Positions 1-64,000 of a DNA stretch of 64,000 nucleotides are shown here, one piece after another. The translations under genes and the position numbers were made by a program. This DNA comes from Candidatus Marinacidobacterales bacterium (GTDB lineage: Bacteria; Acidobacteriota; Vicinamibacteria; Marinacidobacterales; DATDRI01), in NCBI GenBank assembly GCA_965226495.1, contig OZ245365.1:2688001-2752000 (forward strand). The letters are read 5' to 3'. The notes beneath the pieces are model-generated. The model worked only from the letters and a program-made list of their open reading frames with translations. It did no database searches and was not told where the DNA came from. Positions within the stretch are counted from its first letter, which is position 1; every line of letters starts with the position of its first letter.

Positions 1-1721
1 GGGGACATGAGACTCATGTCGACTACGATGTCAGCCTGAATTCTTGCATCAAGCAGATCCGCTCCGTTCTCAACGACACATCGAACGCTTCCCGCTATAT
101 CGAGACTCTCCCGAAGCGAGGCTACCGGTTCATCGCGCCCGTCGAGTCGAGGTTTTCGGAAGCCGCCGTCGGAGGCGCAAGGCCGAGCGGCATCCACCGA
201 TTTCCAACGGCTGCGGGTTCGACCCATGACCTGCCCCGGATCCTCCTTTCCATCGTTCTGATCGGCATCGTTGCCGCGCTGGTCGGCCTCGGTTATCTCG
301 CGCTGGAAGGCTCGCGGTCCCTATGGGACACGACGGGGGCGAACGACAGTCGACTCATGCTGGCCGTCTTGCCCTTCGACAACCTGACGGGCGACCCGGA
401 CAAAGACTACCTAGCGGAAGGTGTCACCCAGGAGATGATCGCTCATCTGAGCATCCTTCGACCATCGCAGTTGGGCGTCATTGCAAGGACCTCGACGATG
501 CGTTACCGAGACACCGACAAAACCGTCGAGCAAATTGGCGGCGAGCTCCACGTCGGATTCGTCCTGAAGGGTAGCGTTCGCGTCGACGAAAGTCGTATTC
601 GTATCAACGGGCAACTCGTTCAGGTCAGCGACCAAAGGACGGTTTGGACCGGCAGCTACGAACGCCAACTCGAAAATACCCTCGCACTCCAACGGGATGT
701 CGCGCAGCGCATCACTCGGGCTCTCTCCGTTGAGCTCCTCTATCCTGGTCAAGTAGCACAAACGGCAACCGGGCTCACGACGAGCGACGCCTACGATGCG
801 TACCTGAAGGGCCGTTATCATTTGAATCGCGGTCACCCGAAAAGCGTCGAGAAAGGAGTGCAGTACTTTCAGGTCGCCATCGACGCGGACCCCTTCTTTG
901 CCTCGGCACAGCTTGGGTTGGCCGAAGCCTATCTCCAGCAAGCGCAAGGCCGCGATGCGCCTGCCGAGGACTTGTACGGGATGGCGAAGGATGCGGCGCG
1001 GAAAGCCGTCGAACTCCAACCGACTTTGGCCGAGGCCCATTTGGTCGACGCGCTGGCGACTTGGTACTTGGATTGGGACTGGGAGCGTGCCGGCGCCGCC
1101 TTCGAGCGGGCCTTAAAATTCAACCCCGGCCTCGCGAAGGCTCACCACTGGTACGCGTATTATTTATCGAGTCTAGGGCAACACGGCCGCGCCACCGCAG
1201 AAGTTCGGCTCGCTCGACAGTTGGATCCACTTTCGCCTCTGGTGAACTCGGACGTGGGTTGGTTTCATTACTTCGCTGGACAATATGAGCCAGCCATCGA
1301 AGAATGCCTTCGCACTCTCGAGCTCGAACCCGGATTCGTTCTCGCTCACACCTGTCTCATGGAAGCCTATGACCGCAACGGAATGCACGAGGAGGCGTTT
1401 GCGGAAGCACAAGAGACCCTTGCGGCCGCCGGCGCCACCGAGGACGAGCTTGCGGACATTCGAAGTCTGGATCCGATCGCACGACAAGAGAGGATCCTCC
1501 GGTGGTGGTTGATCCATGACGATGACCTCGGACCGTACAAACTCGCCCTGGTCCACCTGAGGCTGGGCGAGCAGGGGCAGGCCCTCGACTGGTTGGAGAA
1601 AAGTTTCACCGACAGAGACCTTTGGCTGCCGGTTCTCAGAGAGGATCCGAGGTTCGATTCCCTCCGGTCGGAGCCACGTTTCGAGGCCCTCTCTCACCGC
1701 TTGAACTACCCCAGTATTTAA
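1..1721 (+). CDS. Winged-helix (CadC/OmpR-type) DNA-binding protein with TolB-like and TPR domains; 5' end lies outside the window
   Basis: Frame +3 is open from position 3 and reads SLNSCIKQIRSVLND...YIETLPKRGYRFIAPV (wHTH end), a TM segment, MLAVLPFDNL (TolB-like/adenylate cyclase-associated) and TPR repeats; it is contiguous with ORF 357..1721. Confidence 0.85.
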   Translation, partial: GHETHVDYDVSLNSCIKQIRSVLNDTSNASRYIETLPKRGYRFIAPVESRFSEAAVGGARPSGIHRFPTAAGSTHDLPRILLSIVLIGIVAALVGLGYLALEGSRSLWDTTGANDSRLMLAVLPFDNLTGDPDKDYLAEGVTQEMIAHLSILRPSQLGVIARTSTMRYRDTDKTVEQIGGELHVGFVLKGSVRVDESRIRINGQLVQVSDQRTVWTGSYERQLENTLALQRDVAQRITRALSVELLYPGQVAQTATGLTTSDAYDAYLKGRYHLNRGHPKSVEKGVQYFQVAIDADPFFASAQLGLAEAYLQQAQGRDAPAEDLYGMAKDAARKAVELQPTLAEAHLVDALATWYLDWDWERAGAAFERALKFNPGLAKAHHWYAYYLSSLGQHGRATAEVRLARQLDPLSPLVNSDVGWFHYFAGQYEPAIEECLRTLELEPGFVLAHTCLMEAYDRNGMHEEAFAEAQETLAAAGATEDELADIRSLDPIARQERILRWWLIHDDDLGPYKLALVHLRLGEQGQALDWLEKSFTDRDLWLPVLREDPRFDSLRSEPRFEALSHRLNYPSI

Positions 1722-1808
1722 CCTAGTTTTGCGCGCGAACGCAGCCATGAGCCCATGCGTAGTCGCGCAGCGCCGAAGCACTGAGGCGTGGCGTGGCAGA
1801 TCGTGGTG

Positions 1809-1868
1809 GCCGTCAAAATACGTTGTGCCATCGAACAAGTTGGCCAGACGGCGGTGGGGCCCCGCGCC
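1809..1868. repeat. REP-like GGTGGGGCCCCGCGC element preceded by a 6-bp stem enclosing a 32-bp core
   Basis: gccgtc-[32 bp]-gacggc-ggtggggccccgcgcc; related palindromes occur at 57171-57190 and 57550-57577. Confidence 0.55.
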
Positions 1869-1988
1869 CTTCATCTACTGAGCGCGCATTGAGTCAGGTT
1901 GACCCAACGGAATCCGGCCTGTATCCTGTTTCTTAACATCCTCTTGAAAACTTAAGGACCGTCGGCACATGTGTCGAGGGAGGAAACT

Positions 1989-2588
1989 ATGGGGACGCTC
2001 CGTCTGACAATCCTGCTGAGTTGGGCCGTGCTCGCGAGCGGGTGCATGATCTCGGAGCAGGCTGGACAGATGCCCCAGGATCTGGCCTTTCACTTCGATA
2101 CCGATTTCAATCGAGCTCTCGTATTCGGCCGCCCGATAGCACTTGTTCTACTCGTCATGTGGGTCTTCGCCAACTTCAAGAAGCCGAACTCCATTTTGCT
2201 GAGCGCACCCCTATTGGTTCTAGCGGGATGGACTCTGGCGCAAGACTTTCCATCGCTCGTGGACTACCGAGTCGAAGTACGGGAGGATGCGCTCTATTTG
2301 AAGATCCCTCCCGAACCCGAAAAGGTGATCCCCTGGAACACTGTGGAGGAGATGGAGATAAAAGGTGCCGCATGGGCCGGCGCTGGAGCCAGACCGACGG
2401 TGACTCCAACACCTTTCGGGCCTCGGAACCCGGAGTATGCTTGGTCCGAGCTTCCGGAGTGGCACACGATGGAGATCATGGCCGACGGAGAAACGCATCT
2501 GGTTATTCTCGAGAAGCTCAGCATAGAGCAACGTCAAACGCTCTGGCGGTCGATCGCGAAGCGAGCTCGTTTGGTGAAAGTGGACTAG
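1989..2588 (+). CDS. Hypothetical membrane protein, probable lipoprotein
   Basis: GAGGA RBS, lipobox-like LASGC, two TM segments. Confidence 0.6.
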   Translation: MGTLRLTILLSWAVLASGCMISEQAGQMPQDLAFHFDTDFNRALVFGRPIALVLLVMWVFANFKKPNSILLSAPLLVLAGWTLAQDFPSLVDYRVEVREDALYLKIPPEPEKVIPWNTVEEMEIKGAAWAGAGARPTVTPTPFGPRNPEYAWSELPEWHTMEIMADGETHLVILEKLSIEQRQTLWRSIAKRARLVKVD

Positions 2589-2669
2589 CCTCCGATTCTT
2601 GACTTCCCACCGTCCCTCGGAGTACAAGCAAGAAGATTTCCGATTGCATCGCTCGCGAAGGAGGTTCGA

Positions 2670-3086
2670 ATGGCGTTACGAACGCTGTGCTACTTGGTGG
2701 CCAGTGCGGCTCTACTGTTCTCGCCTCTGAGCTCGTCAGCTTCGTCCGCCACTATCCAACAGGAGCCAGAAAAACCTGAAGAGCCCAAAGGGCCTGAAAA
2801 GCCCAAGGGGCCTGAAGAACCCAAGGGGCCCGATGAGCCGGAGGGATCCGAAGAACCGAAGGGCCCGGACGACCCACGAGGAGAATCCGCGACCGGCGAG
2901 GTTTGCTGTTTTACGAACCCCTACTTCGAAGGCGAATGCCGTGTCTCGCCGGGAGAGGACGAGAGCTGCCAAAGTATTCTCCTGTATCTCAACAGCGCGA
3001 ACACAGAAGGCAAGACCTACTGCGGAACGAGCCTGACTCGCGGAGGCTGGCACAGCGTCTTCTGCAAAGAAGAAGAGCCGGACTAA
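2670..3086 (+). CDS. Secreted protein with PEEPKG-type repeats and a small six-Cys C-terminal domain
   Basis: GGAGG RBS, signal peptide, about six 6-aa repeats, CC-x8-C...C...C...C. Confidence 0.65.
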   Translation: MALRTLCYLVASAALLFSPLSSSASSATIQQEPEKPEEPKGPEKPKGPEEPKGPDEPEGSEEPKGPDDPRGESATGEVCCFTNPYFEGECRVSPGEDESCQSILLYLNSANTEGKTYCGTSLTRGGWHSVFCKEEEPD

Positions 3087-3088
3087 CG

Positions 3089-5611
3089 TTAATGGGCCCC
3101 GATGGGGCTTCCCGGCGGCAGCTCGTGTGGTGCCGTCGGCCCGTCCGTACCCTGCGGGCGATTTTGCCAACGCCGAATGTCCTCGGCCACTAGTTTCTGG
3201 TGAGGGCTCGGCGTCCCCACCGACTCGAGCCAGTCAGAAAGACCTACAAGCTGCTCGGTCAGAATCGCTCGTGCTTGAGAGATGTTCAGACTGTTCGACG
3301 CCTGCCGAAGAAGCTCATCGAGGACCGCGCGCTGCATCGTTTGCTGCACTTCCGCCAAGTAGGCGCTTGCGCCGGTCGGCGCCTTCCATGTTCGCTCCAA
3401 GAGGGACTCTGTCACATCCTCCAGCCCGGGGTACTCGCTACTGCGACTGTGATACTCGACGAGGCGGGCCATGCGCTCGGGGTTGAGAAGTAGCTTCACG
3501 GTGAAGTCGGACGCCGACGCGGCAGCTGCGAGCGGGTCGAACGTGAGTCCCGTCCAGCGTTCGAATTTCTCGCTCTCCGGCTCTCGGAAAGCGCGCGGCG
3601 GAATCATTCTTAATACCCGCTCGGGAACGGCCAAGAACTCCGGATCCAAAGTCGAAAGAACGACGTCGAGAGCATCGCGTTGAGTCTGTCCGGGCACAAT
3701 CGTGATGGTCATCTGCCCGTCTCCCCGCAGAGCGTAGTTGTAATCGGCTCCACCGATGCTGTGCATCGCAGCCTCCAACTGATACCGGTGATGGAGATAG
3801 AGCGGGGCGAGTACTTTCTCCAAAGACGCCATCGGATCGCCGGGGCGGATCGCATCCGGCCCGAACGCCTCGAGACCGAGCCCTCGAACCCGGATTTCGT
3901 GTCGAAGCATTGCGACCGGGTCGGCACCGTTGTCCCACAGGGCGGCGAGAGGATGGGCTGCACCCGGGGGTATGGCATCTCGGCTGCTAATGAATCGGAT
4001 CTTCCGATCCAAACCGTCCTTTACGATCGCATCGAGTGCCGCCTTCTCGTCGGTACCCGGAGCGAAGTCGCTATAAAGCCACTTGATGGCGAACTTGTCG
4101 TATTCTCCGACACCAACTCCATAGGCGTTCGAAAGATCCAGCCTTCCATCCGGCGTGATTTCCACGAGCGGCGCCGGGTAATCCATCACACTGGCACGAC
4201 CCGCATAAGTGCTCGCGATGTAGTTGTGCGCCAGTCCCAATGTGTGTCCTACCTCGTGCGCCGATAGCTGCCGAACTCGAGCCAGGGCCATCTCCACCGG
4301 GTCGTTCTGCGAACCGACTTGCGCGAGATATTCGAAGGTAGGGCCGCCTCCAACACCACAACCGCCGAACCCGGACCCGCTGGTGGGATGCAAACCCTTT
4401 CCGAGCAGGTAGTCCTGTCGCAAGCGGAGACTCCCCAAGTTCACGTTTCCCTTCAGCATCTCTCCGGTCCGCGGATCGGTCACGGAACCGCCGTACGACC
4501 ATCCACGAGTGGATCGATGCGTCCAGTGGATCATGTGGTAGCGCAGATCCATCGGATCGGCGTTCTCTGGAAGTAGCTCCACACGAAACGCATTAACGAA
4601 GCCCGCTTCCTCGAAAGCGGCGCTCCACCAATTCGCCCCATCCAGGAGCGCGCTTCGAATCGGCTCTGGCGCTCCGCGATCAAGGTAATAGACCAAAGGC
4701 TCGACCGCCTCTGATCGTGCCGCGCGGGGATCTTTCTTCTCCAACCGATGCCGAGCCACCCACAAAACGTCGAGATCCTCGTCGATGGGTGTTGCGTAGT
4801 CTTTGAAGGAAATCCCGAATGCCCCCACCCGTGGGTCCGCCGGGCGCGGCTCATAACCTTCGTCCGGTAAACGAACAAGCGAATAGCGAACTCGCAACGT
4901 CACCGCATCCCCGCTCGCCGCGGTCGACTGAACGAGCTCTCCGGGACTGGGACTGGTGAACGTCAGCAGCGTCTCGACCTCAGTGTTCAGTCGAAACGCC
5001 TTGGTTCGAGGCAAGTGAATGACGCTGCGGCTACGATCGAGCTCGAAGTTCCCCTGTCCGGCGTTTTCCAACGTCTTGGCGATGCCGTGCGCATCACGCA
5101 GAAAAAAATCTGTCCCGTCGACCAAGACCCGAGTCCCCGATTCCGCCTCCACTTTGAAGCCCCAATGCGTCGAGGGAGCGAAAGCGTCCCGCACCGCTCT
5201 CACCTCGTCCGGATTATCGCTCCGCGCTCGGTAGCGGTAGTTGGGCTCGACCAGTAGGACCGTCGGGCCGACTCGCCGTGCCTCCAGGATCTGAGTCCGC
5301 CCGAACTGCCCGCGGTCCAGGCCAACCGGATTGCTACCCAACCCGCTGGCCAAAGACACCTGATAGAGAAACTCGGTGTCCCATTGATCGACCTCCCAGA
5401 ATAGCTTTCCGGTGGAACCGTCCCAGTAGAGATCGAAGAACCCCTCTAGGTGAGTCATGTCACGCGTCTTGTCCTCTATGGACGGGATGGACGGAGGCCG
5501 ACTCTCATCCGACGATGTTGCTTGCCCGAATGCTCCTCCCGCGCCAACCGCAAGCAGCGAGCCAAGCATCAACACACACATCACCCCGCACCTCACCCAA
5601 CCGTTCCGCAT
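3089..5611 (-). CDS. Zinc-dependent metalloprotease (DUF5117/DUF4953 met-zincin type)
   Basis: HEVGHTLGLAHN motif followed by SVMDY Met-turn; signal peptide. Confidence 0.9.
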   Translation of the reverse strand: MRNGWVRCGVMCVLMLGSLLAVGAGGAFGQATSSDESRPPSIPSIEDKTRDMTHLEGFFDLYWDGSTGKLFWEVDQWDTEFLYQVSLASGLGSNPVGLDRGQFGRTQILEARRVGPTVLLVEPNYRYRARSDNPDEVRAVRDAFAPSTHWGFKVEAESGTRVLVDGTDFFLRDAHGIAKTLENAGQGNFELDRSRSVIHLPRTKAFRLNTEVETLLTFTSPSPGELVQSTAASGDAVTLRVRYSLVRLPDEGYEPRPADPRVGAFGISFKDYATPIDEDLDVLWVARHRLEKKDPRAARSEAVEPLVYYLDRGAPEPIRSALLDGANWWSAAFEEAGFVNAFRVELLPENADPMDLRYHMIHWTHRSTRGWSYGGSVTDPRTGEMLKGNVNLGSLRLRQDYLLGKGLHPTSGSGFGGCGVGGGPTFEYLAQVGSQNDPVEMALARVRQLSAHEVGHTLGLAHNYIASTYAGRASVMDYPAPLVEITPDGRLDLSNAYGVGVGEYDKFAIKWLYSDFAPGTDEKAALDAIVKDGLDRKIRFISSRDAIPPGAAHPLAALWDNGADPVAMLRHEIRVRGLGLEAFGPDAIRPGDPMASLEKVLAPLYLHHRYQLEAAMHSIGGADYNYALRGDGQMTITIVPGQTQRDALDVVLSTLDPEFLAVPERVLRMIPPRAFREPESEKFERWTGLTFDPLAAAASASDFTVKLLLNPERMARLVEYHSRSSEYPGLEDVTESLLERTWKAPTGASAYLAEVQQTMQRAVLDELLRQASNSLNISQARAILTEQLVGLSDWLESVGTPSPHQKLVAEDIRRWQNRPQGTDGPTAPHELPPGSPIGAH

Positions 5612-5653
5612 CGGCCGAACTCCGTTTTCTTTGGTCGCTAGTATCTTGTATAG

Positions 5654-6589
5654 TTATTGACTCTTCTTCAGGAAACTCAAGATCTCCGAATCGGTGGTCA
5701 AGATGAGCGTCACGTCATTATCGAAGCTGCTACGGTAGGTTTCCAACGTCTTCATAAACTGATAGAAGTCTGGATCCTTGCCATAAGCACGAGCGTAGAT
5801 GCTGGTTGCCTCGGCGTCCGCCAGACCCCGAATCTCCTCGGCTTGCTTAAAGGCCTCGGATTCGATCTCCTTGAGCTCTTTTTCCTTCTGCCCACGGATC
5901 TCCGCCGAACGGCCCTGGCCTTCCGAGCGGCTGCGCTCCGCGATCCGCTGACGCTCGGTGATCATTCGCTCGTAGACCTTCGCCCGCACCTCGTCGACGT
6001 AATTGATGTGTTTGATCTTCACGTCCACCAGCTCGATACCCCACTCTGGCGTAACCAGTGAAGACTTCTCGAGGATCCTCCGCGCGATCCCCGTTCGGCC
6101 GGTGATGATCTCAACGGCTGGCCGGTCGCTGGCAAACTCCTGCAGCTCCTCGGTAACGTCGAAGTCGCGTGCCGTGGACCGCACGATCTCGATGAGATCG
6201 AAGGCCGCCACCGCGTTCCGGGTCTCCCCATCGATGATATCGTCGAGTCGACTTTGCGCGCCCCGCTCGTCGCGAACCCTTTTGAAAAACGCCAACGGGT
6301 CTGCGATGCGCCAACGGGCGTAGGTGTCGACCCAGATGAACTTCTTATCCTTGGTTGTAATCTGATTGGCATCGCCGTCCCATGCCAACCATCGCTTGTC
6401 GAAGCGGTGAACGTCCCAAATGAACGGGATCTTCACCTTGAGGCCGGGCTTAGTGATGGGATCGCCGACGGGGTCCCCGAACTGCGTGATGATGACCTGC
6501 TCCGTCTCGTCCACGGTATAGAAAGTGGCGGGCAACACGAAGAGGAGAAGCGCTCCAATAACTAGGAGAACAATCAGATTCCGATTCAT
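5654..6589 (-). CDS. hflC: FtsH protease modulator HflC
   Basis: SPFH domain, VYERMITER, DPDFYQFMKTLETY; overlaps hflK by 4 bp. Confidence 0.92.
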   Translation of the reverse strand: MNRNLIVLLVIGALLLFVLPATFYTVDETEQVIITQFGDPVGDPITKPGLKVKIPFIWDVHRFDKRWLAWDGDANQITTKDKKFIWVDTYARWRIADPLAFFKRVRDERGAQSRLDDIIDGETRNAVAAFDLIEIVRSTARDFDVTEELQEFASDRPAVEIITGRTGIARRILEKSSLVTPEWGIELVDVKIKHINYVDEVRAKVYERMITERQRIAERSRSEGQGRSAEIRGQKEKELKEIESEAFKQAEEIRGLADAEATSIYARAYGKDPDFYQFMKTLETYRSSFDNDVTLILTTDSEILSFLKKSQ

Positions 6590-7602
6590 TTCTGCACCTC
6601 CTGGGCTAGGTTCAGCAAGGGTAGGAGCCCTCTTTGCTTTTCATCCAAGATTACCTTCTTACCCATACGGGGCAAGATTTCGTTCATAGTCTCGAGGTAC
6701 ATGCGGTTCCGGGTCACGCGAGGTGCCTTGCGATACTCCGCGTAGATCGCCTCGAATCGGGTCGCTTCTCCCTGCGAGCGATTCACACGCTCGGCGGCGT
6801 AGCCCGCGGCTTCCTGGATCATCTGTTGGGCGACTCCCTTGGCCTTCGGGATCTCCTGGTTGTACTCCGCCCAAGCGCGGTTGATGAGCTGTTCCTTCTC
6901 TTGGATCGCCTCGTTGACTTCATTGAAGGATGGCTTGACGGGATCGGGAGGATTCACGTCTTGAAGAACGAGCTGCTGCACCGAAATGCCGATGCCATAG
7001 GTGTCACTTAGCTCCTGAAGTAGATCCTTCGCTGCGAGCGCAATGGCTTCGCGGCCGATGGTCAGGACCTCGTCCACGCTGTGATCTCCAACCACCTGTC
7101 GCATGGTGGCCTCCGACATATCCCGGAAGGTGGTGTCGACGTCCCTCACGTTGAACAAGAAATCATAGGGGTTATCGATCTGGAACTGTACGATCCACTC
7201 CACGACCCCCACGTTGAAATCGCCGGTCAACATGAGCGACTCCTGCAGAAGCTCGCCCCCATCCCGGTACTGCGTTCGGACGCCAGCTTGAACGGTCCTG
7301 AAGCCAAACTCCTGTTTCAGCTGGCGCTGCACCGGCACCTTGTCCAGCTTCTCGACGAACGGCCATTTGAGGTGTAGGCCGGGCTCGGTAGTTCGCGAAT
7401 AGGCGCCGAATCGCCGGACAACCCCTACCTCGTCGGGGTCGATCTGGTAGAAGCTTCCGAACGATAGAACTAGGCCCCCCACCAGGAGCAAGATCCCTCG
7501 GATCGCCCTGGGCGAGATATTGGGCAGATTGAATTGCGGCATCTGGGGCACGCGCGACGAATCAAAATCGAACGGTCCCTTGCCGCCCTGATTATCAGGC
7601 AT
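6586..7602 (-). CDS. hflK: FtsH protease modulator HflK
   Basis: MLTGDFN, LQDVNPPDPVKPSF, VTRNRMYLETM. Confidence 0.92.
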   Translation of the reverse strand: MPDNQGGKGPFDFDSSRVPQMPQFNLPNISPRAIRGILLLVGGLVLSFGSFYQIDPDEVGVVRRFGAYSRTTEPGLHLKWPFVEKLDKVPVQRQLKQEFGFRTVQAGVRTQYRDGGELLQESLMLTGDFNVGVVEWIVQFQIDNPYDFLFNVRDVDTTFRDMSEATMRQVVGDHSVDEVLTIGREAIALAAKDLLQELSDTYGIGISVQQLVLQDVNPPDPVKPSFNEVNEAIQEKEQLINRAWAEYNQEIPKAKGVAQQMIQEAAGYAAERVNRSQGEATRFEAIYAEYRKAPRVTRNRMYLETMNEILPRMGKKVILDEKQRGLLPLLNLAQEVQK

Positions 7603-7744
7603 ATTGTCCTCCTAGCCTTCTTGGGAATGTGAAAGGTCAACCAATGGGTAACACTGCCCATGCACGATACCTTCGCGCCTATCCGGGTTGCAAACAGAGG
7701 CTTTTTCCCTTGCGCTGGTTCATCCCTTGTTGCAACATCTCTCT

Positions 7745-10606
7745 ATGGAGTTGCCAACTCGCTTCGATTTCCGGGCCGTAGAGCCTCGCATTTACAAGCT
7801 CTGGCTCGACCGCAATTGTTTCGATAGCGCCTACGATCCGTCAGGCCAGCCGCGCGAAAAAGCGCCAACGGACAAGCCGAAGTTCGTCATGGTCATTCCA
7901 CCGCCTAACGTGACCGGCCGGCTCCATATGGGGCATGCTCTCAACAACACCCTTCAAGACACCTTGATCCGCTACAAACGCATGGACGGCTTTGACGCTT
8001 TATGGGTCCCTGGTACCGACCATGCCGGAATCTCTACCCAAACCGTGGTGCGCAAGCAGCTCGATGCCCAAGGAATAGATTATCGTGAATTGGGTCGTGA
8101 GAAATTCATCGAGAAGGTCTGGGAGTGGAAGGCAAAATACGGAGATTTCATCATCGAGCAGCTCCAGAAGATGGGCTGCTCTTGTGACTGGCGACGCACG
8201 CGCTTCACGATGGACGAGGGGCTCTCCCGAGCGGTGCGCGTGACCTTCAAAACCCTCTTCGACCGAGGCCTCATCTATCGAGGCAAGCGCATTGTGAATT
8301 GGTGCCCGGTGGATCAGACGGCGCTTTCCGATGACGAGGTCTCTGTTTCGGACGAGGGCGAGCCCGGGCATCTTTGGCACATCCGTTATCCACTGGTGGA
8401 ACCAACCAACGGCATGAGTCACCTGGTTATTGCCACGACTCGTCCCGAAACGCTCTTCGGAGACGTCGCGGTCGCGGTGAACCCGAAGGACGAGCGTTAC
8501 AAGAAAGTCGTCGGCAAAGAGGTACGCCTGCCTCTCCAAGGCCGGGTTATTCCCGTGATCGCCGACGAGTACGTCGACATGGAGTTCGGAACGGGGGCCC
8601 TCAAGATCACTCCGGCGCACGATACCAACGACTTCGAGGTCGGGGCCAGGCACGGACTCGAGCCCATCAACGTCATGAACGAGGATGCCACACTCAACGA
8701 GGCGGTCCCGTCCGAGTTTCAGGGTATGGATCGCTTCTTGGCCCGTAAGAAAGCGGTCGCCGCGCTAGAAGAGCAAGAGCTTATCGAAAAGGTCGAAGAT
8801 CGCTTGGTCCCTCTCGGCCGCGCCCAACGCTCGGGCGCTCCCATCGAGTATCGACTCTCGGATCAATGGTTCGTTCGGATGAAACCTCTGGCCGAGAAAG
8901 CTCTCGCTGCAAGCGGTTACCGGAAGAAGGGCGACGAGTGGGTGAAGGCAGAGCCCGGGGAGCTACTTTTCCACCCCGAGCGTTGGGAGAACGTGTACCT
9001 GCAATGGCTCACCCGCATCCATGATTGGACCATCAGTCGACAAATCTGGTGGGGACATCGCATTCCTGCCTGGTACAACCGCAAGACCGACGAAATTCGC
9101 GTTGAGGTCGAAGAGCCCAAAGAAGTCGCGGAGGCCCCCAACGATTGGTATCAGGATCCGGACGTGCTCGATACCTGGTTCAGCTCCTGGCTGTGGCCCA
9201 TGAGCACACTAGGATGGCCCGAAGCGACCGCCGATTTCGCGCGGTACTTTCCCACCGCCGTTCTATCCACCGCAAAGGACATCATCTTTTTCTGGGTGGC
9301 GCGCATGAACTTCGCTGGGCTCGAGCTTGCCGGTAAGCTGCCCTATCGCCATGTGAACATCCATCCCACGGTCCTCGATGACCAGGGTGCGGTAATGAGC
9401 AAGAGCAAGGGCAATGGGATCGACCCCCTTGCCGTGATCGAAGGGGCAACATCCGAGGACCTCAAGGCCCCCATCTTCGAGGCGCGCCCACCGAATATCG
9501 ACAAGCTGGTGGCGAGGGTCGAGAAGAACTTTCCCAACGGTTTCGAAGGCGTTGGGGCGGATGCCCTGCGTTATACGTTCATTTACTCTTGTTCAGACGG
9601 ACAAGAGACTCGTCTTTCGCTCGAGAAGTTCAACGAGCAGGGCCGCCGTTTTGTCACCAAGCTTTGGAACGCCAGCCGCTTCGTCCTAATGTCCCTCGAC
9701 AGTGTGCCGGCGTCGGCGGGCGAGGCCCTGACCGCAGAACCTACTGAAGAGGACCAATGGATCTTCTCCCGTCGTGCCTCGACGGTGCGAGCGGTTCGCG
9801 ACGCTTTGGACAATTTCGAGTTCGGCTCCTTGGGTCAACAGCTCTATCGATTCGTCTGGAACGACTATTGCGATTGGTTTCTGGAGCTCTCCAAGGGCCG
9901 CCTCCAAGGCGAGGACCCGGCGGCGGCCCGAAGAGCGGCCCACGTTTTGGGTCAAACGCTCGCTGACATCCTGAGGCTCCTCCATCCCATCACCCCGTTC
10001 ATCACCGAAGAGCTGTGGTCGAAGTTGCTGTCTGCGATGGACGAAAAGGAATTGTGGTTGGGTGAGCGACCGGCCTCCGAGCTTCTCATTCAAGAGCCGT
10101 TTCCGAAGGGAGGCGCTGCACCGGAAGTAGATCTGGAGGGACGATTCGAGACCCTGCAGCGTCTCGTCACGCGGGTTCGAAACGTTCGGGCCAACGCTCG
10201 TTTGGGCGACGGCGTTCGCTTGGCCATCCAGGTGAAACCGCTGAACGAGGACTTTCGACGAATCGTCGAGGCCACCTCAGGGGCAGTGAAGCGCCTCGCC
10301 AACCTCGAATCGATAGAGCTCGTCGAGGAGAGGCCTCCCGGGGCGGTCACCAATGTGGATCCGGCATTCGAAATGTACGTCGACTTGGGAAAACACGTCG
10401 ATGCAACGAAAGAAGTCGCGCGCATCGACAAGGAGATGGCGACCGTCCAGAAGAAGCTCGATCAAGTCTCACGGAAGCTAGAGAATCCCAAGTTCCTCGC
10501 CGGCGCCCCCTCGAATGTCGTTGAGGGAGAGAAGACCAAGGCTCAAGAGTTGAAGGAGATGTTGGTCAAGCTCGAGAAGCTCCGCGACGAGTATGTTTCG
10601 GAGTGA
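7745..10606 (+). CDS. valS: Valine--tRNA ligase
   Basis: PPPNVTGRLHMGHAL, DWTISRQIWWGHRIP, DVLDTWFSS, VMSKS, C-terminal coiled coil. Confidence 0.97.
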   Translation: MELPTRFDFRAVEPRIYKLWLDRNCFDSAYDPSGQPREKAPTDKPKFVMVIPPPNVTGRLHMGHALNNTLQDTLIRYKRMDGFDALWVPGTDHAGISTQTVVRKQLDAQGIDYRELGREKFIEKVWEWKAKYGDFIIEQLQKMGCSCDWRRTRFTMDEGLSRAVRVTFKTLFDRGLIYRGKRIVNWCPVDQTALSDDEVSVSDEGEPGHLWHIRYPLVEPTNGMSHLVIATTRPETLFGDVAVAVNPKDERYKKVVGKEVRLPLQGRVIPVIADEYVDMEFGTGALKITPAHDTNDFEVGARHGLEPINVMNEDATLNEAVPSEFQGMDRFLARKKAVAALEEQELIEKVEDRLVPLGRAQRSGAPIEYRLSDQWFVRMKPLAEKALAASGYRKKGDEWVKAEPGELLFHPERWENVYLQWLTRIHDWTISRQIWWGHRIPAWYNRKTDEIRVEVEEPKEVAEAPNDWYQDPDVLDTWFSSWLWPMSTLGWPEATADFARYFPTAVLSTAKDIIFFWVARMNFAGLELAGKLPYRHVNIHPTVLDDQGAVMSKSKGNGIDPLAVIEGATSEDLKAPIFEARPPNIDKLVARVEKNFPNGFEGVGADALRYTFIYSCSDGQETRLSLEKFNEQGRRFVTKLWNASRFVLMSLDSVPASAGEALTAEPTEEDQWIFSRRASTVRAVRDALDNFEFGSLGQQLYRFVWNDYCDWFLELSKGRLQGEDPAAARRAAHVLGQTLADILRLLHPITPFITEELWSKLLSAMDEKELWLGERPASELLIQEPFPKGGAAPEVDLEGRFETLQRLVTRVRNVRANARLGDGVRLAIQVKPLNEDFRRIVEATSGAVKRLANLESIELVEERPPGAVTNVDPAFEMYVDLGKHVDATKEVARIDKEMATVQKKLDQVSRKLENPKFLAGAPSNVVEGEKTKAQELKEMLVKLEKLRDEYVSE

Positions 10607-13600
10607 CTAAGCGAGAGAGAGATAAAGCGTCGCTGCCTGCCCCTCCATCTCGACCTCACGCTTGTGCGCCTCATTCAGCCAATCTCCGTCGTTGACGAGC
10701 TCGACACACAGGGTCTCCCCCATCAAGTGCTCTCGGCGTTTCTCGACGATCTCGTTGAGGCGCTCGGAACCCTGAATCCCGAGGCGGATGCGCTGCGTGT
10801 ACTCGAGCTCTAGCTCTTTGCGGAAGTTCTGAATGCGGCTCAAGAGCTCGCGATAGATCCCCTCTTCGATCAACTCGGGCGTGAACTCGGTACTCAGGAC
10901 GACCACCGACGTCAGATCCCCGGCGGCGGCATAGCCTTCCTTGGCCTCGACCACAACTTCTACGTCTTCGAGCTCCAAAGACAGCATGTCGCCAGCGACC
11001 TCGATGTCGGCGCTGCCTTTCTCGAGGAGCGATTTGCGCAAAGCTGCGCCGTCGGCCTTGGCAAGGGCCTTCTTGAGAAGCGGCATGGTCTTCCCGAGCT
11101 TCGGACCCAAGCGGCGAAAGTTGGGCTTGATGCCGTAGCGAACGTGCTCCTCGGCACCGGGAACGAAGTCGACCTCCATGACGTTCAGCTCCTCGGCGAT
11201 GAGCTCGCGGTACTTCCCGATACGCTCTTCTATATCGGGATGGGAGAGAATGATTTCCGCCCGGGCGAGCGGCTGCCGCACCTTGAGCTTGTGGTTGGTG
11301 CGGACCCGAAGGCCGATGGATACGATATCGCGCACCGTCGCCATCTCTTCGCTCAAAGCCCGGTTGATCCGAGTCGTATCCGCCTTGGGGTAGTCCTCTA
11401 GGTGGACACTTGCCCGAACGTCTTCTCCCCCCGGCCCCTTGACCAAGTTCTGATATATCTCCTCGGTCATGAAGGGAACGAATGGAGCCGCTAGCCTGGC
11501 CACCGTGCCTAGGGCCTCGTAAAGTGTCGCATAGGCGTCGACCTTGTCCTCGTCCATTCCGGACTTCCAAAATCGTTGACGACTCCGCCTCAGGTACCAA
11601 TTCGAGAGACCATCGACAAAGTTGGAGAGCTCCCTCGCCGCCTCGTAGGCCCGGTAGCTATCCATGCGCCCGATCACTTCCTCGGTGAGGAGAGCTAACT
11701 CCGAAAGGATCCAGCGATCCAAAAGAGCCCGTTCCGCGATGGGACGCCCCTTCATCGCCAGCGGATCGAACTCGTCGATGGCGGCGTAGATCGTGAAGAA
11801 CGAATAAACGTTCCGGAGCTTCAGCGGGAACTCCTTCTGAAGCGATCTCACGTTGCTAAGCGAGTGCCGGGTGGGGTTCCACGGTGGATTGGCACCTAGA
11901 AAAAACCAACGGAAGGCATCCGCGCCCGGGGCGGGCGTCTTCGCGTCTTCGAGTACGAGCCTCTCGTTCTCGGGAAGGCGGGTGACCTCGGACGGAGGCA
12001 CCTTGGCGCCCCTCTCGGTCGACGTGACACCTAATGCAGCGCGATCCGCCTCCGACAAAAGGACGAGCCTGCGCGGTAGCCCCTTCGCGGCGTCGACGAG
12101 AAGCTCACGCGCATCGCCTTCTTTCCCGACCGGGTAGACCTTGATAGCCGCGCCCGGCGACAGATCGAGGCCCTGCAGGTCCTCTCGCGCGACCAACACC
12201 GTCCCCTCTTTCGGTTTGGCGTCGACTTGGTCCTGACTCACAACGGCGAACTCCATCGCCACGCGGTCCAGGATCACGTCCGGCGGGGTGTAGTTGCCCT
12301 TCGACTTCGACTCTTTCTTTCCAGTGGGGTCGGTCACGTGACCGAGCACGATGCAGACCCGATACGGATGTGGATAGTCGGTCGCCTCTAGCTTCAGACG
12401 CTTCGTCGTCTCTTTGTCGAAGACCAACGTCGAGATCATCAGGAGTGAATAGAACCAACCGCGGGTCTGGTCGATCGCTTCGGTAATGAAATCCGCCGGA
12501 AAGCTGCGCTCGAATTCTTCCCTGCCTTGGTGTGGGAATCCCCATTGCGCGAAGGGCATGCTCCCGGAATCGAACCAGCCGTCGATGACCTCCGGAACTC
12601 TGCGATAAACGCCGGCCTCACCCGGCTCCGTCCAAGTAACGTGATCGATCCACGGCTTGTGGACGATGAGGTGCTCGGAAAGAGTGGGATCTTTCGCCCG
12701 CGCTTTTTCGAAGGCCTCGAACGCCGATGGATTTTTCCCTAGTATTTCCGCAATCGACGATGGCGCCGCCATCTTCCCGGTCTGGTCGTTGATCCAGATA
12801 TTGAGTGGTGTTCCCCAGTAACGCTCCCTCGAAAGGGCCCAGTCGACATTGTTCGCCAAGAAATCCCCGAAGCGACCTTCCTTGATGTGCTCGGGGAGCC
12901 ATTCGACAGTGCGGTTGTTACGGATGGCATCGTCAATCCGGGCGGTGGTTCTGATGAACCACGCCGGCCGGGCGTACTGGATAAGTGGGTCTTCGTCGGC
13001 CCGCCAGCAAAAGGGGTAGTCGTGGCGATAATTCTCGCGATGAAGGAGAGTGCCGCGTTCCTTCAAAAACCGAACTATCTCAGAATCGGCATCCTTGACC
13101 CACTTGCCTTCGAGAATCGGGATTTCCTCGCTGAAGGTTCCGTCGGGGCGAACCGCACAAAATAACGGCACGGCATCTGGATCCTTGTACGTCGCGATAG
13201 TGGCGCGATGAAGCTCATGGTCTACTTCACCAAAGGCTGGTGCCTCGTGCACGAGGCCGGTCCCTTGGTCGAGCTCTACGAAGTCGGCCGCCAAAACTTT
13301 CCAGAACATAGGTGCCCTACCGCCGTCCTTGAGCTCGACCTCTTTGTCGCCGTGATTACGGTAGTAATCATCAAACGGGGGTTTGTAGCGCCGCCCTACC
13401 AGCTCCTTGCCGGTGAGCTCACGCTCGACGGGAAGCTCCTCACCGATCTTGCCCGCGACCGTCTCTCGCAATGCTGCCGCCACGATCAGCTTGCGACCGC
13501 CCTGTCGCACGACGACATAGTCGACCTCCGGTTTCACGGCAGCGTACATGTTGGACGGAAGCGTCCAGGGAGTCGTCGTCCAAACGAGAAGAGACGTATC

Positions 13601-14248
13601 GGGCTCGTCGAGTAACGGGAAGGCCACGTAGACCGAAGGGTCGTCGACCGGCTTGTATCCCAATCCAACTTCCGCCGAGGAGAGTGCGGTGCCTCCTTGC
13701 GCCCACCACCAGACGACCTTGTGCCCTTGATACAGCAGATCTCTCTTGAAAAGCTCCGAGAGCGCCCACCAAACACTTTCAACGTAGGTGCGGTGGTAGG
13801 TGACGTAGGCATCGGGAAGATCGACCCAAAAGCCGATCCTCTCGGTCATCCGCTCCCAATCTTGCGTGTAACGGAACACCGAGTCGATGCAGCGAGATAT
13901 AAACGCTTCGACACCGTATTCTTCGATCGCGGCTTTGCCGTGGATGCCGAGCTCTTTTTCTACTTCCACCTCGACGGGTAGACCGTGGGTGTCCCAACCC
14001 CCCTTGCGCGGCACCAAGAACCCCCGCATGGTGCGATAACGCAGAAAAACGTCCTTCGAAACTCGCGTCAGCACGTGCCCATTGTGCGGTACGCCGTTTG
14101 CGGTGGGCGGTCCCTCGTAAAAGACAAAGGGTTTGGCGTCCCGACGCAGCTCGAGACTCTTCTTGAAGATCTCGTTTTCGCGCCAGAAATCCCCGATCTT
14201 CCCCTCGACTTCGGGGAAATTCACGATGGGATCGGCTTTTTCGAACAT
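10607..14248 (-). CDS. ileS: Isoleucine--tRNA ligase, type 2 (no C-terminal zinc finger)
   Basis: FYEGPPTANG-HNGH, GWDTHGLPVE, WTTTPWTLPSN, DWALSRERYWGTP, EAIDQTRGWF, KESKS. Confidence 0.96.
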   Translation of the reverse strand: MFEKADPIVNFPEVEGKIGDFWRENEIFKKSLELRRDAKPFVFYEGPPTANGVPHNGHVLTRVSKDVFLRYRTMRGFLVPRKGGWDTHGLPVEVEVEKELGIHGKAAIEEYGVEAFISRCIDSVFRYTQDWERMTERIGFWVDLPDAYVTYHRTYVESVWWALSELFKRDLLYQGHKVVWWWAQGGTALSSAEVGLGYKPVDDPSVYVAFPLLDEPDTSLLVWTTTPWTLPSNMYAAVKPEVDYVVVRQGGRKLIVAAALRETVAGKIGEELPVERELTGKELVGRRYKPPFDDYYRNHGDKEVELKDGGRAPMFWKVLAADFVELDQGTGLVHEAPAFGEVDHELHRATIATYKDPDAVPLFCAVRPDGTFSEEIPILEGKWVKDADSEIVRFLKERGTLLHRENYRHDYPFCWRADEDPLIQYARPAWFIRTTARIDDAIRNNRTVEWLPEHIKEGRFGDFLANNVDWALSRERYWGTPLNIWINDQTGKMAAPSSIAEILGKNPSAFEAFEKARAKDPTLSEHLIVHKPWIDHVTWTEPGEAGVYRRVPEVIDGWFDSGSMPFAQWGFPHQGREEFERSFPADFITEAIDQTRGWFYSLLMISTLVFDKETTKRLKLEATDYPHPYRVCIVLGHVTDPTGKKESKSKGNYTPPDVILDRVAMEFAVVSQDQVDAKPKEGTVLVAREDLQGLDLSPGAAIKVYPVGKEGDARELLVDAAKGLPRRLVLLSEADRAALGVTSTERGAKVPPSEVTRLPENERLVLEDAKTPAPGADAFRWFFLGANPPWNPTRHSLSNVRSLQKEFPLKLRNVYSFFTIYAAIDEFDPLAMKGRPIAERALLDRWILSELALLTEEVIGRMDSYRAYEAARELSNFVDGLSNWYLRRSRQRFWKSGMDEDKVDAYATLYEALGTVARLAAPFVPFMTEEIYQNLVKGPGGEDVRASVHLEDYPKADTTRINRALSEEMATVRDIVSIGLRVRTNHKLKVRQPLARAEIILSHPDIEERIGKYRELIAEELNVMEVDFVPGAEEHVRYGIKPNFRRLGPKLGKTMPLLKKALAKADGAALRKSLLEKGSADIEVAGDMLSLELEDVEVVVEAKEGYAAAGDLTSVVVLSTEFTPELIEEGIYRELLSRIQNFRKELELEYTQRIRLGIQGSERLNEIVEKRREHLMGETLCVELVNDGDWLNEAHKREVEMEGQAATLYLSLA

Positions 14249-14357
14249 AGTAACGCGTTAGTTTACCCTAACTTGTGGCAGGAGTGCGTGGCGACACTAG
14301 AACTAGAGACAAGGAGCATCGCAACTCAGTCCGGACCTGGCTGCAAAACCTCAGTGT

Positions 14358-14640
14358 CTAGGTGTCCAACAGGCGGCCCGCTTCGCGGTGACCGCAGATC
14401 GGACACGCTGTTTTGAAGCGAGTTGCACCCAGCACAACGCTCAACTCCTCTCCGCATTCAGAGCAGTTGGCGGGAACCCCTCGTCGAACGTGGTCCGGCG
14501 TCACGGCGAGCCAGCGGCTCTCGAATACGCTAATCACGAACATGAGCGCCCAGAACGCCAGCGCCAACAGCGAGTGTCAAGAGGATGATCAGGCCGACCG
14601 CCGCCGCGGCAGACCAGCCAACGAGTGTCAAGAGGATGTG
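14358..14640 (-). pseudogene. Small membrane/Zn-ribbon protein, apparently frameshifted
   Basis: CSEC..CPIC C-terminus; upstream hydrophobic HILLTLVGWSAAAAVGLIILLTL lies in a different frame; 17-bp direct repeat at 14571 and 14622. Confidence 0.35.
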
Positions 14641-14852
14641 CAACCCCCGACGATTAGATAGCCGAAATGAAGGGTGAATCTTTCTTCGTGTTGGCCGTTC
14701 AACTCTCGACCTCCTTCATTCCATTATAGGGTCGCGTCAACGCGCCCCAACCACCTATCTGGACAACTTCATTTCTTCAGAGAATCCTCAGAATTCGCCG
14801 CCAACATAGCGGTTAGATTCAGGAGCGGTAGGCCAACGTGGAAAGGACAACA

Positions 14853-15483
14853 ATGGGAACATGCAACCTACTTCAAAGATGGCTCCTCATAATGGGCTTT
14901 CTCTCGCTGTCTTCCGTCTTGCTACCCGCGGCGACTGCCGAGGCGCAAGAAGAAGGGCTCGAACGCGGCAGCCAGCTCATCACTAAGCAACGGGGAGAAC
15001 AAAGACACCAAGGAGTTCGAAAGCGATTGGGCTTTCGGGGGAAGCTACCAGTACTACTTCACCCCCAACTTGAGCGTAGAAGCCAGCGTCACCTTCGCCA
15101 CCGGTGACGCCGAGATCGGCGATGATCTGGAAGACAGCGACGACCAAGGGGATGATGAGAACGGTGAGACCGAGGGTGAAGAAGCTGGAGAAATAAGCGG
15201 TGACGCGCTCTATTTCACCGGCGGCATCGTCTATAACTTCCGTCCTAAAGGCAGGTTCAAGCCGTACGTGACCGGGGGGGCGGGCCTGGTCAGAATCAAC
15301 CTCGACGGAAATAACGAGTCGCGTCCCGCGGGCATATTCGGCGGCGGCTTCATGCTCAACGTGTCACAATCGCTGCTGGTACGTGTCGACGCCCGGGACC
15401 ACCTTTACACCGTGGACCAGGGGGGAGGCTCGACGACACGCAACGATTTGTCTTTGACGGGCGGTGTATCCGTCAAGTTCTAG
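14853..15483 (+). pseudogene. Outer-membrane beta-barrel protein, frameshifted near 14985
   Basis: Signal peptide (AEAQEE) is in one frame; barrel strands (AFGGSYQYYFTPNLSVEAS, KPYVTGGAG, terminal F) are in another frame with no start codon before them. Confidence 0.7.
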
Positions 15484-15812
15484 GCAGCGCTCCCGAGGCT
15501 TCTAAGGGTTTTGGCTCGCCTCGTCGTCATGTGATAGCATTCCCGCCCAGTGCGCTTCGAAAGCAGGGTTTGGGACACTCTCCCCGGCGGTCTGCCGGGG
15601 CCGTGCTGGCATGGCTTCTGCGTCGAAACCACGGTCGCACGAAACTCCTCCTCGCCCTCAACAGTCAACCAGAGGGCAGAATGAGTGTGCTCCTCATGCC
15701 GAACCATTCCCTTGTCGAAAACCGCGCGGTGGGCTGTTAAGATATTACTTTGGGGAGGTCATATGATTTTTTGGACCACACGGGAACGCGAGCCCAGAGT
15801 AAAGGCGAGCTA

Positions 15813-16862
15813 ATGTCGAAGACTGCATCGCTCCAAGAGGCCCAAGCGGTAACCGAAGGTAAGGAGGACACCGTCGGCGACTCGTTTCGGGAGCTCCGAA
15901 ACCTTCTACGCCAACGCAAATGTTTCGAACGCACGCCGGCCGTGTACTTTGTCCTGACTGTCTTGTCGGTCGGCACTTTTGTCGCCGCGTATTACTCGTC
16001 ACTTGCGTCGGCCGGTCTAGTCACACTGATCGCGTCCCTCGCGCTGGCCAGCGCGTGCGGCGTTCAGCTGGCGTATATCGCTCATGACGCCGGCCATGGC
16101 CATATCTCCCGACACGGCTTCGTCAACAAACTCGTGGGGCACATTGCTCTAACGATTACATCCGGTTACGCATTCTCCAGCTGGACTCGCACTCATGACC
16201 AACATCACAGACGCCCGAATGTCGTGGCCCTCGATCCCGATGTCGACACCAAGTGGGTGGTCCTCCATGACTGGGCTCGACCGAAGACGCGGTTGCAGAG
16301 ACTGACGACGCGCCTCCAACATTGGATACTCGTTCCCTACTACACGGTGCATTTGTTCGAGCTCCGACTCCGCGGATTGAAGGACGTTCTGGCATTGCGG
16401 CTTCGTGCAGACGCGCTAGGGCTGGTGCTGCACGTCGTTGGATTTTTGGTTCTGCCGGCGCTCGCGTTTCCTCTTCACAGAGTTCTAGTCTGCTACGTCG
16501 CCCTGTCGGCTGGCAGCGGACTCTACTACGGTCTCATTTTCGCCGTGAACCACATCGGAGCGACGTACCTCCGCTCACACAAGGAAGTTGACTTCGTACG
16601 GCTGCAGGTGCTGAGCAGTCGTAACGTTCTGACGGGTCGATTTGGCGACTTCGTGATGGGAGGCCTCAACTGGCAAATCGAGCACCACTTGTTGCCCCGC
16701 CTTCCGCGCTTTCGGTTACGTAGCGCCAGCGAGTCGATACGGGAATTCTGCGCCCGCCAAGCGCTGCATTACGAGTCAGCCCCCTTCTCCGAGGCGCTGG
16801 GCGCGGTGTTCCGGCATCTCCAGAGACTCTCGCGCGGAGGGGAACAGGCAGGCGACACGTAG
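15813..16862 (+). CDS. Membrane fatty acid (acyl-CoA) desaturase
   Basis: His boxes HDAGH, HDQHH and QIEHH. Confidence 0.9.
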   Translation: MSKTASLQEAQAVTEGKEDTVGDSFRELRNLLRQRKCFERTPAVYFVLTVLSVGTFVAAYYSSLASAGLVTLIASLALASACGVQLAYIAHDAGHGHISRHGFVNKLVGHIALTITSGYAFSSWTRTHDQHHRRPNVVALDPDVDTKWVVLHDWARPKTRLQRLTTRLQHWILVPYYTVHLFELRLRGLKDVLALRLRADALGLVLHVVGFLVLPALAFPLHRVLVCYVALSAGSGLYYGLIFAVNHIGATYLRSHKEVDFVRLQVLSSRNVLTGRFGDFVMGGLNWQIEHHLLPRLPRFRLRSASESIREFCARQALHYESAPFSEALGAVFRHLQRLSRGGEQAGDT

Positions 16863-16979
16863 GCTCGGCCGCACGGCCTGTCCGCGAGTTCTTGACGCAT
16901 ATTGTTACTTTTGGTTACTCGGTCCAGACCCTAGTTGCGCGGCTGGCTCACGTCCAGTCTCGACTGGGGGCGGAAGAAG

Positions 16980-16996
16980 TGGCGTCCCCAAGGGGA
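16980..16996 (-). mobile_element. att remnant: copy of the tRNA-Glu 3' end
   Basis: tggcgtccccaagggga matches 29321-29337 at 16/17 positions. Confidence 0.75.
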
Positions 16997-17033
16997 AATT
17001 CCCAGAAGTACACGCGGATTGGCGGAGGCCAGC

Positions 17034-18119
17034 TTAGTGCCGGGAGTCAATGAGATGGCTAGCCACAGGCCGAAAAGTCAACGAGTAGACCGGCCCGGGC
17101 TCGCGTGCGAGGCTGCCTGATCGCCGGTACCTCTCCATCGTTTCTTTGCCGTAGTCAATCTCAGCTTGGTACCCGTTGTGTGCGGGACACATCATCTGGA
17201 CATTTGTGGGGCTATGGTCACCGTCGCGGGCATAGGGCTGGCGATGGTGAAACTCCAGTCCATGGCGTTCGCGACAGCGTCTACCTCGTGCGTCCACGAA
17301 GGTGCACTGATTTCCGTCCCGCTCGGCAACCGCGCGTCTCACGGGGGCCGGGATATAACGTGACGACGGTGACGTATCGGTCTCTTCGACGCTCTTCCTG
17401 GGGGCTTTCGACTTCCCAAAGCGCCGCGACTCCAGTCGTTCGAGCTTTTCGGTCACCGCCTCTTCTATGATCGCCCCCAGGTCGCCGTCGGGAACCGAGC
17501 CTCGCATGAGCCCGCGCAGTCGCTCGATCTTGTCCTTCAGCTCCGCGCTGGCTGTGAATTGGATTTTGTAGCGAGAAGGCGCTAACGGCTCAACCGGCCT
17601 CAGCCCTTCGGGCTTCGACGACACAACTTGGTCCGGACCTAGTTGAGGTGCCGACGGCCGTTTTGTTTTTGCCCGGGGTACGGGTAGCTTGCGCATCGTC
17701 GTGGGAACGTCCGGCTTGGGTGAGAGCTCGGCCACGAGCTCCTCGATTTCCCGCTTCGACTTGTGTACTGCACGGGCTAGCAAGGTCTCTCGATTGGCCT
17801 CCGTGAGCAGCGGCGCGATCTTCGCGATACTGCTCAAGTGAAGGCGCCCGTCCTCCAGCATCACTAGAAGGACCGGATGCCTTCGCGACGCACGCGCCAC
17901 CGCAATCCGCAGATAGGCTTCCCACTCTGACAGATGCAGGACGTCCGTACAGTACGCGAACATCGACGAGCAAGCTTCACGTGCGTAGAGGCGCCGCTCG
18001 TCTACCTCGGCAATGTGTGCGACCAACTCCGACTCGACGCGTCGCGATTCTTGCACCAGCCCCGATAGGCGGCGAAGTAGATCATCATCCGAAATCGATT
18101 TCAATAACTGCTTAAACAT
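17034..18119 (-). CDS. HNH endonuclease with helical N-terminal (DUF222-like) region
   Basis: RYIPAPVRRAVAERDGNQCTF...LEFHH...N...C.AHN; GAGGA RBS before the ATG at 18119. Confidence 0.85.
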   Translation of the reverse strand: MFKQLLKSISDDDLLRRLSGLVQESRRVESELVAHIAEVDERRLYAREACSSMFAYCTDVLHLSEWEAYLRIAVARASRRHPVLLVMLEDGRLHLSSIAKIAPLLTEANRETLLARAVHKSKREIEELVAELSPKPDVPTTMRKLPVPRAKTKRPSAPQLGPDQVVSSKPEGLRPVEPLAPSRYKIQFTASAELKDKIERLRGLMRGSVPDGDLGAIIEEAVTEKLERLESRRFGKSKAPRKSVEETDTSPSSRYIPAPVRRAVAERDGNQCTFVDARGRRCRERHGLEFHHRQPYARDGDHSPTNVQMMCPAHNGYQAEIDYGKETMERYRRSGSLAREPGPVYSLTFRPVASHLIDSRH

Positions 18120-18804
18120 TCCTCGTCCCTCCACAGCACTAATATAGCAACGCACTTTTTTTGGCCTTGAGACGACGTGAGTCGGGAGGAACGCGCTTCG
18201 ACGCCGTTTTTGTCTCGAAGCTTGTACGCGTTGACTAGAGCGTCAACGTCAACTAGAGAGATGGCACCGCGAAAACATCAGAGAAGCTAGCAAAACTTGT
18301 TGTGGGATCTTGTCAAGAGAAAATTATTTTTTTTTCTTGGAGGGACATTGGGGGACATCGTTCAGTCGGTGGGGCAGCTCGCAACCACGAGGAGCCCTCC
18401 CCTATCCGCCCGGGCCGTCGGCGCGCCGGTAGCTATCGAGAGCCTCGAGCCCAACGTGCCACTCTGCGCGATGCGCCGCTTTGGCCTTCCCTGCACCACC
18501 GCGACGTCATGCGTCGCGGGCTACCATTCTTGGTGGATCTCGGGTACCGTAGCGGCGAGGTGGCGCAGGTGGCGCATGCTCGGAAAGAGCTTGTCAGAGT
18601 ATTTGAAATTTCAGAACTGGGTCCTCGTGGTCGAGGTCATACCGCAGCACACGTGAGGAAGTCACGACTAGCGGTCCGACCAGGCCGACCCAGATCCCGC
18701 GTAGTCCGCAACGCCAACGAACAAAAATGCCGGTCACTCGAGTGCTAGTTTCTCCGATCACTACCCGTCCCCACGAGACGCAATAGAGACCATCAGTAGT
18801 CGTC

Positions 18805-18987
18805 ATGGAAGAACAAGTCGTCTTCTGCTGCCCGCACTGCTTGCAGCACTCGTCGGTAACCGTCAATCTGGCCGCCAGGCGCCAGGAGTTCGTTGAAGAC
18901 TGTCAGGTCTGTTGCGCGCCCATTGCGTTCGATATCGAGGTCCGAAACAGCGAAGTCGTTCGCATGGACTACCAGGGGGCAAACTGA
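18805..18987 (+). CDS. CPXCG-type cysteine-rich small protein
   Basis: CPHC...QEFVEDCQVCCAPI. Confidence 0.75.
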   Translation: MEEQVVFCCPHCLQHSSVTVNLAARRQEFVEDCQVCCAPIAFDIEVRNSEVVRMDYQGAN

Positions 18988-19104
18988 TCGCTTGCTGCCG
19001 CTGAATTCGACGATGATTTCATAAGGCTAACGAATCCGAATCCCTCGTTTCCCCACCCAAAGTTGCCTGGTCGTCATGGTTCCCCTCTCAAGTCATTGAT
19101 TATG

Positions 19105-19165
19105 TGGCGTCCCCAGGGGGAGCTATACCCTTTTACGTAAACGGTACGGTGCGGGTGGCGTGACT
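19105..19165 (-). mobile_element. att remnant: 18-bp tRNA-Glu 3' end plus conserved element end
   Basis: 19105-19122 is identical to 29321-29338; both are preceded by aagtcattga; the remainder repeats at 25000-25051. Confidence 0.85.
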
Positions 19166-19168
19166 GGT

Positions 19169-19289
19169 GATGGCGACTTCACGGCCGAGCTTGGTGTCCC
19201 GGGCGCGGTAGACCTCTCCCATTCCCACCCGCGCCAATGGGTTCGAGGATCTCATAGAGACCTAGCTTGGTGCCAGCTTCGAGTGCCAT
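19169..19289 (-). pseudogene. Ser/Thr kinase N-terminal fragment
   Basis: MALEAGTKLGLYEILEPIGAGG, a 1-bp insertion, then MGEVYRARDTKLGREVAI; near-identical to the start of 19500..22223. Confidence 0.85.
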
Positions 19290-19292
19290 GAG

Positions 19293-19455
19293 TCAGTTCG
19301 TCGGGACGAGACGCTTCAATTCTTCAAACCAGTTCTGCACGAGGATGAGCTCCGCAGGAGGGGTGTCGTCGCCCGCACCGCCCGCCTTGATCATCAAGAA
19401 ACGCTCACCGTTGGGAGACACGTCGTAGCTACGACCGGCCACTGCAGAAGAGTAA
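19293..19455 (-). pseudogene. Ser/Thr kinase-propeller C-terminal fragment
   Basis: SYDVSPNGERFLMIK...LVQNWFEELKRLVPTN, paralogous to the end of 22227..24887. Confidence 0.8.
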
Positions 19456-19499
19456 TAGGCTCGTAAACCGGGCATGGCTTGCAGCTCCTCAAAGAGACA

Positions 19500-22223
19500 T
19501 CATCTGCGCTCGAGCTCCTGGCTCCAGTTCAAGATCACCTCCAGTTCCGTAATGTCGTCCCGGGCGATCTCCTCGTGGCGCGTCGCGAAGAAGCGCTCCC
19601 CGTCAGAGGTGACGTCGTAGCCTCGCACCGGTGCGCCGCCCATCAGCGGCGCTTGGAACAAGAGCTGCGGCCGCCCGGCTGAGAATTCCGGGCGGGTTTC
19701 GATAGCGACAGCGAAGAAGTCGTTCTCTTTGCGATAGATCAGCTCCGCTCCCTGTTTCGTCCAGGCCGGCGTATCGCCTCCATTCGTGGACACCTGGTGT
19801 CGTCCGCCGGGACCGGGAAAGGGCTCGACCCACACCTCCTCGTTTCCCGTATCATCGGACGTATAGGCAATCCATGCACCATCCGGTGAGATCTCGGGAA
19901 ACTCCTCGTTCCACGACGTCTGCTTGAACGGTCTCGTCGTCTCCCCCTCGCCGAAAGTTTTGATCCAGATGTCGTGCCCGGTGCCATCCCCAGTCGTTAC
20001 GTAAGCGAGGACCTTCCCGTCCGGGGTCCAGGAGGACGGATAATGCGGGGTGTCCCCCAGCGTCAACACCTCCGTGGGCGCGCTGGTATCCGATACGCGC
20101 CAAACGGAACCGCCCCGACCGGAACCAAACGCAATTCGCTCTCCCGTTGGACTCCAGAGCGGGAAAACGCCTTCGGAAACCCGGCGCCACGCCATTCGCG
20201 TAAGGTCGACGATTTCAATAGCGGTCTCCACGCCAAGCGCGAGGAACCGGCCATCTGGAGAGAGGCGTGGTGCCCAGTAGTGGCGCGGTTCCACATCCCA
20301 AACGCTCTCGTTCCCACGACGATCCAGCTCGATGATGGAAGATTTGTGCACCGGGTACGGACCTCCCTTGACGAGGACCAGGCTCCCCGAAGACGACACC
20401 GCGAATTGGCCGGCGTTGGTATGGTTAAAAGGAATGGTGCCTCGAACGGCTTGCATGATGTTCTCGACGACGAGGGTCGGTTCACTGCTCGTTTCTCCTT
20501 TCACCGCGTCGAACGGCGCCGCCCAGAGATTCCCTTCCCGCGCGAAAACCAGGTGACCTGGCTCTACAAAACGAGCATCGGAACCCTCGCCCAGCACACG
20601 GTGTTCGCCGTCATCGTTCAACTGCTGGATCCCGATGCGACCGATGCGATCCGCCGCAGAATCGACCACGGTGAAGAGGACCGCTTCGCCATGCGGCAGG
20701 GCGTGGGGGAGACGATGCGCATATTCTCCGTCGTCACGTCGCACTTCCGTGAGCGGGGAAACCTCGCCGCCTCGCGACGGTACTTTCCACAAGCCTCCGA
20801 GAAACGTCGCGAAAACAATCTCGCCCTCGAGCGTCCAGGTGCCCCCGAAGAAGTTCGCACTCGCATCGAGCCAGCCGGGGATGAGCCTCGTGTAAGAGGC
20901 GTCGTTCTCGAACGCGGCCATCCCTACGATGGTGATGGGCGTTCCGCCGGCGGTACGTACCCTTCTCAGGCTACCGTTCGCGAAGTAGGCGACCCATTCG
21001 CCGTCGGGCGAGAAGAAGGGAGCCACGGCGTCCTCGGTGCCGGCGATGGGAGTCGCCTCCGCTCGATCGAGCTGCCGCCGATAGAGCATCGATTGCTCTC
21101 CGGTGGTCCCACTGAAGACGATCTCGCGCCCATCGGGAGAAAGGGCAAAAGCCGTCAATCGGGGCCGGCCATACGAGGTATCGCTTTGAAGCATCGTTGC
21201 GGGACGGAGTCCCATGCGTAAATGGGTGATTGCCGGTGACGGATCGACGCGAGCGCGAAAAAGCCCCCCGGCCAGAGTACCCAGCAACAATGCGCCGACG
21301 ACCGCAAACAGCCACATCTTCTTCGGAGCTTCCGGCCGGGCTTCTCTAGCGCGCGGCTCCGGGGGCTCCGTCAGAGCCTCTTCCATCTCGATCCGGGCGT
21401 CGGCGATGTCATGAAGTCGCCGATTGGCGTCCTTCTGTAGACATCGGCGCAGCACAACACGTACGCCTGGTGTCGTGGATTCGGGCAGCGCCTTCCAATT
21501 CGGATCGCGTTCTAAGATCCCGGCGATGGTGTCGGAGAGGGTGTCTCCCTGGAAGACCATGCGACCCGTGAGCGCTTCATAGAGACAGCAACCAAAAGCC
21601 CAGATGTCTGTCCGCTTGTCTACGGTTTTTCCACGGGCTTGCTCCGGGCTCATGTAGGCCGCGGTGCCGAGAATGACACCGGTCGCTGTTGCATCTCGGG
21701 TGATGGTCGGCGACTCGGACACCTCACTCTTCACGGGGTCGGCGCTCATCGCCTTGGCCAGACCGAAGTCGAGGACCTTCACTTTGCCTTCGGAGCTGAC
21801 CTTGATGTTCGCCGGTTTCAGATCGCGGTGGATGATTCCTTTCTCGTGAGCCGCCTCCACCGCTTCGGCTATCTGTTTGAAGATGGGAAGAGCGTCCTCG
21901 ACTGGCATAGGGCCGAGCCGGAGCCGCTCTGCGAGAGTTTCTCCGTCGGCGAGTTCCATGACGAGGAACTGGACTCCGTTGGATTGTTCGAAGCCGTAGA
22001 GAGTAGCGATGTTGGGATGATTCAGAGATGCGAGAAGACGCGCTTCGCGCTCGAAGCGGGCTAGGCGTTCTTCGTTCTCGGCGAAGGCTTCGGGCAGGAC
22101 TTTGATCGCAACTTCACGGCCAAGCTTGGTGTCCCGGGCGCGGTAGACCTCTCCCATTCCACCCGCGCCAATGGGATCGAGGATCTCGTACTCGGCGAGC
22201 TTGGTGCCGGGTTCGAGTGCCAT
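19500..22223 (-). CDS. Hanks-type Ser/Thr protein kinase with TM helix and TolB/PD40 beta-propeller
   Basis: GAGGMGEV, VAIK, HRDLKPAN, DFG, YMSPE; PD40-type repeats. Confidence 0.95.
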   Translation of the reverse strand: MALEPGTKLAEYEILDPIGAGGMGEVYRARDTKLGREVAIKVLPEAFAENEERLARFEREARLLASLNHPNIATLYGFEQSNGVQFLVMELADGETLAERLRLGPMPVEDALPIFKQIAEAVEAAHEKGIIHRDLKPANIKVSSEGKVKVLDFGLAKAMSADPVKSEVSESPTITRDATATGVILGTAAYMSPEQARGKTVDKRTDIWAFGCCLYEALTGRMVFQGDTLSDTIAGILERDPNWKALPESTTPGVRVVLRRCLQKDANRRLHDIADARIEMEEALTEPPEPRAREARPEAPKKMWLFAVVGALLLGTLAGGLFRARVDPSPAITHLRMGLRPATMLQSDTSYGRPRLTAFALSPDGREIVFSGTTGEQSMLYRRQLDRAEATPIAGTEDAVAPFFSPDGEWVAYFANGSLRRVRTAGGTPITIVGMAAFENDASYTRLIPGWLDASANFFGGTWTLEGEIVFATFLGGLWKVPSRGGEVSPLTEVRRDDGEYAHRLPHALPHGEAVLFTVVDSAADRIGRIGIQQLNDDGEHRVLGEGSDARFVEPGHLVFAREGNLWAAPFDAVKGETSSEPTLVVENIMQAVRGTIPFNHTNAGQFAVSSSGSLVLVKGGPYPVHKSSIIELDRRGNESVWDVEPRHYWAPRLSPDGRFLALGVETAIEIVDLTRMAWRRVSEGVFPLWSPTGERIAFGSGRGGSVWRVSDTSAPTEVLTLGDTPHYPSSWTPDGKVLAYVTTGDGTGHDIWIKTFGEGETTRPFKQTSWNEEFPEISPDGAWIAYTSDDTGNEEVWVEPFPGPGGRHQVSTNGGDTPAWTKQGAELIYRKENDFFAVAIETRPEFSAGRPQLLFQAPLMGGAPVRGYDVTSDGERFFATRHEEIARDDITELEVILNWSQELERR

Positions 22224-22226
22224 AGG

Positions 22227-24887
22227 TTAGTTGGTGGGAACGAGGCGCTTCAGCTCCTCGAGCCAGTTGAGGACAACGTTGATTTGCGTGAGGCCTGAGC
22301 CCTCTGCGGTCCGAATCATGACGAATCGGCCATCCGGCGCTACGTCGTAATTGGTGGCGGGATTTCCAGCCGACACCCCTGATAGATAACGTCCCTCGAA
22401 CAGCAAAGTCGGTTTCCCCGGAGCTAGCTCCGGCTCCGTCGAGATGGCGACCGCCATCATCTTGTCGCCGTTCCGGTAGAAGAGCTCCCGACCGTCTCGG
22501 GACCACATGGGCTCCGTACCGCCGTCGGTCGATACTTGCCACTTGCCGCCGAGGTCGGGGAAGGGCCTCACGTAGATCTCTTCTCGACCAGACTCGTTGG
22601 AGACATAGGTCAGCCAGCGGTCGTCGGGTGAGAGCATCCCGGTGTGCTCTTCGAAGGGTGTCTGAAGGAGCATCTCCGGCTCGCTCTCACCCTCCAGGCG
22701 GACCATCCCGATGTCGCGACCCGTGATGTCACTATTTTGTCTGAAGACGATCGTCTTCCCATCCGAGGAGATAGATGTGGGTACGCGGTAGGCCCCCGTC
22801 GTCAGTTGCTCGGCGGTGCCGCTTCCGTCCGCGAGCTTGGAGAAAATATTGAAGTCGCCCCCGCCTCGATTCGATCCGAAGATGACCCGTTCACCGTCTC
22901 GCGACCAGATGAACCTTATACTCGTGCCCCCAAAAGTCAGCCGGGTCAAGGTGCCGCGCCCGAGCGCGAACACCCAGACGTCATAGCCGTTTTCGCCCAC
23001 GATAGAGACGGCGAGGCGCTGGCCATCCGGTGAAAGGCGGGGGTCAAAATACCCCCGCAATCCTTCCGCCACAGGTTGCTCCACTCCGTGACGGTCGACC
23101 CAGACCAACTCGCCGGGGATCGCGAGTAAGGTGCCGGACGCGTAGAGCAGCGAACCGTCCTTGGAAAGGCTGAATTGTCCTGCGTCCCCAGCGATGATAT
23201 CCCTGCCGACATCCTCGAGGACGGGAACCGAGGAACCGGCGACCTCGAGCCGCTCGAGATCGAAGGGCATCGCCAGCAGCGAGTTCGCTCGTTGAAAGAC
23301 GATGTGACCGGTGGGGACGTAGTGAGGGTTGCTGCCGCCCTCCGCCAGAATCCGCCGCTCACCCGTTTCCAGCGACTGCACAACAATGCTTGTGTTTCGC
23401 GCGCTGCGCCAGATCGTGTAAAGCAACGCCTTGCCTCCCGGTAGAATCTCGGGCCAGCGCGGGTGCCCTTTTTCTTCGGGGTCGAGGACCGTTACGGGCT
23501 CTGGTGTGCCCCCGGAAGCGGAAACGCGGAAGAGCTCTGACCCAACACTCCGTGAAAAGAAGATCGTGTCATCGGGTCCCCAGCTTGCTCCAAAAAAGGT
23601 GACCACATTGCAGAGGGTCAACGGTGCCCCGCCGGTAATGGAAACCTTCTTGAGCTCGCCTCCAGCATGAAAACCGACCCACTGCCCGTCGGGTGAGAAG
23701 AAGGGGCCACGCGCTCCGTCGGTGCCTGGGAGGGGCGTGGCCTCCAACTGGTCGATGGGGCGCAAATGAAGCCGGGAGGTGCCGCCGCCGCTGCGGGCGA
23801 CGTACACGAGGTTCTGGCCGTCGGGTGAGATGGACAACCCGCCGATGTCGGCTACAAACTCGTCGCCCGGCGGCAGGCGGATGGCAAATCGCTTGAGGGG
23901 AAGCGGGGCGGGGCGGGTCAGGCTCCAAACGACCACGCCCGCCAAGACGGCCCCGAGGAGTACGAGGGCGAGTCCCCCCGGAATGCTTCGGCGGACCATA
24001 GAGGTTTCCGCTTTGCTTGCCGCCCTACCCCCTTCCCCAATCCACTTCACCTCGTCCATGAGGTCATGAGCCGTATGCCAACGGTCTTCCGGGTCTTTCG
24101 CAAGGCATTTCTTGACGACACGGTCGAGCGCCGCCGGAGCCACCGCGCGAAGCTCCGATACGGGGCGGGGCTCGCTCGACATGATCGCGGCGATCAAACT
24201 CGCGGTGCTGTCGCCTTCGAAAGCCTTTTTGCCCGTCACCATCTCGTAGAGCACGGCTCCGAACGCGAAGATATCCGTTCGAGCATCGGCTTCTTTGCCT
24301 TCGAGCTGCTCCGGAGCCATGTACTGGAACGTCCCGAGGATCGAGCCTTCTTTCGTAAGCGGCTGCGCTTCAGTCGGCAACGCCGATAGACCACCGGCAT
24401 TCGTTGCCGCTACCGACATCTTGGCAAGGCCGAAGTCGAGAAGCTTAGCGCCGGATTTCGTCAGCATGATGTTTCCGGGCTTCAAATCACGATGCACGAC
24501 GCCTTGACGATGGGCTTTGTCGAGAGCGTCGGCAATTTCGATTCCGTATTGCAACGCTTGGTCGAGCGGTAGCGCACCTTTCTTCAACCGATCAGCGAGG
24601 GTATCTCCTTCGATGTGCTCCATGACCATGAAGTCGATGCCGTTCTCGCTGCCGATGTCGTGAAGCGTGCATATGTTGGGATGGTTCAGGCTGGAGACGG
24701 CGCGGGCTTCTCGCTCGAATCGCTGGCGAACTTCGGGATGGCTGGCTACATGAGAGGGAAGGACTTTGATGGCAACGGTGCGGTCGAGGCGCGTGTCTTT
24801 GGCCTTGTAAACCTCACCCATGCCACCTGCCCCAAGAGGTGCGAGGATTTCATAGGGACCCAGCTTAGTGCCGGGGGTTAATGACAT
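22227..24887 (-). CDS. Hanks-type Ser/Thr protein kinase with TM helix and TolB/PD40 beta-propeller
   Basis: GAGGMGEV, VAIK, HRDLKPGN, DFG, YMAPE; SPDG repeats. Confidence 0.95.
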   Translation of the reverse strand: MSLTPGTKLGPYEILAPLGAGGMGEVYKAKDTRLDRTVAIKVLPSHVASHPEVRQRFEREARAVSSLNHPNICTLHDIGSENGIDFMVMEHIEGDTLADRLKKGALPLDQALQYGIEIADALDKAHRQGVVHRDLKPGNIMLTKSGAKLLDFGLAKMSVAATNAGGLSALPTEAQPLTKEGSILGTFQYMAPEQLEGKEADARTDIFAFGAVLYEMVTGKKAFEGDSTASLIAAIMSSEPRPVSELRAVAPAALDRVVKKCLAKDPEDRWHTAHDLMDEVKWIGEGGRAASKAETSMVRRSIPGGLALVLLGAVLAGVVVWSLTRPAPLPLKRFAIRLPPGDEFVADIGGLSISPDGQNLVYVARSGGGTSRLHLRPIDQLEATPLPGTDGARGPFFSPDGQWVGFHAGGELKKVSITGGAPLTLCNVVTFFGASWGPDDTIFFSRSVGSELFRVSASGGTPEPVTVLDPEEKGHPRWPEILPGGKALLYTIWRSARNTSIVVQSLETGERRILAEGGSNPHYVPTGHIVFQRANSLLAMPFDLERLEVAGSSVPVLEDVGRDIIAGDAGQFSLSKDGSLLYASGTLLAIPGELVWVDRHGVEQPVAEGLRGYFDPRLSPDGQRLAVSIVGENGYDVWVFALGRGTLTRLTFGGTSIRFIWSRDGERVIFGSNRGGGDFNIFSKLADGSGTAEQLTTGAYRVPTSISSDGKTIVFRQNSDITGRDIGMVRLEGESEPEMLLQTPFEEHTGMLSPDDRWLTYVSNESGREEIYVRPFPDLGGKWQVSTDGGTEPMWSRDGRELFYRNGDKMMAVAISTEPELAPGKPTLLFEGRYLSGVSAGNPATNYDVAPDGRFVMIRTAEGSGLTQINVVLNWLEELKRLVPTN

Positions 24888-24999
24888 GGCTAGCCCGTTG
24901 AAGGAGAAAATAGCCTTGCACAGGCTGAAAAGTCAATAAAGGAGAGATGGCCGACGGAATTGGGTGGGGGATTCGCCTTAGCCGTCAGGGCTTATATCG

Positions 25000-25051
25000 C
25001 CAGGGGAGGTATTCCCTTTTACGTAAGTGGCACGGTGCGGGCGGCGTGACT
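25000..25051 (-). repeat. Degenerate second copy of the 19113-19165 att-end sequence
   Basis: About 46/53 identity with one gap; the tRNA CCA part is lost. Confidence 0.8.
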
Positions 25052-25190
25052 ATCTGACCTGCTCGCCGTCCACTACGAGCTTCTCAAGCACCCAGTTTCG
25101 CTGTGTATTGGTTCAGCGGGAACGCGACATTGCGGTTAGCAGGATAACGCAGTCGAACACGTGTTGGACTGAGGCTGTTGAAACGGACGA

Positions 25191-26183
25191 TCACGCTGGT
25201 GTCTCCCGGAGTTGAGCGCGGCGTTGACGTCGAAGCTCGCGAGCCGCCTCGAGCTTAGCATCGCGTTGGGTCCAGATGATGTGTTCTCGGCCAGCGAGCT
25301 TGTCGGCGGGTGCGATGTAGCCTGTGGCGCTGTGAAGACGCTTGTCGTTGTAGTAGGTGACGAAGGACGCGACGAGGCGACGGGCGTCGTCGACGGACGC
25401 TGGAGCATTGGGCCGGATGGTCGTGGTTTTGAGCGTCTTGTGCCACGCCTCGATCTTGCCGTTGGACTGCGGGTAGTAGGGTGCGGTTCGAACGTGGGTC
25501 ATGCCTGAGAGTCGAATGAACGCCTTGAAGTCGCGAGCGATGAACTGCGGTCCGTTGTCGCTGATGATGCGAGGGCGAGCATCGGGAAACTTCTCGCGTG
25601 CTCGCTGCAGGATGGTCTCGACTTCGGACTCCTTCATCGACTCGCGGATTTCCCAATGGACAATGAAACGGCTGTAGCCGTCGAGAATCGAGCACAGATA
25701 GTAGAAGGTCCCGGCGAGGTTGAGGTACGAGATGTCGATATGCCAGTGCTTGTGAGCCCCGTCAGGCTGCACGAATCCGCTACCCTTCTTCGATGGCCGA
25801 CCATTGAAGCGATCGAGACGGCCCGCGTCCCGCAGCGTCCGGAACGCCGTCGACGGGCTCACGGCGACGACATCCTCGTCGAGCATCATGAAGCTTAGGC
25901 GACGATAGCCGTCGAGGGGATGGGCATCGAAGTAGTCGAGGATCGCCTCTCGCTCCCGCGCTTCGATCCAGTGATCTCGCGGAATCTTGCCGTTATGCTC
26001 GTGGGCGCGGCCGTAGTGGTCTTTCCACGCGTAGTATTTTCCACGGGCGACACCCAACCACGCTGCGAACCGCGTCGCCGGCAGCTCGGTTGTAGCCGAC
26101 CACTTCGTCACGAAGTCCACGACCTCGTCTCGGGTATCGGGGGGGACCCAGCGACCCGTCAGGGCTCCCCAAGTTCTTTTTTT
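25191..26183 (-). CDS. IS3 transposase OrfB (DDE/rve), reached by a -1 frameshift
   Basis: WHIDISY, ISDNGPQF, PQSNGKIE, YYNDKRLHS. Confidence 0.92.
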   Translation of the reverse strand, partial: KKRTWGALTGRWVPPDTRDEVVDFVTKWSATTELPATRFAAWLGVARGKYYAWKDHYGRAHEHNGKIPRDHWIEAREREAILDYFDAHPLDGYRRLSFMMLDEDVVAVSPSTAFRTLRDAGRLDRFNGRPSKKGSGFVQPDGAHKHWHIDISYLNLAGTFYYLCSILDGYSRFIVHWEIRESMKESEVETILQRAREKFPDARPRIISDNGPQFIARDFKAFIRLSGMTHVRTAPYYPQSNGKIEAWHKTLKTTTIRPNAPASVDDARRLVASFVTYYNDKRLHSATGYIAPADKLAGREHIIWTQRDAKLEAARELRRQRRAQLRETPA

Positions 26184-26485
26184 AGGCGTACAAACTCTTC
26201 CGACACCTCCGCGATCACGTTGTCCTTCTTCGCGAGCTTTGCCCTCAACGATTCGATCTCGCGCGCGAGCCTTTCCTCCTGCCCGTTGCTCTTGCGATGC
26301 CGTGCGCCCCCGTCGAGAGAGGCGGCCATATTCTCCATCAGCTGACGCTGCCAGTTGTAGAACACGCTCGGCTGGATGCCGTGCTCGTCGCACACGTCCG
26401 ACACGGGCTTCTTGTCCACAAGGTGCTGGCGCAGCAACGCGGCCTTTTCCTCGGCGCTGAACTTTCGGCGGGTTTGATGGCTCAT
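26159..26485 (-). CDS. IS3 transposase OrfA (HTH)
   Basis: RRKFSAEEK...VSDVCDEHGIQPSVFYNW; CCTAAAAAAAG at 26176-26186. Confidence 0.9.
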   Translation of the reverse strand: MSHQTRRKFSAEEKAALLRQHLVDKKPVSDVCDEHGIQPSVFYNWQRQLMENMAASLDGGARHRKSNGQEERLAREIESLRAKLAKKDNVIAEVSEEFVRLKKELGEP

Positions 26486-26542
26486 CTGTGACTCCTCTGG
26501 GCTCCTTATCTTGGAGCCGGTTGGTGTCACGTTTCAACTGAA

Positions 26543-27184
26543 CTAGAACAGGTCCGGGCCCAGGGCCTTCTCCCATATCGCCAGCGAACGTTGGTAAAGC
26601 GGCTCGGCCTGTGCGTACTGGCCTTGGGTGTCGTAGAGCAAGGCCAGGTTGTTCAGGCTCGTAGCCACATCGGGGTGGTCCGGGCCCAGGGCCTTCTCCC
26701 ATATCGCCAGCGAACGTTGGTAGAGCGGCTCGGCCTGCGCGTACTGGCCTTGGGTTTGGTAGAGCAAGGCCAGGTTGTTCAGGCTCGTAGCCACACCGGG
26801 GTGGTCCGGGCCCAGGGCCTTCTCCCATATCGCCAGCGAACGTTGGTAGAGCGGCTCGGCCTGTGCGTACTGGCCTTGGATTCGGTAGAGCAAGGCCAGG
26901 TTGTTCAGGCTCTCGGCCACATCGGGATGGTCCGGGCCGATGTTTTTCTCGGCTACCTCGAGGGCCTTCTTGGTGACAACAACGGCACGGTCATATTCGC
27001 CCGTACGATAAAGCTCCAGGGACTCCTGATTAAGGAGGTCCCACTCGGCCTCGCGCTGTTGCACTTCGAGCAGACTGGGGCCAGCGCCCTCGTTTGTAGG
27101 CTCAGGTTGATTCGTCCACACGCCGACGGTCAGCACCACACCCACGAGCACAACCCATAACAAGATCGTGCGTCCTGTCGTCAT
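26543..27184 (-). pseudogene. Membrane-anchored kinesin-light-chain-type TPR protein, truncated by IS3
   Basis: 42-aa repeats GPDHPDVATSLNNLALLY..QGQYAQAEPLYQRSLAIWEKAL; the stop codon lies inside the IS end. Confidence 0.85.
26551..26938. repeat. Three near-identical 126-bp tandem coding repeats
   Basis: ggtccgggcc recurs at 26551, 26677, 26803 and 26929. Confidence 0.9.
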
Positions 27185-27469
27185 TGTCTCGGGCCACCCT
27201 TATCACAAGTGGGATATTGCCCGCTACAGGTCGCCCGCCCGTGAGATGCGCGTCTGACCGGAAGTCTGACCTACGGATTGTGTGTCCGAGGCACCCTCGC
27301 AAGCTACACTGGCCTTGAGACTTCTGAGAGCTGGTGCCCATTTGGTGCCAAGTATGAAGGCGTCAAAACCCGCAAAGAAAGCCTACAAATCGCAGCAAAA
27401 GCATGGACTTACGCGCCTGGAGATATTGTCACATCCCGTGGACGAAACAGCCGATCCAACCCTCAGACT

Positions 27470-27720
27470 ACTGGCCTCGCAGGGGTATGTGCGCCGTCTG
27501 TGTGGGTCCCCTCGACCCCTCCAAAGTGCGGAAGGATTTCCAGCGGTTGCTGAAGAGGGCGGAGATACTGCGCCGCCGGGTGTATGACTCGCAGCACACG
27601 TTTGGCTCGCTGCGACTCGCTGAAGGAACCCCACTCACCTTACGTGAGCCACCAGATGGGCCACAGCTCACCGGAGACGACACTCCGCTACTACGCTCGG
27701 TGGATACCTGACACCAAGTC
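27470..27720 (+). pseudogene. Tyrosine integrase C-terminal remnant (frameshifted)
   Basis: PLDPSKVRKDFQRLLKRA...YDSQHTFGS then, in another frame, YVSHQMGHSSPETTLRYYARWIP. Confidence 0.85.
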
Positions 27721-27796
27721 TCGGTGGTTTGGAACCAAATCTGGAACCAAAGGCGATTTCGACGATGAACGATCCGCGCAAGTTGTTGGATCTACA

Positions 27797-27843
27797 TGGA
27801 GCCGGCGAGAGGATTTGAACCTCCGACCTGCTGATTACGAATC
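27797..27843 (-). mobile_element. att core: 3' half of tRNA-Thr(CGT), not a full tRNA gene
   Basis: Reverse complement gattCGTaatcagcaggtcggaggttcaaatcctctcgccggctCCA has anticodon loop, T-arm and CCA but no 5' half. Confidence 0.85.
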
Positions 27844-28344
27844 CTCTCAGGGGAAAGCTGAGAAGACCGAGCAGAACCAAGAGCGCCAAAAACGGAGAAA
27901 AAGCAAGGACTACGCGTAGTGTTCATGTCTTCCCGGTTCAGCACCTTCAGCCACGTTGGTGACCAATTGGTGACCAAATCCATCGGAGTCGGCGCGAGGG
28001 ATTTCCTGGGGACAGTGACTTCATCAGATACTTGCCCAAAAGAAACGCGGAGGATTTTAAGTCCCCGGCCCGCGCCTATTAATAATGTCACTCCCGATCA
28101 CACTTGTCACAAAATCAGGTACTTAGGGCGGTTACACGAGAACAGCCGGACTGACTCTTCACACCCATCCCCCCGGCGGGAGACACTCCGTAACCGCCTT
28201 GCCCGGTTTGCTCGAGTTCTGCTATCCTCACCAGGACTCACTCGGACTGCACAGCCCCATTCTGGTGGGGAAAATTCGCGGGCCGGCGCTCGGGAGCGTA
28301 TGAATTTTCCTATCCTTAGGTCTTCGCCTGGAATCGCTGGCAGG

Positions 28345-28827
28345 CTAGTGCCTGTTGAAGATGATTCGGGCATGCTTCCACGATCCGTCCGACTGCCGCC
28401 GGAGAATGTCGATGGCCTTCACATGCCATGGAACCGATTCTCCGTTCGCTTTCAAGGTCCGGGTTCCCTTGATCGTACTCCGATGGATCGCCCAATCCCC
28501 AGCCACGATCACCTCCTCGTGTGTCAATTTCAGCTCGAAGTCGGCCCCAGCAAAACGGCGGGCCAGATACTCCCGGAAAAGCTCACGTCCCACCATCGTC
28601 GGCTCGTCGGCGGGTATATAGACAATGTCCTCGACCGCTAGCGCGGCGAGCGCGTCGGCATCACCATCAACCTGCGCCTGGACTGCCGCCTCTCGCACAC
28701 TCTTGATCGCTTCGGTATCTGCATCGAGGGTATTGGGGGCAACTTGCAAAGTGGAGCATCCAAACACGCCGCCACAAGCGAGGACGCGAATGACGCTGAC
28801 TATGGCTCGCTGAACAAAAATCGTCAT
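28345..28827 (-). CDS. NTF2/SnoaL-like (DUF4440-type) protein
   Basis: GDADALAAL..ED.V..P...GDWA...ILRRQSDGSWK; AGGAG RBS. Confidence 0.8.
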   Translation of the reverse strand: MTIFVQRAIVSVIRVLACGGVFGCSTLQVAPNTLDADTEAIKSVREAAVQAQVDGDADALAALAVEDIVYIPADEPTMVGRELFREYLARRFAGADFELKLTHEEVIVAGDWAIHRSTIKGTRTLKANGESVPWHVKAIDILRRQSDGSWKHARIIFNRH

Positions 28828-28889
28828 GACGACTCTCCTAAATAGGCGCCACACATGTGAACCTGGAGCTTCCTACTACGCTCCGGCTT

Positions 28890-29276
28890 CTATCCGTTGT
28901 ACAGGTCGAAGCACGTCACGGTTATCGGATGCCTATTGCCCGGCTTTATATTCACACGTCCCGGTGATACAAGCGCGCGCTGGATGGCACGCGCAATCGC
29001 CTTCTTGATCTCTTCTTCCGTCGGGAAGTCGTTTCGCCCTATGGGCTGGGTGTTTGGCGGCGTTGAGTTTCGCTGAGTATCGCTCAGCGACACTCGAAAG
29101 GAATAGCCGCCATCGCGCTTCTCTTCTACGAACCAACTTTCTCCGTCCTGACCTGGGTTGGTTACCTTGGCCCACTGTACTTCTTTCAGCTGTCCGACCT
29201 TCTTGCCAAAAGGCTCATATTGAATTGTCACGGCGTCCTCCCCTCCCGGCCTGGGTTCGACATCCGTTCGACTCAC
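28890..29276 (-). CDS. Hypothetical protein
   Basis: 128-aa ORF with GGAG-GTG start just downstream of tRNA-Glu. Confidence 0.5.
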   Translation of the reverse strand: MSRTDVEPRPGGEDAVTIQYEPFGKKVGQLKEVQWAKVTNPGQDGESWFVEEKRDGGYSFRVSLSDTQRNSTPPNTQPIGRNDFPTEEEIKKAIARAIQRALVSPGRVNIKPGNRHPITVTCFDLYNG

Positions 29277-29320
29277 GCTCCGTTTTCCCTGTGTAATTCC
29301 TTTTAAGTCATTGAATTAAA

Positions 29321-29396
29321 TGGCGTCCCCAGGGGGAGTCGAACCCCCGTTTTCGCCGTGAAAGGGCGACGTCCTGGGCCACTAGACGATGGGGAC
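29321..29396 (-). tRNA. tRNA-Glu(TTC)
   Basis: GTCCCCATCGTCTAGTGGCCCAGGACGTCGCCCT-TTC-ACGGCGAAAACGGGGGTTCGACTCCCCCTGGGGACGCCA, 76 nt. Confidence 0.97.
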
Positions 29397-29409
29397 AAAA
29401 GGGGCCAAA

Positions 29410-29485
29410 TGGTGAGCCGTGCCGGGCTCGAACCGGCGACCCTCTGCTTAAAAGGCAGACGCTCTGCCAACTGAGCTAACGGCCC
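29410..29485 (-). tRNA. tRNA-Lys(TTT)
   Basis: GGGCCGTTAGCTCAGTTGGCAGAGCGTCTGCCT-TTT-AAGCAGAGGGTCGCCGGTTCGAGCCCGGCACGGCTCACCA, 76 nt. Confidence 0.97.
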
Positions 29486-29531
29486 GGGTCATTCTAGGCC
29501 GTTTGCGGCAGCCGGTCAACGTTTCGTGCCG

Positions 29532-30260
29532 TTACGGGTCCCACTGCTCCTCGAGCCATTTAGCGGCCCGTCGAAGATGTCGCCCGTACTCTGGAACTTG
29601 AAAATGGGTGATTCCCTGGACGACGAGTAGCTTGGCCGGGGCTCCATGCGATTCGAGGGTTTTCACTGCTTCATTCGCGGGGCCGATGGGCACAACTTCG
29701 TCATCCCGGCTGTGGATGACGTACAGAGGCATCTTGTCGAGCATTTCAACGGTCCCCGCAGGCGGTGAGCCGGCGACGACGATAGCGGCAGAGAACACTT
29801 CTGGATGGTGCGCCGCCATATACCAGGCTCCTGCGCCGCCCATACTGAATCCGGTGACCACGATGCGATCCCGATCGATGGCGTAGTTCTGGAGGATGTG
29901 ATCGAGAAGCACCATGACCTCGGTCTCGCTCTTAGGGTTCGCCCAACCCCGATACGGGCAGTCTGGGGCCACGAGGACGGCTCCCAATTTCTCGAGGCCC
30001 GGCTCGACGAGCCGTATTAGGAAATCCTTCCCGTAGAAGGGGGTGACCCGGCCGCCGTAATGAAGGGCCAGAACCAACGGCCGCGGTTGGTCGGGTTCGT
30101 AACCGTCGGGAACCGATACCGTGAATCGTAGGACTCGCGCGTCAGGCCGTTCGAGGGTCCCCTCGTGCAGTCCTGAGCTCTGCGGGAGCTGTGCGCCAAG
30201 CCCCAGGAACAGAGGAAGCACGAGAGAAAGCAAAGCGAGCGTCTTACGCCGTTTTACGCG
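29532..30260 (-). CDS. Secreted alpha/beta hydrolase (predicted peptidase/esterase); start uncertain
   Basis: PLVLALHYGG, GFSMGG nucleophile elbow, HSRDDEVV, distal His. Confidence 0.8.
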   Translation of the reverse strand, partial: RVKRRKTLALLSLVLPLFLGLGAQLPQSSGLHEGTLERPDARVLRFTVSVPDGYEPDQPRPLVLALHYGGRVTPFYGKDFLIRLVEPGLEKLGAVLVAPDCPYRGWANPKSETEVMVLLDHILQNYAIDRDRIVVTGFSMGGAGAWYMAAHHPEVFSAAIVVAGSPPAGTVEMLDKMPLYVIHSRDDEVVPIGPANEAVKTLESHGAPAKLLVVQGITHFQVPEYGRHLRRAAKWLEEQWDP

Positions 30261-31597
30261 GTGCCATCCGAAACCGGACTCCCGGCACCGAACCACCGGT
30301 CCACGAGCGGCTCCCCCTTTTCCATGTCGAGAATCGTCGCGTTGCGGTCTGGACCGGTCGAGATCGCACCGATAGGGACTCTGCTTAGCTCCTCGAGGCT
30401 CTCGAGGTACCGGCGGGCGTTGGCTGGAAGATCTCGGAGTCGCGTAGCACCCGCGGTCGGTTCCGCCCATCCCGGCATCGTCCGGTATTCGGGCTCGCAC
30501 TCCTCGAGCATCGAAAGCTCACCCGGAAACTCCTCGACCGGTTCACCGCGGTAGCGATATCGGGTGCAGATCTTTATCTCCTCGAGTCCGTCCAGAACAT
30601 CGAGCTTCGTGATCGCCAGGGCATCGAGGCCGTTCACGCGGTTCGCGTATCGCACCACCACGCTGTCGAACCAACCGCAGCGGCGCGGCCTTCCCGTCGA
30701 GGCACCGAACTCTTCGCCCTTCTGCCGAATGTCCTCTCCGAGCTGGCCCAACATCTCGGTAGGTAACGGTCCCGCGCCGACGCGAGTGATGTAGGCCTTG
30801 GTGATGCCCAGAACGTGATCGATCGCGGTCGGGCCGATACCACTTCCCGTACAAGCCCCGCCCGCCGTCGCATTCGAAGACGTCACGAAAGGATAGGTCC
30901 CATGATCGATGTCGAGCAAAGTGGCCTGCGCACCTTCGAACATAACCGACTGCCCTGCTTGAACCGCTTGGTGGATCAAGCGAGAGGTGTCGGTCACGTG
31001 CGGGAGCGCCGTTTCTGCGAAACGTGTCAACACCGGGAGAATCGATTCCGCGTCGAGGTCCGGCTCGTCACCTTGTGCGGCAATCCAAGCGTTGGTCTCA
31101 CTAATTCGATGTTCCAGCTTTTCGCGGAACGCCTCCGGGTGTCGTAGGTCCCCCACTCGCAAGCCGCGGCGCGCGACCTTGTCCTCGTAGGCGGGTCCGA
31201 TGCCCCGGCAGGTCGTGCCGATGCGCTTATCTCCGAGTTTCTTCTCCGACACCGCTTCCAATCTGCGGTGATAGGGCAATATCAAATGGGCTCGATCAGA
31301 AACAAAGAGATTGTCCCCGACTTCGATACCCAAACCTCGCAACGTCTTTACTTCTTCCAAGAACGCTTCCGGGTCAACCACGCAGCCATTTCCGATCACG
31401 CACTTCACGCCCGGGCGGAGGACGCCGGAAGGCAGCAGGTGCAAAACGAACTGCGTCTTCCCGACGACGACGGTATGGCCGGCGTTATGCCCTCCCCCGA
31501 AGCGGACCACCATCTCGACCCGCTCGGAAAGAAGATCGACGTATTTTCCCTTGCCCTCGTCGCCCCACTGGGTGCCGACGACCACGATATTCGGCAT
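30254..31597 (-). CDS. purA: Adenylosuccinate synthetase
   Basis: QWGDEGKGK, GIGPAYEDK, EFGASTGRPRRCGWFD. Confidence 0.98.
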   Translation of the reverse strand: MPNIVVVGTQWGDEGKGKYVDLLSERVEMVVRFGGGHNAGHTVVVGKTQFVLHLLPSGVLRPGVKCVIGNGCVVDPEAFLEEVKTLRGLGIEVGDNLFVSDRAHLILPYHRRLEAVSEKKLGDKRIGTTCRGIGPAYEDKVARRGLRVGDLRHPEAFREKLEHRISETNAWIAAQGDEPDLDAESILPVLTRFAETALPHVTDTSRLIHQAVQAGQSVMFEGAQATLLDIDHGTYPFVTSSNATAGGACTGSGIGPTAIDHVLGITKAYITRVGAGPLPTEMLGQLGEDIRQKGEEFGASTGRPRRCGWFDSVVVRYANRVNGLDALAITKLDVLDGLEEIKICTRYRYRGEPVEEFPGELSMLEECEPEYRTMPGWAEPTAGATRLRDLPANARRYLESLEELSRVPIGAISTGPDRNATILDMEKGEPLVDRWFGAGSPVSDGTA

Positions 31598-31655
31598 CTA
31601 CCCGTTACCTCTATCCAACAGCCTTCAAGTCTAGCAAAACCGGAAATCAAATGCC

Positions 31656-33119
31656 TCAGTCGGCGAGCCCCATCCCCTTCTCCACTTCCTCCGATACCTC
31701 GTTGACCACTTGCCACAGGTGCTCGACGTGCTCCTTCTTCGTCCGCAGATGGGTAATACAAACCCGAAGCGAAAAACGTCCTCCCAAACGGCAGTGTGAC
31801 ATCGCAAGCCCGTCTCGAGTGTTGAGTCGAACCATGATCTCCTCGTTCAATTCGTCGAGGACGGCCCCGGTCGCGGATCGTTCCGGCACGCGTCGGAAAC
31901 AGACGACGCTGGTCATGACCGGTGCAAGGAGCTCGTACCGCGGAGCGGACTCTACCCAGATCGCAAGCTCCTTCGCCAACTGCAGGTGTTCTTCGATCCG
32001 TTCTTGGATCGCATGAAGGCCGTACACTTTCAGAGTCATCCATATTCTGAGCGCCCTCATGCGACGGGTCAGCTCGATCGTATGCTCCATCGGATTCGGT
32101 AAGGCTCCCCGGCTTTCTGCCTCCGACACTTTCAAGTACTCGGGTACGAGCCTGAAGAACTGTCTCATCTGATCGCCGTCACGAACCAGAAGGCAGCTGG
32201 TGTCGATCGGAACGAAGAGCCACTTGTGAGGGTCGAGGGAGAGAGAATCGGCGCGTGCAAGTCCCCTCCGCAGCCACGCCCCCGAAGGCGCTATCGCCGA
32301 CAGAGCGCCGTATGCTCCATCCACATGAAGCCACACACGCTCTTCTTCACAAACGTCGGCAATCGTCTCCAAAGGATCGACCGCTCCACTACCAATCGTA
32401 CCCGCCGTAGCGATCACCGCCGCCGGTTCTCGGCCCTCCTCTCGATCCCAAGCGACGGCTTCGGCCAAGGCCTCGGGTTTCAGACGATACTCGTGATCGG
32501 TCTTGATGGGATGAATGGCGTCTTTTCCCAGACCCAAGAAACGAAGGGCACGATGGACCGAGCTATGGACCTCGGGAGACGCGTAGAAAACAACGTCTTT
32601 CCTCACTCCCGCTCTTTCCCGAGCCAACGCAAGAGCCATCAAGTTCGCTACCGAGCCGCCACTTGTTAGAACGCCGTCACCCACCGCCGGGTAACCGATC
32701 ATCTCTTTGATCCAGTTGATGACTTGCCGCTCAACCGCGGCTCCCGAAGCTGCGCCGCGCCAAAGACTAACGTTTTGATTTAGCGTCGATGTGAGGGCAT
32801 CGGACAGGATCCCCACGATGGTTGACGAGTTGGGCACATAGGCGAAGTTCCCGGGATGCTGGAGATGTGTGCCCAAGCCGACGACCTTTTCTTGAAATCC
32901 TCGGAAGACATCCGCGGGAGACTCCCCCAGGTCGGGTACTGGCTCCTCGAACGCGCGGGCAACCTCAGAAGGAGACTCTGGCTGAAAAATCGGGACATCG
33001 GGCGGGTTCTCCAGGTAGTCCAGGATCCAATCGACGGCCTCGTGCGCGAACGCTCTCAGGGTCGCCGAATCGAGCTCCGGCCGAGAGGGAAATTCACTGT
33101 CCCTAGCCATTCGTTTCAC
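31656..33119 (-). CDS. Group II PLP-dependent amino acid decarboxylase
   Basis: SGGSVANL, WLHVDGAYG, DSLSLDPHKW. Confidence 0.92.
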   Translation of the reverse strand: MKRMARDSEFPSRPELDSATLRAFAHEAVDWILDYLENPPDVPIFQPESPSEVARAFEEPVPDLGESPADVFRGFQEKVVGLGTHLQHPGNFAYVPNSSTIVGILSDALTSTLNQNVSLWRGAASGAAVERQVINWIKEMIGYPAVGDGVLTSGGSVANLMALALARERAGVRKDVVFYASPEVHSSVHRALRFLGLGKDAIHPIKTDHEYRLKPEALAEAVAWDREEGREPAAVIATAGTIGSGAVDPLETIADVCEEERVWLHVDGAYGALSAIAPSGAWLRRGLARADSLSLDPHKWLFVPIDTSCLLVRDGDQMRQFFRLVPEYLKVSEAESRGALPNPMEHTIELTRRMRALRIWMTLKVYGLHAIQERIEEHLQLAKELAIWVESAPRYELLAPVMTSVVCFRRVPERSATGAVLDELNEEIMVRLNTRDGLAMSHCRLGGRFSLRVCITHLRTKKEHVEHLWQVVNEVSEEVEKGMGLAD

Positions 33120-33209
33120 TCGTGTCGTAGTATGCGGGCTATGCCAGAAACGCCCTCGAGTGAAAGCTTACTCTGGAACGGCCCACGGCGGTAGCTCTCG
33201 TGGTGCCCA

Positions 33210-34241
33210 TTGGAAACTAGTTACTTGGAGAGATACATTCCGCGCCCCGAGATCGAAGCCCGGCTTCTCGCTAACGTCGAGGCCGGCCGAGCCACTATGG
33301 TGCTGGGTCCCCGGGGCTCCGGCAAGACAACGCTGCTTAGGCGCGTACGCTCGCTCATCGGCACAACCCGCCCGACTGCCCTTATTCAGATCGAGCCCAT
33401 CGCAGCATCTCCGGAGATACTCTGCGAGCGGTTCCTCCACATCGCTTGCGAGGCACTATCGTCCGGCTCCTCCCGGTCTTCCCGGTTAGGGCCCTTTAAG
33501 AGATTCGTCTGGTCGTTATCGAAGACCAAGCCGCGAGCGGTCCTGTTGCTCGACGATATCACCGAGCTGCGAACCCTTTCTTACTTCCCCGGAGTGGAGA
33601 AACCATTGGAGAGTGTTCTCGAGGCTTTGAGCAAGAAACAGGCGCCCGACTGTGTGGTGACGAGCCGGTTTCCGGCGTGGGTCGCTTCGTCCTTCAGCGA
33701 TTTGTCCAACACCGCGCGCGCACACTTCGATGTCGTGGAAATTCCTCCATTGAGCACCGACCAGTTGGGAACCTATGCCCTCGAGGGCGACGAACAACTC
33801 GTTGCTGCAACCGGAGGTTTGCCAGTCCACATCGCCCCACTCATTGCGCGGCTGGAAGCGGGAGACGATCTCCCTACCGCGTTGGCCGCCGAAATGGCAG
33901 ACCGCGGCCAGCTGGAGGCCGAGTGCCGTGCCACCTTGGGTCAACTTCTGCATCGGGCCCGCGGATATGGGGCCTGCAAGGCGGTGCTGCACGTGTTGGC
34001 GGAAGAGGAGGGTCTTCGGTTAACCGACGTCGCACGACGGCTCGATCGCACTCCCGGGTCGGCGCGAGACTATCTTCGTTGGCTCGAGGAAGTCGACTTG
34101 ATCACGGCTCGCGACAAACGGTTTTTCTTCGTCGACCCTGTCCTGCGTTTGTGGTTACGCCTCTACGGTCGAGGTGAGTTTCCCTCGCGTGATGTTATCG
34201 AGGCCGAGGTCGAACGACACCTGGGCTTGCAGCCCTCTTGA
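33210..34241 (+). CDS. P-loop ATPase (archaeal ATPase-like) with C-terminal wHTH
   Basis: GPRGSGKT, LLLDD, LTDVARRLDRTPGSARDYLRWL. Confidence 0.8.
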   Translation: METSYLERYIPRPEIEARLLANVEAGRATMVLGPRGSGKTTLLRRVRSLIGTTRPTALIQIEPIAASPEILCERFLHIACEALSSGSSRSSRLGPFKRFVWSLSKTKPRAVLLLDDITELRTLSYFPGVEKPLESVLEALSKKQAPDCVVTSRFPAWVASSFSDLSNTARAHFDVVEIPPLSTDQLGTYALEGDEQLVAATGGLPVHIAPLIARLEAGDDLPTALAAEMADRGQLEAECRATLGQLLHRARGYGACKAVLHVLAEEEGLRLTDVARRLDRTPGSARDYLRWLEEVDLITARDKRFFFVDPVLRLWLRLYGRGEFPSRDVIEAEVERHLGLQPS

Positions 34242-35596
34242 TCTCAGCGATGGTTGTCTCGGGCCTCGGCCATCTCGTACCCAGCCGGCTCGCAAGTCCC
34301 CCGATTTACACCGCTGCGGTGTATGGAATCGCCGGCCTCTCCTTCGCCCTCGCCATCAGTGCCTCGGTCAACGGACCCACCGTCGCGGCGAAAGACTCGG
34401 AGCGCAAACTGGAGCTCCCGAGCGGGCCGAGCTCGCCGGGTGGTGCAGCACCGGGCTCACGACGAGTGGCCGCGAGCACGCCCGATGCCGCGCTCCAAAG
34501 CTTTCTCGCCATCGAAGCGTTCGAAGTCCGACTCGAGATTCTCGTTCGCCCGAAAGACGTCGTCGACCTCCTCGGCCTCGGCTCTGACCCGCACATCGCG
34601 GTCGAGAACCAAAGTGTCGTCAAAGAACGCGCCCGCGAGCTCGTGCTCGAGCGCATGGCTTTCCAAATCGACGGGGAGACGCCCGAGCCGATTTCAGAGC
34701 GGATCGATTTCGTGACCTTCGACACGCAGGGAGCCCTTCCCCGCCCCACTCCGGTCCCCGAGCTCGTCGGGGCTGCGTGGATTGGCGTGACGGCGGTGTA
34801 CCTGACGAAGGCGCCCGCCCGCGAGGTGACGCTCACCTGGCAGCGCTTCGACGCGGCGACGGAGATCCCGGCGACCGTGACCGACCCCGAATCTTCGCGC
34901 ACCACGATGCTGACGGCCGACGAGCCGGTTCTTCGATGGGAGAACGAGCTCGCCGAGGATCCCGTCCCGACTGTGGCCGCGATCGCGGTGGAACCGCCCA
35001 CGTTTCCGTTGCCCCTTTGGTCGCTGCTGCCTCTTGCCACGGCACTGTTCTTTTCCGTGGCGGCGCTCCGCGGTCGGCGCCCGGCGTTCTCCTTTGCCTT
35101 CGTACGCGTGATGCTCGCATTGGCTGTCTTTGTGGGCCCGCTCGGCAACGTGGTGATCGCGCTTCCGGCGTCCGTGGGGGCGGCCCCCAACGCCGGTCAG
35201 GCGAAGCGGATCCTGGCCGGTCTTCTCCCGAACATGTATCGCGCCTTCGAGTTTAGGGAGGAATCCGCCGTCTATGACCGGCTTGCCTTGAGCGTCACCG
35301 GCGAGACACTGACCGAGGTCTATCTCGATCACCGACGAGTCCTCGAGATGGAAGAACGTGGTGGCGCGCGAGCCCGGGTCGAGGCCGTCGAAGTAATCGG
35401 AATCGATTCGGTCGAGCCCGAGATTTCCGGTGGCTTCACGTGTGACGCCACCTGGACCGTCGGGGGCACGGTGACTCACTTCGGCCACCGTCATTTCCGT
35501 CAGAACCGCTTCGATGCTCGCGTGCTCGTCGTGCCCGAAGAGAACACCTGGAAGATCCGATCCATCGAAGTTCTCGGTGAGGAACGATTGCGGTGA
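34238..35596 (+). CDS. Hypothetical membrane protein of the DUF3604 cluster; 5' end probably chimeric
   Basis: Long ORF with TM pair and VTHFGHRHFRQN C-terminus; weak TTG start. Confidence 0.6.
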   Translation: MISAMVVSGLGHLVPSRLASPPIYTAAVYGIAGLSFALAISASVNGPTVAAKDSERKLELPSGPSSPGGAAPGSRRVAASTPDAALQSFLAIEAFEVRLEILVRPKDVVDLLGLGSDPHIAVENQSVVKERARELVLERMAFQIDGETPEPISERIDFVTFDTQGALPRPTPVPELVGAAWIGVTAVYLTKAPAREVTLTWQRFDAATEIPATVTDPESSRTTMLTADEPVLRWENELAEDPVPTVAAIAVEPPTFPLPLWSLLPLATALFFSVAALRGRRPAFSFAFVRVMLALAVFVGPLGNVVIALPASVGAAPNAGQAKRILAGLLPNMYRAFEFREESAVYDRLALSVTGETLTEVYLDHRRVLEMEERGGARARVEAVEVIGIDSVEPEISGGFTCDATWTVGGTVTHFGHRHFRQNRFDARVLVVPEENTWKIRSIEVLGEERLR

Positions 35597-35735
35597 CGGC
35601 CTAACCAGGTCGAGGATTTCATTGCCCAGCGCGCAGCATTTCCCCTCGTCGTTGGCCCTTGTAACAAACCGACATCCTCGGCACTTTCGTGCGCAAAACT
35701 GACCGTAGTGACACTCGGCAATTGAGGACGTAAAC

Positions 35736-36779
35736 ATGAGAAGCTCGATTCCTTTGAAAGCTCGGTGCCATCGATTCTTCGGCCTGGGAGTGGCACTCCT
35801 GTTGTCAGTGCCAGCGGCAGCGGAAAGAACCGATGTGCTCATCCTCAAGAACGGGGATCACATAACAGGGGAAATCAAGAAACTCCAGCGGGGAACGTTG
35901 GAGTTCAAGACCGAGCGCATGGGCACGCTCAACGTGGAGTGGCCTGCCGTGGCGCGGCTAACGAGCAGCATTGACTTCGAGGTCGTGCTGGACGACGGTC
36001 GCAAATTCTACGGTACCCTCGCCCCTGATGCCGAGGAAGGCCTTTTGGACGTTGCCGGCGCCGCAATGGAAACTGCGCCTCTTCCCTCGGTCGTTGAAAT
36101 TACGCCCTTCGAGAAGAGTTTTTTGAGTCAGGTGAACGGCTCCCTGAGCGTGGGCTATAGCTTCGCTCAGTCCAATACGACCTCCAGCTGGAACGCCGCG
36201 GCGAACGCCAGGTACCGCACTCGAAACTACCTCACGACCGTCAGTTACTCTTCCCTTCTCAACGCGCAAGAGGGATCGGCTACCACGACTCGCAATAACT
36301 TGGGTCTTACGTTCAGTCGTTTCCTAGGGAGTAGTTGGTTCGCCATGGGACTCGCTCAGTTCCTGCAGAGCAGCGAGCTCGGAGTGGATTTGCGATCGAC
36401 CGCCGGTGGAGCCCTCGGAAACTCCATCATCCGAACGAATCGGGCGGTCTTGGCGCCCTTTGCCGGCATCGGTTACAGCAACAGCATCTTGGTCGGCTCG
36501 ACTCCCTCCCGAAACGAGTTGTTGGCGCTGGCGGGAGTGCAACACTACCTGTTTACATTTGGGCACCACAAAACCGACCTGACCACGAGCTTCTACGTCC
36601 TACCCAGCTTGACGGAGTCCGGTCACTTCAGGCTGGAGTTCCAAAGCGACTATCGCATCAAACTCTTCAGTGATTTCTACTGGAATCTAAACGTCTTCGA
36701 CAGTTTCGACAACGATCCCCCCCCGGGCGGAGCAAGGAACGATTCTGGAGTGACGACCTCTTTGCAGTGGTCGTTTTGA
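35736..36779 (+). CDS. DUF481-type outer-membrane beta-barrel protein
   Basis: DVLILKNGDHITGEI N-domain; terminal WSF. Confidence 0.8.
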   Translation: MRSSIPLKARCHRFFGLGVALLLSVPAAAERTDVLILKNGDHITGEIKKLQRGTLEFKTERMGTLNVEWPAVARLTSSIDFEVVLDDGRKFYGTLAPDAEEGLLDVAGAAMETAPLPSVVEITPFEKSFLSQVNGSLSVGYSFAQSNTTSSWNAAANARYRTRNYLTTVSYSSLLNAQEGSATTTRNNLGLTFSRFLGSSWFAMGLAQFLQSSELGVDLRSTAGGALGNSIIRTNRAVLAPFAGIGYSNSILVGSTPSRNELLALAGVQHYLFTFGHHKTDLTTSFYVLPSLTESGHFRLEFQSDYRIKLFSDFYWNLNVFDSFDNDPPPGGARNDSGVTTSLQWSF

Positions 36780-36957
36780 CGGAACGCGGCGTAATCTGGT
36801 ACGCGCGACCGCCCGAGATGATAAAGTAGTGGCCCCGGGCAGCCGATAGACCAATCCGCAGACAATAAGCGGACCCCATTCTCGACAGTCTCAACAGGGA
36901 GCAGAGATGACTATGGCTCAGCAAGTTAGCAATTTGAAGTTTGAAAAGAGTAGTCAC

Positions 36958-37767
36958 ATGAGAACTCGGACGCCTCTACTGGTATTCGCGACCTGCTGCT
37001 GGCTGGCGCTGTGCGGTTCGGCTGCGGCACAGGATCAGCAGGAAGACCTCGCGAAAACGATACAGAACCCGTTGGCGAGTCTCGTCTCCCTTCCGTTTCA
37101 GGCCAACTACAACAACGGAGTCGGGGAACACGACCGCTTGTTCTTCAACCTCAACATACAGCCGGTCGTTCCATTCCCGGGCGAGAAGTGGAACGTCATC
37201 ACCCGCACCATCATCCCGGTCAACAGCGTGCCTCTGGGCGAGACCGATTCGGTCTTCGGCATCGGCGACACCAACTTGAGCGTGTTTTTGTCGCCGGCCA
37301 AATCCAGCTCCCTCACCTGGGGGGTAGGGCCTGCCATCAATATACCGAGCGCTTCGAACCCTGAGGTTTTGGGCGCCGACAAGCTGTCCCTCGGCCCGAC
37401 CGGTGTGGTTTTCTACGGAGTCGGCAAATGGACCATGGGCTTGGTGACCAGCAATGTCTGGTCCGTCGCCGGAAACAGCGACCGGGAAGACGTCAACTTC
37501 TTCTTCGCCCAGTGGTTCCTGAACTTCAACTTCGGGGGGGGCTGGGCCGTGGGCACCGCGCCGATCATCACCGGCAACTGGGAAGCCGATCCCGGCAACA
37601 GGTGGACGATTCCGTGGGGCCTCCAGATCTCCAAGGTGTCACACGTGGGCTCGCGGCCGATCAACGTCCTTATCGGCTACTACAGGAACTCCGAGCACCC
37701 GGAGGGCGGCGCCGATAGCCAGGTCCGATTCCAGATCAGCTTCTTATTCCCTCAGGCAAGTCGATGA
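36958..37767 (+). CDS. Outer-membrane beta-barrel protein (family often misannotated 'neuromedin U')
   Basis: LAKTIQNPLASLVSLPFQ, NIQPVVPF, GIGD, QISFLFP. Confidence 0.75.
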   Translation: MRTRTPLLVFATCCWLALCGSAAAQDQQEDLAKTIQNPLASLVSLPFQANYNNGVGEHDRLFFNLNIQPVVPFPGEKWNVITRTIIPVNSVPLGETDSVFGIGDTNLSVFLSPAKSSSLTWGVGPAINIPSASNPEVLGADKLSLGPTGVVFYGVGKWTMGLVTSNVWSVAGNSDREDVNFFFAQWFLNFNFGGGWAVGTAPIITGNWEADPGNRWTIPWGLQISKVSHVGSRPINVLIGYYRNSEHPEGGADSQVRFQISFLFPQASR

Positions 37768-37808
37768 CGGAGCAATCATCAAGAACGTTTGGCTCGGAAG
37801 GTGAAACC

Positions 37809-39713
37809 ATGAAAAGACCAACTCTCCACCTCACCCTGATAACTGCATTCACGCTACTGGCGATTCCGCAAGCGTTCGCCCAAGACGCCGTGCCGACGAA
37901 GGACGATGTCGCGAGGGCGCACGGGAAACAAGAATTCTCTCCCTATGCGGGCCGCTCCTATCCGACCCGTGTTCTCTTTGGCGACACCCACCTCCACACC
38001 GCGGTCTCGGTGGACGCCGGCACCATGAATACAGTGGGGCAAGAGCAAGCCTACCGTTTCGCCCGCGGCGAGGAAGTCACCTCGACGGGCGGCCTCCGCG
38101 CTAAGCTCTCCCGGCCGCTGGACTGGCTGGTGATTTCGGACCACGCCGAGATGTACGGCCTAATGCCGCAACTGCTAGCCGGGAACCCGGGCATCCTCGC
38201 CACGGAGCAAGGCAACCGTTGGTACGGCGAGCTGACAAGCGGCGACTTTGACAGGATCTTCGCAACGGCCATGGAGATCGTCGCTTCGCTCCAGAAGCCG
38301 GATCCGCCGTTCAAGAGTGACAAACTGGTACGCGATGCCTGGCGGGAATACACCGCGCTCGCCGACCGATACAACGAACCCGGCCGCTTCTCCGCGATCA
38401 TCGGCTTCGAGTACACCACTCGGGGCGGCTTCAACATGCATCGGAATGTGCTCTTCCGAGGCGACGCGTCGGTCGCCAACCAGATGGTTCCGTTCTCGCA
38501 GTTCGACAGTCAGAATCCAGAAGATCTCTGGAAAGCGCTGGCGAAGTTCGAAGATGACACCGGAGCGGATGTCTTGGCTATTCCGCACAACGGCAACCTC
38601 TCCAACGGGCTGATGTTCTCCGTCGAAACCAACGCTGGAGAGCCGCTCACCAAGGAGCTCGCCGCCCTGCGAGCCCGGTTGGAACCGATTATCGAAGCAA
38701 CCCAGATCAAGGGAGACGGCGAAGCACACCCGTTTCTTTCGCCGAATGACGAGTTCGCCGATTACGAGACCTGGGACGCTGCCAACCTGGACGGCACCGA
38801 GGTCAAAAAGAAAGAGATGCTCCAGTACGAGTACGTCCGCTCTGCCCTCAAGACGGGCCTGACTCTCGAGAAGAAACTCGGCGTCAACCCCTTCAAGTTC
38901 GGCATGATCGGCAGCACCGACTCCCACACCTCGCTCGCCGCCGTCGAAGAGGACAATTTTTTCGGGAAGCACTCCGGCGTGGAACCCGAGCCACACCGCT
39001 GGGAGCATGTCGTCATCGCCTCTCCTATGGATCCGAATCTGACGATCTTGGGGTGGCAACAGGCCGCCTCGGGTTACGCGGCGGTCTGGGCGACCGAGAA
39101 CACCCGCGAGGCCATTTTCGACGCGATGGCACGCAAGGAGGTCTACGCCACCACGGGCTCGCGCATGTTGGTGCGATTCTTCGGTGGCTGGGAGTTCGCC
39201 AAGGAAGACGCCCTGTCCCGGATGCCCGCTGGCGTTGGCTATGCCAAAGGCGTCCCCATGGGAGGGGACCTGCGCGCACGCGACGGAAACAAGGCGCCGA
39301 CCTTCCTCGTCGCCGCCATGAAAGACCCTTACAGCGGTAACCTCGACCGGGTCCAGATCATCAAAGGCTGGATGGATGCGGGAGGCAAAACCCACGAGAA
39401 AGTCTACGACGTGGCCTGGAGCGGAGGGCGCAAACCTGGGGTCGACGGCAAGCTCCCGGCCGTCGGCAATACCGTCGACGTCAAAAACGCCACTTGGACC
39501 AACACCATCGGATCACCCGAGCTCATCACGGTCTGGACGGATCCGGATTTCGATCCGAAGCAGTCCGCGTTCTACTACGCCCGCGTGATCGAAATCCCCA
39601 CGCCGCGTTGGACCGCCTATGAAGCTAAACGGTTCGGCATCGAGATGCCCGACAATGTGCCCATGACCACACGGGAACGCGCCTACACGTCGCCCATCTG
39701 GTACACCCCGTGA
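37809..39713 (+). CDS. DUF3604 PHP-like metallohydrolase
   Basis: FGDTHLHT, SDHAE, IPHNGNLSNG, GSTDSHT, ERAYTSPIWY. Confidence 0.9.
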   Translation: MKRPTLHLTLITAFTLLAIPQAFAQDAVPTKDDVARAHGKQEFSPYAGRSYPTRVLFGDTHLHTAVSVDAGTMNTVGQEQAYRFARGEEVTSTGGLRAKLSRPLDWLVISDHAEMYGLMPQLLAGNPGILATEQGNRWYGELTSGDFDRIFATAMEIVASLQKPDPPFKSDKLVRDAWREYTALADRYNEPGRFSAIIGFEYTTRGGFNMHRNVLFRGDASVANQMVPFSQFDSQNPEDLWKALAKFEDDTGADVLAIPHNGNLSNGLMFSVETNAGEPLTKELAALRARLEPIIEATQIKGDGEAHPFLSPNDEFADYETWDAANLDGTEVKKKEMLQYEYVRSALKTGLTLEKKLGVNPFKFGMIGSTDSHTSLAAVEEDNFFGKHSGVEPEPHRWEHVVIASPMDPNLTILGWQQAASGYAAVWATENTREAIFDAMARKEVYATTGSRMLVRFFGGWEFAKEDALSRMPAGVGYAKGVPMGGDLRARDGNKAPTFLVAAMKDPYSGNLDRVQIIKGWMDAGGKTHEKVYDVAWSGGRKPGVDGKLPAVGNTVDVKNATWTNTIGSPELITVWTDPDFDPKQSAFYYARVIEIPTPRWTAYEAKRFGIEMPDNVPMTTRERAYTSPIWYTP

Positions 39714-39774
39714 ATCGAGCCCGCTATCGCGACTCAGAGTTACGGCAGAGTTGCTGCGGGCCCCGCGCTCACGA

Positions 39775-41112
39775 TCACTTCGCTTGAGCGATAAAGCTCT
39801 CGAAACGTGTCGCCGTCGCCTGTCGCTCGGCGTCCGGCCGCACCACCTCCGGAAGCTGCACACCCACGCGGGGGCGACCGGCGAGCCGCTGTTCGAGGTA
39901 CCGGCCGAGCAGTGCCAGTGCCTTCTCGTTGTCGGACAACGGTGACTGGTCGGCGGCGCCGGCGCGAAAGCGCGGAACTCTCAGCGAAGAGAGCAATTTC
40001 CCGTCGGGCCGTGCGGTCCGGCGAAGCAGCGGTCCGATGCTGTTCGCGGATGCCGTCCGCGTGCCCAGCGAACCGAGATCCCACTTGTCGATCAAGTACT
40101 TGAGCAGACTGGTGTGATCGAAGATCTGATGTGACTTTTTAGCCGGCGCGTAGGGCGAAACGAGAATTGCGGGCACCCGCACTCCGAGCCGCGAGAAGTC
40201 GTACTCTTCCCGATGATCGTCCGGGGCAACGGCGGCTGGCGGAGAGAACTCATCGTAGAAGCCGCCGTGCTCGTCGAAGGTGACGACGAGCAGGGTGGAG
40301 GCGAAGAGCTCTTCGTTCCGACGCAATGCGTTGTAGACGTTCGCGATGAGAGCCTCGCCCGCCCGCACGTCATGATCCGGATGGTCGTCGTTCGCGCTCT
40401 TGCCGATGTAGCGGGGTTCGATGAGGCTGAAGGTCGGGAAGCTGCTCGCCGCTCCCGCCGCGTCCGTTTCGAATCGAGTCAGCGGATGGTATCGGCGAAG
40501 GTTAGACCATCGCCACTGGTGGGTGAACAGCAGGGAGAGGGGCGCGTCGCCGAAGTACACCTTCCAGTCAATTTTCGATTCGTTGAGACGATCGAACAGC
40601 GTCTTTTGGTTGTACCAGTGTAGGTTCAGATCGAAGTTGCCCTCCGGCATCTTGACCCGGCCTTTGGACGTCCCGCTCAAAGCGAAGAGCCGGTTGGGCC
40701 ACGTTGGCCCGGGAACTGAAGAGAACCAGCGATCGCAAACGGTGAAGCTCCTGGCCAACGAGTGCAGCGACGTCAAGAACCCAGAGGGATAGTAGCCCAT
40801 GATGTCCTGCCGCCGGGCCGCGCTCGTCTTCGGATAGTTGATGGAGTAGTCACAGACGAAATTCTTGTTGCGGTCCGCGATCTGGAAAAGGACGTGGCGA
40901 AGCTCATGCTTGGGATCCGGCTTGACGCACACCACTTTCGTACTCCGCTGACAGTAGGTGACTCCGTTGACGTCCTTGTTGCACTGACTGGGCGGTGGCG
41001 AAGTGAGCGCACCGAGCATGCGATCATAGGAGCAGTTCTCGAGCATGAGAAGGACGACGTGCCGGATAGGATCGGCGGGATCGAGGGGTTTGGAGCCGCG
41101 GGATTTGGCCAC
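39775..41112 (-). CDS. Phosphoesterase / non-specific phospholipase C family
   Basis: HVVLLMLEN, SVPGPTWPNR, TFDEHGGFYD, LGVRVP, FDHTS. Confidence 0.9.
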   Translation of the reverse strand: MAKSRGSKPLDPADPIRHVVLLMLENCSYDRMLGALTSPPPSQCNKDVNGVTYCQRSTKVVCVKPDPKHELRHVLFQIADRNKNFVCDYSINYPKTSAARRQDIMGYYPSGFLTSLHSLARSFTVCDRWFSSVPGPTWPNRLFALSGTSKGRVKMPEGNFDLNLHWYNQKTLFDRLNESKIDWKVYFGDAPLSLLFTHQWRWSNLRRYHPLTRFETDAAGAASSFPTFSLIEPRYIGKSANDDHPDHDVRAGEALIANVYNALRRNEELFASTLLVVTFDEHGGFYDEFSPPAAVAPDDHREEYDFSRLGVRVPAILVSPYAPAKKSHQIFDHTSLLKYLIDKWDLGSLGTRTASANSIGPLLRRTARPDGKLLSSLRVPRFRAGAADQSPLSDNEKALALLGRYLEQRLAGRPRVGVQLPEVVRPDAERQATATRFESFIAQAK

Positions 41113-41335
41113 CCGAGGCTTTTATCAGAACGCAGGCTCGAAATCGAGAAGAATTTGGCCGAAGTGTAGCAGCCCGGTGCTAGGTTGAAACCGCTCGCGG
41201 ATTCTTGGCAGGATGCCGCTCGTAGTGCGCGCGCCGTTGCCCCAACCGCTGGAGATGTCGCTGCGCAAACACGGCGCGTCGATCTCGTCCGGGGCTCGTC
41301 CGGCTCTCGTTCCGGCGAGAAAAGGAGTGGAGCTG

Positions 41336-41867
41336 ATGACTTTTTTCGGAATCATAGTCCTCATTCTAGGTCTCTTGGCGATCGCCGCCCCCTTGGCCGC
41401 GGGTACCGCCGTTTCGACCATGGTCGCTATCCTCCTGGTAGCGGCCGGTGTGGTTCGCATGCTCTGGGCCTTCAAGGCAGGTTCTTTCGGTAAAGGCGCC
41501 CTCGCCCTCTTGCTCGGTGGATTAACGCTCGGCGTCGGAATCGTGCTCTTGGCACGACCGCTCGTGATTCTTGCCAGCCTGGCACTCATCCTAGCCGTTT
41601 ACTTCCTCCTCGACGGTATCTCTGAGATCGTGTGTGCATTCAGGGTCAAGCCCGCCAAAGGATGGGGCTTCATGGTCTTCGGCGGCGCCCTGTCGATACT
41701 CCTTGTCGGCCCTCATCTGGTCGCAGTGGCCGCTATCGGGAGCTTGGGCCGTCGGTGTTCTGGTCGGGGTACGACTGGTTTTTGCCGGGACGGCGATGAT
41801 CGCCCTAGGTTCCGCGATTGGAACGGTTCGGGATGCGGTCGCGGCGGAAGCGGGTCGGGCCAACTAG
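41336..41867 (+). pseudogene. HdeD/DUF308 membrane protein, frameshifted near 41705
   Basis: GWGFMVFGGALSILL continues as SALIWSQWPLSGAWAVGVLVGVRLVFAG in another frame. Confidence 0.8.
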
Positions 41868-41880
41868 CGCCCTCCTCCTC

Positions 41881-43767
41881 TTAGAAGGATAGCCGGAGGT
41901 CCACCCCGCCGTGCACCAGTCGCGGCGCTCCAATGGTTTCGGTCGGAGTGCGACCGACCGGATAGATTCGATCGAAGACGTTCTCCACCGCCACGAACAA
42001 ACCAACCTTCTCGTTCAGAACTCTCTGAACCCAAAGATCGAGCACCGCGAACCCTTCTAACGGCAGTTGGTTTCGATCGTCTTCGAACTGCTCGCTGACG
42101 AAGCGCAACTCCGCCGACGCCTGAATCGGACCCTGGTATCCGATACCCATTGAGGCTTGATTCAGGGGTACCTGTGGAACTCGCAAACCGGTATCGTCGA
42201 CTCGGGATTCGGAGTATAGATACGCGGCCCAAACATCCCACGCTCTCCCCCAACGATAGGACACCTCGGCTTCGACACCTTTAGCGGTGATACTCCCAAG
42301 GTTTTGCCTCTGTCGGAGGATGAGGGAAGGTGTCACCGAGAGCGTCACGTTGGCGACGGGATCTCGAAGCGAGTTCCAGAAACCGTTCAGCCGAACCAGG
42401 AGCGATCGATGAGGATGGAAGTCGACGCCGGCTTCGATTCCCCATAGGTGCTCCTCCTCCAAATCTGGATTCGCTTCGGTTCGAATGTTGCCCACACGAA
42501 AGGGTCGGTAGAGCTCGTTGAGGGACGGCGCGCGAAAACCTCGATAAACGGAGCTCCGAACCGTCACCGCATCGGAGGCCCGAAAGAGTACGCCGGCACG
42601 AGGATTGAAGCTCGTCTGGGTCGTTTGGTTCTCCCATACGTCGAGACGTGCACCGAGAAGGACATCGAATTTCGGGTGAAGCGTGAAGAGGTCTTGGATA
42701 AAGACACCCGCGAGGTTCTGATTCTGCTCCTCCCAACTGACGTATCTCCAGTCGGCCCCTAATAGAAGTCCGTGGCCTGGGCGATACGTGAACGCGCCGC
42801 CTAAACCGAGCGACGGAAAATGCTGCACGGCCGTTGGAAACTCTGCGGAGCGATCGGGAAGAATCCGTGAGAAGCTGCTGTTGAGCTCACCGTTCTGCGA
42901 GTAAAAGTCAAGGCTCCATGATTCCTCGTGAACGCCGGTCTCGAAGAGAAAAATTCGAGAATCGTTGCGCTGGATGGGCGTTCCGTTTCGCCGTTCCTCA
43001 TCGTAGAAGTTGAACCCCGCGTAGAATTTCTTGTACTGGACTCGACCAAGAAACGATCGGAAGTCCACGCCGGCCGGTTCGTCCACCGCACCTCGATCTT
43101 CCTCTGCGACCTGGATGTATCCGTCGGTCCCGAAGACGCGTCCGGACGCCAGGTAGCTCCAATCCTCTCCTCGATCGGACACCAGTGCGTCGACCTCATA
43201 GGTCTGCCGGCTGCCGATTTGCGCCCTCAGCTCGAGCGTATCCGACTCGGCGGGACGCGTGGAAAGTTGGATCGTCCCTCCGAGAGCCGAGCTTCCATAG
43301 AGCTGGCTCGTGGCGCCGCGCGATACTTCCACCGCCCCCAGGGAGAGCCGAGGCAGTCGATTCCAATAGATCCAGTTCCCGAACGGGTCATTGAGTGGAA
43401 CGCCATCCCAGAGAACCAGGCTGCGACTTGCCCCGCTGGGCCCGATACCGCGCAGCGAAACGCCTTGCGTCGTAGGGTGCGCGACCAAGCTGCTCGATCT
43501 TCGAAATAGACTGAAACCCGGAACCCGTCGCAGGTGGTTGTCGAGAACAAGTGTCGGAGACTCCAGGAGATCTTCGTGGGAGAACGCGGTCACCATCGCG
43601 ATCGCATCGCCGAGCGGCTGTTTTGTTCTTGCCGCGGTGACTACTACGACTTCGTGGTATCCCTCGACCTTTTCTTCTTCCTGCTCGGGAGGCTTCTCAT
43701 CTGAGGCGGGTTGCTGTGTCGATGACTGAGCCATCCAAAGAGGAAGCAAAAACAAAAGAAGCGACAA
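41881..43767 (-). CDS. TonB-dependent receptor
   Basis: VVVTAAR TonB box, plug motif LYGSSALGGTI, ENVFDR, terminal F. Confidence 0.92.
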   Translation of the reverse strand: MSLLLFLLPLWMAQSSTQQPASDEKPPEQEEEKVEGYHEVVVVTAARTKQPLGDAIAMVTAFSHEDLLESPTLVLDNHLRRVPGFSLFRRSSSLVAHPTTQGVSLRGIGPSGASRSLVLWDGVPLNDPFGNWIYWNRLPRLSLGAVEVSRGATSQLYGSSALGGTIQLSTRPAESDTLELRAQIGSRQTYEVDALVSDRGEDWSYLASGRVFGTDGYIQVAEEDRGAVDEPAGVDFRSFLGRVQYKKFYAGFNFYDEERRNGTPIQRNDSRIFLFETGVHEESWSLDFYSQNGELNSSFSRILPDRSAEFPTAVQHFPSLGLGGAFTYRPGHGLLLGADWRYVSWEEQNQNLAGVFIQDLFTLHPKFDVLLGARLDVWENQTTQTSFNPRAGVLFRASDAVTVRSSVYRGFRAPSLNELYRPFRVGNIRTEANPDLEEEHLWGIEAGVDFHPHRSLLVRLNGFWNSLRDPVANVTLSVTPSLILRQRQNLGSITAKGVEAEVSYRWGRAWDVWAAYLYSESRVDDTGLRVPQVPLNQASMGIGYQGPIQASAELRFVSEQFEDDRNQLPLEGFAVLDLWVQRVLNEKVGLFVAVENVFDRIYPVGRTPTETIGAPRLVHGGVDLRLSF

Positions 43768-43780
43768 TGCCGGCGCCTAT

Positions 43781-44386
43781 CTATGACGGATCGAATGATT
43801 GACCCCAGTTACCCGAGAACACGAACTCCGTGACGGCGCGCCTCGTTCTAGGGGCACGGTCGCGTTCGGCCAACTTTTCGTCTCCAGCCTCCGGCTTACC
43901 TCGGTATCCGATCGCGATTCCCGTCAGAACTTGGAAGTTCGCAGGGATGTTGTAGAGCTCGATGGCACGATCGGGGAGTACTCCGGCCATCTGATGCACC
44001 GACAGCCCACGCTTGGTCGCTTCGACCAAGAGAGTCCCGGTGGCGAGTCCGAGGTCGTGTTGCGCCGTACCATTTGGTTTACTGTTTCGGTCGAATAGAA
44101 GACCCACTACACCGAGGGCTAGCACCGGTGCGTTTTTGGCCCACGCCTGATTCCCTTCCAAGAGACACGACAGGAGTCTCCCGTACTCTTCGGGATGCTC
44201 TTTGCTGGCCACGATGTACCGCCAGGGTTGCTCGTTGAAGGAGGAGGGGGCCCACCTCGCCGCTTCGAACAGTGCTGCCACATCCACGGCTGCGACCGGG
44301 CGCGAATCGAAAACATAGGGACTCCATCGATCGGCAATCAGATCGACAATGGGGTAATCCGGTTGCGCACGCTTGATTTCCGTCAC
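43781..44386 (-). CDS. Nitroreductase family protein
   Basis: RWSPY, ARWAPSSFNEQPWR. Confidence 0.92.
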   Translation of the reverse strand: MTEIKRAQPDYPIVDLIADRWSPYVFDSRPVAAVDVAALFEAARWAPSSFNEQPWRYIVASKEHPEEYGRLLSCLLEGNQAWAKNAPVLALGVVGLLFDRNSKPNGTAQHDLGLATGTLLVEATKRGLSVHQMAGVLPDRAIELYNIPANFQVLTGIAIGYRGKPEAGDEKLAERDRAPRTRRAVTEFVFSGNWGQSFDPS

Positions 44387-44455
44387 GTTTCCTCCATTCT
44401 ACAGACTACGGAATCGCGGAGGGACGGCCGCGACCGGGCTTTCTCGGGCCATGGA

Positions 44456-44489
44456 AGCAGGCGAAGTGACGGCTGCCACTTCGCCTGCT
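44456..44489. terminator. 13-bp perfect hairpin downstream of the sulfatase
   Basis: agcaggcgaagtg-N8-cacttcgcctgct; U-tract is weak. Confidence 0.5.
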
Positions 44490-44503
44490 GATCCAAGGTT
44501 ATC

Positions 44504-46034
44504 CTAGTTAGACGGAGGCGCCAACTTTTCTATCACCTGATCGATGGTGAAGCTCGCCGGCTTCTGCCGTGGAGGAAACTCCTGAAACGTTTGCAGAAAC
44601 TTGGCCACATATGCCTGCGCCGGCACCATCACGAACATGTGATCGATGAAGAACTTCGTGTAGAAGTCGGATTCATGATCGGCCTTTTCGAACGGATCGC
44701 GACGGAGGTTGAAGAGTCGCGGTACGCGCAGTGTCGTGTACGGGCGCACCCACACCTCAAAACCGTGAGCCTCTTGGATGCTAAACATCACCTTCCAGTC
44801 GTGGTAGCGAAAAGCCGATAGCGACCCGTCGTCGGTAAAGTAGAAGAACTCCCTAGGGCCCTCGGACGCTTGTCCGGTCATGTAAGGAAGGAAGTTATAG
44901 CCATTCGAGGTGAACCTTGAAGGTCTTGCCGCCTGCGGTATGCCCCTTGAGCAGCTTCTCCTTGATGTTTGGGTCCCCTCCAGCTGCCACGAGAGTCGGC
45001 ATCCAATCCATCATGGCTATGATTTCGTTCGAGACGGAGCCTGCCTTAATTTTCCCCGGCCAGCGAACCATCATCGGAACGCGGAAACCACCTTCCCACG
45101 TGGTGTTCTTTTCGCCGCGGAACGGAATCATCCCGCCATCCGGCCAGCTCATGACTTCGGCTCCGTTGTCGGTGGCGTACATGACGATGGTGTTGTCGGT
45201 GATCCCCAGGTCGTCGAGCTTGTCGAGTAGCTGGCCCACGTGGCCATCGTGTTCGACCATGCCGTCTGCATAGATACCCTGACCTGTCACACCCTCGGAT
45301 TCGGCCTTGAGGTGCGTCCAGATGTGCATCCGCGTCGAGTTGAACCAAAGAAAGAAGGGCTTGTCCTGTCCGTGCGTCTGATCCATGAAACCGAGCGCCG
45401 CGGTTAGGAACTCCTCATCGACGGTCTCCATGCGTTTCTTAGTCAGCGGGCCGGTGTCTTCGATGCGTCCGTCGGCATAGCTGTGGATGACGCCCCGTGG
45501 ACCGAACTTCTTGTGGAACTCGGGGTCCTTGGGATAGTCCGGAAGCTCCGGCTCTTCCTCGGCGTTCAGGTGGTAAAGGTTGCCGAAGAACTCGTCGAAG
45601 CCGTGGTTCGTCGGCAGGTGCTCATCCAGATCGCCCAAGTGGTTCTTACCGAACTGGCCTGTGGCATAGCCTAACGGCTTCAACATCTCGGCGATGGTGG
45701 GATCCTCGGCCTGTAGGCCGAGATCGGCTCCGGGAAGTCCGACCTTCAGTAGACCGGTGCGCAACCCGCTCTGACCGGTGATGAACGAGGACCGCCCGGC
45801 AGTGCAGCTATTCTCGCCATAGGCGTCGGTGAAGATCATCCCCTCGTCGGCGATGCGGTCGATATTGGGGGTCTTGTAGCCCATAACGCCCATGTTGTAG
45901 GCGCTGACGTTGTACTGACCGATGTCATCACCCCAGATAATTAGAATATTGGGCTTGTCCTGGGCCGTTGCAGTGGCCGAGGTGAGGACCATGGGAAACG
46001 CGAGCGCCAGAAGAGCTAACCTTCGGATAATCAA
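44504..46034 (-). pseudogene. Cys-type arylsulfatase with a 1-bp frameshift near 44905
   Basis: DKPNILIIWGDD, CTAGR, GKNHLG; removing one A restores KVHLDGYNFLPYMTG into 44504..44881. Confidence 0.88.
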
Positions 46035-46205
46035 TATGTTTCTCCTTTTGTATGGAAGGAACCTTTTCAAACGTGCGATCATAGCCAAGTTTGAGGCCTC
46101 CCCACAACCCGTAAAAATACGGAGTCCCAGGTGAGAAATTTCCCGAGATCCCTTCCACCGACGCATCAAATTGCGCTATAACGGCGTGACCGGAGGCAAC
46201 AAATC

Positions 46206-46835
46206 ATGTCGAAGCCCGTAATCGAAGCGAAACCGAATGGACCCTATGTCGTAAGCGATCCTCCTACGGTCAAGAACTCGAAAGGCGAGGAAATCTCGAC
46301 CAAGCCGGTCACGGCGTTTTGCCGCTGTGGTCGCTCGGACAACAAGCCGTATTGTGACGGAACCCATGCCAAGGTCGGCTTCGATGCGTCGAGACAGACC
46401 GACGGCAGCGCCGATAAGCAAGACCACTACAAACGCGACGCCGTGACCATCAACGATAATCGTGGTGTGTGTGCGCACGCCGCTCGGTGTACCGAGGGCT
46501 TGAAGTCAGTGTTCAAGTACGGCGAAGAACCCTGGATCGATCCCAACGGTGCGGGCGCCGAAGAAATCAAGAAGCAGGTCGAAGCCTGTCCTTCCGGAGC
46601 TCTGAGCTACACGATGGACGGCGCCGAGCACGACGATTTCGGACGTGAGCCGTCGATCTATATCGCCAAGAACGGTCCCTATGCCGTAGCCGGAGGTGTG
46701 GAACTAAAGGACTCGATGGGTGGTCAATCGCCGCAGGCGAGCGAGCACTACACGCTTTGTCGCTGTGGGGGGTCGAAGAACAAGCCTTTTTGCGACGGAA
46801 CGCACTGGAAGGGCTTCAAAGACGACAAGAACTAG
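46206..46835 (+). CDS. CDGSH iron-sulfur domain protein with central ferredoxin-like domain
   Basis: Two CRCG.S.NKP.CDGTH motifs; CAHAARC...CPSGAL. Confidence 0.9.
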   Translation: MSKPVIEAKPNGPYVVSDPPTVKNSKGEEISTKPVTAFCRCGRSDNKPYCDGTHAKVGFDASRQTDGSADKQDHYKRDAVTINDNRGVCAHAARCTEGLKSVFKYGEEPWIDPNGAGAEEIKKQVEACPSGALSYTMDGAEHDDFGREPSIYIAKNGPYAVAGGVELKDSMGGQSPQASEHYTLCRCGGSKNKPFCDGTHWKGFKDDKN

Positions 46836-46922
46836 AGCAGCTCGTTCCGGACATCGGACTTGCGCTGTTTAGACGTCAAATGGACGGCTGCCATCCACCC
46901 GACGTGGCCAGGCGGCGTCGAT

Positions 46923-47201
46923 TCAGTAAGCAGAGCCCCGGTGCGCCGCCGCGGTCATGAACACGGTCCGCTCGCCATCATCAATTTCATAGAAGAATCG
47001 CCAGGCGCCAATGCGATACCGCCACGTGTCCGGCGTATAACCCTTGAGCTTGCGGATGTTCGGCCCGAAGCGGGGGTGTCGCCTCAACTGGGAATAAACA
47101 ACTTGTTGCAGCTTTCGAGCGACGGCGGGTTGTCCAGATTTCGAGAGCTCCTGCAGGTCCTTTCCAAATTGCTTGGTCTCGAATATGCGATACTCATTCA
47201 A
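46923..47201 (-). CDS. RelE/ParE family toxin
   Basis: IRKLKGY...WRYRIGAWRFFYEID...HRGSAY. Confidence 0.88.
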   Translation of the reverse strand: MNEYRIFETKQFGKDLQELSKSGQPAVARKLQQVVYSQLRRHPRFGPNIRKLKGYTPDTWRYRIGAWRFFYEIDDGERTVFMTAAAHRGSAY

Positions 47202-47436
47202 CGAATCGGCCTTGCCTCTTGCGGGCGTCGCGCGAACCCGCCTTTAGCCTCCCAACGAGCCTCTCGTTGCTGTTTATCTCGGCCATTTCCGCATCGTCGA
47301 CGAATTGCTCCTCGCGGATCTTGGCGAGAGCTGCGGTCTCAATGAGGTTGGAAAGCGGACGCCGCTCGGCCTCCGCGGCCTCGCGGAGCTCCTTGTATAC
47401 GGCCTCATCGAGACGAAGGGTAACCACTTTCGACAT
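47194..47436 (-). CDS. CopG/RHH antitoxin
   Basis: VVTLRLDEAVY...ERRPLSNLIE; overlaps the toxin start. Confidence 0.85.
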   Translation of the reverse strand: MSKVVTLRLDEAVYKELREAAEAERRPLSNLIETAALAKIREEQFVDDAEMAEINSNERLVGRLKAGSRDARKRQGRFVE

Positions 47437-47445
47437 GATACCTCC

Positions 47446-47472
47446 TGTATTCTATTGTATTCTAATGTATTC
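47446..47472. promoter_or_regulatory. Triple TGTATTC(TA) repeat, putative toxin-antitoxin operator
   Basis: 10-bp period at 47446, 47456 and 47466, directly upstream of the antitoxin RBS. Confidence 0.55.
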
Positions 47473-47604
47473 AGACCGCGCTGTCAAACACGGGGCGTAT
47501 ACGCGTTAGACAGCGGCGAGCTCGACGGTCAGGGGGGAGAGGTCTAGGAGCAATCGGCCACCGAGGCCTGAGCGGTCGTGCCAGTGAGCAGTTTGGTCAG
47601 GCGC

Positions 47605-48120
47605 TTATTCGATACCGAGGGCTTCCCGAACGTGCGCTTCGAGCTTCGGAGGAGTATTTACGGGATCGAACCCCACATGGGTACTGTGGAACTTGCCGTC
47701 GCGGTCGATGACGTACGAGGTCGGCATGGCATAAACCTGAAAGGCGTCATCCACTTGGGAGGTGCTGACTAGATTCGTGTAGCGGACTTTCTTCTCCTTT
47801 AAGAACCGATTCACCTCGTCAAGCGAAGGCATGCGGTCATCGACGTGCAGGCCGACGACCGCCAATCCCTTGTTGCGGTACTTGGCCGCCAAGCTCTCGA
47901 GAAAGGGCAGCGACTTCTTGCACGGGCCGCACCAGACCGCCCAGAAGTCCAAAAGGACGACCGACCCTTTGAAGTCGTCGAGCGATACCTTCTTCCCCTG
48001 GACGTTCTTCAAAGTAAAGTCGGGGGCCTGTTGACCACGCAGATCCTCCACGGAACCGGTGGGCTCCGAAAGAGAGAGTACCGCGACGGCAACAATCGCT
48101 ATCGACAGACGCCGTCTCAT
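47605..48120 (-). CDS. TlpA-family thiol:disulfide oxidoreductase
   Basis: LDFWAVWCGPC, signal peptide. Confidence 0.9.
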   Translation of the reverse strand: MRRRLSIAIVAVAVLSLSEPTGSVEDLRGQQAPDFTLKNVQGKKVSLDDFKGSVVLLDFWAVWCGPCKKSLPFLESLAAKYRNKGLAVVGLHVDDRMPSLDEVNRFLKEKKVRYTNLVSTSQVDDAFQVYAMPTSYVIDRDGKFHSTHVGFDPVNTPPKLEAHVREALGIE

Positions 48121-49136
48121 CAAGTGGTTGCCTCAGAGACCCTCGCCGACGCCTCGCTCACACCAAGTGACTCCTGCTCGGCGAGCCACCGCTCCGAATC
48201 GATCGCTGCCATGCATCCCGTGCCTGCCGCTGTCACCGCCTGTCGGTAGGTCGGATCCATGGCGTCGCCACAAGCAAAGACGCCTTCCAACGAAGTGCGC
48301 GTGGTGCCCGGGGTGACTTTAATGTAACCGACGTCGTCGAGCTCCACCGCTCCGCGCAAGAGGTCGGTGTTCGGTTTGTGACCGATAGCCACGAAGAGCG
48401 CTCCCACTGCAAGCTCCGATTCCACGCTCGTCTTGAGGTTTTTGATGCGCAATCCGGTGACCTCATCTCCGCCCAAAACTTCGGTCACGACGCTATCCCA
48501 AAGAAACTCGACCTTCTCATTGCTCTTGCCGCGTTCCTGCATGATCTTCGACGCTCGAAGCTGGTCACGACGATGAATGACCGTCACCTTCGTGGCGTAA
48601 CGGCTAAGGAACAGTGCCTCTTCCAACGCGGTGTCGCCTCCGCCGACCACCGCCATCTCTTTGTTCCGATAGAGCGCGCCGTCGCACGTGGCACAGGCAG
48701 AGACGCCTCGATTCTGAAGGCGCTCCTCGGATTCGAGACCCAACCACTTGGCCGTCGCTCCAGTGGCGATGATGAGTGCGTCGCAAGTGAATGTCCCCTC
48801 TCCGCTCTCTACGCGAAAAGGCCTGCTTGAGACGTCACACGATGTCGCGTCGGTGTACAAGACTTCGGTGCCGAAACGCTCGGCTTGCTTGCGAAAGTGG
48901 TCCATCATGTCTGGACCGGTAACCCCGTCCGGAAAGCCGGGGTAGTTTTCCACGTCGGTCGTTAACATCAGCTGGCCGCCGGGAATGCCTATTTCTTTGT
49001 CCATCCCCGAGCCCGCGAGCATTACCGGTTTGAGGTCGGCTCGCGAGGCGTAGATCGCCGCCGTATAACCCCCGGGACCACTGCCCACGATCAAGACACG
49101 CACGTGCCTCGCTTCCTTGGAACCCTGCTCGCTCAT
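48120..49136 (-). CDS. trxB: Thioredoxin reductase
   Basis: GSGPGG, CATCDG, GGGDTA, YRQAVTAAGTGC. Confidence 0.96.
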   Translation of the reverse strand: MSEQGSKEARHVRVLIVGSGPGGYTAAIYASRADLKPVMLAGSGMDKEIGIPGGQLMLTTDVENYPGFPDGVTGPDMMDHFRKQAERFGTEVLYTDATSCDVSSRPFRVESGEGTFTCDALIIATGATAKWLGLESEERLQNRGVSACATCDGALYRNKEMAVVGGGDTALEEALFLSRYATKVTVIHRRDQLRASKIMQERGKSNEKVEFLWDSVVTEVLGGDEVTGLRIKNLKTSVESELAVGALFVAIGHKPNTDLLRGAVELDDVGYIKVTPGTTRTSLEGVFACGDAMDPTYRQAVTAAGTGCMAAIDSERWLAEQESLGVSEASARVSEATT

Positions 49137-49172
49137 GCTTTCCCTAGTTTCTCCCGTGCTGAAACACTGCGT

Positions 49173-49502
49173 CTAGGCCAAATGTTTGTCAATGAGCTTG
49201 GCAAGATTCTCCTTCGACGTGACACCAACCACTTGCTCGGCGACTTCGCCATTCTTGAAAATGAGCACGGTCGGAATGCCTTTGATCTGGTACTTGCCCG
49301 AGACAGAGTTGTTCTCGTCGACGTTCAACTTACCCACCTTGGCCTTGCCTTCGTACTCGGCGGCCAAAGCATCGATCGTAGGGGCCATCATGCGACACGG
49401 GGCGCACCATTCGGCCCAAAAGTCCACCAGGACGGGCGTGTCAGAACCCAAGACCTCGCTGTCCCATGTGCTGTCGGTAAAAGCGGCAACTTTGTCACTC
49501 AT
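49173..49502 (-). CDS. trxA: Thioredoxin
   Basis: VDFWAEWCAPC. Confidence 0.95.
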   Translation of the reverse strand: MSDKVAAFTDSTWDSEVLGSDTPVLVDFWAEWCAPCRMMAPTIDALAAEYEGKAKVGKLNVDENNSVSGKYQIKGIPTVLIFKNGEVAEQVVGVTSKENLAKLIDKHLA

Positions 49503-49704
49503 CTTCTATATGTCCTCGTTCTAACTCGCTTGGAGCATCCAATAGTGGCGTACCTAACAAAGGATATCGCAAACGCCCGATACAAACGTGTGAACTGATT
49601 CACCGATGTGGTCTTTCGACTCGGACCCGGATCTTCTCAAGCTAACAAACAGCTCAAGCGAAGTCAACCCAGCGGGTACCGTACGGAAGTGCTATCCTCT
49701 TGAA

Positions 49705-50568
49705 ATGATAGGACCTAGCCGATCGCCTCGTCGCTTCCAAGCGAGCCATTCCCGAGGCCAAAGCTTCCTTCGAGACAAGGGCGTCGTCGAGCGTATCGTT
49801 GAGGCGATCGACCCGCACTCCGACCAGACGTTTCTGGAAATCGGCGCGGGTGCCGGGGAGCTCACCCTCCCCCTGGCGTCCCGGGGCGCCGCTCGAGTGC
49901 TCGCCATCGAAACCGACCGCATTCTTTTCGAGAAGCTTGCCTCGATGTTACAAAAGGATGGGAAATCGCCGGAGGTCGGAGAAGATGTCGAGCTCATCCA
50001 CGCCGACTTCCTCAAGCTCGATCTGCAGAAGTTGTTGTCAGAGCGTGGGATCGGGCGGGTGCGGGTAGTCGGAAACCTCCCCTTTTCGGTCGCCTCCCCC
50101 ATCCTGTTCAAGCTCCTTGCCCATCGAGAGCGGCTCGTCGACCTCACATTGATGTTTCAACTCGAGGTTGCCCAACGCCTGACCGCGGTGCCGGCAACGA
50201 AGGCCTACGGTTTCCTGACCGTCGTGGCCCAGCAGGCTGCGAAGACGGAGCTCCTATTCACGATCCCGCCCCATGCCTTCAAACCGCGGCCGAAAGTCCA
50301 CGCCGCCATCGTGAAGTTCGTGCCGCTCGGCAAGGATGAGTCGCCGGTTGGCGACTACGAAGTCTTTCGGACTGTCGTGCGTGGCCTTCTGACCCACCGC
50401 CGCAAGAATATCTCCAATAATATCAAATACTTGGGCTCTCAGCTCGTAAGTGCGTCCTCGATCCACAGCGGGCTCTCCGGAATGGGTATCGACCCAAGTC
50501 GACGGGCCGAAACCCTTTCAGTAGAAGAATTTGCCGCTCTCAGCCACTTTTGCGCTTCTCCGCAATAG
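49705..50568 (+). CDS. rsmA: 16S rRNA dimethyladenosine transferase
   Basis: GQSFL, EIGAGAG, GNLPF, MFQLEVA, RRAETLS. Confidence 0.93.
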   Translation: MIGPSRSPRRFQASHSRGQSFLRDKGVVERIVEAIDPHSDQTFLEIGAGAGELTLPLASRGAARVLAIETDRILFEKLASMLQKDGKSPEVGEDVELIHADFLKLDLQKLLSERGIGRVRVVGNLPFSVASPILFKLLAHRERLVDLTLMFQLEVAQRLTAVPATKAYGFLTVVAQQAAKTELLFTIPPHAFKPRPKVHAAIVKFVPLGKDESPVGDYEVFRTVVRGLLTHRRKNISNNIKYLGSQLVSASSIHSGLSGMGIDPSRRAETLSVEEFAALSHFCASPQ

Positions 50569-50661
50569 GATGTTCTGCTAGTATTGAAGTGGTTTCTTAG
50601 CTCCAAGCGGCTAACTCCTTATCACCAAATGGTGTGCTGGGTTACCCTCAGGTGACGATCC

Positions 50662-52329
50662 GTGACTGAATCTGTGCGCCCTCCACTAGAAATCGTCCCC
50701 CTCGGCGGGTTGGGCGAGTTCGGCCTCAACATGATGGTCATCGGCATCGGGGACACGTGTTTCGTGGTGGACGTCGGTGTGATGTTCCCGGACAGCGAAT
50801 TGCTGGGCGTGGACTTGGTCATTCCTGACATGTCGTACGTTTTCAAGAACAAAGACCGGATCAAAGCTATCTTCTTGACCCATGGGCATGAGGACCACAT
50901 CGGAGCGCTCCCCTACCTACTGAGAGAGATGCAAGTGCCGGTCTACGGCTCGCGGCTAACGCTAGGCATGTGCCGGCACCGGCTCGAGGAGCACAAGCTT
51001 GCGGATCGAGTTGAGCTCAACACCGTAGCGCCTGGCGAGAGCCGGACTATCGGGCCGTTTCAGATCAATTTCATACGCGTCTCGCACAGCTTGGCGGACA
51101 GTATGGCACTCGCCATCGAAACTCCGTACGGCCGCATTATTCACACCGGTGATTTCAAATTCGATCAGTCGCCGGTCGTCGGTGAACCCATCGATATGCA
51201 CCGCTTGGCCGCCTATGGAGAACAAGGCGTGATGGCGCTACTCTCCGACTCGACCAACGCCGAAGTGTCCGGGTATACCGGCTCGGAGAAAGACGTCACC
51301 GACGCCTTCCAAGAGATCATCAGCCGAACGGCTTTCCGCGTCTTCGTCGCATGCTTCACCTCGAGCACCCACCGGATCCAATTGGCCATCAACCTGGCCG
51401 CCAAGTACGGACGCAAAGTCGCGCTGCTGGGGCGGAGCATGTCGCAGAACGTGAACACCGCGATAGATCTCGGCTACTTGCGGGTACCGGGCGATCTTCT
51501 CATTCGCCCTGCCGACATCCCGAAGACACCCCGCAATAAACTTCTCGTCCTGACCGCCGGTAGCCAGGGCGAGCCTTTGTCGGCGCTTTCCCAAATCGCA
51601 ATCGATAACCACAAGCATGCGGCCATCGAACCCGGAGATGCGGTGATCCTTTCGGCACGCGTCATTCCCGGAAACGAGCGCGCGGTGTCTCGCGTGATTA
51701 ATCACTTGTACCGGCGGGGAGCGGAAATCGTCCAACCCTCGGCGGCCAAAGTGCACGTGTCTGGCCACGGAAGTGCCGAGGAACTCAAGCTCATGTTGAA
51801 CTTGGTGCGTCCACGCCACTTCATCCCGATTCACGGCGAGTGGCGCCAATTGGTTTCGCACGCGCGCATTGCCGAAGGCCTGGGCATTCCGCCCGAACGA
51901 ATTCACGTGGCCGAAGACGGGGACGTCATCGCCTTCGATGAGCAAGGGGGGCGCATTTCCCGCAAGGAGACAACGGGCCGAGTGTTCGTCGACGGAACGG
52001 GGCTCGGCGACGTCGGCGACATCGTCCTCCGGGATCGACAGCATCTATCTGAAGGAGGCATCGTCATTCCGGTAGTTTCCATCAACAAACAAAGCGGGCG
52101 CGTCGAGACCCCGCCCGAGATCATCACTCGCGGTTTTCTAGCAGGAGAAGATGACTCGCTCCTCGACGAGGTCAGAGATCTGGTCATCGCCACGGTGGAG
52201 GGGTCCCCCGTCGAAGAGGTCGCCGACTGGGGACTCATCAAGGACAAAATTCAAACCGAGCTCCGACGATTCTTCAGGAAACGCACGCAGCGTCGCCCGA
52301 TGATTCTCCCGGTTGTGATGGAGGGATAG
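50662..52329 (+). CDS. rnj: Ribonuclease J
   Basis: PLGGLGEFG, THGHEDHIG, HVSGH, PIHGE. Confidence 0.96.
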   Translation: MTESVRPPLEIVPLGGLGEFGLNMMVIGIGDTCFVVDVGVMFPDSELLGVDLVIPDMSYVFKNKDRIKAIFLTHGHEDHIGALPYLLREMQVPVYGSRLTLGMCRHRLEEHKLADRVELNTVAPGESRTIGPFQINFIRVSHSLADSMALAIETPYGRIIHTGDFKFDQSPVVGEPIDMHRLAAYGEQGVMALLSDSTNAEVSGYTGSEKDVTDAFQEIISRTAFRVFVACFTSSTHRIQLAINLAAKYGRKVALLGRSMSQNVNTAIDLGYLRVPGDLLIRPADIPKTPRNKLLVLTAGSQGEPLSALSQIAIDNHKHAAIEPGDAVILSARVIPGNERAVSRVINHLYRRGAEIVQPSAAKVHVSGHGSAEELKLMLNLVRPRHFIPIHGEWRQLVSHARIAEGLGIPPERIHVAEDGDVIAFDEQGGRISRKETTGRVFVDGTGLGDVGDIVLRDRQHLSEGGIVIPVVSINKQSGRVETPPEIITRGFLAGEDDSLLDEVRDLVIATVEGSPVEEVADWGLIKDKIQTELRRFFRKRTQRRPMILPVVMEG

Positions 52330-52330
52330 A

Positions 52331-53131
52331 TTGAGTCTCTACGCCGCCATCTTGCTGGGGCTGATTCAGGGACTCACGGAGTTCCTCCCCATTTCCAGCT
52401 CGGGCCATCTTGCGGTCGCCCAGCATTTCCTCCCCGGATTCAGCCAACCAGGGCTACTTTTTGATATTGTGTTGCATCTGGGAACATTGCTCGCGGTACT
52501 CATTTACTTCCGGCGGGAGGTGGTTCTGCTCGTACGGTCTCTCGCGCCGGGGGAAGGCGGCACCGTATGGCGCCGCCTGTGGGTCATGCTGATCGTGGGA
52601 ACGATACCCGCCGTCATCGGGGGCCTCCTCTTGGGCGGCCTGGTGGAGCGAAGTTTCGAGCAGCTTTGGGTGGTGGGCCTCGGCCTCATCATCACCGGAA
52701 CGCTCGTGCTCGGCTCCCGGGCGTTCGCGCGCGAGGGGCGGGACCTCGCCGAACTCGACGTCCGGGACGCGCTGACGGTTGGTCTTCTCCAGAGTGCGGC
52801 TTTGGTGCCTGGGATCTCTCGCTCCGGTTCAACGATCGTCGGAGGATTGATGCGCGGTCTCTCGCATGACGCGGCGGCGCGGTTTTCTTTTCTTCTTGCC
52901 ATACCGGCGATCCTCGGGGCCACCGCTTACAACCTCCCCAGAGTCAGTTTTCTCGAATCGGGCGCGGTGGCCGGCTATGTCGCCGGTTTTGCCACTGCCT
53001 TTGTGGTCGGTTACTTTTGCATCGGTGTCGTCTTTCGGCTTTTAGCCATCAGGCGTTTCTATCTCCTGGGCTACTACTGCTTGACGGCAGGAGGGGCGGT
53101 CCTTGTCTACGTCACGTTCACTTTATCGTAA
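52331..53131 (+). CDS. uppP: Undecaprenyl-diphosphatase
   Basis: QGLTEFLPISSSGH, PGISRSG. Confidence 0.95.
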   Translation: MSLYAAILLGLIQGLTEFLPISSSGHLAVAQHFLPGFSQPGLLFDIVLHLGTLLAVLIYFRREVVLLVRSLAPGEGGTVWRRLWVMLIVGTIPAVIGGLLLGGLVERSFEQLWVVGLGLIITGTLVLGSRAFAREGRDLAELDVRDALTVGLLQSAALVPGISRSGSTIVGGLMRGLSHDAAARFSFLLAIPAILGATAYNLPRVSFLESGAVAGYVAGFATAFVVGYFCIGVVFRLLAIRRFYLLGYYCLTAGGAVLVYVTFTLS

Positions 53132-53153
53132 AGCAGCCGAAGTAGAGCGTTCT

Positions 53154-55355
53154 GTGCACCGCGAACGTCTTTCGGAAGTCATCGGGGTTTGTCTGCTCGC
53201 CCTTTCGTTGATGGTGGGAGTCAGCCTCATGTCGTACTCCCCCGGAGATCCATCCTGGTACTTCAAGGAAACTTCCCGGCTTACGACCGAGAACCTGATC
53301 GGGCCGGCAGGCGCGTTCCTCTCGGAGGCGCTCTTTCAACTGCTGGGACTCGCTGCCTATAGCGTCGTGGTCCTCCTCGCGGTGGCGGGGTGGAACAGAT
53401 TCTGGTGCCACAAGACAGACGCCGGTTGGTCGAAGAACTTCGGGCTCGTGAGCACAGTGCTGAGCCTCGCCGGTCTTCTCGCCCTCTCGCTCCAAGAAGT
53501 GCCTCTCAAGGGCGTCCTCCTTCCGGCAGGGGGTGCGATCGGACATCTCCTCGCGGCATATCTCTCGTATGCGCTCGGCGAAGGCGGCGCGTTCATTCTA
53601 CTCGTCACGACACTCTTCGCCGCAATCATGGTGGCCACTCGTTGGTCACTCAGTCAGGGCGTGAAGCGCATCTCCGCATGGCAGCGTGCCAAGGCGGCGG
53701 ACTTGATCACCGCGTTTGCCCATTTCCGTGAGCGCAAACGGAAGGAAACACTTCGGAATCAGGTCGTCAAGAAACACGCGCGCCGCGCGCTCGATGCGGC
53801 GAAGGGCAAGCCTAAGCCCAAAGACGACGCCGTCGCTCGTGTCGAACAAGCCAAAGCCAAGAACAAACAAGAGATGCTGCCCTTCACGCCCAAGAAGGGT
53901 CGTTGGAACATGCCTCCGTATTCGATCCTCGAGGCGCGCCCGGAAGAAACAAAGCTCGATGACAAAGAGCTCATGGAACGGGCCAAATTACTCCAAGAGC
54001 GTTGTCGGGAGTTCTCGGTCGACGGACAAGTACTCCAGATACATCCGGGCCCGGTCGTCACGACGTTCGAGTTCAAACCGGACGCAGGGATCAAGTACAA
54101 CAAGATCACCGCCCTTGCGGATGATCTCTGCCTCGCGCTGCAGGCCGAATCGGTCCGCATCGATCGCATCTCTGGAAAATCCACGGTCGGAATAGAAATC
54201 CCCAACCCCAATCGAGAGGTCATCGGTCTGCGAGAGCTCCTAGAGTCGGAGGTCTTTCAGGCGAGCGCCTCACGCCTCACTGTTGCGCTGGGTAAGGGAA
54301 TCGATGGTGCCTCCAACGTCAGCGATCTCACGCGTATGCCACATCTACTCATCGCCGGCGCAACCGGCAGTGGCAAGTCGGTGCTCCTGAACGCCTTGAT
54401 CTGCTCCATCCTCTACAAGTCGAGCCCGGACGAAGTGAAGTTGATCTTGATCGATCCGAAACGGCTCGAGCTGGGCTCGTACCAGGATATCCCCCACTTA
54501 CTGACTCCCGTGGTCACCGATCCCAAGCAAGCGAGCGAGGTCCTCAAGTGGGCCGTCTTCGAGATGGAGAATCGGATCAAGATGCTCGCCTCGGAAGGGG
54601 TGCGAAACATCGACCAATACAACAACATCCTGAAGGGAGCCATCGAAGCCGGAGAGACCAAGGAAGACCAGGACGGTGACCCGCTTCGTCCGCTGCCCTA
54701 CATCATGTTGATCATCGACGAGCTGGCCGACCTTATGATGGTCTCCTCTTCGGACGTCGAAGACTCCATCACCCGTCTCGCCCAGATGGCGCGGGCGGTC
54801 GGTATCCACTTGGTATTGGCCACGCAGCGTCCTTCGGTAGACGTGATTACCGGGATCATTAAGGCCAACTTCCCGTCTCGAATCGCCTTCCGGATGCCTT
54901 CACGAGTCGACTCCCGGACCATCCTCGATGCCAATGGCGCCGAGCAGCTTCTCGGAAAAGGCGACATGCTCTTCTTGCCCCCCGGCTCGGCACGCCTTAG
55001 TCGCTTGCACGGGGCGTATGTATCCGAGGCCGAGGTCGGGCGACTCGTCTCCTTCTGGAGAAAAGCAGGCAAGCCCGAGTACAATCTCACCATATTGCAG
55101 GAGCAGGAAAGAGCCGCACTGGGTGACAGCCAGAGAGACGAGCTCTTCGATCAAGCGGCGAGGCTGGTCTTGGAGTCCGGCGTCGCCTCTGTCTCCCACC
55201 TACAACGGAGACTTCGACTGGGGTATAGCCGGGCAGCCCGAATCGTCGATATGCTCGAAGCGGATGGGATCGTGGGCCCGCCCGAAGGGTCGAAAGCGCG
55301 GGAGATACTAGTTCCCAAGGATTACTTCGATGAGGTGGATCAACAACTCCGCTAG
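53154..55355 (+). CDS. ftsK: DNA translocase FtsK (start approximate)
   Basis: N-terminal 4TM region, PHLLIAGATGSGKS, ATQRPS, gamma domain LQRRLRLGYSRAAR. Confidence 0.96.
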   Translation: MHRERLSEVIGVCLLALSLMVGVSLMSYSPGDPSWYFKETSRLTTENLIGPAGAFLSEALFQLLGLAAYSVVVLLAVAGWNRFWCHKTDAGWSKNFGLVSTVLSLAGLLALSLQEVPLKGVLLPAGGAIGHLLAAYLSYALGEGGAFILLVTTLFAAIMVATRWSLSQGVKRISAWQRAKAADLITAFAHFRERKRKETLRNQVVKKHARRALDAAKGKPKPKDDAVARVEQAKAKNKQEMLPFTPKKGRWNMPPYSILEARPEETKLDDKELMERAKLLQERCREFSVDGQVLQIHPGPVVTTFEFKPDAGIKYNKITALADDLCLALQAESVRIDRISGKSTVGIEIPNPNREVIGLRELLESEVFQASASRLTVALGKGIDGASNVSDLTRMPHLLIAGATGSGKSVLLNALICSILYKSSPDEVKLILIDPKRLELGSYQDIPHLLTPVVTDPKQASEVLKWAVFEMENRIKMLASEGVRNIDQYNNILKGAIEAGETKEDQDGDPLRPLPYIMLIIDELADLMMVSSSDVEDSITRLAQMARAVGIHLVLATQRPSVDVITGIIKANFPSRIAFRMPSRVDSRTILDANGAEQLLGKGDMLFLPPGSARLSRLHGAYVSEAEVGRLVSFWRKAGKPEYNLTILQEQERAALGDSQRDELFDQAARLVLESGVASVSHLQRRLRLGYSRAARIVDMLEADGIVGPPEGSKAREILVPKDYFDEVDQQLR

Positions 55356-57165
55356 CCCGACGCTGGTCGTCGCGGTTTTCGTGATGGTGCTGTCTGCTGT
55401 TGGTGCTTCGCCAGCAACGATCGCTGCCGAGAAGACCGCCCAGGCCCTCTACGACGAAGCTGTCGCGGCAGAAAAGAAGCTCGCCTCTTCCAAGGACTTG
55501 CAAGCGAAAAAGGATGTCTGGCTCAGGGTCGCGCGGCGGTACCAGCAAGTCGTACTGAGCCATCCACGGAGCGGCTATTGTGATGATGCCCTCTACCGCG
55601 AAGGCGAGCTCTACCGAAAAGCCGGCAGTCGCTTTCGCGATCGAGATGCGACCCGCCGGGCCTTGGACGCCTACCTTCTTTTGGTAAACGGCTACCCGCG
55701 GAGCAAATGGTGCCCCGCGGCCCGATTAGCTCGCGCCGACATCTATCTCAATCAGCTCTCGAACGAGAAGGTGGCCCGCAAAGAAATCGGGGAGGTTCTC
55801 GATGAGTGGCCCAAGAGCAACGAGGCCGCGGAAGCCAGGCGGACCCTGGCCAAGCTCGACAAAAAAAATGAGCCTCCCACCAAACCTGCGTCCGGCTCGG
55901 GCCGGGTCGAGGTTCGGAACATCCGGCAATGGTCTGGAAAGGAATACACGCGGATCGTCATCGATACTTCCGACGAAGTGAAGTTCAAGCGCGCGCGCCT
56001 GACGAATCCCGATCGTATCTACTTCGACCTCTTGAATACGCGCTTGTCGGAGAGCCTTGCTTCGGAGACGTTCCCTGTGGGGGGAGACGGCTTCCTCCAA
56101 CGGATTCGTGTGGGACAGAACAAGCCAGACGTGGTTCGCGTGGTCTTGGACTTCGAAAGCATCAGCCGCTACAACGCCTTCTCTCTGCCGGACCCGCATC
56201 GTCTGGTGGTCGATATCTTGGGGATGAAGCCCGAGAAAGTTACGCGCACCCCAACCGTGGCTTCCAAGCCGCCGGCTGCCCCTACGACCTCAACCGGTCC
56301 CAAAGCCACCGAAGCAAGCGGACCTTCCACCGGACCTCCACCGGTGGCACCAGTGACCGCCGATGCCACGCCGCCGGCCAACACGACTCTGCCGCTACCG
56401 CCCGAACCGACCTCCGAAGGTCGCTTTCCCCTATCTAGACAGTTGGGACTCCAGGCGCGGCGGGTGATCATCGATCCGGGGCACGGCGGCCACGATCCGG
56501 GCGCGATGAAGAACGGCCTGCGCGAAAAAGAGCTCGTGCTAGACATCTCGCGGCGAGTCGCCAAGTTCTTGGAAGCGGACGGAAGCTACGAAGTGATCCT
56601 GACCCGTAACACCGACGTCTACGTTCCTCTCGAGGAACGTACTGCGATCGCCAACTCCCGTGGGGCTGACCTCTTCATCTCCATTCATGCGAATTCCAGC
56701 CGGAACAAGCGAGCTCGAGGCCTAGAAACCTATTATCTAAACCTCGCTACCTCCCCCGAGGCCGAAGAAACCGCGGCGCGCGAGAACGCCATCAGCACCC
56801 GACGCATGGCGGAGCTCCAGGAGCTCTTGAGCCAGATCATGAACAACAGCAAGATCGCCGAGTCGCGAGAGTTCGCGAACGCCGTTCAGGATTCGATGGT
56901 GGACGCGGTGGTGACGAACCGCAATTACGGGACGCGTGATTTAGGGGTCAAGACCGCGCCGTTTTACGTCTTGCTCGGCGCCAACATGCCTAGCGTATTG
57001 GTAGAAGTTTCCTTCGTTTCTAACCCGGATGACGCCAAGCTCCTCTCATCGGGTGACTTTCGTCACCAAATCGCCGAGTCGATCGTGAGGGGAATCCAGG
57101 GCTACACGACGTCGCTGAAAGGCGTGGCTCATGTTTCCGCGAGCCCGCCAGCGGGCAGAAAATAG
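55330..57165 (+). CDS. N-acetylmuramoyl-L-alanine amidase (TPR + AMIN + Amidase_3)
   Basis: IDPGHGGHDPGA, SIHANS, LVEVSF. Confidence 0.92.
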   Translation: MRWINNSASPTLVVAVFVMVLSAVGASPATIAAEKTAQALYDEAVAAEKKLASSKDLQAKKDVWLRVARRYQQVVLSHPRSGYCDDALYREGELYRKAGSRFRDRDATRRALDAYLLLVNGYPRSKWCPAARLARADIYLNQLSNEKVARKEIGEVLDEWPKSNEAAEARRTLAKLDKKNEPPTKPASGSGRVEVRNIRQWSGKEYTRIVIDTSDEVKFKRARLTNPDRIYFDLLNTRLSESLASETFPVGGDGFLQRIRVGQNKPDVVRVVLDFESISRYNAFSLPDPHRLVVDILGMKPEKVTRTPTVASKPPAAPTTSTGPKATEASGPSTGPPPVAPVTADATPPANTTLPLPPEPTSEGRFPLSRQLGLQARRVIIDPGHGGHDPGAMKNGLREKELVLDISRRVAKFLEADGSYEVILTRNTDVYVPLEERTAIANSRGADLFISIHANSSRNKRARGLETYYLNLATSPEAEETAARENAISTRRMAELQELLSQIMNNSKIAESREFANAVQDSMVDAVVTNRNYGTRDLGVKTAPFYVLLGANMPSVLVEVSFVSNPDDAKLLSSGDFRHQIAESIVRGIQGYTTSLKGVAHVSASPPAGRK

Positions 57166-57192
57166 TTGAACGTGTGGGGCCCCACGCCCCAA

Positions 57193-57438
57193 TCAGCTCA
57201 TCAACTTCAAAGAAATATACGGCACGAAATTGAGCACGAGGATTGCGATCTTGTATTGTGCCAAGTATTGAAAGTATGCGCGTGATAGATCCGCGTCGCT
57301 TAACTCAAACATTTTCCCATGAATTTTTGACATTCCGCCACGCATGAAAGCTAGCATAATCGATGCAACCATCAGCATTCCAAAATTGATGGCAATGCAC
57401 CATCCCAAGAATGTAGTGAGTGTTTCTATTGAGTTCAT
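57193..57438 (-). CDS. Small AT-rich membrane protein (DUF6868-like)
   Basis: FLGWCIAINFG...YLAQYKIAILVLNFVPYISL; GGAG RBS. Confidence 0.75.
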   Translation of the reverse strand: MNSIETLTTFLGWCIAINFGMLMVASIMLAFMRGGMSKIHGKMFELSDADLSRAYFQYLAQYKIAILVLNFVPYISLKLMS

Positions 57439-57549
57439 TCTATGACTCCTCCCGGTTCATTATATTGCTATCCCCCTTCCCGCCGGCCGGAGAGCCCGCC
57501 GGCCGGGAGGAATTGGCGCACGCCAAGGGAACCCGGCCGTGGTTTCCCA

Positions 57550-57577
57550 GCGCGTGGGGGTGGGGCCCCGCGCGCAC
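57550..57577. repeat. REP-like GCGCGTGGGGGTGGGGCCCCGCGCGC palindrome
   Basis: Inverted relative of 57171-57190; similar to 1851-1868. Confidence 0.6.
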
Positions 57578-57614
57578 TAAATTTGACGCATCTCGGCCCG
57601 AGCGTTAGCATGAC

Positions 57615-57920
57615 TTGATGACGTCCCACCTCCTTAGTCTTGCCGTCTGGCTTCAACAGAAACAAGGCGGCGTCACCTTCATCGACTTGAAGGACCCGGA
57701 CCCCGGGCCGAGCTTGGCCTGGGTCATACTGACCACGTTCACTGCGATCGGCGTGGCGCTTCTCGTGGCAATCGCATTCGGGGCCGGATTCGGCCTCTTG
57801 CGCATCTGGGCTCAAAAGCGATTTCCCAACAATCGACTGAACGGCATCGCGGTCGAGCAGCTAACGTTCCTCCACCTCGGTCAGGACGAGCCGGAAGAAA
57901 ACGGTTCTGCTTCTCAGTAG
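57615..57920 (+). CDS. Hypothetical single-TM protein
   Basis: 101-aa ORF with a hydrophobic core. Confidence 0.55.
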   Translation: MMTSHLLSLAVWLQQKQGGVTFIDLKDPDPGPSLAWVILTTFTAIGVALLVAIAFGAGFGLLRIWAQKRFPNNRLNGIAVEQLTFLHLGQDEPEENGSASQ

Positions 57921-58027
57921 CCCTCACCCCGTCCCTCTCCCAGAGGGAGAGGGAGTAACGGAAGAAGAGACGATCGTTACCCTCACCCCGGCCCTCTCCC
58001 AGAGGGAGAGGGAGTAACGGAAGAAGA
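57921..58027. repeat. Tandem REP-like pair CCCTCACCCCG(T/G)CCCTCTCCCAGAGGGAGAGGGAGTAACGGAAGAAGA
   Basis: Copies at 57921 and 57980 (59-bp period) between convergent genes. Confidence 0.9.
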
Positions 58028-58035
58028 AACTATCT

Positions 58036-58635
58036 TTAGGCTTGCGAGATGGAAACACGAGCGCGGAGCTCGCGAATCCCGGGGCCGAGGGAGGTGCTCA
58101 ACGTAGCTCCGTGTTCCACTCCAGCCGGGATCGAAAAACTGACTCGACGGTACCGCTTTACTTCACCGGTTCCGTCGCACTCCCAGCACCAAACCATGAA
58201 GCCCTGTCCAGTCCCCTCGCAGGCGTCGCAGTTTTCCCCAACCCGGACTTCGAAGCTGAGCGTCCCGCCTTGCCGCGCCTCCTCGGGAGACAGAACAATC
58301 TCCGCTGCAGAGTCGACGGCGCGGTTCCGACTTCCCCACCGCGGGCGCTTCGGTGTCGAGAGAGGCTCGAACCACGGCTCCGCAACCGAACCCGCCCCGC
58401 CCCCGTAGCTGGCCGGGATCTCAACTCCGAACGTGAGATCGTAGGCTCTCCTCCTATCGGGACTGGCCAACGTCTCGTAGGCTTCTTGAATATCGCGAAA
58501 CTGCGCGGCGTCATCGGACCCTTCGACGTCCGGGTGGAATTGTCGAGCGAGACGGCGGTAGGCGCTTTTGATTTCCTCCAGAGAGGCGGCGGCGGTCACG
58601 CCCAGAATGAAGTAGTAGTTCTTGGGTTTGCTCAT
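58036..58635 (-). CDS. Short DnaJ-domain protein
   Basis: NYYFILGV, HPD, CDACEGTG/CWECDGTG. Confidence 0.88.
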   Translation of the reverse strand: MSKPKNYYFILGVTAAASLEEIKSAYRRLARQFHPDVEGSDDAAQFRDIQEAYETLASPDRRRAYDLTFGVEIPASYGGGAGSVAEPWFEPLSTPKRPRWGSRNRAVDSAAEIVLSPEEARQGGTLSFEVRVGENCDACEGTGQGFMVWCWECDGTGEVKRYRRVSFSIPAGVEHGATLSTSLGPGIRELRARVSISQA

Positions 58636-60764
58636 CAAGACTCTACGCCGGCTCGAACGAGATGGTATCCCGCGACTCTGTTTCGGCCCGTCTCCTTGGC
58701 GAAGTACAGAGCCCTATCGGCGTTCTCGACCAGACTCTCCGCAGTGTCCGCATCCTCGGGCAGCAAGGCCCAGCCGACGCTCGCCGTGACGCGATGCGAA
58801 CCGCCCCCGGGATGAATCCTCGCCGAGCCAACCGCTTTCCAAATGCGCTGAGCGAACTCCTGCGCACCCTCGTAAGTTGCGTGGGAGAGCAACACCACGA
58901 ACTCCTCACCACCATAGCGTGCTAAAACGTCCCCCTTACGCAAGGTCCCGTGAAGCACGTCAGCGATCTTCTTCAGCACCGTGTCACCCAGGGCATGCCC
59001 AAACGTATCGTTCAGGTCTTTGAAGTGATCGATATCCAGAAGCAGCAACGCGATGCTGCTCGCACCGCGGTCGGCTCGCGACATCTCTCTCTCCAAAGCC
59101 TGCTGGAAGTAACGGCGGTTGAAGAGACCGGTCAAGGCATCGGTGACCGCCATTTGCTCCACTCGTCCGTAGACCCGCGCGTTCTCTAGCGCAATCGCGG
59201 CCTGGTTGCACAGAACACGCACCAGTCTCACTTCATTCGAGGAAAAAGCCCTTGCCTTGCGAGTGAGTAGGAGGACACCGGAAACACGATTCTTGGCGAG
59301 AAGTGGCATTCCTAGGAAACCCGATCCCAGATGCACGCGCTCGCCGGGGTACAACACCGGCATGCCGGTCCGAAGCTGAAAGCGAATCGTCTGGGGTTCT
59401 TCCTGAGCTCTCAAGATCCATCCCGCCCAGGTGCGTGCACCCAGAGGAAACTGCGACCCCCTAATTTTTTGCGGGTAACCCTCCGCGACCGGCACCGAGA
59501 ACGTATCTTCCCCTTCTTCGCACAGGCAGATCGCGCAGGTCTCGAAATCGGTCACCTCTCCACAGAAGCTGACGATCTCTTGGAGAGTTTGCTCCGCCCT
59601 AAGTCCCTGAGCGAGCGATGCACTCGCCTGGTAGAGACGACGGAACTCATTAGAGAGGATATCGAGCTCGGACAACTGCCGGGTCGACGAGAGCCATTGG
59701 CGCATGTGCTCGGCGAACTCGCGGGTGAGCTGTTGACGTGCTTCGTTGAAGTGGCCGGGCTCTTCGTGATCCAAGACGAGGATCCATTGCGGCCCGCCTT
59801 GGTCACGAAAGGGAATGGCGATCAAAGAGTGTAGTTCTGGCTGCCTCGCGGGGCCAGATTTGTGGGGATACCAGGGAAACGAAGGTAAAGGGCGCCTCTT
59901 TTCCGTCACTGAGAGCACTCGCTCGTCGCGAAGAACGTCGCTAAGGAGGCCTCCTACAAGAGAGACACGTTGTCCGGACTTCTCCGCGGACGGCCCCGAT
60001 GCCAGTCGAACAATGAACCCAGTGGTACCGGGATCGGCTCGCAAGAGAAACGCGCCATAGGACTCCGTGGTTTTTCGCACCAGCCCCAAGAGCGCACCCA
60101 ATCGACTATCGATGGCCCGGACATACTCCACCCGCCCGAGCCGCTTGCCTGCTTCCGAAAGAGGCGACGTGGTCTCCCCTTCCTCCTCTCGATCATCTCC
60201 CTCATCTCGCTCGAGCTCCTGCAGTCCTTGATTGAGCCGCATGAGTTCTTCTTCCACTTGCTGCGACCTTCGTTGTTTGGTCCACTCCAGAAAACCAATC
60301 CCGGCCGCGGCGACGGATGCCAAACCGAGTAGGCGAACCAAATCCGGAAGACCGGCCGCGGGATGAACCGCCCAGTTCGAAATCTCCAACGTGAAGATAA
60401 CCCCGACGAGGGCGGCGACGGTGCGCGGCAAGTAGGCAACCGCGGTGAAGCCGACCAGAATGAGGTAAAGCGCCTGCCACGGTGAGTTGAGACCACCGGT
60501 CAGCTGAACGACGAAATTCACACCGATCGCCAGGACCGCCAGGAGCGCGAGCTCGTTCCAGGCACCGGTTCGTTTGACGGCCAAACGAAGGGACGTGACC
60601 ACGAGACCCAAGAGGAGCAGCATCAAGAAGAAGACGCGCCACACTCCGCCGCCGATCCGTGGGTCGAGTAGTCTCCAAGTTAGACTCTGATCCGAGAACA
60701 GACTAGCCGACCCCAGCGCAAGGAGCGCTGCCACCATGGCTATGGTCAGTGTCGCTCGGCGCAC
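58635..60764 (-). CDS. Membrane diguanylate cyclase with two GAF domains
   Basis: TDALTGLFNRR, DIDHFK, RKGD I-site, GGEEF. Confidence 0.93.
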   Translation of the reverse strand: MRRATLTIAMVAALLALGSASLFSDQSLTWRLLDPRIGGGVWRVFFLMLLLLGLVVTSLRLAVKRTGAWNELALLAVLAIGVNFVVQLTGGLNSPWQALYLILVGFTAVAYLPRTVAALVGVIFTLEISNWAVHPAAGLPDLVRLLGLASVAAAGIGFLEWTKQRRSQQVEEELMRLNQGLQELERDEGDDREEEGETTSPLSEAGKRLGRVEYVRAIDSRLGALLGLVRKTTESYGAFLLRADPGTTGFIVRLASGPSAEKSGQRVSLVGGLLSDVLRDERVLSVTEKRRPLPSFPWYPHKSGPARQPELHSLIAIPFRDQGGPQWILVLDHEEPGHFNEARQQLTREFAEHMRQWLSSTRQLSELDILSNEFRRLYQASASLAQGLRAEQTLQEIVSFCGEVTDFETCAICLCEEGEDTFSVPVAEGYPQKIRGSQFPLGARTWAGWILRAQEEPQTIRFQLRTGMPVLYPGERVHLGSGFLGMPLLAKNRVSGVLLLTRKARAFSSNEVRLVRVLCNQAAIALENARVYGRVEQMAVTDALTGLFNRRYFQQALEREMSRADRGASSIALLLLDIDHFKDLNDTFGHALGDTVLKKIADVLHGTLRKGDVLARYGGEEFVVLLSHATYEGAQEFAQRIWKAVGSARIHPGGGSHRVTASVGWALLPEDADTAESLVENADRALYFAKETGRNRVAGYHLVRAGVES

Positions 60765-60770
60765 GATCCC

Positions 60771-61589
60771 TCAGGACCTCCGCTCGCTATCTGAGGACGG
60801 CGCGGACAACGCCTCTAAACAAAAGGAGAGCGAGCTCGCCACAGAGCCAGCCAGTCGGTTCACGAGCGGTAGCGTCTCGAACACCATCGCTCGTTTCACC
60901 TCTTCGCGAACTACCTCCGCATCATCCAACCGGAGAAAAAACGGTGGGTAACGATCCGCGAATGCGAAGAAGCTCAAGAGAAGATGCCCGGTACGGAAGT
61001 TACCGTGCTCAAACGGCGAAATTTCCAACAACCGCGCGAAGGCGAGAGCGGCCTTTTCAGGAGGATGCATGCCGCGTCCGCTCTCGACACTGAGCCAGTC
61101 GCAAAGATTCGCGACCTTGTCTGAAATGAGTTCCGGTCGCGAAGGTGTGGTACCGGCGAACTGCACCGGAATCGGCTCGGTCCGGTAGGCCCCGTCGGAA
61201 CCAGGCGTGGAGAGACGATGGACCTCCCGGAGAAGACTGTCGGTTAGCCCGGGGCTCGACTCGGCCCCCTGCCGAATGGTGCTCAACGCCTCAAACTGCC
61301 CCCGAATGAGGTCGACGAGGTCTCTTTGTTCCACTTCCCCTTCGGCTCCCCCGGCCTGCACGGCCGCGACCGCGTGTCTGGCCACGGGTGCCCCGGTAAG
61401 GCGGAGCGTCTCGAAAACGCACTCACCAAGCAGTTTTTCGAGGCAGTCCGCGAATCTTCGTGGTTGGTCGCTCGCTCGCTGGAGCAGCGTGTCTCTCTGG
61501 CGTCCCAAGGCAAGCCCGTGGGTCTCACTCCGCTCCGGGTACAGCGGTAGGTTCTGCATGACGCCACGGGTCCGCTCGAATTCAGTCAC
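60771..61589 (-). CDS. Fic-domain protein with degenerate catalytic motif
   Basis: LLREVHR, ISPFEHGNFRTGH. Confidence 0.8.
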   Translation of the reverse strand: MTEFERTRGVMQNLPLYPERSETHGLALGRQRDTLLQRASDQPRRFADCLEKLLGECVFETLRLTGAPVARHAVAAVQAGGAEGEVEQRDLVDLIRGQFEALSTIRQGAESSPGLTDSLLREVHRLSTPGSDGAYRTEPIPVQFAGTTPSRPELISDKVANLCDWLSVESGRGMHPPEKAALAFARLLEISPFEHGNFRTGHLLLSFFAFADRYPPFFLRLDDAEVVREEVKRAMVFETLPLVNRLAGSVASSLSFCLEALSAPSSDSERRS

Positions 61590-61705
61590 TGATGCCGATT
61601 GCTTTGTCCGTGATTGTACCTCACAGTCGGCGCGGAAACCACACGCAGCAGGCGAGATAGGGAGATGTCCGGGGCGAGAGCTCGTGTCTGGGGCCGCGTC
61701 TCGCG

Positions 61706-61820
61706 ACGGGATGAGGAAGGTAACGATGGTCTCTTCGTCCGTTACTCCCTCTCCCTCTGGAGAGTTGGGCGTCAGAATAGGATCTGCTCAATATCAAAGT
61801 GGCCAGACGCCGGGTGAGGG
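61706..61820. repeat. Inverted copy of the 57921 REP unit, interrupted by a 32-bp core in a 6-bp stem
   Basis: ggtaacgatggtctcttcgtccgttactccctctccctctggagag...ccgggtgaggg matches the reverse complement of the 57921-57990 region. Confidence 0.8.
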
Positions 61821-61860
61821 TCGGCGGGCGCCTAAAGCGGAGGTCCTAACGCGCCCGAAG

Positions 61861-62565
61861 TTAGTCAGGGGCGGGGAAAATTTGCAGTAGGTCTTCGAAG
61901 CGTTCGATCACGCGCAGGCGCTCGTCTTCGGCCACCTCTTCGTGCTCTAGCTCCCATGTTAGAGGATGCGGAATCAAGATGGCGTTGAGTCCGGCTTTTA
62001 GCGCAGGGTTCACGTCGGAGGCAGGGCTGTTGCCCACCATCCAGGTCTTTTGCGGTTGGAGCCGGTACCGCTCGACGAGCCCACTGTAAGCGCTTGCGTC
62101 CTTTTCGGGCGTCACCTCCACGTGGTCGAAGTAAGGCGAGATACCACTGCGCTCCACCTTGCGCCATTGCTCGGGGGGGTGCCCTTTGGTGAACATGATG
62201 AGGCGGAATCGATCCCGAAGACTTACGAGTGTCGGCTTGACGCCCGGTAAAAACTCGATGGGAATGTTCGCCACGCGATCGGCCAGAGAGTCGATGACTT
62301 TCATTTCCGAGTCCGTGGCGGGGCCACCGGCCAGCGACTCTAGAGTTTCCCGCAACGACCTCGCGTAGCATTGAGAGCCGTAGCCGTAGAGCGGAACATT
62401 TTTTCTCTCCACCTCGGTAAGGCGCCGTCGCGCCGGGCCTTTGCCGCCTCCTCGAGCTTCGACGAGCTCCAGGAAATGATCCGTCGCGCTTTCGTAGAAG
62501 GTGTTGTTCTCCCAAAGGGTATCGTCGGCATCGATAATGAGCGTTTCCTCTTTGGCGGGCTTCAA
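61861..62565 (-). CDS. HAD-family hydrolase
   Basis: DADDTLWEN, TKG, MVGNSPASD. Confidence 0.9.
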   Translation of the reverse strand: MKPAKEETLIIDADDTLWENNTFYESATDHFLELVEARGGGKGPARRRLTEVERKNVPLYGYGSQCYARSLRETLESLAGGPATDSEMKVIDSLADRVANIPIEFLPGVKPTLVSLRDRFRLIMFTKGHPPEQWRKVERSGISPYFDHVEVTPEKDASAYSGLVERYRLQPQKTWMVGNSPASDVNPALKAGLNAILIPHPLTWELEHEEVAEDERLRVIERFEDLLQIFPAPD

Positions 62566-62596
62566 TGTTTCCTCAGTGATCTTCCATTGGTCGAGC

Positions 62597-63442
62597 TTAT
62601 TGGTCGGGCTCGCCCGAGTTGGATGGCTTCGCGACCGCCTTGCGAGCCGCTTCGAAATGGCTTCCCATCCTGGTACTGGCTAGATCGGCGCGCGCTCCTT
62701 TGAGGCGGCGTTCCATCTCCGCGACCGCTTCCATCAGCATGTCCGCGTTACTCGAAAAAACGTCATTCCAAATAGTGGCGGAGCTCCCTGCGAGGCGAGA
62801 CAAGCTACGAAAGACAGGACCACCGAGCTCGGCACCTCGCTCCACCGACCCTGCTTGTTCGCACAAAACGAGAGCGAGGATTTGCGGTAACTGGCTGACG
62901 ACCGCAACCGCCCGATCATGTGTGGCGGCATCCACCGTAATCGGTTCGCCTCCCACTGCTCGAACAATCTCGCTGAGCTCTGAGATGCCTGTTGTTTCAT
63001 TTGACGCACTTGGGACGAGCGCCCAGGCAGCGCCTTGAAACAAATCGGGATCGGCTGCCCGCAGTCCGGAGGTGTCCTTCCCCGCCATCGGATGCCCTCC
63101 GACAAAGCGTACTTCATCGGGCAGAGCTTCGGCCGCCTTCATGACGGTTCTCTTGGTGCTCCCCAAATCCGTCACCAGGGAGCCGGAACGAAATGTCGAG
63201 GCGAGCTCACCGATATGCTCGACGATCGTCTTCACCGGTGCTCCCAAGACGACGATATCGGCGTCTCGAACCGCCTTTTCGGCGTCCACCTCCGTCTCGT
63301 CGACGACCGAAAGCTCACGAGCCTCTTCCAGAACGTCGGGTCCATCATTCCCCACCAACGTCCAGTCCGGCCGGGCGCGCTTCAACGCCATGGCCAGGGA
63401 ACCACCCATGAGCCCGAGTCCAACGATCGCAACGCGCTTCAT
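62597..63442 (-). CDS. tyrA: Prephenate/arogenate dehydrogenase
   Basis: GLGLMGGS, DLGSTK, GGHPMAG, HD...SQLP. Confidence 0.92.
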   Translation of the reverse strand: MKRVAIVGLGLMGGSLAMALKRARPDWTLVGNDGPDVLEEARELSVVDETEVDAEKAVRDADIVVLGAPVKTIVEHIGELASTFRSGSLVTDLGSTKRTVMKAAEALPDEVRFVGGHPMAGKDTSGLRAADPDLFQGAAWALVPSASNETTGISELSEIVRAVGGEPITVDAATHDRAVAVVSQLPQILALVLCEQAGSVERGAELGGPVFRSLSRLAGSSATIWNDVFSSNADMLMEAVAEMERRLKGARADLASTRMGSHFEAARKAVAKPSNSGEPDQ

Positions 63443-63446
63443 TGAT

Positions 63447-64000
63447 TCATTCGGCGGGTCGACGCTCGTTCGAAAGCTCCACCGGTGAGGTCACGGAACG
63501 CCCCAGAGCGGTGGCGATAATGCGTATCTCTTTCATGAGCCCTTGGAACTGCTCGGGGTACAGAGATTGCGCGCCATCGGATAGGGCTTGATCCGGATGA
63601 TTGTGCACTTCAATGAGTAGCCCGTCGGCACCGGCGGCGATCGCCGCCCGGGCCATCGGAACGACCTTTTCCCTTCGGCCTGTGCCGTGGCTCGGATCGA
63701 CGACGATCGGCAAGTGCGAAAGCTTTTCGATGATAGGGATCGCGGATAGATCGAGTGTATTCCGGGTGTATTTTTCGAAGGTGCGAATCCCCCGCTCGCA
63801 AAGGATAACCTGATGGTTTCCTCCGACCATCACGTACTCTGCAGAGAGAAGCCATTCTTCGATGGTTGCGGAGAGACCACGCTTGAGCAATACCGGCTTG
63901 TCCACCTTCCCCAGCTCCTTGAGCATGACGAAGTTCTGCATGTTGCGGGCGCCCACCTGAAGGATGTCGACGTATTGGGAGACTACCGGAATGTGCGTCG
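63447..64000 (-). CDS. aroF: DAHP synthase (type I-beta); 5' end lies outside the window
   Basis: [34 protein letters not shown]. Confidence 0.95.

Follow-up and report, generated by a model that had tools for sequence, protein, structure and literature searches.

REPs of the GTAG type are imperfect palindromes, 20-40 nt in length, whose loop is short and whose stem is preceded on the 5′ side by a conserved GTAG. REPINs, as Bertels and Rainey reportedly set out in 2011, consist of two REPs in inverted orientation and are linked to a RAYT gene that is present in single copy and flanked by them. BOX elements of S. pneumoniae and S. suis are described as having the structure boxA-boxB(n)-boxC (Croucher et al. 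2011, PMC3049150), and the same account gives S. suis two BOX families with different end modules and the same boxB inside (PMC3049150). The BIMEs of E. coli are presented as mosaics of REPs (y, z1 and z2) and of the linkers L, S, s, l and r, an IHF site being frequent in L (Ton-Hoang et al. 2012, PMC3333891). CGTC-tagged REPs are reported to consist of an unpaired CGTC head, an 8-9-bp stem from A-T pairs, a 4-5-nt loop and a CCA tail (Di Nocera et al. 2013, PMC3733652). As characterized there, they form head-to-head dimers and have no dedicated transposase (PMC3733652), and REPs nested in other palindromes are also described (PMC3733652).

Here we report a hairpin module, H, from a genome of Candidatus Marinacidobacterales bacterium. 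The window from which the analysis started is a stretch of 64,000 nt (contig OZ245365.1, positions 2,688,001 to 2,752,000), in which H stands in two different repeat contexts. Going by the published description, the boxB shared by the two S. suis BOX families is the closest analogue of this observation. We think it fairly likely that H serves as an internal module in lineage-specific mosaic intergenic repeats, where it is shared between repeat types, can be missing and can be repeated in tandem.

Two copies of H in the window

Both copies of H lie on the + strand. Copy 1 occupies window positions 1806-1855 (arms 1809-1814 and 1847-1852, loop 1815-1846); reading of the sequence gave gccgtc, 32 nt and gacggc at 1809-1852, followed directly by GGTGGGGCCCCGCGC. 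Copy 2 occupies 61766-61813 (arms 61768-61773 and 61806-61811, loop 61774-61805); here, 61768-61811 reads as ggcgtc, 32 nt and gacgcc, set between CCCTCTCCC-tct-GGAGAG on the left and GGGTGAGGG on the right. Counted on the two reads, the 32-nt loops are identical at 20 of 32 positions without gaps, exactly as an earlier note on this DNA had described them. The G+C content of the site-1 loop is 14/32, compared with 59.1% for the genome. The pattern CGTCANAATA-N18-24-TGGCCAGACG, which matches twice in the window, matched in 0 of 100 dinucleotide shuffles.

A blastn search of window 1700-1920 against the genome divided site 1, by coverage, into three separately repeated modules, X, H and Z. Module X, the left module (1730-1792, + strand), is an independent repeat of ~61 nt that starts with TGCGCGCGAAC; it returned 29-34 blastn hits, the majority of which end at ~1791 and are distant from H copies. 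Module Z (1853-1893, + strand; 16-31 blastn hits) comprises a GGTGGGGCCCCGC palindrome and a tail ending in GAGCGCGCA. The whole X-H-Z composite spans 1721-1898 (+ strand) between the co-directional ORFs 3..1721 and 1971..2588. DNA contigs from other populations end at module borders of this site (e.g. 1731). Of the 30 bins of window 1-6000, two metatranscriptome contig sets span 9 and 5, respectively, with 1722-1898 outside both. In the DNA run X13, 18 nt are inserted after window position 2801, which is a population-level indel in or near an ORF.

At site 2, H lies within a second type of repeat, the CT repeat. Its left arm, GATGG...CCCTCTCCC-tct-GGAGAG (61725-61767, + strand), recurs in both empty and filled copies, and its right arm is GGGTGAGGG (61812-61820, + strand); both arms were read from the sequence. 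The stretch 3′ of H copy 2, 61821-61880, resembles a degenerate H (CGCC-TAAAG...TTAGTCAGGGGCG). At the matching position, the congener G001 has three tandem variant units, CGCGCACCCAAAAC...CTAGTCAGGGGC, so that array length varies among species.

Copy number and a covarying stem

The genome is a single contig of 6,337,479 bp. The strict pattern used above matched it 10 times, an nhmmer profile made from 77 fuzzy seeds returned 117 copies of H (56 on the + and 61 on the - strand; E<=0.01), and a covariance model made from 22 copies returned 114. Copy 1 of the window scored 70.2 bits, the joint top covariance-model match of the genome (nhmmer E=2.5e-10), and copy 2 scored 57.3 bits. Taken with the shuffles that gave no pattern match, these numbers mean that the likeness of the two sites is not due to chance.

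The consensus, YGGSCGYC-AAAAYAnGnnGKTGCYn(3-4)AtCAAnnTRGCCA-GRCGSCGG, describes a unit of ~50 nt in which a 6-bp stem (G-S-C-G-Y-C / G-R-C-G-S-C) encloses a loop of 32-33 nt. The loop starts with a well-conserved CAAAAYA, has a conserved GC within it and ends in a well-conserved TRGCCAG. The GCCA that precedes the 3′ arm, inside the loop, is near-invariant (C 100, C 112 and A 116 of 117).

The hairpin of H is maintained, as follows from compensatory changes at two stem pairs. At pair 2, 55 copies have C-G, 43 G-C and 6 A-T, with pairing in 107 of 117; at pair 5, 64 have T-A and 40 C-G, with pairing in 108 of 117. CGYC pairs with GRCG in 108-115 of the 117 copies. Over all column pairs, mutual information was highest for pairs 2 and 5 (0.84 and 0.53); the remaining ones reached <=0.44 and mostly involved neighbouring columns. 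In the 22-sequence alignment, 94.1% of cells were paired, compared with 86.0+-1.3 in shuffles (0 of 500 reached the observed value), a control that is inflated because related H copies share descent; sliding the partner left 21-46% of cells paired. Compensatory change of this kind argues for pairing in single-stranded DNA or in RNA. Predicted folding energies of H and its composites were no better than those of shuffled sequences (z +0.9 to -1.2), so it is covariation that makes the case for the hairpin. A candidate inner stem of 4 bp, GCYR/TRGC, found weak support: no more than 69 of 117 copies form its third pair. Rfam gave no family for either H locus at gathering or permissive thresholds (best E=9.2 and E=2.4). 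At gathering score, its only matches in the whole window were two tRNAs; two adjoining tRNA genes lie on the minus strand at 29324-29396 and 29413-29485.

The stem and the loop belong together. When matching H arms were counted by loop length, the only peaks were at 32 and 33 nt (59 and 51, against roughly 10-30), and loops of 0-31 nt gave 4-34 per length without a peak. As arms with short loops are not enriched, stem and loop form one unit, not a passenger within a pre-existing palindrome. The earlier note had seen the 32-nt core as just such a passenger, a view that is also at odds with the 37 of 117 copies that stand alone.

In several respects H resembles the CGTC-tagged REPs as these have been described: it starts with CGYC, has CCA just before the 3′ arm, has no dedicated transposase known and occurs nested in another repeat. 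It differs from that description in that its CGYC is part of the paired stem, its loop measures 32-33 nt and its pairs are direct. The CCA of H lies inside the loop, not after a stem.

Mosaic contexts of H

Classifying the flanks of all 117 copies revealed 37 solo copies, with unclassified DNA on both sides, 22 that lie fully inside the CT repeat CCCTCTCCC...GGGTGAGGG, and 22 that follow another H in the same orientation with spacers of 16-19 nt. Another 14 are followed by the GGGGCCCC module (module Z). By the adjoining motif, 33 of 117 copies are followed by GGTGAGGG, which together with the 14 before GGGGCCCC confirms that the core occurs in two different repeat contexts. X/linker-H(1-3)-Z arrays are also present, and five H copies abut GGTCWGAYCC. 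Other repeat modules with which H is joined number three or more: the CT repeat, X and Z.

The CT repeat is found both with H and without it. CCCTCTCCC occurs 420 times in the genome, and its distance to GGTGAGGG is bimodal, with 100 copies at 14-19 nt (empty) and 24 at 56-60 nt (filled). Recognizable H was found in 21 of the filled repeats, where it stands in place of the 3-4-nt linker between GGGAGAGGG and GGTGAGGG. The left hairpin is degenerate in many filled copies. The ends of the repeat are complementary, CCCTC pairing with GAGGG.

Independently of H, the CT repeat, CCCTCTCCC-n3-GGGAGAGGG-n3-4-GGTGAGGG, consists of a C-rich arm and a canonical four-tract G-quadruplex motif; the window example lies at 61747-61820. 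The formula G3+N1-7 x4 fits 96 of 100 empty repeats. Altogether, CT repeats house 118 of the 389 four-G-tract motifs of the genome, for which a mononucleotide shuffle predicts ~516. In 11 of 21 filled copies, H splits the G-tracts two and two.

Loop sequences sort by context. The nearest neighbour of a copy by loop sequence has the same context in 79 of 117 cases, compared with 52.2+-5.8 when labels are shuffled, a difference that common descent of related copies also inflates. T at pair 5 is present in 32 of 33 CT-embedded copies but in 31 of 70 unclassified ones, and 21 of the 33 CT-embedded copies fall into one cluster at >=75% loop identity. Judged by loop sequence, the CT-embedded copies appear to be a subfamily of their own. 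Clustering of this kind is better explained by composites being amplified than by H inserting time and again.

The same observations bear on the alternative that H alone is a tiny mobile unit which inserts into the linker of REP-type hairpins, filled CT repeats being its insertion products. The coexistence of empty and filled repeats, with H exactly replacing the linker, is what that process would leave behind, as are the H copies that adjoin other repeat types. REPs nested in palindromic targets have, moreover, been reported in other bacteria (PMC3733652). Yet a single subfamily within CT repeats is more readily understood if an existing composite was amplified than if members of the whole H pool had inserted again and again, and a degenerate left hairpin, as many filled copies have it, would not result from clean insertion. 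Empty and filled forms of one host repeat, which the earlier note's idea predicts, are predicted equally well by an optional internal module.

As a probable optional internal module, H has counterparts in the published accounts of BOX elements and BIMEs. In BOX, as described, an internal module of ~45 nt is absent, single or tandem between end modules. The same layout is found here, as a CT repeat with no H (100 copies) or one H (21-24) and as X/linker-H(1-3)-Z. BOX elements are likewise intergenic, hairpin-forming and without a transposase of their own, at least in that description. The likeness would lie in the way of working, with no claim of a relation in sequence, and the two differ in phylum and G+C. 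Unlike BOX, H has solo copies (37/117) and a large conserved loop closed by a short GC stem. BIMEs, from what has been published of them, resemble H composites in making many combinations from few repeat modules and in copy number at a locus that varies among strains or species. In that account, however, the REPs of a BIME alternate in orientation, carry GTAG and have a cognate RAYT (TnpA-REP), whereas H forms direct tandems, has no GTAG and has no matching RAYT.

Comparison with sister species

We compared seven loci of this genome (G000), five of them CT+H, with the congeners G001 and G002. Whole composites have been gained or lost among these sister species. For example, the 178-nt X-H-Z block of window site 1 corresponds to 30 nt in G002, with both flanks aligning at 83-85%. 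At locus 3279332, a 94-nt unit (CT-left+H+CT-right) directly after a stop codon is found in G000 only, with a clean gap in G001 and in G002, and at locus 5835602 ~255 nt containing two CT+H units are absent from G002.

Other copies are shared. Window site 2 has an orthologous CT+H composite in G001, with identical stems and a loop identical at 22 of 32 positions, and other sequence in G002. Locus 5734594 is CT+H in G000 and G001 (4 differences in 44) and unrecognizable in G002; locus 5852691 is CT+H in G000 and G002. The solo H of locus 5733905 is common to G000 and G001, with 6 nt of the 5′ arm deleted in G001, and G002 has a short remnant-like stretch at this position. Locus 3290149 could not be aligned with G001 or G002, and loci 1786132 and 1797691 are rearranged in relatives. 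Beside the older shared CT+H at 5734594, G000 alone of the three genomes has extra empty CT units (5734640-5734780 and 5734520-5734590), a sign that the empty form may have been amplified here recently.

A host repeat filled with H in one species and empty in another was seen at 0 of the 7 loci, a sample small enough for H-only insertion to have gone unseen; the differences were whole composites or decay. At the five CT+H loci (0/5), it was again whole composites that differed. This comparison, together with the separate subfamily of embedded copies, goes against insertion of H alone into REPs, which we regard as unlikely. The earlier note's mobile hairpin module stands insofar as H is recurrent, hairpin-forming and joined to unrelated repeats; it is not supported insofar as H was cast as inserting into REPs by itself. 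The three clean empty sites showed no clear target-site duplication, with at most an ambiguous repeat of <=1-3 nt, and the terminal inverted repeats of X-H-Z are short (7 nt, TGCGCGC/GCGCGCA). For BOX, clear terminal inverted repeats and target-site duplications are described.

Phyletic range and genomic placement

The covariance model of H (R1), with at most 133 candidates scored per genome, had matches in at least 7 of 41 relatives, G000 included: at least 106 in G000, 124 in G001, 124 in G002, 56 in G003 and 78 in G007, plus a single one in each of G006 and G022; G004 and G005, of the same family, gave none. For the unpublished genome G007, the count is used only to state that H is present in the two genomes sampled from genus g2. 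In a class-wide sample with 36 candidates scored per genome, H was present in at least 6 of 151 genomes. Among 185,579 species represented by one genome each, the strict pattern identified 11 loci in three MAGs, two assigned to Candidatus Marinacidobacterales bacterium and one to Vicinamibacteria bacterium. The H+Z junction is common to G001, G002, G003 and G022; in G022, which belongs to another family, it occurs as a single tandem pair. The loop ends of H are conserved across two genera. H was absent from the viral contigs and the plasmid collection searched. Titles and abstracts of the literature on repetitive extragenic palindromic repeats of Acidobacteria held no account of the H family, and a literature search returned no paper naming Marinacidobacterales. 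Like the Rfam searches, this agrees with the earlier note, which knew of no description; H is apparently a real and undescribed repeat module.

H is dispersed, non-coding and intergenic. By ORF calls that are a crude length-based heuristic and not an annotation (5,272 ORFs, 88.9% of the genome), 98 of the 117 copies lie outside ORFs, and the other 19 are mostly at ORF ends or within small doubtful ORFs. The genes flanking the 98 intergenic copies are evenly arranged, with 31 convergent, 22 divergent and 21 and 24 co-directional. These copies showed no orientation bias relative to the upstream gene (52 co-oriented, 46 opposed), and the 117 copies showed no replication-strand bias (53 leading, 64 lagging). 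Such placement is the behaviour of REP-type repeats and unlike that of cis-regulatory leaders.

Even placement relative to genes would also be expected if H served as a binding site for a nucleoid protein that bends DNA, in the manner of the L linker of E. coli BIME-1 with its IHF site, and were kept for chromosome structuring. According to the published description, BIME-1 features a conserved long linker that may bind protein. Conservation of the loop ends across two genera points the same way. In H, the A-tract CAAAAYA is followed after ~10-11 nt by ATCAA, conserved to a moderate degree (A 77, T 64, C 82, A 68 and A 95 of 117), a spacing that resembles that of IHF sites. In comparison with the L linker, however, H contains only the A-tract and the ATCAA half of the IHF consensus, WATCAANNNNTTR; the TTR part lands on the conserved GCC and is therefore unmatched. 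Binding to duplex DNA does not need compensatory changes in the arms, and orthologous copies decay, as seen in the 5′ arm deletion in G001 and the unrecognizable copies in G002. We consider a nucleoid-protein module quite improbable.

In a further reading, H would be the recognition hairpin of a putative lineage-specific processing or mobilizing protein outside the HUH class. The loop ends, CAAAA.../...GCCAG, joined by the stem, would form the binding surface, and H placed in the central loop of a CT repeat would turn a G-quadruplex motif into a hairpin-bearing one, switching the available structure. We regard this proposal as speculative and give it little credence.

Candidate mobilizing enzymes

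The earlier note had offered, as one option, that the core is the fixed footprint of a RAYT/HUH- or IS110-like recombinase, of which H might also be the recognition hairpin. A hairpin maintained by compensatory change is in agreement with such a role, and the genome has two Y1_Tnp (IS200-like) genes. GGTCWGAYCC, the motif abutted by five H copies, flanks one of the two. The flanks of both genes, when read, contained no H. The first gene (1859782-1860618, minus strand) lies between GGGGTCAGATCC/GGATCAGACCCC repeats, which form a REP-like family of their own, and the second between stretches of unique DNA. The first encodes a RAYT-like protein of 279 aa with a C-terminal HTH; its counterpart in G002 is split, with an in-frame TAG. 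The phyletic patterns of the two genes are unlike that of H: genera g1, g3, g4, g6, g8 and g11 gave matches to the first type and the H-bearing g2 gave none, and G001, G003 and G007 gave none to the second. The IS110 DEDD domain PF01548 had 0 matches in the genome, and the single TnpB-like match (PF07282) was a 128-aa frame far from every H copy. The absence of GTAG from H, its 32-nt loop, which is unlike RAYT or IS200 hairpins, and its even distribution over leading and lagging strands add to the evidence against these enzymes. We consider an HUH or IS110-like origin very unlikely.

The long versions carrying a transposase that the earlier note had envisaged did not appear. Only five opposed H pairs lie within 2 kb of each other. 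Three of them, 0.5-1.7 kb apart, enclose no transposase; they contain the ATP synthase b/b′/delta genes, a BMC-domain gene and a 188-aa ORF without a Pfam match. A fourth encloses a gene conserved in G002. The bracketing of the ATP synthase b/b′/delta cluster (5699180-5700730) and of the BMC-domain shell gene (1573380-1573670) is probably a coincidence arising from the intergenic placement of H. H was also considered as an IS-derived MITE, a candidate set aside when the opposed pairs checked contained no full-length element with shared ends and a transposase. No mobilizing enzyme for H was found in the genome.

H and REPINs are alike in being short, intergenic, lineage-restricted hairpin repeats with hundreds of copies. 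H differs from REPs and REPIN-RAYT systems in its 6-bp stem, its 32-33-nt loop, its arms (GSCGYC/GRCGSC) and its lack of GTAG. Unlike the inverted doublets of REPINs, 22 of 117 copies follow another H in direct orientation, and opposed pairs are few. Neither of the two Y1_Tnp genes of this genome is flanked by H or co-distributed with it.

A structured RNA, acting as an mRNA 3′ stabilizer, part of a terminator or a small-RNA family, would account for the covarying stem, for the many copies just 3′ of stop codons (e.g. 3279332 and 5852691) and for convergent gene pairs as the commonest setting (31/98), but is highly improbable in view of the even orientation to upstream genes, the absence of Rfam matches even at permissive thresholds, the lack of G-U strand asymmetry (pair 5: T-G 4 versus C-A 6) and of a T-run after the stem, and the unexceptional folding energy.

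Origin and significance of the H family

The reading that we prefer remains that of an internal module shared among mosaic repeats. The spreading unit would be either a composite (end modules plus H) or solo H. Spread probably took a hairpin-forming single-stranded or recombinational route and was probably catalysed by a host factor, and the number of H units probably shifts by tandem duplication or unequal exchange, in the manner of boxB in BOX elements. Recognition by such a putative host factor would be the simplest explanation for the conserved loop ends. No cellular function is needed to account for the data.

An optional internal hairpin module of a BOX- or BIME-like mosaic repeat is a known kind of element, and H by itself opens no new mechanism; the H family itself is new. 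It provides a well-delimited repeat family for the poorly studied marine Vicinamibacteria (Ca. Marinacidobacterales). The covariance model R1 and the module map can be used to mask these repeats in annotation and to explain contig breaks. Outside Firmicutes and Proteobacteria, H offers a clean natural case in which different end modules share a single internal module. Together with CGTC-tagged REPs and BOX elements, it leads to the question of how small repeats lacking their own transposase are moved.
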